A stretch of 64,000 bases of DNA from Ylistrum balloti. Taxonomy: Eukaryota. Shown here piece after piece: positions 1 to 64,000 of the stretch (positions within the stretch are counted from its first letter, which is position 1; every line of letters begins with the position of its first letter). The translations under genes and the position numbers were made by a program. The stretch is from the NCBI RefSeq assembly GCF_031769215.1, contig NW_026781893.1:558001-622000 (forward strand), given 5' to 3'. Under the pieces are notes generated by a model. That model saw only the letters and a program-made list of their open reading frames with translations. It had not been told where the DNA came from and ran no database searches.

Positions 1-60
1 GTGAAAATATCCAATATTATTTCAAGACACGGTTTGTCATTTGACAATTTTTTTTTTCAG

Positions 61-3000
61 TTCCAGAAGGAATCAAGCAGCAATACAATGATAATATCAG
101 ATGGATTAAAGAGGCGAAAAACAACAAATTGGTACGACATTGCATGATACAAAACCATCAAACTACATAAATAAATCCAGCTATCTTGTTACGTAACAAA
201 TGTCTTACTAATTACTGACGGATGGCAATACCTTAGCTGTCTTTTTGCAATTTGCAAAACAGCGACTATATGAATTTGTATTTATAAGCAATTCACTATA
301 GATGTAAGCATGGTGATGATTTCATCTGGTAAAAAACCCATTCCATACAATAATGCAATCCCATTGTTAAAAGTAGTCCAAATATACTGAAAAGTGTTAT
401 GCATCGTCATATTATTTTAGGTTGTAGGATCACAGGCGAGAATTCTATATTCCGACCAAAAAGGTAGGATAGCGATTGCGACAGCCTTCAATGACGCAGT
501 GGCTGAGAGGAAACTAAAGGTATATATTTAATGTTTCATTTTTTTTCCCATTTGTAATATTCTGCCTTATATTACATGAAAAATAATACTTGTCGGTACA
601 TAGCTTTAATGAATGCATTCAAAAAAGGGAGAGGGCGTTTGGGGGTGGGGAAACAAAAACAAGTCACAGACAAAACAATATTCCTGTGTCCATGATACAA
701 ACGTTTAAGATTTCCACATAAAGCATGAAGTATTGATCATTCTGTGAATAGAAATATTAACGTGAATTAATAAGTTCAGATAACAATATAGTGTATGTTG
801 ACAGGGTCCAGTGGTGTTGAGTCGCGATCATCATGATGTCAGTGGTACAGACAGTCCATTCAGGGAAACATCCAACATTTATGACGGGTCAGCATTTACA
901 GCAGGTAATTTATTCTAAACAAACAGACCGCAACCGTTTCCCATTCTATTCGGTTGTGGTTCACATGCTGTGGCGATTGTGTGTTATATTTATATTTGAA
1001 ACTTTGCAAAGAGCAGGTTCAATTAAATGTTATAAATTCCAATTGATGACATACGTCATATTTTGCAAAATACATGAATATCCTTTATTCTAGCATGCTA
1101 ATGGCCTAATAAATATCTCGCCCACTTGTTTATTGTGAAATTTACACTAGACCCATGTGAGATGAAAAAGGGTTGATCTTTTGTACGTTTGAACTTTCAC
1201 CCCAGCTTGCTACTGGCCAAATGGCATGATCCTTTTTTCCATTTTTGTTCATGGTAAAGTCATTTCAAGCTGTTGATTTATTTCACTGCGGAAACCACGG
1301 AAAGGAGTAAAGGTAATTCCTTTGAAGAAACCTAAAACCCTTTACCTCAGCATGATACTGGTCGAGGATTTTTGGCTCATGTCCTTTCAGTTAATGAGAA
1401 GTCATTTAAAGAGAACGTGTAACATCGGACGGATCACGGACGGATCACTGACGGACTGGCGCCAAACCAAGGCAAAATCCATTGCTTACCCTGCAGGCTG
1501 GAAAAGCCTACATCACATGACAAACCAAAAAGTACAGATTTCTGTTCATGGATGTTTGGGATTTTTCATCAATGTCCCACACTGCCATTTGATTGCATGA
1601 TGTACATTATGAATTGATCTTCATATTTTGTATTTGATGAATGTGTAAAGATATATCGTGAAATATGTGTACAACGTGTACCAACGATTTATAGATTTAA
1701 TTGTCGTTTATGTTTTTTACAGACATGGCAGTTCAGAATGCAATCGGTGACGCATTCAGGGGAGCTACGTGGGTAGCTCTTCACAATGGAGGTGGTGTCG
1801 GCTGGTAAGTTAATTCAATGTAATATCACGGAAAGAAATAAAATCCCATTTACAGTTTTCACATGAATTGCTTTAAGTATGGAGTTTACGTATGCTGAAA
1901 GAAATTATGAGAAGCGTCATCTTTCAATGCATTCATGTGGTGATTTTATTTATGGCAAAATTTTCACTACTACATGCGAATTAAATTACGTCATGTCACT
2001 TAATAACAGGCTAATGGTTAAAACTGTGACGTCACAATAAACATTCACCAATGGGATGGTCTTCAATAAGACGATGTTAGCTGTATGATATGCTTCATTT
2101 GAATATATGTATATTTGTAAATTACCTAGAAATCTCACCTCCATGCGCTAAATAAAAATGATAACCGAAAAAGTCTTGTCATTGAATCCTTTCATAACCT
2201 TAGAAATACATGTACGAGACATCTTATTTATTACTTCCCAGTGTTCACACAAACAACTCATCCGGTTTTGAATACATATCCATAATAAACATTATTTTAT
2301 AATCTTCCTGAATTCAAAATTTCCAATTTTTACCTTTTCATGCTTCATGGTTTTCAATTCCCGTACTTTGGGAACACTTTCATTCCTTATTTTGTACGTA
2401 TTTTCAATTTTCAAATCATTATTAACCATTTGTCCGGTACATTATGTCTATGTAGCTGTGTTTAGAGAAAACTGTATTTCTATGTAATATAATCAGCGCT
2501 ATGGGCACTATCGGCACGTCGAAAACTGTCGTAATGATAACTACTCGTGTGTCCTCTATGATCTAAACATTACATATATCGATAACTAAAGATGTTACTT
2601 TCCTGCAGGGGCGAGGTGATCAATGGAGGGTTTGGTCTTGTGTTAGACGGATCAGAGGTAGGGAAGCACATTAACAAAACGATTACTTCTGTAACAGACG
2701 GATTAAATCTTATTTCATCTTTGAAATATTAGCAAGTTATTCCAGCTCATAATCAATGCAATGAGAGTAAAATATGAATAAAAGATAATACGTATGGGGA
2801 CCTTACTCATTATGGTAATTGTATTACAGTAGGTAAATATGAGACAAAATCTCCTGAATGATCATGAATTTCATTTCATTTTCACTTTACATGCTTATTT
2901 ACACCTCAGGAGGTTCGCCAACGGGCGGAGCGTATGCTGGCCTGGGACGTGTCGAACGGAGTAAGTATTCCCACAAGGAAAAACAAAAAGAATGGATTCT

Positions 3001-3412
3001 TGTAGTTGGATGAATGCGTCTCAGAAGTATCCTTACAAGGTCAAAGATGTGTATTTAGGGTGAATCCTCAAAAAGTCAAAGAATGGGCTGTCTAAATGTA
3101 AGTGACCTCATATGATCGAAGAACTGACATTTGTAATGAACCTCTACATAAGATGGAAACAGGTTTCGGGTAAAACTTGTTTCTCCCATCCAGCATAGAA
3201 TATAACGATGTATTTCAATTCCCAAAGCACTAGAAATTGCACTTTTGAAACTGTTTTACTCTTCGTAGGTAGCAAGACGGTGTTGGTCCGGAAATAATCG
3301 AGCACAGGAAACCATTTGTCGGATTATGGATGACAATCCAAAGTTGAAGGTCACATTACCGCACCATGTAGAAGACAAAACTATCCTTGATAAAGCTCTC
3401 GGCAACGCGTGA
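61..3412 (+). CDS. UROC1: Urocanate hydratase, 3' part (5' exons outside window). Exons 61-131, 421-519, 805-904, 1723-1804, 2609-2657, 2910-2960, 3269-3412
   Basis: All introns GT-AG with consistent phases. Spliced translation PEGIKQQYNDNIRWIKEAKNNKLVVGSQARILYSDQKGRIAIA...GPVVLSRDHHDVSGTDSPFRETSNIYDGSAFTADMAVQNAIGDAFRGATWVALHNGGGVGWGEVINGGFGLVLDG...WDVSNGVARRCWSGN...DKALGNA* matches the animal urocanase C-terminus. Confidence 0.97.
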
Positions 3413-3621
3413 CGTCATAGGCAATATGACAAAACAGTCCTTCAGAAAGAGTTTGCCTCCGTGTGATGTCGACGACATCTTGGTTCTTTTCCATAAAACC
3501 AATAAGACATTTGTTGCAATCGATGAAATCGCTCATTTCCTAATTACAAATAATGCATCCAGTTTGTAACACAATTGGCATTCAATGCAGGCACATCCTA
3601 TCAATTTTAACCAATATCCAC

Positions 3622-3945
3622 AACAAACAACTTCTAATACTCAACTCTGTACAGTGAGTTATGACCTGGATTACAGGTAGATCCCATTTTTTCTGCAAAA
3701 TTTGTCTAACCTGTCGAAGTTCATCTGAGAAAACTTTCAGTCAAATACCATGCTTCCTTGTCTTTTGGTAAGTCAGAAAAAGTCATTTAAAGGTTTTAAC
3801 GAATTTGACCCTTGTGACCATGAATATGGGCCAAGGTTATTGTGTTGGCTTATTTTTCAAACTTTATTAGACTTCATCTCAACAACCTACTAGCCAAATA
3901 TCATGACATTTGGTTTGCTGGTTATTTGGTCAAGTGAGCTAAAAA
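3622..3945. mobile_element. Degenerate non-autonomous Helentron-like (HINE-type) repeat
   Basis: Ends in GGTCAAGTGAGCTAAAAA (3928-3945). The internal TAAAGGTTTTAACGAATTTGACCCTTGTGACCATGAATATGGGCCAAGG aligns by eye with the element at 54430-55219. Family name from recalled bivalve repeat termini. Confidence 0.55.
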
Positions 3946-5254
3946 TTGGAATTAGACATGTAGATTGAAATAATGAATTAACTGTGTCAGCTGTTTCATC
4001 ATCTTGGACTAACCGAATGTAGTAAGGGCCTAAATTTTGAAACTTAACTGGTGCCCGAGTGATCAGAAGAAATTGTCAAAATATAGATGACAAGGTGCAA
4101 TTCTTGTCATGGTGTCCTCTTCAATTTTCTGCATTGTCCGTATAAAACATAATCATCAAAAAAAAGAAGTATTTTTTTTTATTAATAGGATATTTGCAAA
4201 TCCTGATTTCGTCGAGTCTTTCCCAAATGAAAAGCATTCATTAATTTTTTTACAGAAAAAAAAAAAAAAAAGAAAAACGGTACAGATTGTGTATGATGAC
4301 AGCATTTGGCCGCGGACAGGGAACTCCATATATCTATCTAGCCATTTCTTCATATATTTCTAAATTTCATAACTTGGTAAATACTTGCTAGTCTTGTTCA
4401 TCAAACACGAATTGGAAAAATAGAACAGCTTTCGTAAGGTATAGTATGTGTCGAAAAGATCTACAGCCTGTAGAATAAGAAAATACATGTATATATATAT
4501 ATATATATTCTCCAGCTTGCCCTTCTGAGGGGTTACAATGTCTGATACTATATCAATACCATATATGGAAATTTCTGCCAATTGTCTGTGGCAATGGGCA
4601 TCAAAACAATAGACATTTTGTAATCATATTCATACACTATGTAGTTATAGTAAACATATCACATCTTTTTTTAGTGGAAATATTATCAGGAAAGTTATAT
4701 CCAAAGAATTTTATAAAAAAAAATGAAAGGGAAATCGTTGAAGTTGGAAAGATCATGATTACATATGGTATGAGAAAATTTGCAATATAACTGATAACAA
4801 TATTTAAAAGAAATTTTGATAGCTGCCTGGATAAACAGACCTCAAGTATAAAAATCATGATTTATGTGACCTAACAAACACTAACCATGGCATTGCTGAT
4901 ATAGATGAGAGCACATGATAGCTTTGTATTAACAGGGACAAGACACTGTTTAATAGTAGCTGTTCATGATATGTAGGGATAACTATTCATCGATACATAA
5001 TTTCATTATTTTCAAACATGAATAGTAAGGTGTTCCTTTACAGCAAGCGAAGTAATAAATATCATATAAACTGTGTCAACTTACTTCCCTTTGAAACAGT
5101 AATTGTACTTCTATTCTAACGACATGCTTAATAATAAACTGATATATTTAACTTTTTAATTCAATCAATATCATTATTTTGGGTTTCAGATGTATTCATT
5201 CAAAAACATACTCTGTTCCTGATCATTTGATATTACTTTAATCTGGTGAAACCA

Positions 5255-8200
5255 TCATCTGTTCTGCTGTCCTGGGGTGGCGGTCTTTCTAAAAGCATTG
5301 AAATGTTCCAAGTACTGGTTGATAGTATCTGCTGGGGTATACAGAGAGTCCATTTTATTTTTGATATATGATGGTGGCATATCGGCTGCATTACCCACAA
5401 TGCTCTGTAAAAGTTCTTTCATCATGTTCCAACAATCACTTGGAACTTGACAAGGACAATATTCAACCTGAAATAAAGCAAATATTTTTGTCGGAAAATG
5501 TCAAAACTTATCAAAATTACATTAAATCATAACTGCACTGTAATAATTTAATTTTTTTATAAATTAAAGTAGTAATGGACTTCTTGTCTTGGAAAAACAA
5601 AAAAAATATGTTCTGGAACAGATGATCACTGTTTATGATTTTATCCCCAACTTGCATAATTCTATTGACGAGAGATATTTTTGCAAAATCACTATGCCTG
5701 TGTTGATGGTGTTGGAATTATTTGTTTATGAGACAATATAAATACATATGTATATATTGGTTTAACACATACACGTATGTTAAAAAAGTATAAATTATAC
5801 TAATAAAGTCTATACATTTACCACAGATCATTTAATTATTTTAGCAGAAAGGTTTTTAAATAAAGCCATGAAGCTTACCTCTATCAGCACTCCTTTGAAG
5901 TTTGCCACAAGGGACACAGAACCAATCTTAATGACAAAGTCGGCCAACTCATAACGCTGGCCGCGAGATTCTATTTTGAAACCTTTCCTCTGTTGGAAGA
6001 ATGCTTCACGTCCTGACTTAGCCTGAGTCATTGTGTTCATAATTAAGTCAAAGAGCATATCCGACACTAACACAGTCCCCGTGTCCAGGACAGAAAAGCA
6101 AGTTGCTGGCTGCTCACTGTTGTGTAAGATGTGAATGGACCTTTGCTGAGCTGCCAGAAAAAAAAAATTCTTTTTTTTTTTTTCAAAAATATCAACCAAT
6201 ATTAACCTAATCCCATTTCTTTTAAATGTATACAATTAAATGAAAGTAGATCTAGGAGGAAAGCTAAAATCATTCTATCTTATTATTATAGGTTTATAAT
6301 ACTGTTGGACACCATATGACACAAAACTACTCACTACAATCATTACTGGTATGTTAAAATCAAATTAAATTTGTAAAAACCATGAGATGCTACCTTGTGA
6401 CATATACAGCATCCTGAAAAAGTGAATGTCACAAAGGAATTTGTTTTGCTGTAGAAAGACAATTTTTATCACATCAATTAATTGGGTATATTACCGTTTT
6501 GAGCATGAGACTGGTAAGTTTCACAATCCACACAGAAATTGCCTGTCTTGGTCGCACCAATTACCTCCATCTGTTTTTGTAGACCGTCCACTACCTGCTG
6601 TCCACTCTTACCTTCAGGTATGTTGTATGCATAAACACTGCAATACACATATACATGTTTAACAGTAGTATACAAGTAAAATTTCAGTTAAATAAAGAAA
6701 ACTCATATGGATAGACTAGAAACTGTTGACAATTGCACAGTAAAGATGACTAAATAAGGTGAACTTTGATAAAAATTCCTCCCTGAATTGGCCATTAGAG
6801 AGCTGACATAGGATTTCTAGACCCAGTATCGATGACCTTGACCCTTGAGATCTAATCCTGAAACTAACTTCTACATGATATTGTGGTCCTTTATATAAAT
6901 GCGAAGCTTGGTCAAAATCCATTGAAATTGCTGGAGTGCTGACAAGGATTTATGTTGACCTTGACATTGCAACCCATCTAACATCAATTTTCCAAGATGC
7001 CATGCTCCTCCATAAAATGTGAAGTCTGATCAATCTATTTTGAAAAATGAAGCTGTTTTCTTGAGGAATGAAGCTGCTGAGTGCCGACAAGGATTTTCTT
7101 AAAATAGATACAATGACCTTGACCCTACAACTTTGAGACTTTAAATCATTCAAAATGTAACGCTCTTTACTCAGTGTATGATATTTTATCAAAATCCATC
7201 AAGAAATTAATTAAGCCATTTGTGCATTAACACGGTTTTTCTATAATTAGTAACAGTAACACTGACCCTACAATCTACATAAACTTGTCCAAGGTAATTA
7301 TAAGTTCATAGTTTTCATATTTTATCAAACTTCCTCAAAAAAAATTCTTCTGAACTTACAACTCACTGGTGTAGGTCTTACAAGTATGCGTTATTGAAAG
7401 TCATGAATTTAAGTCAAATGCTTATAAAACAAGAATATCAGTGAAGCTGATGATTGCTTCCCAAATACAAATAATTGGACACAGAATTTCAATTATGGGT
7501 AATAACTTTGAAATCAAAGGGTTTCCGCCCCTGAAATTGGTACACTGTACATCCTCTTAGTATGATCAATGTATATACCAACTGTCATTATGCTAGTTTA
7601 AACGAGAGCAAGTTATGCTCTAGGCACCAATTTTTAATTATGGACAATAACTCCTATCATAATCCTTTCTTGACTGTTTATTTTATGTTTCAGACACTAA
7701 AGGATAGATAGAGAGATGGATAGACAAAAATAGTGGATAATATATGCTCCAAAGAAATATTTCTGGAAGCATGAAAATAACTAGATATGATAGAATTTGC
7801 TAACAAACTGAGATATCTTTATAATTTGGAAATAAAATTACCCCAAAATATGCTGTCTACATTTTACACTAATTGATACACCTTACCACTTTATCATGAG
7901 ATGCAAAAGTTCAGTCAGTTGCACAACCTTGGATAAAGATCAAAGAAGCATGATACAATTAATATTTCCTATCCATGGTAGTTTATTTCCCAGAGCTGAG
8001 AAATTAACTTTACTGTGTTGCATCCTAAGGCAAGCACCCTCCCACATGTTGCTCAGTGAGGGTGTCACCAGCTACTACATACTCACAGACCCCACCTCAA
8101 AATCACCCTGGCTGTACATTATCACTTGGTGATAAACCCAAACAATTATACCACTGTTCTATCTTGCCATTTATTACAACAAAACTTTTTGCAGAAAAGT

Positions 8201-9434
8201 ATGCTTAATGGTTAATTAACTGTAAACAAATAACATGTATTTAATTTTTTGTCCACAAATGAAGTTTATAACATAGATGTAAGTGCCTTTGCTCTGTTAT
8301 TGTGTGATGTGAATTTGCCATTTGTTGTGATTATATATTATAATATATATCACATAACAAAAAATCTCTGTAATATGAAGATGTACAGGATTTCCAGTGT
8401 AACCTCACAAAACCAAGGCTGTTCCCAAAATTTTCTTTATAACATCAGAGTATACATTGTACTGTTTTACAGCTGTTAGTACTTTGTTATATTCCTGTGG
8501 TTCACAGACACTTCCTTATGCTCTTAAGAATATCAATATAAAAATATTATTCCACAACAGATATTAATGGTAATTACATGGTAATTTCATAAAGAGAAAA
8601 CGAGCTCTCTGACACCACAAGCACCAAAATCAGAGACCAGACAGAATCACATTCCTTCCCATATTTATTGCCTTTATGTTTGATGATCCAAAGCTTGAAA
8701 GTAATAAGTAACAAATCAATATGCAGAATTGTATTTTGTTCTATTTTTGTGAGAGTGAGAAAAGTATTCTTTTCTGATAAAGAGTAACCTGCCTTATATG
8801 AATACAAACGTGTTACGAAAATTGCTGTGGAGCAACCTATATCTCATTTTAATTTGATAACATTGAGTTACACAGCTAAATTCAATGATACCATAATGTG
8901 TGCGTGATTTTCTTATTAATTTGAGGGGGACTTTTGTAAATTTCAATAATATTTTACATTCGAACTATATACATTACAAGATACCTTGTGTGATTTTGAT
9001 TTACATTGTGAGCAAATATCCTGTTATCGGAGGTGCAATTTATGATCTACTTGTAATTATCATTATCAAGCAAACATTAGTGTGATGTATGTGAGAAAAT
9101 CGAGTCTCATATAATCAATCAAGGCCTAATTACACCTTTGGATTTACATCAATACATCGACGAGGGATAAAACTAATGTAATTTGCTTTGTTTATGCAAG
9201 GATTTCTGTCCGGGACCTCTGCCCGATTCAGTGATTAAATGCTGCGCTCGTTTATGGTTTTGCGCCCATATATATATATGTGATCAGAAACCGGTGTATA
9301 GTGAAAGTAGAAGTACTTTAATGTAGTCACCCCCAGCTCCATGATATTCACACAGCCGTGCGACTTTATGTGTAAATATGTTTGATTTAAACGATCAGAG
9401 CAAATCACCCTGTTTCTTACCAGACGACACCCAT
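5255..9434 (-). CDS. MED20: Mediator subunit 20, 213 aa. Exons 9434-9421, 6637-6495, 6150-5879, 5467-5255
   Basis: GT-AG introns with consistent phases, 642 nt total. MGVVCVYAYNIPEGKSGQQVVDGLQKQMEVIGATKTGNFCVDCETY...HILHNSEQPATCF...KIESRGQRYELADFVIKIGSV...VEYCPCQVPSDCWNMMKELLQS...YTPADTINQYLEHFNAFRK matches MED20 motifs (FCVDCETY, VEYxPC, PADT). Confidence 0.96.
6716..7260. repeat. Degenerate interspersed repeat with GACCTTGACC-type internal units in MED20 intron 1
   Basis: Recurring GACCTTGACC(C), CAAAATCCAT and GTGCTGACAAGGATTT motifs (about 6830, 6910-6965, 7080-7125, 7190). Confidence 0.45.
7420..7780. mobile_element. Degenerate HINE/Helentron-like fragment
   Basis: Begins AAAACAAGAATATC; has a GATA/GACA-type microsatellite (about 7700-7725) followed by a decayed hairpin and AAAAT end, the usual layout of these elements. 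Confidence 0.35.
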
Positions 9435-9832
9435 CGTCCAAAATGCTGCTTTGAATCACACACAACAGACTTCAATGTTTTTGGTGTTTCTTTTTTTCAT
9501 CAATAGAGAGCTCGCCGAAATGGTTGTTAAAAATCCGAGTTGAAATAACAAACGGAAGACTCATTCATATTTTTCTTTTGTTATTTTATACATCATAAAT
9601 TAACGGCGTAACTTTACAGTGTATCAGATGTTCCGCTAGTACAATGCCATAACTTTAACTTTACTTACTATAACACAAAATTTTGATTGATATTTCATAT
9701 TTTGCACACAAATATTAAAACTCCTAACCCTAAAAATACATCAATCCACCGGAAGTAAATAAAGCGCATGTCATACGTTTAGACCACGCTTTTTGCGGCA
9801 CGAAATAAAGAAGGCTCTCCACAACAGCAATC
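9435..9832. promoter_or_regulatory. Bidirectional promoter region shared by MED20 (-) and SNRPF (+)
   Basis: Start codons diverge about 400 bp apart (9434 and 9833); ETS-type CCGGAAGT at 9749-9756. Confidence 0.7.
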
Positions 9833-11987
<2,155 letters not shown>

Positions 11988-12879
11988 ATATTGATACTTT
12001 TCTAATCATGTATTGTTAACGGAGTGTACTCTCAGGTGCCAAGCAAGTAGACAAGTGCACCATACAGACAATGACTTCTGTAAAGAACTGGACTGAAAGC
12101 ACATGTTATTTTATCAGTGATATAATAATAATGACAAGAATTGTGTGTGCTGGATCTAGATATATGATAGTATTATTCCACTGTGTAATAATCTTGTGGA
12201 TCCACATATTATATGATGGTATGTGTTATTCCATTGTCATAATGTACTAGATCTGGGTATAACATAGCACATGTTGATCCAGGTGGTATAATAATGTTCA
12301 TCAGAATCATGTGTTAAACATTACCACAAACCAGTACAGGTTACCAGCTCATTATCTTGAAAAGATGTTAATATTTTATGTCTAAAAATATCTAGTTGAC
12401 AAGAATTTTGATATTATCCATAATATTACTACATGTACTTGAAATATGTACAAACATTTTTGTAAAAATGAAAGCTATAATTGGAGACCACTATTTCATA
12501 ATTAGAAGGACTCAAAAAGGTGAAAATATTAAATTCATTAGGAAGGAGATGATTAGTAATTTTCACCTTGTCAGTTGAAAGAATGGGTTACCATAAAATA
12601 ATGTAGATCTAAATGTTGTTGTGTTAACTTCCATCGATTGTCACTTTCATTACATTTTTGTTACTTCATTGTCATTTTATTTTGTCTTTTAATGAAAATA
12701 AAAAGTAACACTTTCAACTGTTTCATTGTCTATGTGATCAAGATCTTGACAGGTAGCGTATTGGGCCTCTATTGCTCATCTGGTTTATTTTGCAGAAATT
12801 GCTTAATTAAAACTAAAGGACAGCTATTTCAAAGACTTGCCACTATTTACCTTGGACGGCCCTGCCCCTCTGCCCTCAG

Positions 12880-13670
12880 GGGGGGGGGGGGCAAGATGCA
12901 GTTTAAACAAAACAAAGCTCTCTTCACACCAGGATGCTTCAGACCAAATTTGGGCAAAATTGAATTACTCCAATTAAAAGGATATTAAAGAATCAACTCT
13001 ATTTCTTCTAGTGGGGCCTGCCTCTTGCAAAAGTGGACTGAGACTTAATGTTTATACAGAATTGATCCCATTACCAAGCATGCAAATTGGGACAGAATGC
13101 AGGCATTTCTACAGACGTGAAAGTATTTAACAAAATTTGCGCTAAGGAATCCCAATTACATCCCCTTTACCCTGGTATGTTTCTGACTAAATTTGGTCAA
13201 AATCCAATCATTCCTCCAGGAGGGTAGGATTTTACGTATTTCCTCTTATTTCCCATATTGGGCCCGACCTCTATCAGGCCGAGACCTACTGTTTATACAA
13301 AATTGATTCTTCCCACCTAAAAATGCTTCAGAGTAAATTGGGACTGAATACAGGCATCCCTTAAGAAGACAGATTTTTTAAAAAGAATATGCACTATTTT
13401 CCCTATTGGACTCTACAACTCCAAAGGGCAGAGACCATTATTTACTATACAAAATTTATTTCCCTCACGAAAGGATACTTAAATCAAATTTGGGAAATAG
13501 CCTTTCATTCCTACAAGAGGAGAACTTGCAAAATTTCCCCATTGTGGCCCTGTACCTCAGGCCCCTGAAAGGTGATATCCACCATTTATTCAAAATCTGG
13601 TCCCCTTCCCCTCCAAGGATGCCTCTAGCCATATTTGGTCAAAACTTCCTAGTCATTTATGACTAGTATT
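12880..13670. repeat. Degenerate satellite-like array (about 140-150 bp units) resembling the oyster Cg170/Helentron-borne repeats
   Basis: Recurrent GGATGC..C..ACCAAATTTGG(T/G)CAAAAT cores near 12931, 13079, 13174, 13321, 13471 and 13614. Resemblance to Cg170 is from memory. Confidence 0.5.
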
Positions 13671-14859
13671 GATTTGCAGGAAAAGGTGACAGCTGACAGA
13701 TGTGGTAGTATGGCATAAGCTATCCAGATCCAAATAAGTTCAGAGATCCTATGGACTAAGTCAGCTCTGATGTCTACTAGTTGGTCAGCAGAGAAACTAA
13801 AAGTTTAATTGTCTTAAGTTTCTTGAAATCATCAAAAGACCTGCATATTTGCAAAAAGTTTGCAAAACTATTTATGTATGAAAATGTGACATAATTACGA
13901 TACCTTCAATATCTGGTTCTCAAAAGCGTTGGTCTCTTTCACGAATAATAAAGTTACAGGAATACTACCCTGCAAATTTCCTATGCGCCCATCCAGTTTT
14001 GATTCTGATCAGAAAAACTAAATGGCCAACAGCCAGCCATCATGAATTCTGATATAGATAGTTATTACTATTTCTTAAGAATTACCGAAATAGTATTTCT
14101 GAAACTTAAGAGGTAAGATGTACCCATGGTCCTATGTGGTGCCTGTTCAATTTTGGAAACAAAATGGTTAATAATGCAGTATTTAATTGTGAGCTCCCAG
14201 GTAGCAAGTGAGTTACCACATACATGTAACTGTAAAGAAATTATCACAACACATTATTTATAAAGATGGTTTCTAACCATTCATAGTTTTATTACACAAT
14301 AAAATGTTGTATAACAAGTAAAAACACACACACAATGTGATACACATCTAACCTAGCAAGCACACGGTCATTTGTCATCATCTAGAATTCATGTTTCATC
14401 CCATGTTTTTCACACATATACTGTCAACTTCACTCGCTTCTAATGAAGGTTTGTCGCAGTCACTAGGACCAATCTGAAATTCAACAATACAAAATCTTAT
14501 TGTTTGAAGATTGTTTAATTCACACTATACTTTTTAATCTATTTTCTGATGTTAAGCAAGATAAAGCACTAAGGAACATCAGACAACTTTTCAAAAGAAT
14601 GTATCACAATTATTTATAAAACTATACAGCAAGCTTTGTTAAGTATATTTTCTTCAACATTCTTCCTTGGCTGGAACTTAATTGCGATATGTTGAATAAG
14701 CAATTAATATCTCGAGGCTCAAGATATGATTATCCAAAGCAGAATCACCATATAACTTATATATAATTCTTTAAAAGTTTGATCTTTTCCTTTCTTGTCT
14801 TTACCCTGTTTTCGCTCTAAATTATATCAATTGTGAACATTTCTCTTGAGAAATAGTGA

Positions 14860-15480
14860 TAGTAATCTTTCACTGCCAAATCCAATATGGTCACCTGTGC
14901 CTTTATGTTTTTTTTCTGATCAGTCCCAAAATCTTAAGGGCGTAACAAGAGATCAAGGGTAAACTAGATATGAAATTTTAGAAAGATCAATCTAAAATAT
15001 TCATTTTCACTTGTCAGCCATTTTGTCTATCAGTCTGAAATCAAACAGGCCTAACAAGGGACCATGGGGAAACTACAAATGAAATTTGAGAATAATTTCT
15101 TTAGTCCATCCAACTGTAAACAAACTTTCATTGTCAAAATCCAAATAGCCACTTGTCAGCCAATTTTCTATCAAATAGTCCCAAAATCAAACAGGCACAA
15201 TTTGGGACCAAGGGGAACCAACATATAAAATTGGAGAAAGATCCATCACAGATTTCGAAAGAAATTGCAATAACAGACATTTATTATCAAATTCAAAGTT
15301 GGCTGTCTGTCAACTTTTTTGTTTTCCTGAATAATCCCAAAATCATAAGGTCATAAATAGGGAATAAAAGAAATCTACGTATGAAATCTTGGAATGATCT
15401 ATCCTGTATTTCTCAAACAACATTTTTAAAGAACTATTTACAGATAGACCACGAATGAAGGATTATTTTGACAGCCAAAC
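14860..15480. repeat. Degenerate array of about 140-bp units
   Basis: Repeated GTCAGCCATTTT...CCCAAAATC...GGGACCA..GGGAA...ATGAAATTT blocks (about 14880, 15013, 15155, 15300). Confidence 0.5.
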
Positions 15481-15813
15481 ATTTGTTGATAAAAATCACA
15501 ATATGAACCCAAGTCTTTAAATGATTCTTATCATATGACAGCAAATGCTAACATACCACTTCTTTTCACAATAAACAATATGTACATTAATTGCAATCAA
15601 GGTTTTTTTTAAATTTAAACAAAATATACCTACAAAAGATATACATATAAAAAATCTGATAGAAAAAGTGATTTGAATGATGAGATTTACTTTGATTCAG
15701 AGACAATGCAGCCCCATATATATTTCTATTAAACATTTTCTCCAAAAAACGTGATGTTACATGGCCTCACCAGATTTTCCTGAATCCGTTTGAGATAGAT
15801 CTTCCTGCATGTT

Positions 15814-17707
15814 TTAGTTTGCAGCAAGTCGGGAAATCTCTCCAGCCAATTTATCAGCCTGGTTTGCTACCCCTTGCGCTGCAGATGCTGCCATTTCTGC
15901 TGCAGCAAGTTCCTCTGCTGCTGCCATGTCACGTGCAATGTAGATGGCTCCAAGAAACAGGCCCCAACTGAACACCAGTTTTCTGAAAAAGCATCATTTT
16001 ATTGTTTAAACATGCAATGACAGAAAATGAAGAAACTAAGATATATTAATGTCCTGCAATTCAGGGTGGTTGGGTGGCACATTGGTAACACATTCACCTT
16101 TCACCTAGCTGTCCAGGGTTGGATTCCTGGAACAGACGTACAAAGGTAATATACTTGCTCTTGGATTCAACAGGCTGTGCACAATCCTGCATATGGGCAA
16201 GTTCTCTATTTGAGTGATAGTGACTTCTCTGAGAAATGAATTGGTTACTAATTTACCCAAATAAGGAATAACTTGTAATAATAATACAAACCTCTTAAAA
16301 GCATTATCAACAAAAATGGGTATCATCTTTTTAACATGGCCTTACAGCCAGTTTGACATTGTATTCACTGAAGAAATATTTATATCTGTTATCTAACTTT
16401 GTGCTATTCATTTATATCACAGACTTTGTTCACTATTGATTACTGTGTTTAACCATAGGGAGCATTTAGTGGAAATGTTATAGGTTATTTTTAGAAATTT
16501 TTCGTTGCAAATGTTAAAAAAGAAATGTATGTTAAAAGTATTCCTCATTTGAATAGGAATAACTGTAACTCAAATGAAGGACTATTATCAAAATGCAGCA
16601 TTGGGTCACATCTGTATGAGAAAATGCACTGGAACTCATTACAAACAGTGTTTTTAACAGGTTGGACACAACCCTGCATATAGGTAGTAATTACAAATAT
16701 AATCAGTAACTCAAGTGCAAGATTGTTTGAAATAGAAACACGAAAGTTTTTTTAAACAGGTGATGTAAAAAAAATGTCACCATTTTAAAAAGATCAAAGT
16801 GTGACAAATATATTTGCAGAAGTATAATCATTTCCATTGTTTAACTTCAAGCTCAATTGACGGAGACTTTGTACTCCACTGACCGCAGTGTACAGTCAAT
16901 GGGGACATATAGCAGGGACGTATAATACGTCTCTGCATATAGCAAAAATGTCATGGTTGAACATGAATTTAATGTATCTGTATTCTATTTTCAGCAACAC
17001 TATAATTAAAGGAGGTGATAAAGTTTATGACTGTAACACTTTCTTTGTGAAAATGTGCATTTATGATAATTTGGCCATGTCAAATATATGAAGCCCGTTT
17101 TAACGCAATATTTTCATGAAATTTTGTATTTCTAACTTAAATTATCCTGAATTTAAGTAACAAATTGATCGTCATTCAAATGCAGGACTATTACCGATAT
17201 GGGGGATGATGCTGTACCTTTTCAAGGAGTCGATATCAAAATTCTAACCCACTCCCTCTTCCCCGTGCTCTCAACAGCTCAGGTACGGTTAAAGCTTACT
17301 AAACCTGTGTGGTAAGAACAGGGGTTTGTGACCATGTTTCTTGGGGTTTTAGAGGGAGGGGGCTTGTGCAAGATGGACTTTTCTGTATACTCAGATCACT
17401 GATCAATGCCATTTTGGTTAAAACACAGGTACCAGCCTCGTCGTTCAATACACTCACACTGACTGTACTGACCGAGGAGACTGGTGGGCGAATCCCTGTA
17501 TAAATGTGCCGATGACGCTGTGGTCGTTGTCCTGATGAAGGACACCTTCAAGATTTTTTTGTCTGCGAAATTATTTGTACATTTGACAGTACATGTCACT
17601 GAAATATTCGCATTGTACCATTACCACACGTACTTCAATTCACTAGTACTTTACCGTATAAATGGATCGGAATAGCATTGCTTGATTCTGTTCTTAATGT
17701 TGGCCAT
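15814..17707 (-). CDS. TOMM6: Mitochondrial import receptor subunit TOM6 homolog, 73 aa. Exons 17707-17655 and 15982-15814
   Basis: MANIKNRIKQCYSDPFIR|KLVFSWGLFLGAIYIARDMAAAEELAAAEMAASAAQGVANQADKLAGEISRLAAN*. The TM segment aligns without gaps to the Tom6 motif RNLILNLGLFAAGVWLARNL. The phase-2 intron CG|GTAAAG...TTTCAG|A splits the Arg codon before the TM helix. Not in the supplied ORF track. Confidence 0.8.
16064..16150 (+). mobile_element. tRNA-derived SINE head (degenerate) in TOMM6 intron
   Basis: A-box-like TGGCACATTGG (16075) and B-box-like GGTTGGATTCC (16117); alignable to the copy at 36441. Confidence 0.55.
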
Positions 17708-18589
17708 GCTGTTTGTGAAAGCGCCTCACAAACTGCGAGGATGAGAAAGTGATCAAGATCGACCAAACGTTTCGTTGGACATTAACTAGTACGAGTATTC
17801 TCCCTTCGTTCGACAAACATTTAAGACATTACGAAGAGATCTACAAATTAATATGATAAATACATCGGAAATGAGTTTTCATTTTTACAAACTTCACGAG
17901 CAAAAATTAAATCTTTTTGCAGAGTTTCATAAAAAAAAAATCTATTTGAATTGGAAAAACAAAACTCAGAAAAGTTAACGATGCATCCCAACAGAACTAC
18001 ATTTAAATATCTACCTCAATTTTCCATATCGGGTCTGTCCCTTTGTACACACTGAGAAAATTGAATCCCTTTAACCCAACCATGCCTATTGATTAGAAAC
18101 CAATCTTTGGGCCAAATCCACTCAGCGTCTCAATTTGTGAATGTTTAAGGAAATTACTAAAACCTATTGAAATATTACTTGGACTTTTACTCAAAGTGTG
18201 TGCGGGTTTTATCTTAATCAAAAATTGATTTCTTTCTGAAAGTTTCCAAAAGAAATAGCTCCTTCGAGTTCTTATTTCTAAGCACAAATGATGGTGCAAT
18301 TGTGCTTTTTTATGCTTCCAGGTAATCTTGGACCATTTCATTCTACATATTTTCGTACGCATAACTCTCCGTAAAGAGCCTCTTTCCGCAGTGTTCCAGA
18401 CCTCTATTTTAATTCTCCTTCGTGTATAGGTCGAGGGAGAGAAAGAGTAAAAATCATAATTTGGTTTTCATGGAACAATGGAATAATGTTTCAATAGTTT
18501 TACTTAATTTCTTTACTTTTTTTTGTGGTGGTGGTGGTGGAGGTGTAGGGGGATTCGATTATAAATGTTAAGGGTTTGACTTTCGACGG

Positions 18590-19217
18590 ACATACTACAT
18601 AATCCCCTTCAGTATCTATACTCTTTTGCCAGCGATGCATAAGGGCCGCAATGCTACTTTTAAGGAAGTCGTTTTTTCCACCGTTCAGAAAATCAACCAC
18701 TGCATATTTGACGTCATCATCTGACCAAATGTAGATACCGGAAATGATCTTTTTTAGTTTTGGACATAATGAAGATCTAATGGATCCACACCACGTAATG
18801 TCCTGTTGGAACAGCACACCTGATTTTTGTCCCGTTTGCAGATTATCTACCACCAGAATACCACCAGCATTCCAGAAAACTGAGGAGATATGTAATGTAT
18901 GGAAATGTACTCTTTCCAGTGAAACCCTAATTGTGCTGGTTATATATCTCTCTGCAACTCGCCGGTCAGCCATAACAATATCATGGACTTTATTGACCAT
19001 TTCGGGGGTTGCAAGTGAGACAGTCCTTCAAGGACGGGTGTCATCCCTAAAGTTCTGCCTGTCACGCTTAAATTCCGCCACCCACCTTTTCACTGTAGCA
19101 TATGAAGGGGCATCTTTCCCTAGCGTTGCTACCATATCAGTATTATGAAATGCTAGACCTTTTTTTATGCAAATATTGAATCACTGCTCTTTCAGCGTTT
19201 TTTTTTTTTTTTTTCAT
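18590..19217 (-). mobile_element. Mariner (Tc1/mariner) transposase relic, internally deleted
   Basis: RAVIQYLHKK..., MVATLGKDAPSYATVKRWVAEFKR, VHDIVMADRRV, VFWNAGGILVVD, LFQQD, PKLKKIISG, SDDDVKYAV, LMHRWQKSIDTEGDYV. Contains a stop, frameshifts and large missing blocks; TIRs not recognised. Confidence 0.85.
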
Positions 19218-19380
19218 TTTTAAAAAGTCACTTGCCTTTTTTAATTTAGAGTGCTATATTTCCAACATAAACTAACCAAATGACACTGGTCTTCGGGTAC
19301 ACAGCCTTAAATAGTCAGGGAATAGTAGAGCTGAAAAAGGACATTCCTGTTTAACTTCTTCAATAGAAGGCTCACAACTT

Positions 19381-19555
19381 ATCTCACCATTAACCGTCAC
19401 AACGCCACACAGTTTATATAAAACATCTGGAATCGGACGTCACTACATACCCCTTACCATCTCACCATTAACCGTCACAACGCCACAGTTTATATAAAAC
19501 ATCTAGAATCGGACGTCACCATCATATCCCTTACCGTCTCACCATTTACTATCGT
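19381..19555. repeat. Tandem repeat, about 77-bp unit x2.3
   Basis: ATCTCACCATTAACCGTCACAACGCCAC...GGACGTCAC..CATA.CCCTTACC repeated at 19381, 19459 and partially near 19536. Confidence 0.8.
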
Positions 19556-20538
19556 AATGTCATGCAGGTTGTACAAATATTTACTGTCAGCAAATGAGAT
19601 TTACGACGAACTTTCACCACAATTTCCATCTCACAACTCTTTACTACAACTAGTAAGATCTTCAGGTAAGAAAAGCATTTACCGTCATAACACATACTAA
19701 ATCAAATAAGTAAACCGTTTGTTGACAAAGGAGGATTCGAAAAGTAAAACCATATACAAACAAAAGAATGCGGTGTGGCAATATTGTCTGACAGTAAATA
19801 ATACAATTAGGTTTTACTCAAAACGAATTCAACAAAAATAATATCACATGCTACGAGTGATGTACGAGACAACAGTCTACAAGCAATAATAATAATAATA
19901 ATAATAATAAAAAACCCAATATCAACCAAAAATGTCAAACCAACCGTCTCAAAACAAAAATATTCCAATTCCGGGATGACAGAATAAGTGAATCAGTAGT
20001 GAAGAGTTTGATCAGTACCGAAGTGAGAATAAACTGTCATTAATCTTACGTTCATTTTATCCGATATAAGTATATAAGACATCAGGCATGCTGCCACGTG
20101 ACCATTAAATTGACACGACTTTAATATCTAAATAACTGATGTTTTTGTCATAACAATATTAATACTGCTTTCCCCTATCTAACTGATGTTTATTTTGACA
20201 GCTTATCTACATTGCAGTTACTTATAAATATTGGAAACAAGACATGTCATTGTGTCCAAAGTGAGATGCCATTCGTCGCAGATCATAAGGAATATGCGTG
20301 GATATATTAAGGCTTAAAGTGTTAGTGTATCGTTTTATAAGATTTAAATAAGAAAGACATTAGCACCTAAATAAGAAAATGTCGAAAACCGCATGTAAAT
20401 TGATTCACTACGACCGATGATATGGCCTGTCAATCATCCCAGTTTGCACCTGACTGGTAAAGCCAATCAGAGTGTAGCGGATATGTGTGTAGTGTAGTGC
20501 ACATGAAATCGTGACGTCACAAGGTGAACACATTCAAC

Positions 20539-22286
20539 ATGGATGCCTACAGCGATAGTGGAAGCGATGGGACAGAAGACTCACAATCAGATTGCGACCT
20601 TCATATGGGATACTCTTCTTCTGATTTTGAAGTGGAGCATTCTGAAGGTATTCGACCTTATCGTTTTGAGCCAGAGCTAGGAAGTGACGACGATGAAGAA
20701 AGCGGCAATCCGCCATCGGCAATCGAGGACCGCTTGGGCTCAACCGAATGGTACGTAGACCTATATTAAGGCCCAATATAAGAATACCTTGATACTTACG
20801 GCCTTTTAATGGCCAAAGTATTTTTATTGAGCCTTAAAATTTTCGTTAAACGGAACCGTCAACTTTGCCTTCATGTATATTATAACATAACTTAACCAGG
20901 CAACATAAAACTATATCGCTGGACGAGTAATCTCGTCACTACGAACTTGGTCGGCTTGCCCATAAAGGATATGCGATGTTGTTAACCTAACATCTATACT
21001 GAGTATATATTTTTCCATCTATAAATTATCAGTTATTATTATATTAATTATTCTGTCAATAAGAATATATATAGGCCTGATCTCAATCTCTACAAAATAT
21101 GTTATTGTGTACCAATGGTAATGTTGTTTGGTGAGTTTTGTAGGGAAAATATCCAGAGCATCTTGACAGAGGAAGTTGTATCTGCTCAAAAATAAATATT
21201 AAAATCCATCTACACCATTTGAAAACTACTAAATTCTGCTTGGAGCAAATAAGTTAACTAGGAAGTAAACACAGATTAGACTTCAGAGCAGCATGGAGAA
21301 GCTGCAAAACCACTTGGGACAAACACAGATTATGTTTTAGTGTTTTTTTGTTATATTTAATCCTTCACAAGGACAAATCAACTTTATTTCATATAAATAT
21401 TCCTGTTGACAAAATATCCTTTGACTGATGTGATGAACACATGAAATAACACCTAGAATATCTAATAAAAAAAATAAGGGCAATCCAAAAAATCAGTATT
21501 TCTGGGAATTTATTTGGTTTTAGAGTAGAACTACTCTGTAACAAATATAACTTTCAATACCAAACAACTTTCAATAACAAATGCAATTTCCAATAACAAT
21601 CTCTAACAATGCTTATGCGTTAAACATAATTCAGAATGACTATTTTACAGGTGCAAATGTGAAAACTGTCGAGAGATGCCAACAGTCCCTGAAAGTATTT
21701 GTTGCACTGAAATTGCACAGATCCAACACATCAAGAATGAGTTTCCACACCTGAACTGCATCACACAGCACCCTGGATTTCCTTCTGTTTGCCTAGATGT
21801 GTATGTGTTGCGTACAGCATATCAAGCCTTTAGACAGTACCATAATGGCAACATACCCGATGGTCCAGCGTAAGTAATAGCTATCCATTGAATGTTACAT
21901 GTATATGATGTGAAATATCATACAGAGATTTGTGATTATCTGACAATTTGTTTGTTTTTCCCCTTATAAAACCTCATCTATTATTGGACTTTTGCAGTAA
22001 GAATACCAAACAAGTTCAAGTGCTGAGACTGAAAGACACCTGTGAATTATAATTTATTATAATTTATAATACCAAAATGAAAACATGACAATGCATCTGT
22101 ATTTCTTGTTTATCTTTTTTCAGGCGAAACCGCTACACTGCCTACCGACAGTTTGTCCGATGGTGCTGGGGTTTTCTGGGGCGAAATGTACGAGTCCCAC
22201 TTCCAGCATGTGCTGTAAATCTCATACGACAGACATTCCCGCCTGGTGATGGTGAAGAATTGAGGGGTTTCAATTATGGAGACTGA
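20539..22286 (+). CDS. KolX / P2X7 intracellular-ballast-like Cys-rich protein, 197 aa, intact. Exons 20539-20750, 21651-21869, 22124-22286
   Basis: Acidic N-terminus, then PYRFEP...WCKCENCREMPTVPESICCTE...CITQHPGFPSVCLDVYVL...RNRYTAYRQFVRWCWGFLGRNVRVPLPACAVNLIRQTFP...GF. GT-AG introns, consistent phases, no stops. Confidence 0.88.
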
Positions 22287-22317
22287 ATGAAAAGTATGGT
22301 TTTGTGAATGACTAGTT

Positions 22318-23214
22318 TCAAGCGAAACGGGATTGGACTGATGACACAGCTTCTAGTTTTGAAGGCCGTTCAAAGGTGCTGCATAGTGCTGGAGGTGCAT
22401 CCATCAGGACATCTTGTGTTTTAGTCATTCTGGTGTTTGTTGCCTTGTTGACTGTTATTTGTAGCAGCTCTTGAACGTAATCTGTCATTAAAAAAAGAAG
22501 ACATTTCAATGGATTGTTGCCTTTAATTTATGTGTAGTGCCGGTCACTGCCGGTGTCATGCATAATATGTAGCCCCCGACCAAAATGTAATCGGATACTT
22601 TTTATTCCTACATAAAACATACCCCCATTGCTTAAAAGGTAACCCCCTACCCAAAATCTTCAATTTTATTTTTTTTCCCAAACTGAATAGTGAAGTTATG
22701 AAAAATGACCCAGGGGTTCCCACGATTTAGTATACTTACCGAAAGTTGGCTCCATTTTCACTTCACGGACTGTGTATTCTCCTTTCTTGTGTTTGGGATA
22801 CACAATGTTGTAACAAGTGTTACCATCTTTGGTGACTGCTGGGTCCCTGCCTCCATTTTCATTGTAATGAAGGACACCGAGTAGAAGTCTGCAATATAAA
22901 CAAGAAAATGCCGTCTGTATGGTGGGGATAGCGTCGGCATTGAGAACCTTCTTCTTGGGGGGAGTTTGACCCATGGATCGAAGAATGGCGTATTTCATAG
23001 GATATGACCCATCTTCGAAGTGTTTTTCACACAGAGCCGAGTACGTTGTTGGACCGTCCCACTTGTCTCTTTTCTTTTGTACAAAATTTGTCCACATCTT
23101 ACACAGATCGGCATTAGTAGGGAATAAATGAAGGGCAAACCCATCGCCGTACTTTGTTGAACACCCGTATGCCACACACCTCTTACCTACACTTCGTTTC
23201 CTATTTTCGCTCAT
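22318..23214 (-). CDS. Truncated transposase: THAP zinc finger fused in frame to the transposase C-terminus, DDE core missing, 212 aa. Exons 23214-22740 and 22481-22318
   Basis: THAP signature RCVAYGC...LHLFP...W...LCEKHF...DAIPTI is followed by RLLLGVLHYNENGGR...YPKHKKGEYTVR and a spliced tail DYVQELL...PPALCSTFERPSKLEAVSSVQSRFA*. Expression unknown. Confidence 0.75.
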
Positions 23215-23699
23215 TGCGAAACCTCGTAAAGTCTCAACGTTGTCCTCGATTATCTGTTGTCCCCAATTAAACAAATTATACACCAGATCCACTGTCAAAC
23301 ACGAAATAAAATCATTCGGTCGCTTCAGTTGTATGTAAATAAATATGGCTGACTCGCGTACCCGCGGTATATGTGTTCACCTTGTGACGTCACAGATCTG
23401 TGTGTACTCAAAACGGGGTCAATGCCCAATCCGTACAGGTGTGTTTTTCAAACAACGTTAAATATCTCGATGAGTATTTATTTTTCAGAGTTCGTTCTTG
23501 CTGTAGCTATCTTATAATTTTAAAAGGATTTTAAATATATTAAAAAACAATAGCAGTGCACTATCTCTTTAAGCCAAACAAAATCACGTGAGTTGTTTCC
23601 AAATTCAAGATAACAACTTCAAGGTTATCACAAGGCTATTCTGTAAGGAAATACAACACTTTAAATAGTTCGATGATATACTGGTCTATCGATTGTTCA

Positions 23700-24290
23700 T
23701 TTTATAGATAATCCACTACAAATGTAACAACAGGGGACACGCTACCTTTACAAGTATATTTGTAACATGGAACAGCGAGAAAGAATGTTTAAATTAGTAG
23801 CCAATGACAAAGTTTGTCACTCAAAGCGGCATCTTTCCTTGAGGGATTCTCGTCAAACTTCACACTTATAAAGCATCAAAATACACCAAAATCCCACGGT
23901 TGAGTTACAGAGTTGTTAGGTAAAGGTCACTGTTACTAATTCTAGGAAATCTTTGTCAGCTCTCTATTGGCTTCGTTCCATCTAGGATCAAACCGTTCTT
24001 ACATGTGACTATGATATCTTGGACAAGATCATGTTTCAGGGTTGGTGGGTCAAGGTCAAGGTCGTTTTTAGAAAACCGTTGTCGGTGTTCGTCTTCAGGG
24101 ATTTTCATGATAATTCACAAACTTTCTAATCATTCAGATGTCTTGAACAAATTTGGGTATCAAAGTTGTTGGGTATAGGTCAAGGTCATTACTAATTTTA
24201 GATACCGTCGTTAGCACTTAGCGGCTTCATTCCTTACCAGGATTTTGATAAAACCTCACACTTTAGACTGTATTGAATTATTACACATCG
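23700..24290. repeat. Degenerate interspersed repeat with GGTCAAGGTCA units
   Basis: GGTCAAGGTCA-type motifs near 23925, 24048-24062 and 24178-24188 with similar flanking blocks. Confidence 0.4.
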
Positions 24291-25128
24291 GTGATGAATC
24301 TGTATTGTCAGGTTGTCTTATTTACTTATTGTATTTTCCCATAAAATCAGTTAAATGCTAATTGTATAATTTTCTTTTTATTCTAAACTAACACCAAACA
24401 CGCCATCTTTTTATAAAACCTTACAGTATATAGCTGGTGAGTCCTGGTAGGCTGTTTGGAGTGTAACATCACCTAATTCATTTATGACTTGCTCCCGGTG
24501 GCAACCGTCTGGATATGTACCAGGAAGTGAGTACCTGTATAAATAAATATTATAAGTCTTGCTCGGTGTTAACTCCACTGGAATGTACCAACCTGAAGAT
24601 ACATAAACATTCTTACGTTAATTTTCACCATGGACTTCCTTAATGATACACAGCACTTTGAAGAATAGCCACAAACGATGGAAATATATCCCACCTCAAA
24701 GAAAAATGCTATATTGTGATTTTTTACACAGAAAGATATTTTCTATATCTGACAGTCTTATTGGAAAGGATATGTTTATTCGTCAATTTTTATAAAGACC
24801 GGCAATGCCTTTCTTTTCATATGAAGCTACGATCGGCAAACGCTAATTAGTCAGGTGAATTGTAGAATATCGGATTAAAAAGGTTAGACGTTGGCTGTTA
24901 AAGAATATGCACTTGTTTCAATACTGTTTATACATACTCTCAGGTCTTCATAAGAATTTTAAAAAAAAATCATTTTCATCATAAAATGCATTTGATTGAT
25001 CAATTTACAAGTATGAAAATTGAAAGTGATAAACAACAGGATAGTTTTGTGGTCAACGGTGCTCCGCTTTACACGTTTCAATTCATTATTGGGTTAATAT
25101 AATCTTTCGTTCACTTTGGGGTGTGTTA

Positions 25129-25940
25129 GGTAAAAAGTGGGGATTTACCTATCTGGAAATAAGAGACGAGGAAATCTCACACCGGTAAAAAGCGGGGATT
25201 TACCTATCCGGGATAGGAGACAAGGAAATCTCACACCGATAAAAATCGGGGATTTACCTATCTGGGATAAGAGACAAGGACATCTCACACCGGTAAAAAG
25301 CGGGGATTTACCTGTCCGGGGTAAGAGACGAGGAAATCTCACGTCGGTAAAAAGCGGGGATTTACCTATCCGGGATAGGAGACAAGGAAATCTCACACCG
25401 GTAAAAAGCGGGGATTTACCTATCTGGGATAAGAGACGAGGAAATCTCACACCGGTAAAAAGCGGGGATTTACCTGTCCGGGATAAGAGACGAGGAAATC
25501 TCACATCGGTAAAAAGCGGGGATTTACCTGTCCGGTATAGGAGACGAGGAAATATCACATCGGCAAAAAGCGGGGATTTACCTGTCCGGGATAAGAGACA
25601 AGGAAATCTCACACCGGTAATAAGCAGGGATTTACTTATCTGGGATAAGAGACAAGGACTTCTCACACCGGTAAAAAGCGTGGATTTACCTGTCCAAGGT
25701 AAGAGACAAGGAAATCTCAAACCGGTTGAAAACGGGGATTTACCTATCCGGGATAAGAGACGAGGAAATCTCACACCAGTAAAAAGCGGGATTTTACCTA
25801 TCCGGGATCAGAGAAAAGGAAATCTCACGTCGGTAAAACGTGGGAATTTACCTATCCAATATAAGACGAGGTTATCTCACACCAGTTAAAAGCGGGGATT
25901 TACCTGTTCAGGGTAAGAGACAAAGAAATCTCACGCCGGT
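25129..25940. repeat. Minisatellite, 54-bp unit x15
   Basis: Consensus GGTAAAAAGCGGGGATTTACCTATCCGGGATAAGAGACGAGGAAATCTCACACC; 812 bp is 15 units. Confidence 0.95.
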
Positions 25941-40151: not shown

Positions 40152-43100
40152 AGTTAGCCAAAGTGAAATATAAGATTAAAGCTCCTCAAAGCGAAACACC
40201 ACGGGGACACGATTCTACACGTCACACCTTATAGAAATAATGTTCTAAGATCCTGTTACCATTTTTGTCAATATACAAAGCGAGAAGGACAACATATGTA
40301 CTGAATTTCTTTTAGCATCATCTATCACGATGAAATATCACTTTCAGGACACAGTAACATGACAGTTACCCCGGTGACGTTATATAGACAACAGATTAAC
40401 TAGTTCCTGCAACCAAATTATTTAATGTATCGAATTTAATTATATTTGGTTGTTCTGATCCGGGTATATAACCTATAATCCTTCTTACTTTGGCGAGCGA
40501 TCAACACTAATGCCAACTGTATGGGGTCTTTGCTTGCACCACTAGTTAACGTTGCGTTCTTTTGTACGATGATGTACTGAGGAAAAGAAAGCAAAATACG
40601 TTCTTCGCCTTATCCATAGGGCGTTTTCATCTGCATAAATCATAAAGAATTAATTTTGTAAATGACAGTATTAAGTATTGTCATATCTCTAACGAATGAT
40701 TATAATTTTGAAAAATAATAGATTAGGGAAAATATTAAATAGTGAATTTACAACTATAATTATAACCTAACTCATACCAAGTATAGCATTTGTAAACTGA
40801 ACTTGATGACGACAAGCTGTCTGATATTTGGCCGACTTTCCTGGAAAGCGGATATGGTGTTTGTATGCAACGAAGTCACAACACAGTTGACGTGAAAATG
40901 TTCGTGTATGTCTGAGGTTTCGATAAATGAGACTTGTATAAATTCACACGTAGTGGATTTGATTTTGCCTTCAATCATTATCCGAAATTAATCGTATTTC
41001 CAGGTTGATTACATTAATAAGCGAGAGTATACATGTATGTCAGCATTATTGACCGATTTTCCCAACTTCACAGGATTGTATAGCTACAAAATTACACGAA
41101 AGACCATGTTGATCTCTAGTGTTGGTGGTTTTAAGACTGTACAGTTGACCACAAAGTGTCAAGTATCACGTGCTTGACCAATCAGTCACCTGGACACTGA
41201 CTAAGGTCAAGTGCAAGAACAAATCAATAGGCATGGTATTGTATACCGCACCGAGAGGTCATATTGAAATACGTATCACAGGTCTTTTATGATAAATGTA
41301 ACTTACAGCATACATATATGACAATAAAGTACATACATATTGGGTATACACATGGCCCATGTTGGGAATAATGGGTGAACGCAATGTACCACCAAAGTGA
41401 TTTACCATCGTGATAGAAGTGACCGCAGAGGGCTCACTCAGTGAAAATGTCTTTTATTTATATAATTTCTTTTGCAGACGTTGCACTGGCCACCATACTC
41501 ATACACGAAGATATTTTCTTTCCAGGAAAATATAATTTTGACAAAGTATTAAAAAAATCAAGCAATTGAATAATAGCAATATTAATATTCAACTTTCGAA
41601 AATGAAATAAAACATTTTTCACTTTGTTAGCCTATGGTGGACGTGACGTGGTGAATATTGTGTCAGATCAGTGGGAATTATTGAGGGAGGTATAAATTAC
41701 GAAGGATAGGCACTGAAGGCATATTTAGAAGACTACATGCTATTTTTTTAAAGAAACATCCTTCTTGTGTTGGGAATTTTCCCTAACCACACTGCAGTTT
41801 TCCTGGTTTTTTCATTTGGCACGCCTCCAGACCTGGGCGGATTCGTCCCTGTATGACTATCAGTCATTGTTATGTATTGATGTCGAAGTATACGAAAACA
41901 CACAGTAGATAAATAGAGACTGTGCTTGGTAGGCAACAAAGGTGTATTTGGAATGTATGGTGTAGTGGTTTGACAGTTACAATACTCAAGTTTCCTCGGT
42001 AAGGACGATATCATACCGCACTCCTACCAGTGTATAAACAAACCAATGATTTTAGTGTAAGGTCAAATAAATGGAGTAGGAATGATTTCGGATAGGTCTT
42101 ATGAGTTCAAGACTGACGTATAGATATGACTGTTTCTATTAAAATTGTCTTAGACAGGAAAGTGACAGAACCACCAGGATGAAAACAAAGTTTATCACAA
42201 CGAATAAGACCACATGTGTAGTTGTGTTTGTGTACACGTGCATGAGAATTATTAATATAGATCCAGCTAGATTAAGGGTAATATGTAATAATACAAAAAT
42301 GCACCATTGTTTATACCAGTACCCATAATGAACTATACGTACATGTGATGCAAACTGTGGGTACTGGTATAACCAATGGTATAAACATTGGTATGATTAT
42401 CATATAATCAATCATATTAATGTTCTTTTTCTCTCTTGTTTTTTCCTTCAAAAATATTTGTTTAACATCTTATACATTGTCAATAATTTAAATGATTCCA
42501 CCGTTTTATTGTTGATGGAAAAGGACGTTTCTCAATTTTTCAAATAAAATATGTTTAAAACTAAACAGAAATATAAGGAAATCTAACCTCTGATTTGTTA
42601 TGCATGCTTTCATAATTCATAAAACAGGTCAAATCGGTTGTCAGTTATTTTATTTCTACATATTCTCACTCCACGAGGATTTTTTCACTGTGATAATACA
42701 AATAGCCGAAAATGCGACAAAATTTTAAATAATGGGTATATTTATGAAAATAATTTCATTTAAAACAATTTTCTTATTGTTTGTGTTCGCAAATAGACAA
42801 GAAATCATAGATTCTAATATGAAATAAATAAAAAAAAAAAAAATAAAAACACATCTAAATTTCGTCAGTTATATAACAAACCTGTTGTCAAGATCTGATA
42901 AGCTTTAAAGATAAATCTCTTATCTAGGAGAGTTTTATTATCATCAATCTCTGCTGTACTCCAGATATCGTGTAGCATGATGTGTACTGTTTAATATTAG
43001 CCTCGGACATGTCAATGCCACACAAAATGCATGGTCACATCCGTACTACAATTTTGACGGCCATTGGCTGAAGTAAAAATTCACTGATCATAGTAATTCA

Positions 43101-45255
43101 GTACTTAATACTCTAACCCTTGATTCGCTTGACACTTAAAACAAGCCTATATTTATTATCCATTTATCAGTATTTTTGACTTTTTAATGTAAACATTCGG
43201 AAAATGTGTAATAGAATCCAAAGCAATATGTGTTCTAGATTTATTCACATAACGGTAAGGAAAATGTTTTAAAATGTAAAACTCTTTCATATGTCGGATT
43301 GTATCATAAAGATATTCCCGATGCTTTGCCGGCGGTTTCACCACTTTTTGTGACTTCGATGGTGAAATATCCCATCCTTCAACCCGACTAATGAAAAAAA
43401 AAATCGTTCTGAAATATTTAGAAAAAAATAGCGCCAGACGTCGACAGTCTTCGTCAATGTATTACACAACAAAGTTTGCCCTTGAAAAATAAAACAAAAT
43501 ATAAACAGTCACTACAATTAACTATTTGTACACGTGTGTGTATAAATTGTATCAGGAGATGACGTAAATTGGAAATAAACACGTCAATTTCTTCGCGCTG
43601 TATTACATGGATGGTTTTGTATATTTTTTGTGTGATATCATATTTACATGAAAGTATACAAAAGCAAATCTTGTTCATGACCTTTGCATCCTGTATACTA
43701 TATACAACTCAATGTTTACATACAAAATCTCAACACGCTCTCAATGAAAACAAAGCACATTTATATCGAACATCAGAGACGATGATTATTGAAAATGTGA
43801 AAAAAACGATGATCATTTTCTACAGAATCTTATGTGGCACTGAAGAAATGTTAATTATTAAACACGAAATAGATTGGGGTCACTAGCAATGTACCTACAA
43901 TAGCTCTGTCTTTACTCACGACATAATGTTGTCACTTAAATGTTTGAAACCTGATATCGCTATTTTATATACAATATGAAATGAAAGCCATCCAAATGTA
44001 AATTAGGGTTTTCAGTTCACAGGGTTCTCTAGCAAATCCGGAACCTACAACTTACATCCTGTTAATCGAATTAAACTGTGACGTTATTGGTAAACTGCGT
44101 AGTCTTAACGGGAAAAATACTTCCAAGTATGTGAGATAAAAGATTGGTCGATATCCAATTACCTATTATTTGTTCTGCAAAAACAAAACATCGTAGTTAT
44201 ATCAATGATGCATGAAAGGGTTGTACATTAAGTTACCTTGAAATATAAACCACTATGGTATTTGTATGTGATACAATATCATAAGTGATGTTTAAATAAC
44301 AAAACGGCAAATTGTTACTCTACTTTGACTTTATCCAAATCGTTCAAAGTAGAATATCTAAACATGATACGATGTTTACCCATGCGAGGAATATTGATAT
44401 CGATTTCATGAAAGGATATATGTCTAGATTATTACCGATATGATGAACTTACATCAATACCATACTGAACTTTAATCCTTATATTTACTGTTGTGAGTTT
44501 ATATATTTCAATTTGCTACATCCTGAAAGTGTACTACAGCATTGCCCTTCCGTGTTTTTTTTCAAAATGATTTGTTAAAGGAAAAGTTAAAAAAACTGAT
44601 AAAATATTGAACAATACACTGGTGATGAAAGACTTTTGTATTAGCCATCAATTGCTATTACGAATCTTCGAGAATTCGGTTGTCAACAAGAAAAGAAAGA
44701 AGAATGTATTTTTTTATATTTATAGTACTGTTTATGTACTTAAACCTTTTTAATTCCACAAACTTGCAAGTCAACATTACCTTGTAGTTAATATCATATT
44801 GAGATCAATACCATATGCCTCGTTCACATGGATAGCTATCTAAAATCTCTTCCGAATGTAGGAGGCTTGCAGATCATTGGTGGATTGGTATATCTAGGGT
44901 ACAGTAATTCCCTTCCATGCTGTCAATAAATGTTAAAGTGCAGGTAGTACTTTGCATAATTATGATCCCAAAAGAATTAGACCCCAACTTTCTGACCTGT
45001 TTTATCATCCTTGTGAAGCTTAGCATATCAAAGAAGTTAGAAGGATATGGACCTGGCTAAATCTTCCCATTTTGCTTTCAGATATTTTTTGACGATGTCT
45101 TTACAAGCCGTGTCGAAAGGATATTTTCACTACTATCTGATTTTAAGAACGGTCGTTATGTTCACGAAGATATACGAGACCTGCACCATCGATGCTTTTG
45201 TGTTGAAGATTGACTTAAGAGTTAGATAAAGTAGAGCCAAACAATGAATTAAATG

Positions 45256-45306
45256 GCATCGTATAGCTGTTTCGCCCTTCGCCCATCTAGGACTCGTCAG
45301 CGATGC
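45256..45306 (-). ncRNA. Minimal type I hammerhead ribozyme motif
   Basis: Minus strand GCATCG-CTGACGA-GTCCT(AGATGGGCGA)AGGGC-GAAA-CAGCTATA-CGATGC: 6-bp stem I, full catalytic core, 5-bp stem II, near-palindromic stem III. One mismatch at the 15.2/16.2 pair. Confidence 0.7.
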
Positions 45307-47390
45307 TAAGAAAAAGTGAAGCCTAGGAGGCGACAGAGAGAAATCCAAAGTGATCGAAAGAAAAAGAAAAATCCAAACAGGGTGCTGCAATAGCACCATA
45401 ATTCAATACATTTATTTAAGTAATTTTCATATATTTGATAATTTCAGAGCAACTTCGAGTAATGTGTTCATTCTGAACAATGCCATTATTCGATTTCATT
45501 TCATTGTTATGCTTTAAAAGATTTAATTCATTTTCATTTTATGCATTGAAGCTTAATTTCGTTTTTATGTTTCTTTATGAAAGATTGATCTCATTGTGAT
45601 TTTTTAGTTTTATTTTTTGTCTTGATTTGTGTGTCTGAATACTAGTGTTTGAATCTGACTTGATATCATTGCAATTTAATCATTATGCATTCACATCAGT
45701 AAACGGACTTCCTTAATGGATCAACAAGCGGAAATGACAATATACTGATTAGCTCGATGTTAAACATGAAACAGGACACACTTAAATCAACTGCTGGCTA
45801 GAGGATGTCATCACCTTCAGCCTTATGTAATAAAGCTGCATACTGACATTTTATAAAACACTACATGATGAAGGAAACTAACGACATAACACTATTATAA
45901 ACCACTGAATAACACATCCTGTTTAAAGGTCAAAATGTATATAAAAAACAAAGCAAGCAAAAAAACATTTGTCTATTGCATATTCAGGTTTCATAATAAA
46001 TGTTCTCTCTTCCTTGTAGAAGGTCTACATAACCATGCCCCAGAAGCAATAGACAGCCAGAACTGTAACAGTTTGTGACATGTAACGACCTTGGAAGGAA
46101 TGAACAACAATTAAAACAATTATTCATGTCTATAACCTGATAATTGCAACATAAGAAATCGAGCATCATGTATAAATATTTCAGACGAAAGCCAAAACTA
46201 TCGTTGATGTACATATGGCCATACATGACTTCTTGTTTTCTTCCCCTACTTTTTTTATATGCATGCTGACTCAGCGTTGTCGGTGATACTAGTTGTTGTG
46301 ATGATAGAATCACGCTGTACTTCTTTAATTTCCAAAATATGGCAAGGTTATCCCCATTTTAATATTCTTCTTTGAGACACGTGAAATAAACCAGTTTTCA
46401 CTTCTAATTAGTTAATGACAAAAGCTCAGCTATATTTTGTTTACCTATATACCTGAATTTTTTTTCTGATCCAATAGGTAGCCTCTGTAGGTGACTTGGC
46501 TCACCAACATAACGAATGCCACAGACAAATGTTATCAATCATTATAGACAATGATTTAGTACACTAATGACAAGTCCCTTTATACTGCCTCTGAGGTAGT
46601 GACGAACGATGTGTTTGATCGATAATACATAATATGATATATATGAGGCACGCAATACTGGATGTAGCTTGTTTAAACGTACAGTTATGAAATCTGTTGG
46701 CGTATGTTTATGATGAGCCGGAAACGTACCCTGAATTGATCTGATAAAACCAGACTTCCGTGTGAGATCCTCACAACGGATGTTATCTGGTCAGCCCTTG
46801 TTGGATTGGTGTATCCATGTATATAAACAACATTTCCCGACGGAAGTCCTTACTGAAAATTTATTTATTGGATTATATTGATATGAACACATTTGTATGG
46901 ATACATTTGATGGATGCTTGAGAACAGAGCCAGCATCCTCATCATTCTGTCTGTCTGTCTGATATCACGCTATTTAATTGTCAAAAGTTTTAAACATTCA
47001 TTACACATTGGAGATGTAGGATACAGATTACAAGGAACTGACAATAATTGATTTGCACATTGATACAAAGTTCCAACATAAATATTATCTGATGATTAAA
47101 GTACACTTCACCTAAAATAATCAGTATATGATGTTATATGGATTCGTCATCCGAAGCCAATATTAGCAGCTCAAATTATTAAGAGATGTCTCGATTCGAA
47201 GAGCAAGAACTGAATCGAAACTAAACCACAAATTGGGACATCATTAATTCTTCCATAAATATTTTGACAAATAGCATTTTCTGAGTCTTGCTCGTCAATA
47301 TGTTGGCCAGGATTGCACTAAAGAAACACACGCGAACAACACCTGTCAATACAAATTTAATATTGCCAAATAATGACGTACATTGTAAGA

Positions 47391-47428
47391 TACATCTGTT
47401 TCGCCCTTCTGCGAGTCGTCAGTGATGC
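47391..47428 (-). ncRNA. Degenerate second hammerhead motif, truncated at the cleavage triplet
   Basis: Minus strand GCATCA-CTGACGA-CTCGCAGAAGGGC-GAAA-CAGATGTA; G10.1 is lost and no stem I partner follows GUA. Confidence 0.5.
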
Positions 47429-50400
47429 CAATGGCCTAAAGTTTCGAATCCAAGGGGAACCTAGAATAAGACACGGATGAGATCAATGATTAATAAACGG
47501 TGAGAATTAAGGTTATCAATTACTAGCAGTTTGAAAGGAGGTCTCCTAATTCAAACACAGATGTTTTAGTAAATCTTGATTAACGGAATCAATCAAAAAA
47601 GCCTTGTTGATAAGGAAAGCCCTTAAAACAGGACAAAAATTGTGACATGCAACATACTTATCTAACAATAATGATTATAGCTCGTAGTGTCAAGTGGTGT
47701 CAATTTTTGTTAGAATTTTTTTTAAATATACAAAGTAGGAAAAGGTCTTATTTCAACCAAAGTTAGCAACTGCTATATCCCATATTAATTAAAGTAGAGA
47801 ACAAGGACCCTTTCAACGAAAGTCGCTTTAAAAGATGCGGATGGACGTTGGAGCTGCGATTGGATAACATTGGAGCTTGCGGAAATTACAACACTTGAAT
47901 TCGTCAGCGGAACAGTCGAGTCATCCTAAAACAACTAATTATTTTATGCATACGTCATCGTCATCATTAACAATTCATAAAAGCCGTCTTTGTTATAATG
48001 TAATCAATTCAGACTAAGACTAATATTTTTAACAATCAATGCAATTGCATTATGTTAGTCTAAATTAATTATGATTGAATAATAATGAGAATCAGCTGTT
48101 CCGTATTCACATCCTTTAAGTAACTCAGTATCCATTGTGGGGTTGCAACAGATGTATAATTACCTCGACTGTGGTGACTTCCTCTTACAAGCGACCGTCG
48201 ATATTTCTTATATCAATACAATTGAATATGCATTATAACATACAGTATACACTTATTGATGATATGTAATCATTTTATTAGTCTAGATAGTCAATCAATC
48301 GTTGTAAAAATTAATTATTACCATTATATTACATCTAGATGTGACAGGTAAAATTTCCGCAAACGTCATCTTTGTCAAATGCAAATTGAAAACAATCATG
48401 AAAGCAAGTAATTATGACAAGAAAACAGCATATTTATATAGCATAGCTTTATATAAAATTCAATGGTTAAAAGGATGCATCATCGACTGATATGCCGTGT
48501 GTGATTGATGTATTTAGAGTAGTAACCGACAATGTGCCTTTCATATATATCGTCACGGATTTAGAGCATTGGGAACATATACATGTTTTAGAAACAGATC
48601 CTTTTCATCAGCATTTAAATTGTTAAATTAAATTGTTAAATCGAATTCCCCTTTCATTGGTAGTAGATTCCATATTGAGTGAAATTGACATTTAAGCACT
48701 GAAGTATACCTATCGTAAACTATTAGTACAGGTCCATTCGTGATTGATATACATGACATTTACAACATTCGAAATAACCAAAACGATATTTATGATAGGT
48801 TAATTGCACTGAAGATATAGAAAACTATTTATGACATAGATACTTATTTTAACCTTTCAATATATTACTATACTAATGGTGTACATGTAGATGGACGGTC
48901 TTGACTGACAACCTGACAAATGGAATGGGACTTTTAAAATGAAATTACAATGTATCTAAAACATTTATTAAAAACATCTTTAAATCAATCTACATACAAT
49001 TTAAATATATTCAGATGTCAGGTAAATTTCCGATGGCTGACAAAAGTCAAAACATTCTCGATCAGACGAATCAGATTTGCTACAGGCCATCTTTTATATT
49101 TTTAACTGTTACAATGAGGATGACACGGAAAATAATATATTCTTATTTACTAATATACTAATAATGATGTGAAAAGAGTAGAAAGTATTCGGAGGTCTAG
49201 ACACGGTATTCGTATAATAAAGTGAATGGATAGTAAGGAATGCTGATCGACATTCCTCAACAACGAATGGTGAATTTAACATTTTTCTTGGCAATAATCA
49301 TTAAGAGACTTCTTTAACTGAATATCTTTGGACCATATTTCGTAAATAAGCGGACGCGTGTCCAGAAAAAAGCTCGCTATTGTTAGTCTATATATATTTT
49401 CGTTTTCAGTAAAAGCTATATTTCTGCCAGCTTCTACTATACAATAATTATTCGAAACTGTTTTCCCTTACCATCAATGTCATGACAAAATCACACGTAT
49501 AAATGATTCGTGACGTCATAGTTCAAATGTGACATATATTCCACTCACACCAGAATTGACTTTTACTAGCCAAAATATTTCCATAACATTTAATAAACTT
49601 TTTTGTTTTGTTCTGAAACATTTTATATTCTATGTGGTCTATAGAAGGTAATCTGGATTAACATGGTTCGTTCTGTGCTATTTTTAAGTATAAAATTGAT
49701 ACGTCATCACGAATGGTATTAACATTATTTCATTTATCATAATATACGATGGATCGTAAAGCGTCTGTAGATATGATAATGTTCACTGTATATGTGTATA
49801 TTCCTGTCAGTATTGTAGTATACACATAACTGATATATGTATACACTTACAAAAGAAACATTCCACATGGAAACAATTTGTCTTCGTCGCATTGCATTAC
49901 AACACAAGGTATTAGACTACTTGTAGCTGACAGTAGCATGGAACTTTTTTTCATATCTGTATACTGGAATATGGAAATATTGTACAAAAGAGTTCCATAA
50001 GAATAACACCTGACAATACAAATTTAGAATAAGACTGCATGCTACAGCTGGTTCATATAGGATATTTGTCTTGAAAAGTAAAATGATTTTGCATAGTAGT
50101 AGCCACTTAGTTGATTTTCGAGCGTTTAAGTTTTCTCCTTGATATACTTGAGCGAAATAATGTTAATTATCATATTGTGATTATTAGAGAATAATCTAAT
50201 TGCTCGATCAATATCTAACTTAACCATGTTGTATCGCCACAACAGAAAGCATAATGTGCGACACAGGCGATTACAGCATTAGACAGGTAAGTGGAAACAG
50301 AAAAAGAAATTTAAACACCAGTTCTGAAAACCCAAAACGACGCATGCACTCTGACATGTCATCCACAGATACGACGACGTAGGAAGATGACAACAGGAAA

Positions 50401-52502
50401 AGAAATTGTAACATCGTTCGGAAAACCCGAAAAATAGTAGAATAGGTTTCTAAGTGTCCGAAAGGAGATGCTGATCATTCAAAGGAAATTTGTATGAAGT
50501 GTTTTGGTTAAGTAGACAAAATGCATTTTTGTATTATAACAGACCTATGTATTTATTTATGTTGACATTTTCTGCGTCTGTGTTTTTGATACCGGATCGG
50601 GCATTTGATCACATGCCTCGAGATAAGCACTTTCGTTAGTGATAATAAAGGTTGTGTTTGACATGACATCTACGTTGCATGACTGGAAAAATAGGATGTT
50701 GTAACAAGTGTATGTGATACGTCATACCCGGATACCCAGTTTACAGGAAACCAACTTGATACCAGTCGTTCTATATGATATAAGCAACTTTGTGTATATC
50801 ATATTTTGAACTAGATTTATTTTCATTTCCTGGTCCCTGCTGATTGATATATTAATGGACTTGTGTAGATTTCCTGGAAATTGTTTTTAATTCACAAATG
50901 TACATGTATTCACATGTAACCCCAATTTTGGTCTGTTAGGACAAATAGCAACTTGCATAACGATCGGTAGGCGTTTAAGTCAATAAGTAAATTTTGATAT
51001 TTTAGTTAAACCTCGCAGAACATTTATATCACACGATGACGAAATGTTGTTGCAATATAAACTTATTATACTTTCAGTTTCAGTTTTTAAGATAAACTGA
51101 ATAAGACGAATCAAGTACACGGTTGTTTGTTTGCGTAAAGGTGACCTGACACGTTGTAGTCAACATTCCTATAGATAATCGCTAACGTTGTAATATTTGG
51201 AAGCACGCGTGCTGATACGATGGTGTTAAGGTGAATTTCTGGAATTGGCCCGTATAGGATACTTTTCTTTGAAAAATATGTCATTTGTTGAAATAAGTGA
51301 CAATATTTTTTTCAAGAATCTTACCTGCATCACTCATACTCTGTTTCTTTATTATATCATCTATTCTTTACTGACTGTAGTAGGTATATTTCATTATAAT
51401 TACCATGACAATAGTAAATTTGTTCAATTATCCAGGCTATGGTCAATTCTTTTATAAGTATCCTTGCTGTAGTAAATGTTAACAGTTATCCTGGGTATGA
51501 TGGTTTTTTTTTTTTTTTATAATAATCCTTTCTTGGACAATTCCTTTTCAATTATCTTTCAATAATACAATTTTAGAAATTAACTTGGCGATGAGAAATG
51601 TTAAATCTATCCCGGCTTTAGTGAAATCTTATAAATTTTATAGCATAATGTACAGATATTGAATATTTCAAATAATATTTGTTAGGTTAAAATGTACATA
51701 CAGTTGTGTCAATTAAAATTGTACTGGACGGCCAGTATAAGATTTTTCCTATGGTTAGCATGTAATAATGTATCTATTTCTAGTATTCATGACTCTGACA
51801 TTGCCGCTAGAAACCAGACATCTGATGTAAAACCAGTTGTATTGATAGCAAGCGTCTTAGTGAAGTTTTATTGAGATCCTTTTAGAATGATATTGTGTGG
51901 TAGATGCTTACCAACATTAAGTAACGTTAGCCTTAACCTTGAAATGAGAAAGCCAATTTAATCGAGCGATACTTGTACCGAAGAACAGGTGTTACAAAGA
52001 AACGCAGAGTTGAAAATATAGTATATTAATGACTTATAACTGTTTTAATAGCCTCATTGAAAAAAGATGAGAATTGAAGTCTGCAAAGGCTATTTTTAGT
52101 TACCTTTGTTCGTAGAATGAATGCTTATTTGGCAACATCAATGAGATGTCTTGGTTCTTAAGCATTGAGGTGTAAAACTATTTACTACTTGATCCTTAAG
52201 TAAAAATTTGATGTACATTGTTCATTGAGCTACATGATATATATATATATATTGTAGTGAATCACTGTATGAATTGTCATTGACAGGGAAATATGAAAGG
52301 AAAGGTTAAGTATTACCTTGATCTTGAAGCTAGAAGGATTAAACGAATGTTCGACCATCGCTCATAATATTTATCATACCTTTTATATAATTCTCTTGAT
52401 TTTGTTCAGGATAATTTCTTTAAATTGGTTTTAAAACAATTCAGTTATTAGCTTCGCCTTGCCTAATTTTTCTTAGTTGCAGTAGTGAATTATTGCGATT
52501 AA

Positions 52503-52627
52503 TGGCAATGGTAAATTATCATAAATATCTTGGCAATGGTGAATTATTATAAATATCTTGGCAATGGTGAATTATTATAAATATTTCGGCAATGGTAAAT
52601 TATGATAAAATATTGGCAATAATAAAT
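52503..52627. repeat. Minisatellite, 28-bp unit x4.5
   Basis: TGGCAATGGT(A/G)AATTAT(C/T)ATAAATATCT repeated. Confidence 0.9.
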
Positions 52628-54185
52628 TGTTATTATCCTGGCTACGTAAAATCATCGTGACTACAGAATATCCTTATTGGTACTGTGGATTTTTTTCGGT
52701 AAACTGGTTTCAATAACTTCTCTTATGATTATCCGAATTAGTGAATTAACTGGGTTTTTTTAGTTTAGAAAGGAAGATGATGACCTTGGGCAGGATTTGT
52801 CATCTAAGCATGATTGCAGCAGTAGAAATAACCAAAATAAAAAAGCTGGCTATGGTCAAGGCTGACATACATGTTGTTATAATATCGATTGATAGAAATT
52901 GCAAGCAATTCATGGATTTCCAATCTGAAATCCGACTGTTGCACTGATCACAATCTGACACCAGGTATCACAATACATTGTATTACGTACATATATAACG
53001 GAAGTCGACTTTCCGTATTACTAACAACAATACATGACCTGCGTCACGTATCAAGATATCAAGTTTCTTCATTTAAATATTTATTATGGCGTGCAACATT
53101 AATCTCCCTTCAAACATATTCCAGGATGCGATGTTCCTGTGATGTTTTTCCGTGCAAGCATGTGTGAGACTGTAGACTTGTGGATATGGGTTTGGCCAAT
53201 GACCTGAAAATCGGAAAATAAACATGTTACAACTGATAATGTATCATTGACGCAGCTTTCAGAGTATCTTTACAATATCAATCGAAGTTCTCTTCCGGCT
53301 CTTTGTTTAGTAGTAACGGATTCATGCTAATATCATATAATTAATAATATATTGCTGAAATACAGTGTTTGTGGATTATATGTAATAAAAGCTTTTATTA
53401 ATGAATACCAATATGAATGGCCTAAGCAGAGGACCTAAATAAATGTCATATAGAGTTCCTGTTACATAAGCCTTTGATCAAGTTGCTCAGTGCAGGATAT
53501 CATATCACTTCGATATACGTACATACATTATGTAAGCTTTAAGGTTGATAAATTGTTGTAATGGACTTTTATTTTAGAAATCTTAATTAATTCATATTGC
53601 AGTCATTGTTGTATTAACTTTAATTGAAATCATCAATCTTATTGTCCCAGAGAGAAACGTTCACATGTTCTTGCTTTGGCAGAAAACTGGGGGGAAATCT
53701 AGGTATCAGGCAGGTTACCTCTCAGTTCTTCCTTCGACTATAGCTGATGGCATGAGCAATACCACTGCGCCATTACAAAGTTATTCTAGATAATCAAACA
53801 TGTTTCCAACATATTATTTTCATATTTTTCCTTTTTATCGCCATTGAGGGTTTTCAGCAAGTACCGTATGAATTGTGAAATATGGAGTTTATGTTGCCTG
53901 TTTGAGCATTATGGTTTTATCTTGAAATATAAAGGACTATTTGAATTTGGGTTCCTGACGTGAATCGTGATTAGATATGTCAGTTTGACTATGGACATGT
54001 CTTGAAGAATACTGGAATTTTAAAGACATGTAAAGTGAAGGTCTCCGTTCTTCAGTTTTCTTTTGCATCCAATTGGATACTAAAGATGACCGTAAATGCT
54101 ACCACTATTTCTTTAACACATCGTTATTTTTTATAAAACATTGAGGATTTTAAATCTTTAAATAGTACTCTGGTGTAAACAATTA

Positions 54186-64000: not shown

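Follow-up and report, generated by a model that had tools for sequence, protein, structure and literature searches.

Origin of an open THAP–tail reading frame in an internally deleted Kolobok transposon of Ylistrum balloti

Does a transposon copy of the scallop Ylistrum balloti that has lost its catalytic core encode a repressor of its own family, or is its reading frame the leftover of a recent deletion? The question is raised by a stretch of 64,000 nucleotides (contig NW_026781893.1, positions 558,001 to 622,000, assembly GCF_031769215.1), hereafter the window, to which all coordinates refer unless another sequence is named. On its minus strand, the original prediction had seen a THAP DNA-binding domain joined in frame, through the remnant of an intron, to the C-terminus of a Kolobok transposase without its DDE core, and had proposed a regulator resembling the KP protein. 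Some repressors are encoded by small non-autonomous P elements themselves; the 207-aa KP protein is one, and it uses its THAP domain to bind P DNA (PMC7776569) and, according to references cited in that review, dimerises. Both KP and the window copy are internally deleted, non-autonomous derivatives of THAP-transposase elements in which the DNA-binding domain is kept and the catalytic core is gone. Competition by catalytically dead Kolobok proteins is also already in print for Xenopus, where transposon suppression by competitive binding was proposed for DDE-less proteins (PMC6004289). Applied to the window, such a reading says that a 212-aa protein made from the element's own promoter would bind sub-terminal THAP sites and lower transposition or transcription, either in competition with the full transposase or because its conserved tail poisons the transposase assemblies.

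The statements of the original prediction about the gene itself all hold. The start codon lies at 23214-23212 (minus strand), the AIPTI motif forms residues 95-99, and the product has 212 aa. The first coding exon (22740-23214, minus strand), whose frame is open from the ATG and whose translation is identical to residues 1-158 of the database record P0001, is a fusion of the THAP exon, 20 nt of intron and the former second-last exon (E8). Its THAP zinc-finger domain (residues 13-99, positions 22918-23178, minus strand), with AIPTI at the end, matches Pfam PF05485 at an E value of 2e-13 over profile positions 1-86 of 87. It carries CVAYGC...CEKH and AIPTIQ, the C2CH, P/W/F and AVPTIF-box hallmarks of THAP domains, and the string PPKKKV stands just before its end. 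The predicted intron remnant was found at 22914-22888 as ACGGCATTTTCTTGTTTATATTGCAG followed by A, with its AG at 22890-22889, and it reads T-A-F-S-C-L-Y-C-R without a stop. By comparison with a full-length copy (L014:6267-6287), the intron preceding E8 contributes 22889-22908 (minus strand), its 3' end with pyrimidine tract and AG, and this remnant now encodes F-S-C-L-Y-C and the first two bases of R109. After AIPTIQTA the sequence thus reads TTTTCTTGTTTATATTGCAG and A, and the open frame continues into LLLGVLHYNENGGRD...EPTF.

The last intron is retained (22482-22739, minus strand, GT..AG), with the donor G/GT at 22740/22739 and the acceptor AG at 22483-22482. Its placement rests on exon blocks that are collinear with the homologue P0176 and on an intron-free homologue, P0002, which reads straight across the boundary; the NCBI model uses the same splice. 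Frame and homologue comparison define the last coding exon (E9, 22318-22481, minus strand), which ends in the stop codon at 22320-22318. The NCBI model LOC132550582, an uncharacterized protein of Ylistrum balloti (P0001), agrees with the 212 aa at every residue. A donor-like site, GTAG/GTAAGA, is present at 23190-23181 (minus strand), and a splice from 23187/23186 to 22888, with 28 nt upstream, would shift the frame. Judging from the sequence, such a splice is unlikely, since the same site lies in the THAP code of all full copies, where homologues read through it, and since the deletion took away the branch site that natively serves the 22889 acceptor. A natural splice isoform joining exon 1 to exon 8 was also considered as the source of the THAP::tail arrangement and was rejected, as the donor AGG/GTACGT is in phase 0 and the acceptor in phase 2.

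The absence of the DDE core was confirmed. About residues 103-659 of the 765-aa homologue P0176 are removed and, with them, both D residues, the DxxH motif, the H2CH zinc finger and the catalytic E, whereas the THAP domain (1-102 on the P0176 scale) and the last ~103 residues are kept. This tail corresponds to the extreme C-terminus of transposases of 660-830 aa, in which H, N, N, G, PKxKxG and Y are nearly invariant. Its fold, predicted for the tail alone with 71 homologues (pLDDT 87.8, pTM 0.56), comprises a long helix, a hairpin and four helices; intron letters encode the first turns of the long helix in the fusion. Neither a Foldseek comparison of the model with the PDB (E <= 0.001) nor a search of the tail exons against Pfam gave a match. 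The tail is nevertheless a real conserved C-terminal module of Kolobok transposases. The complete THAP domain and the conserved, confidently folded tail count in favour of a repressor; against it, the tail matches no known fold and carries a private Ala to Val change at a conserved position.

Where does this gene come from? A search of the 648-Mb genome of Y. balloti itself finds the region in two pieces, each with 100% identity at other loci, where 4.36 kb separates them. Alignment to three full-length copies (on C1023, C792 and C984; 99.4-100% identical) established a real internal deletion of 4,356 bp. BLAST against the full copies places the junction, GGCA/TTTT, at 22908-22909 (minus strand), with 1 nt of microhomology, the shared nucleotide being A. 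The left breakpoint lies inside exon 1, after GACGGCA, and the right one precedes the acceptor of the second-last exon by 20 nt; a likely branch site, CTGAT, read from the sequence at -24, falls in the deleted part. Compared with C1023 by BLAST, the window copy shows this deletion and one substitution in 3,251 bp. The substitution, at 22874 (minus strand), is the sole base differing from the full copy and changes Ala to Val in the conserved LLLGALH; every contig of three other sequencing runs has G (plus strand) at this position. Because only one base differs from the full copy, the open frame of the window copy is explained by its youth, and selection is not needed to account for it.

The full element measures 7,607 bp (C1023, L014:1252-8858; also C792 and C984) and contains two genes, a THAP transposase and KolX, which in this family are convergent, with stop codons 31 bp apart. 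The transposase gene of the full copy has nine coding blocks, collinear with animal proteins of 715-828 aa such as the 765-aa P0176 of Solemya velum. Published descriptions characterise Kolobok elements by TTAA duplications, RR..YY ends, DDE and C/DxxH motifs, an H2CH-type finger before the last E and a THAP domain (PMC9587614, PMC6004289). The 5'-RR...YY-3' termini separate them from piggyBac, and a second gene, KolX, with a P2X7 cytoplasmic-ballast domain is the mark of the Kol0 lineage, the Kolobok-1_XT type (PMC9587614). In the Y. balloti family, TTAA stands beside every 3' end and beside all but one of the eight distinct 5' ends, and the termini are 5'-AGAG...CACT-3' in the window copy and all family copies, in agreement with the RR..YY pattern. 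The best full-length copy, C1023, has TCAA rather than TTAA at its 5' end (L014:1248-1251), and its 3' flank lies past the end of the contig. The motifs of the transposase, read by eye against the published descriptions in the full copy L014 and not in the window copy, are GDGRCDTPGHS (in the CxxC..CxxC stretch), IVTDRH, DVWH, NHIQNIHEGHGKKFPKCLH, SELEGYHS and the conserved tail. The H2CH finger is in exon 6, before the catalytic E, as described in PMC9587614; since it sits in that exon, it is wholly absent from the window copy. Against Pfam, the transposase gave weak matches to the related MULE and Mutator models only, below their cut-offs. Taken from its motifs, its ends and its second gene, the parent is a Kolobok of the Kol0 lineage, which bears out the family named in the original prediction and narrows it. 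With the Kol0 elements of Kojima and Bao (2022, PMC9587614) it shares TTAA, RR..YY ends, DDE with DxxH, the finger before the last E and KolX; unlike the intact elements of that lineage, the window copy is without the whole catalytic part. No name for the Y. balloti parent family was found in the literature consulted.

The window copy occupies 20318-23568 (minus strand; 3,251 bp by BLAST against full copies) and has the termini 5'-AG...CT-3'. The TTAA target-site duplications lie at 23569-23572 on the 5' side and 20314-20317 on the 3' side, as recognised from empty-site contigs and the flanks of family copies, and the target site of the insertion is GGCTTAAGCC. The 5' terminal inverted repeat, AGAGATAGTGCACTGC (23553-23568, minus strand), matches the 3' end, AGTGTTAGTGTATCG, imperfectly, and the 3' terminal inverted repeat, delimited by comparison with family copies, covers 20318-20333 (plus strand). 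Written in full, the element ends are 5'-AGAGATAGTGCACTGC...CGATACACTAACACT-3' with TTAA on both sides. Two other features of the window were observed in passing. Open reading frames on both strands at 18500-19148 probably belong to another transposon remnant, since the beginning of the minus-strand frame resembles the N-terminus of a mariner-type transposase. A tandem array of ~750 bp at 25137-25889, open on both strands and made of GNLTPVKSGDLP-like units, looks like a minisatellite and not like a gene.

In a family of such high identity, the junction could in principle be the work of the assembler, which may have fused two partial copies of a repeat with 99.9% identity, and the contigs of other runs, which all continue into full-length sequence at 22909, would fit that explanation. 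However, both ends of the window copy belong to one insertion, since they have a common TTAA duplication and since their flanks join perfectly in empty-site contigs. The breakpoints have a single nucleotide in common, which makes the junction impossible by repeat collapse, and the private substitution lies 35 nt away from it. We therefore hold an artefact to be very improbable.

The in-frame outcome was compared with that of random breakpoint pairs of the same class. Such pairs give a stop-free, in-frame fusion in 2.8% of cases, and in 13.7% when the right breakpoint is placed in the last 60 nt of the intron. An in-frame result is uncommon but within chance, and it is not remarkable given that this copy was picked out for being in frame. 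That 3-14% of random pairs of this class read through in frame is in keeping with a neutral deletion derivative.

An 81-nt probe for the junction matches fully at the window only in the 648-Mb assembly; elsewhere one half of it matches. In three other DNA runs, which represent two organism labels and two studies, a contig joins 20313 to 23569 with four shared letters at the depth of the flanks, that is, the site is empty. In these same runs, the contigs that reach 22909 continue there, in either direction, as full-length element, and none bridges the junction. An empty site in each of three other DNA samples means that the window insertion is private or rare. As to expression, no RNA run containing the junction sequence is on record among the public runs, and a small run that looks like cDNA (X6) covers the THAP exon down to 22924 only and nothing of E8. 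Contig data of this sort are compatible with a low-frequency insertion or with undetected transcripts. The observation that the original prediction had itself named as speaking against a regulator, a junction both unique and untranscribed, was thus made in its first half, the uniqueness. A word search of 5.8 billion proteins found one exact match to the 212 aa, LOC132550582, in a cluster with one member from one contig, and no Logan or other assembly beyond its own contig encodes the exact protein. In runs X1 and X3, the element interior has ~10x the word depth of the single-copy flanks, with contigs 99-100% identical to the window; depth being a rough guide, a young family with some ten copies in each genome would give such values.

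A unique junction, a site that is empty in three other samples and the lack of an RNA run with the junction are all expected of a neutral remnant. They are harder to reconcile with a repressor, as a single private copy with 3/3 empty sites elsewhere is the opposite of the spread of KP, and no junction transcript was found among the public runs. On the other hand, the frame is complete, the THAP domain is intact and NCBI calls a gene here, which counts against a purely neutral account. The 660 bp upstream, including the putative promoter, are also the same in the window copy and in the full copies, which makes it likely that expression of the family would extend to this copy. This 5' region, identical to that of active-looking copies, and the complete THAP domain likewise speak for a repressor.

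The second gene of the window copy is intact. KolX, similar to the P2X7 ballast domain and convergent with the THAP gene, lies at 20539-22286 (plus strand) with exons 20539-20750, 21651-21869 and 22124-22286 encoding ~197 aa, as judged from checked frames and Pfam. Its third exon matches PF20478 (P2RX7_C) with 29.3 bits, the cut-off being 23.5. The second begins with W-CKCENC...CC, a W-C-x-C-x2-C...CC motif, for which the Pfam match is weak (E 1) and a search of PDB sequences gave a weak irrelevant match only. Run X6 contains a GT..AG joint from 20749 to 21650 (+1) in which the first KolX intron is spliced out. The stop codons of KolX and the THAP gene (22286 and 22318) are 31 bp apart, and a contig of X6 (22127-22458) spans both 3' ends; the two transcripts therefore probably overlap as natural antisense.

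If the protein were made, it would bind whatever sites the THAP domain of the family binds. A repeat search revealed a sub-terminal inverted repeat of 38 nt, 82% complementary and containing TGACGTCA, at 23371-23408 upstream of the THAP gene, with its partner at 20496-20533, on the upstream side of KolX. Conservation between this young family and an older deleted one is ~90-95% in the non-coding first 300 bp and last 225 bp (~80% overall), and the 38-nt repeat is also conserved in the older family. From their position and conservation, the sub-terminal regions with the TGACGTCA repeat are the obvious candidate THAP binding sites, and the repeats may act as a promoter module common to both genes or as one that the transposase binds. 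The TGACGTCA core is CRE-like and lies upstream of both inward-facing genes. A similar repeat pair, TGACGTAA, occurs at matching relative places in a short element of the soft coral Xenia (L025:5915-5931 and 8311-8327).

Is the window copy alone in its genome? Another young copy, on C10 (L021; G000:C10:838.6-842.8 kb), has a different internal deletion, of element positions 2796-6178, through which most of the transposase is lost and KolX lacks its 3' part. The older deleted family consists of TTAA-flanked copies of 3.3-3.7 kb (L016-L020, on C734, C202, C645 and, twice, C316) that have two deletions in common and retain element coordinates 4-1135, 1823-1937 and 5377-7613. As these copies are 85-94% alike, the family was amplified after its deletion. 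The THAP frame is broken by frameshifts in three of its four independent copies, and its non-coding ends are much better conserved than its interior. The two copies on C316 (L019 and L020, at ~555.2-558.9 kb and 563.5-567.0 kb of G000:C316) are 99.4% alike, have identical flanks and lie ~8 kb apart in opposite orientation; they are a local inverted duplication of host DNA and not two insertions. Other independent deletions in the genome, and an older deleted family that decays by frameshifts, are in keeping with a neutral origin of the window copy. The decay of the older relatives speaks against a repressor.

Short proteins of this type are also found in other species. An exhaustive HMMER search with the 212-aa protein, carried out through the record P0001 (Pfam searches were done exon by exon), gave 1,836 matches at E <= 0.001. 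Among the best 150 of these, 17 have both THAP and tail, 11 of them short (247-572 aa). The 248-aa XP_021341179.1 of Mizuhopecten yessoensis ('THAP domain-containing protein 3-like') sits in an element of 4.4 kb, and a 269-aa family of Xenia sp. (LOC124458281 and others) has at least four intact loci in an element of 2.8 kb. In both cases the element is flanked by TTAA, has AG..CT ends and holds, beside the short frame, a convergent P2RX7_C gene, that is, KolX. Between the Xenia copies there are 3-7 residue differences, and additional members are truncated.

In the alignment, each short THAP+tail protein has a different internal gap. The breakpoints of Mizuhopecten, which keeps E1, E2, E8 and E9, differ from those of the window copy, and so does the Xenia protein, which keeps half of THAP, the zinc finger, the E-bearing exon and the tail. 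Since the breakpoints differ and the short proteins are only 35-43% identical to that of the window, the three deletions are independent events in different Kolobok families. Internal deletions always keep both ends of the gene because the gene spans the element and its ends adjoin those needed for movement. The recurrence is therefore expected from random internal deletions, whose in-frame survivors are then reported by gene finders, and the different gaps are in line with a neutral origin. That short two-gene elements with THAP::tail and KolX recur in Mizuhopecten and Xenia is, however, a point against dismissing them all as neutral, and mini-elements in two other species are what a repressor reading would welcome. 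Recurring mini-elements may carry an advantage, although recurrence does not require one.

Another possibility is that the frame is a fixed host regulator derived from a Kolobok, since NCBI annotates a gene and DDE-less Kolobok genes were domesticated in Xenopus (PMC6004289). The scallop frame and the Xenopus proteins are alike in being Kolobok-derived, in keeping THAP and in lacking the catalytic residues. However, the Xenopus genes are single-copy, syntenic between species, of full length and under a dN/dS below 1, having lost DDE by point changes (PMC6004289), whereas the scallop frame results from a fresh deletion inside a mobile copy. This copy has intact TIRs and TSDs, is 99.97% identical to mobile copies and is absent from three other samples, and no orthologue of the 212-aa protein was found in the 5.8-billion-protein collection. 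Domestication is thus an extremely improbable explanation.

Two readings are left to be weighed. We put the probability at about 0.7 that the window copy arose very recently by deletion from an active Kol0 Kolobok and is neutral and non-autonomous, and we take its leftover frame, with good though not overwhelming confidence, to be accidental. Elements of this kind usually decay through internal deletions of this sort. In the course of events that we propose, an element of 7.6 kb with a THAP-DDE transposase and KolX lost 4,356 bp, from exon 1 to the 3' end of the seventh intron, presumably by end joining or interrupted gap repair after excision, as the microhomology of 1 nt suggests. With the exon 1 donor lost, the first exon now runs through 20 nt of intron into exon 8, in frame by chance. 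A transcript, if made, would read through the junction, because the exon 1 donor and the probable branch site of the 22889 acceptor are both gone. With both ends kept, the copy could be moved in trans by an apparently intact transposase of the C1023 type. Should the retained promoter be active, the 212-aa protein would be produced, and the family's THAP sites could become occupied by this by-product.

The KP precedent (PMC7776569) and the idea raised for the DDE-less Kolobok proteins of Xenopus (PMC6004289) lend some appeal to the stronger claim of repression. Nevertheless, the likeness to KP is limited. KP keeps the coiled coil beside its THAP domain, binds several P sites and represses in vitro and in vivo, and it has spread to many copies and populations, whereas the window copy is a single private one. 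In P and KP, the dimerising coiled coil lies in the region that follows THAP, and this region is deleted here; the window frame has lost this linker and has the C-terminal tail fused in its place, while KP keeps the segment after THAP. The superfamilies also differ, with 4-bp TTAA duplications in Kolobok and 8-bp duplications in P. We consider a repressor of the KP type to be unlikely, although less so than the artefact or domestication. Of the original prediction, an internally deleted Kolobok with full THAP and tail and no DDE core stands; its status as a regulator finds no support in a unique junction, three empty sites, no RNA run, a one-contig protein and a one-base difference from the full copies. 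That the protein damps the Kol0 family in trans, and that the recurrence of mini-elements in two scallops, Y. balloti and Mizuhopecten, and a soft coral reflects a general, self-limiting circuit of the KP type in Kolobok, is more doubtful still.

From a biological perspective, the family is active and polymorphic in Y. balloti, as shown by a private insertion, by several deletions that arose independently and by full copies that are nearly identical. For annotation, the value of the finding is that LOC132550582 is a transposon remnant and not a host THAP gene. An experimental demonstration of Kolobok regulation was not found in the literature consulted. If true, repression by the window protein would extend self-regulation of the KP type to a second THAP-bearing superfamily, as the first such repressor outside the P superfamily, and a repressing protein would give a simple two-plasmid test system for Kolobok.
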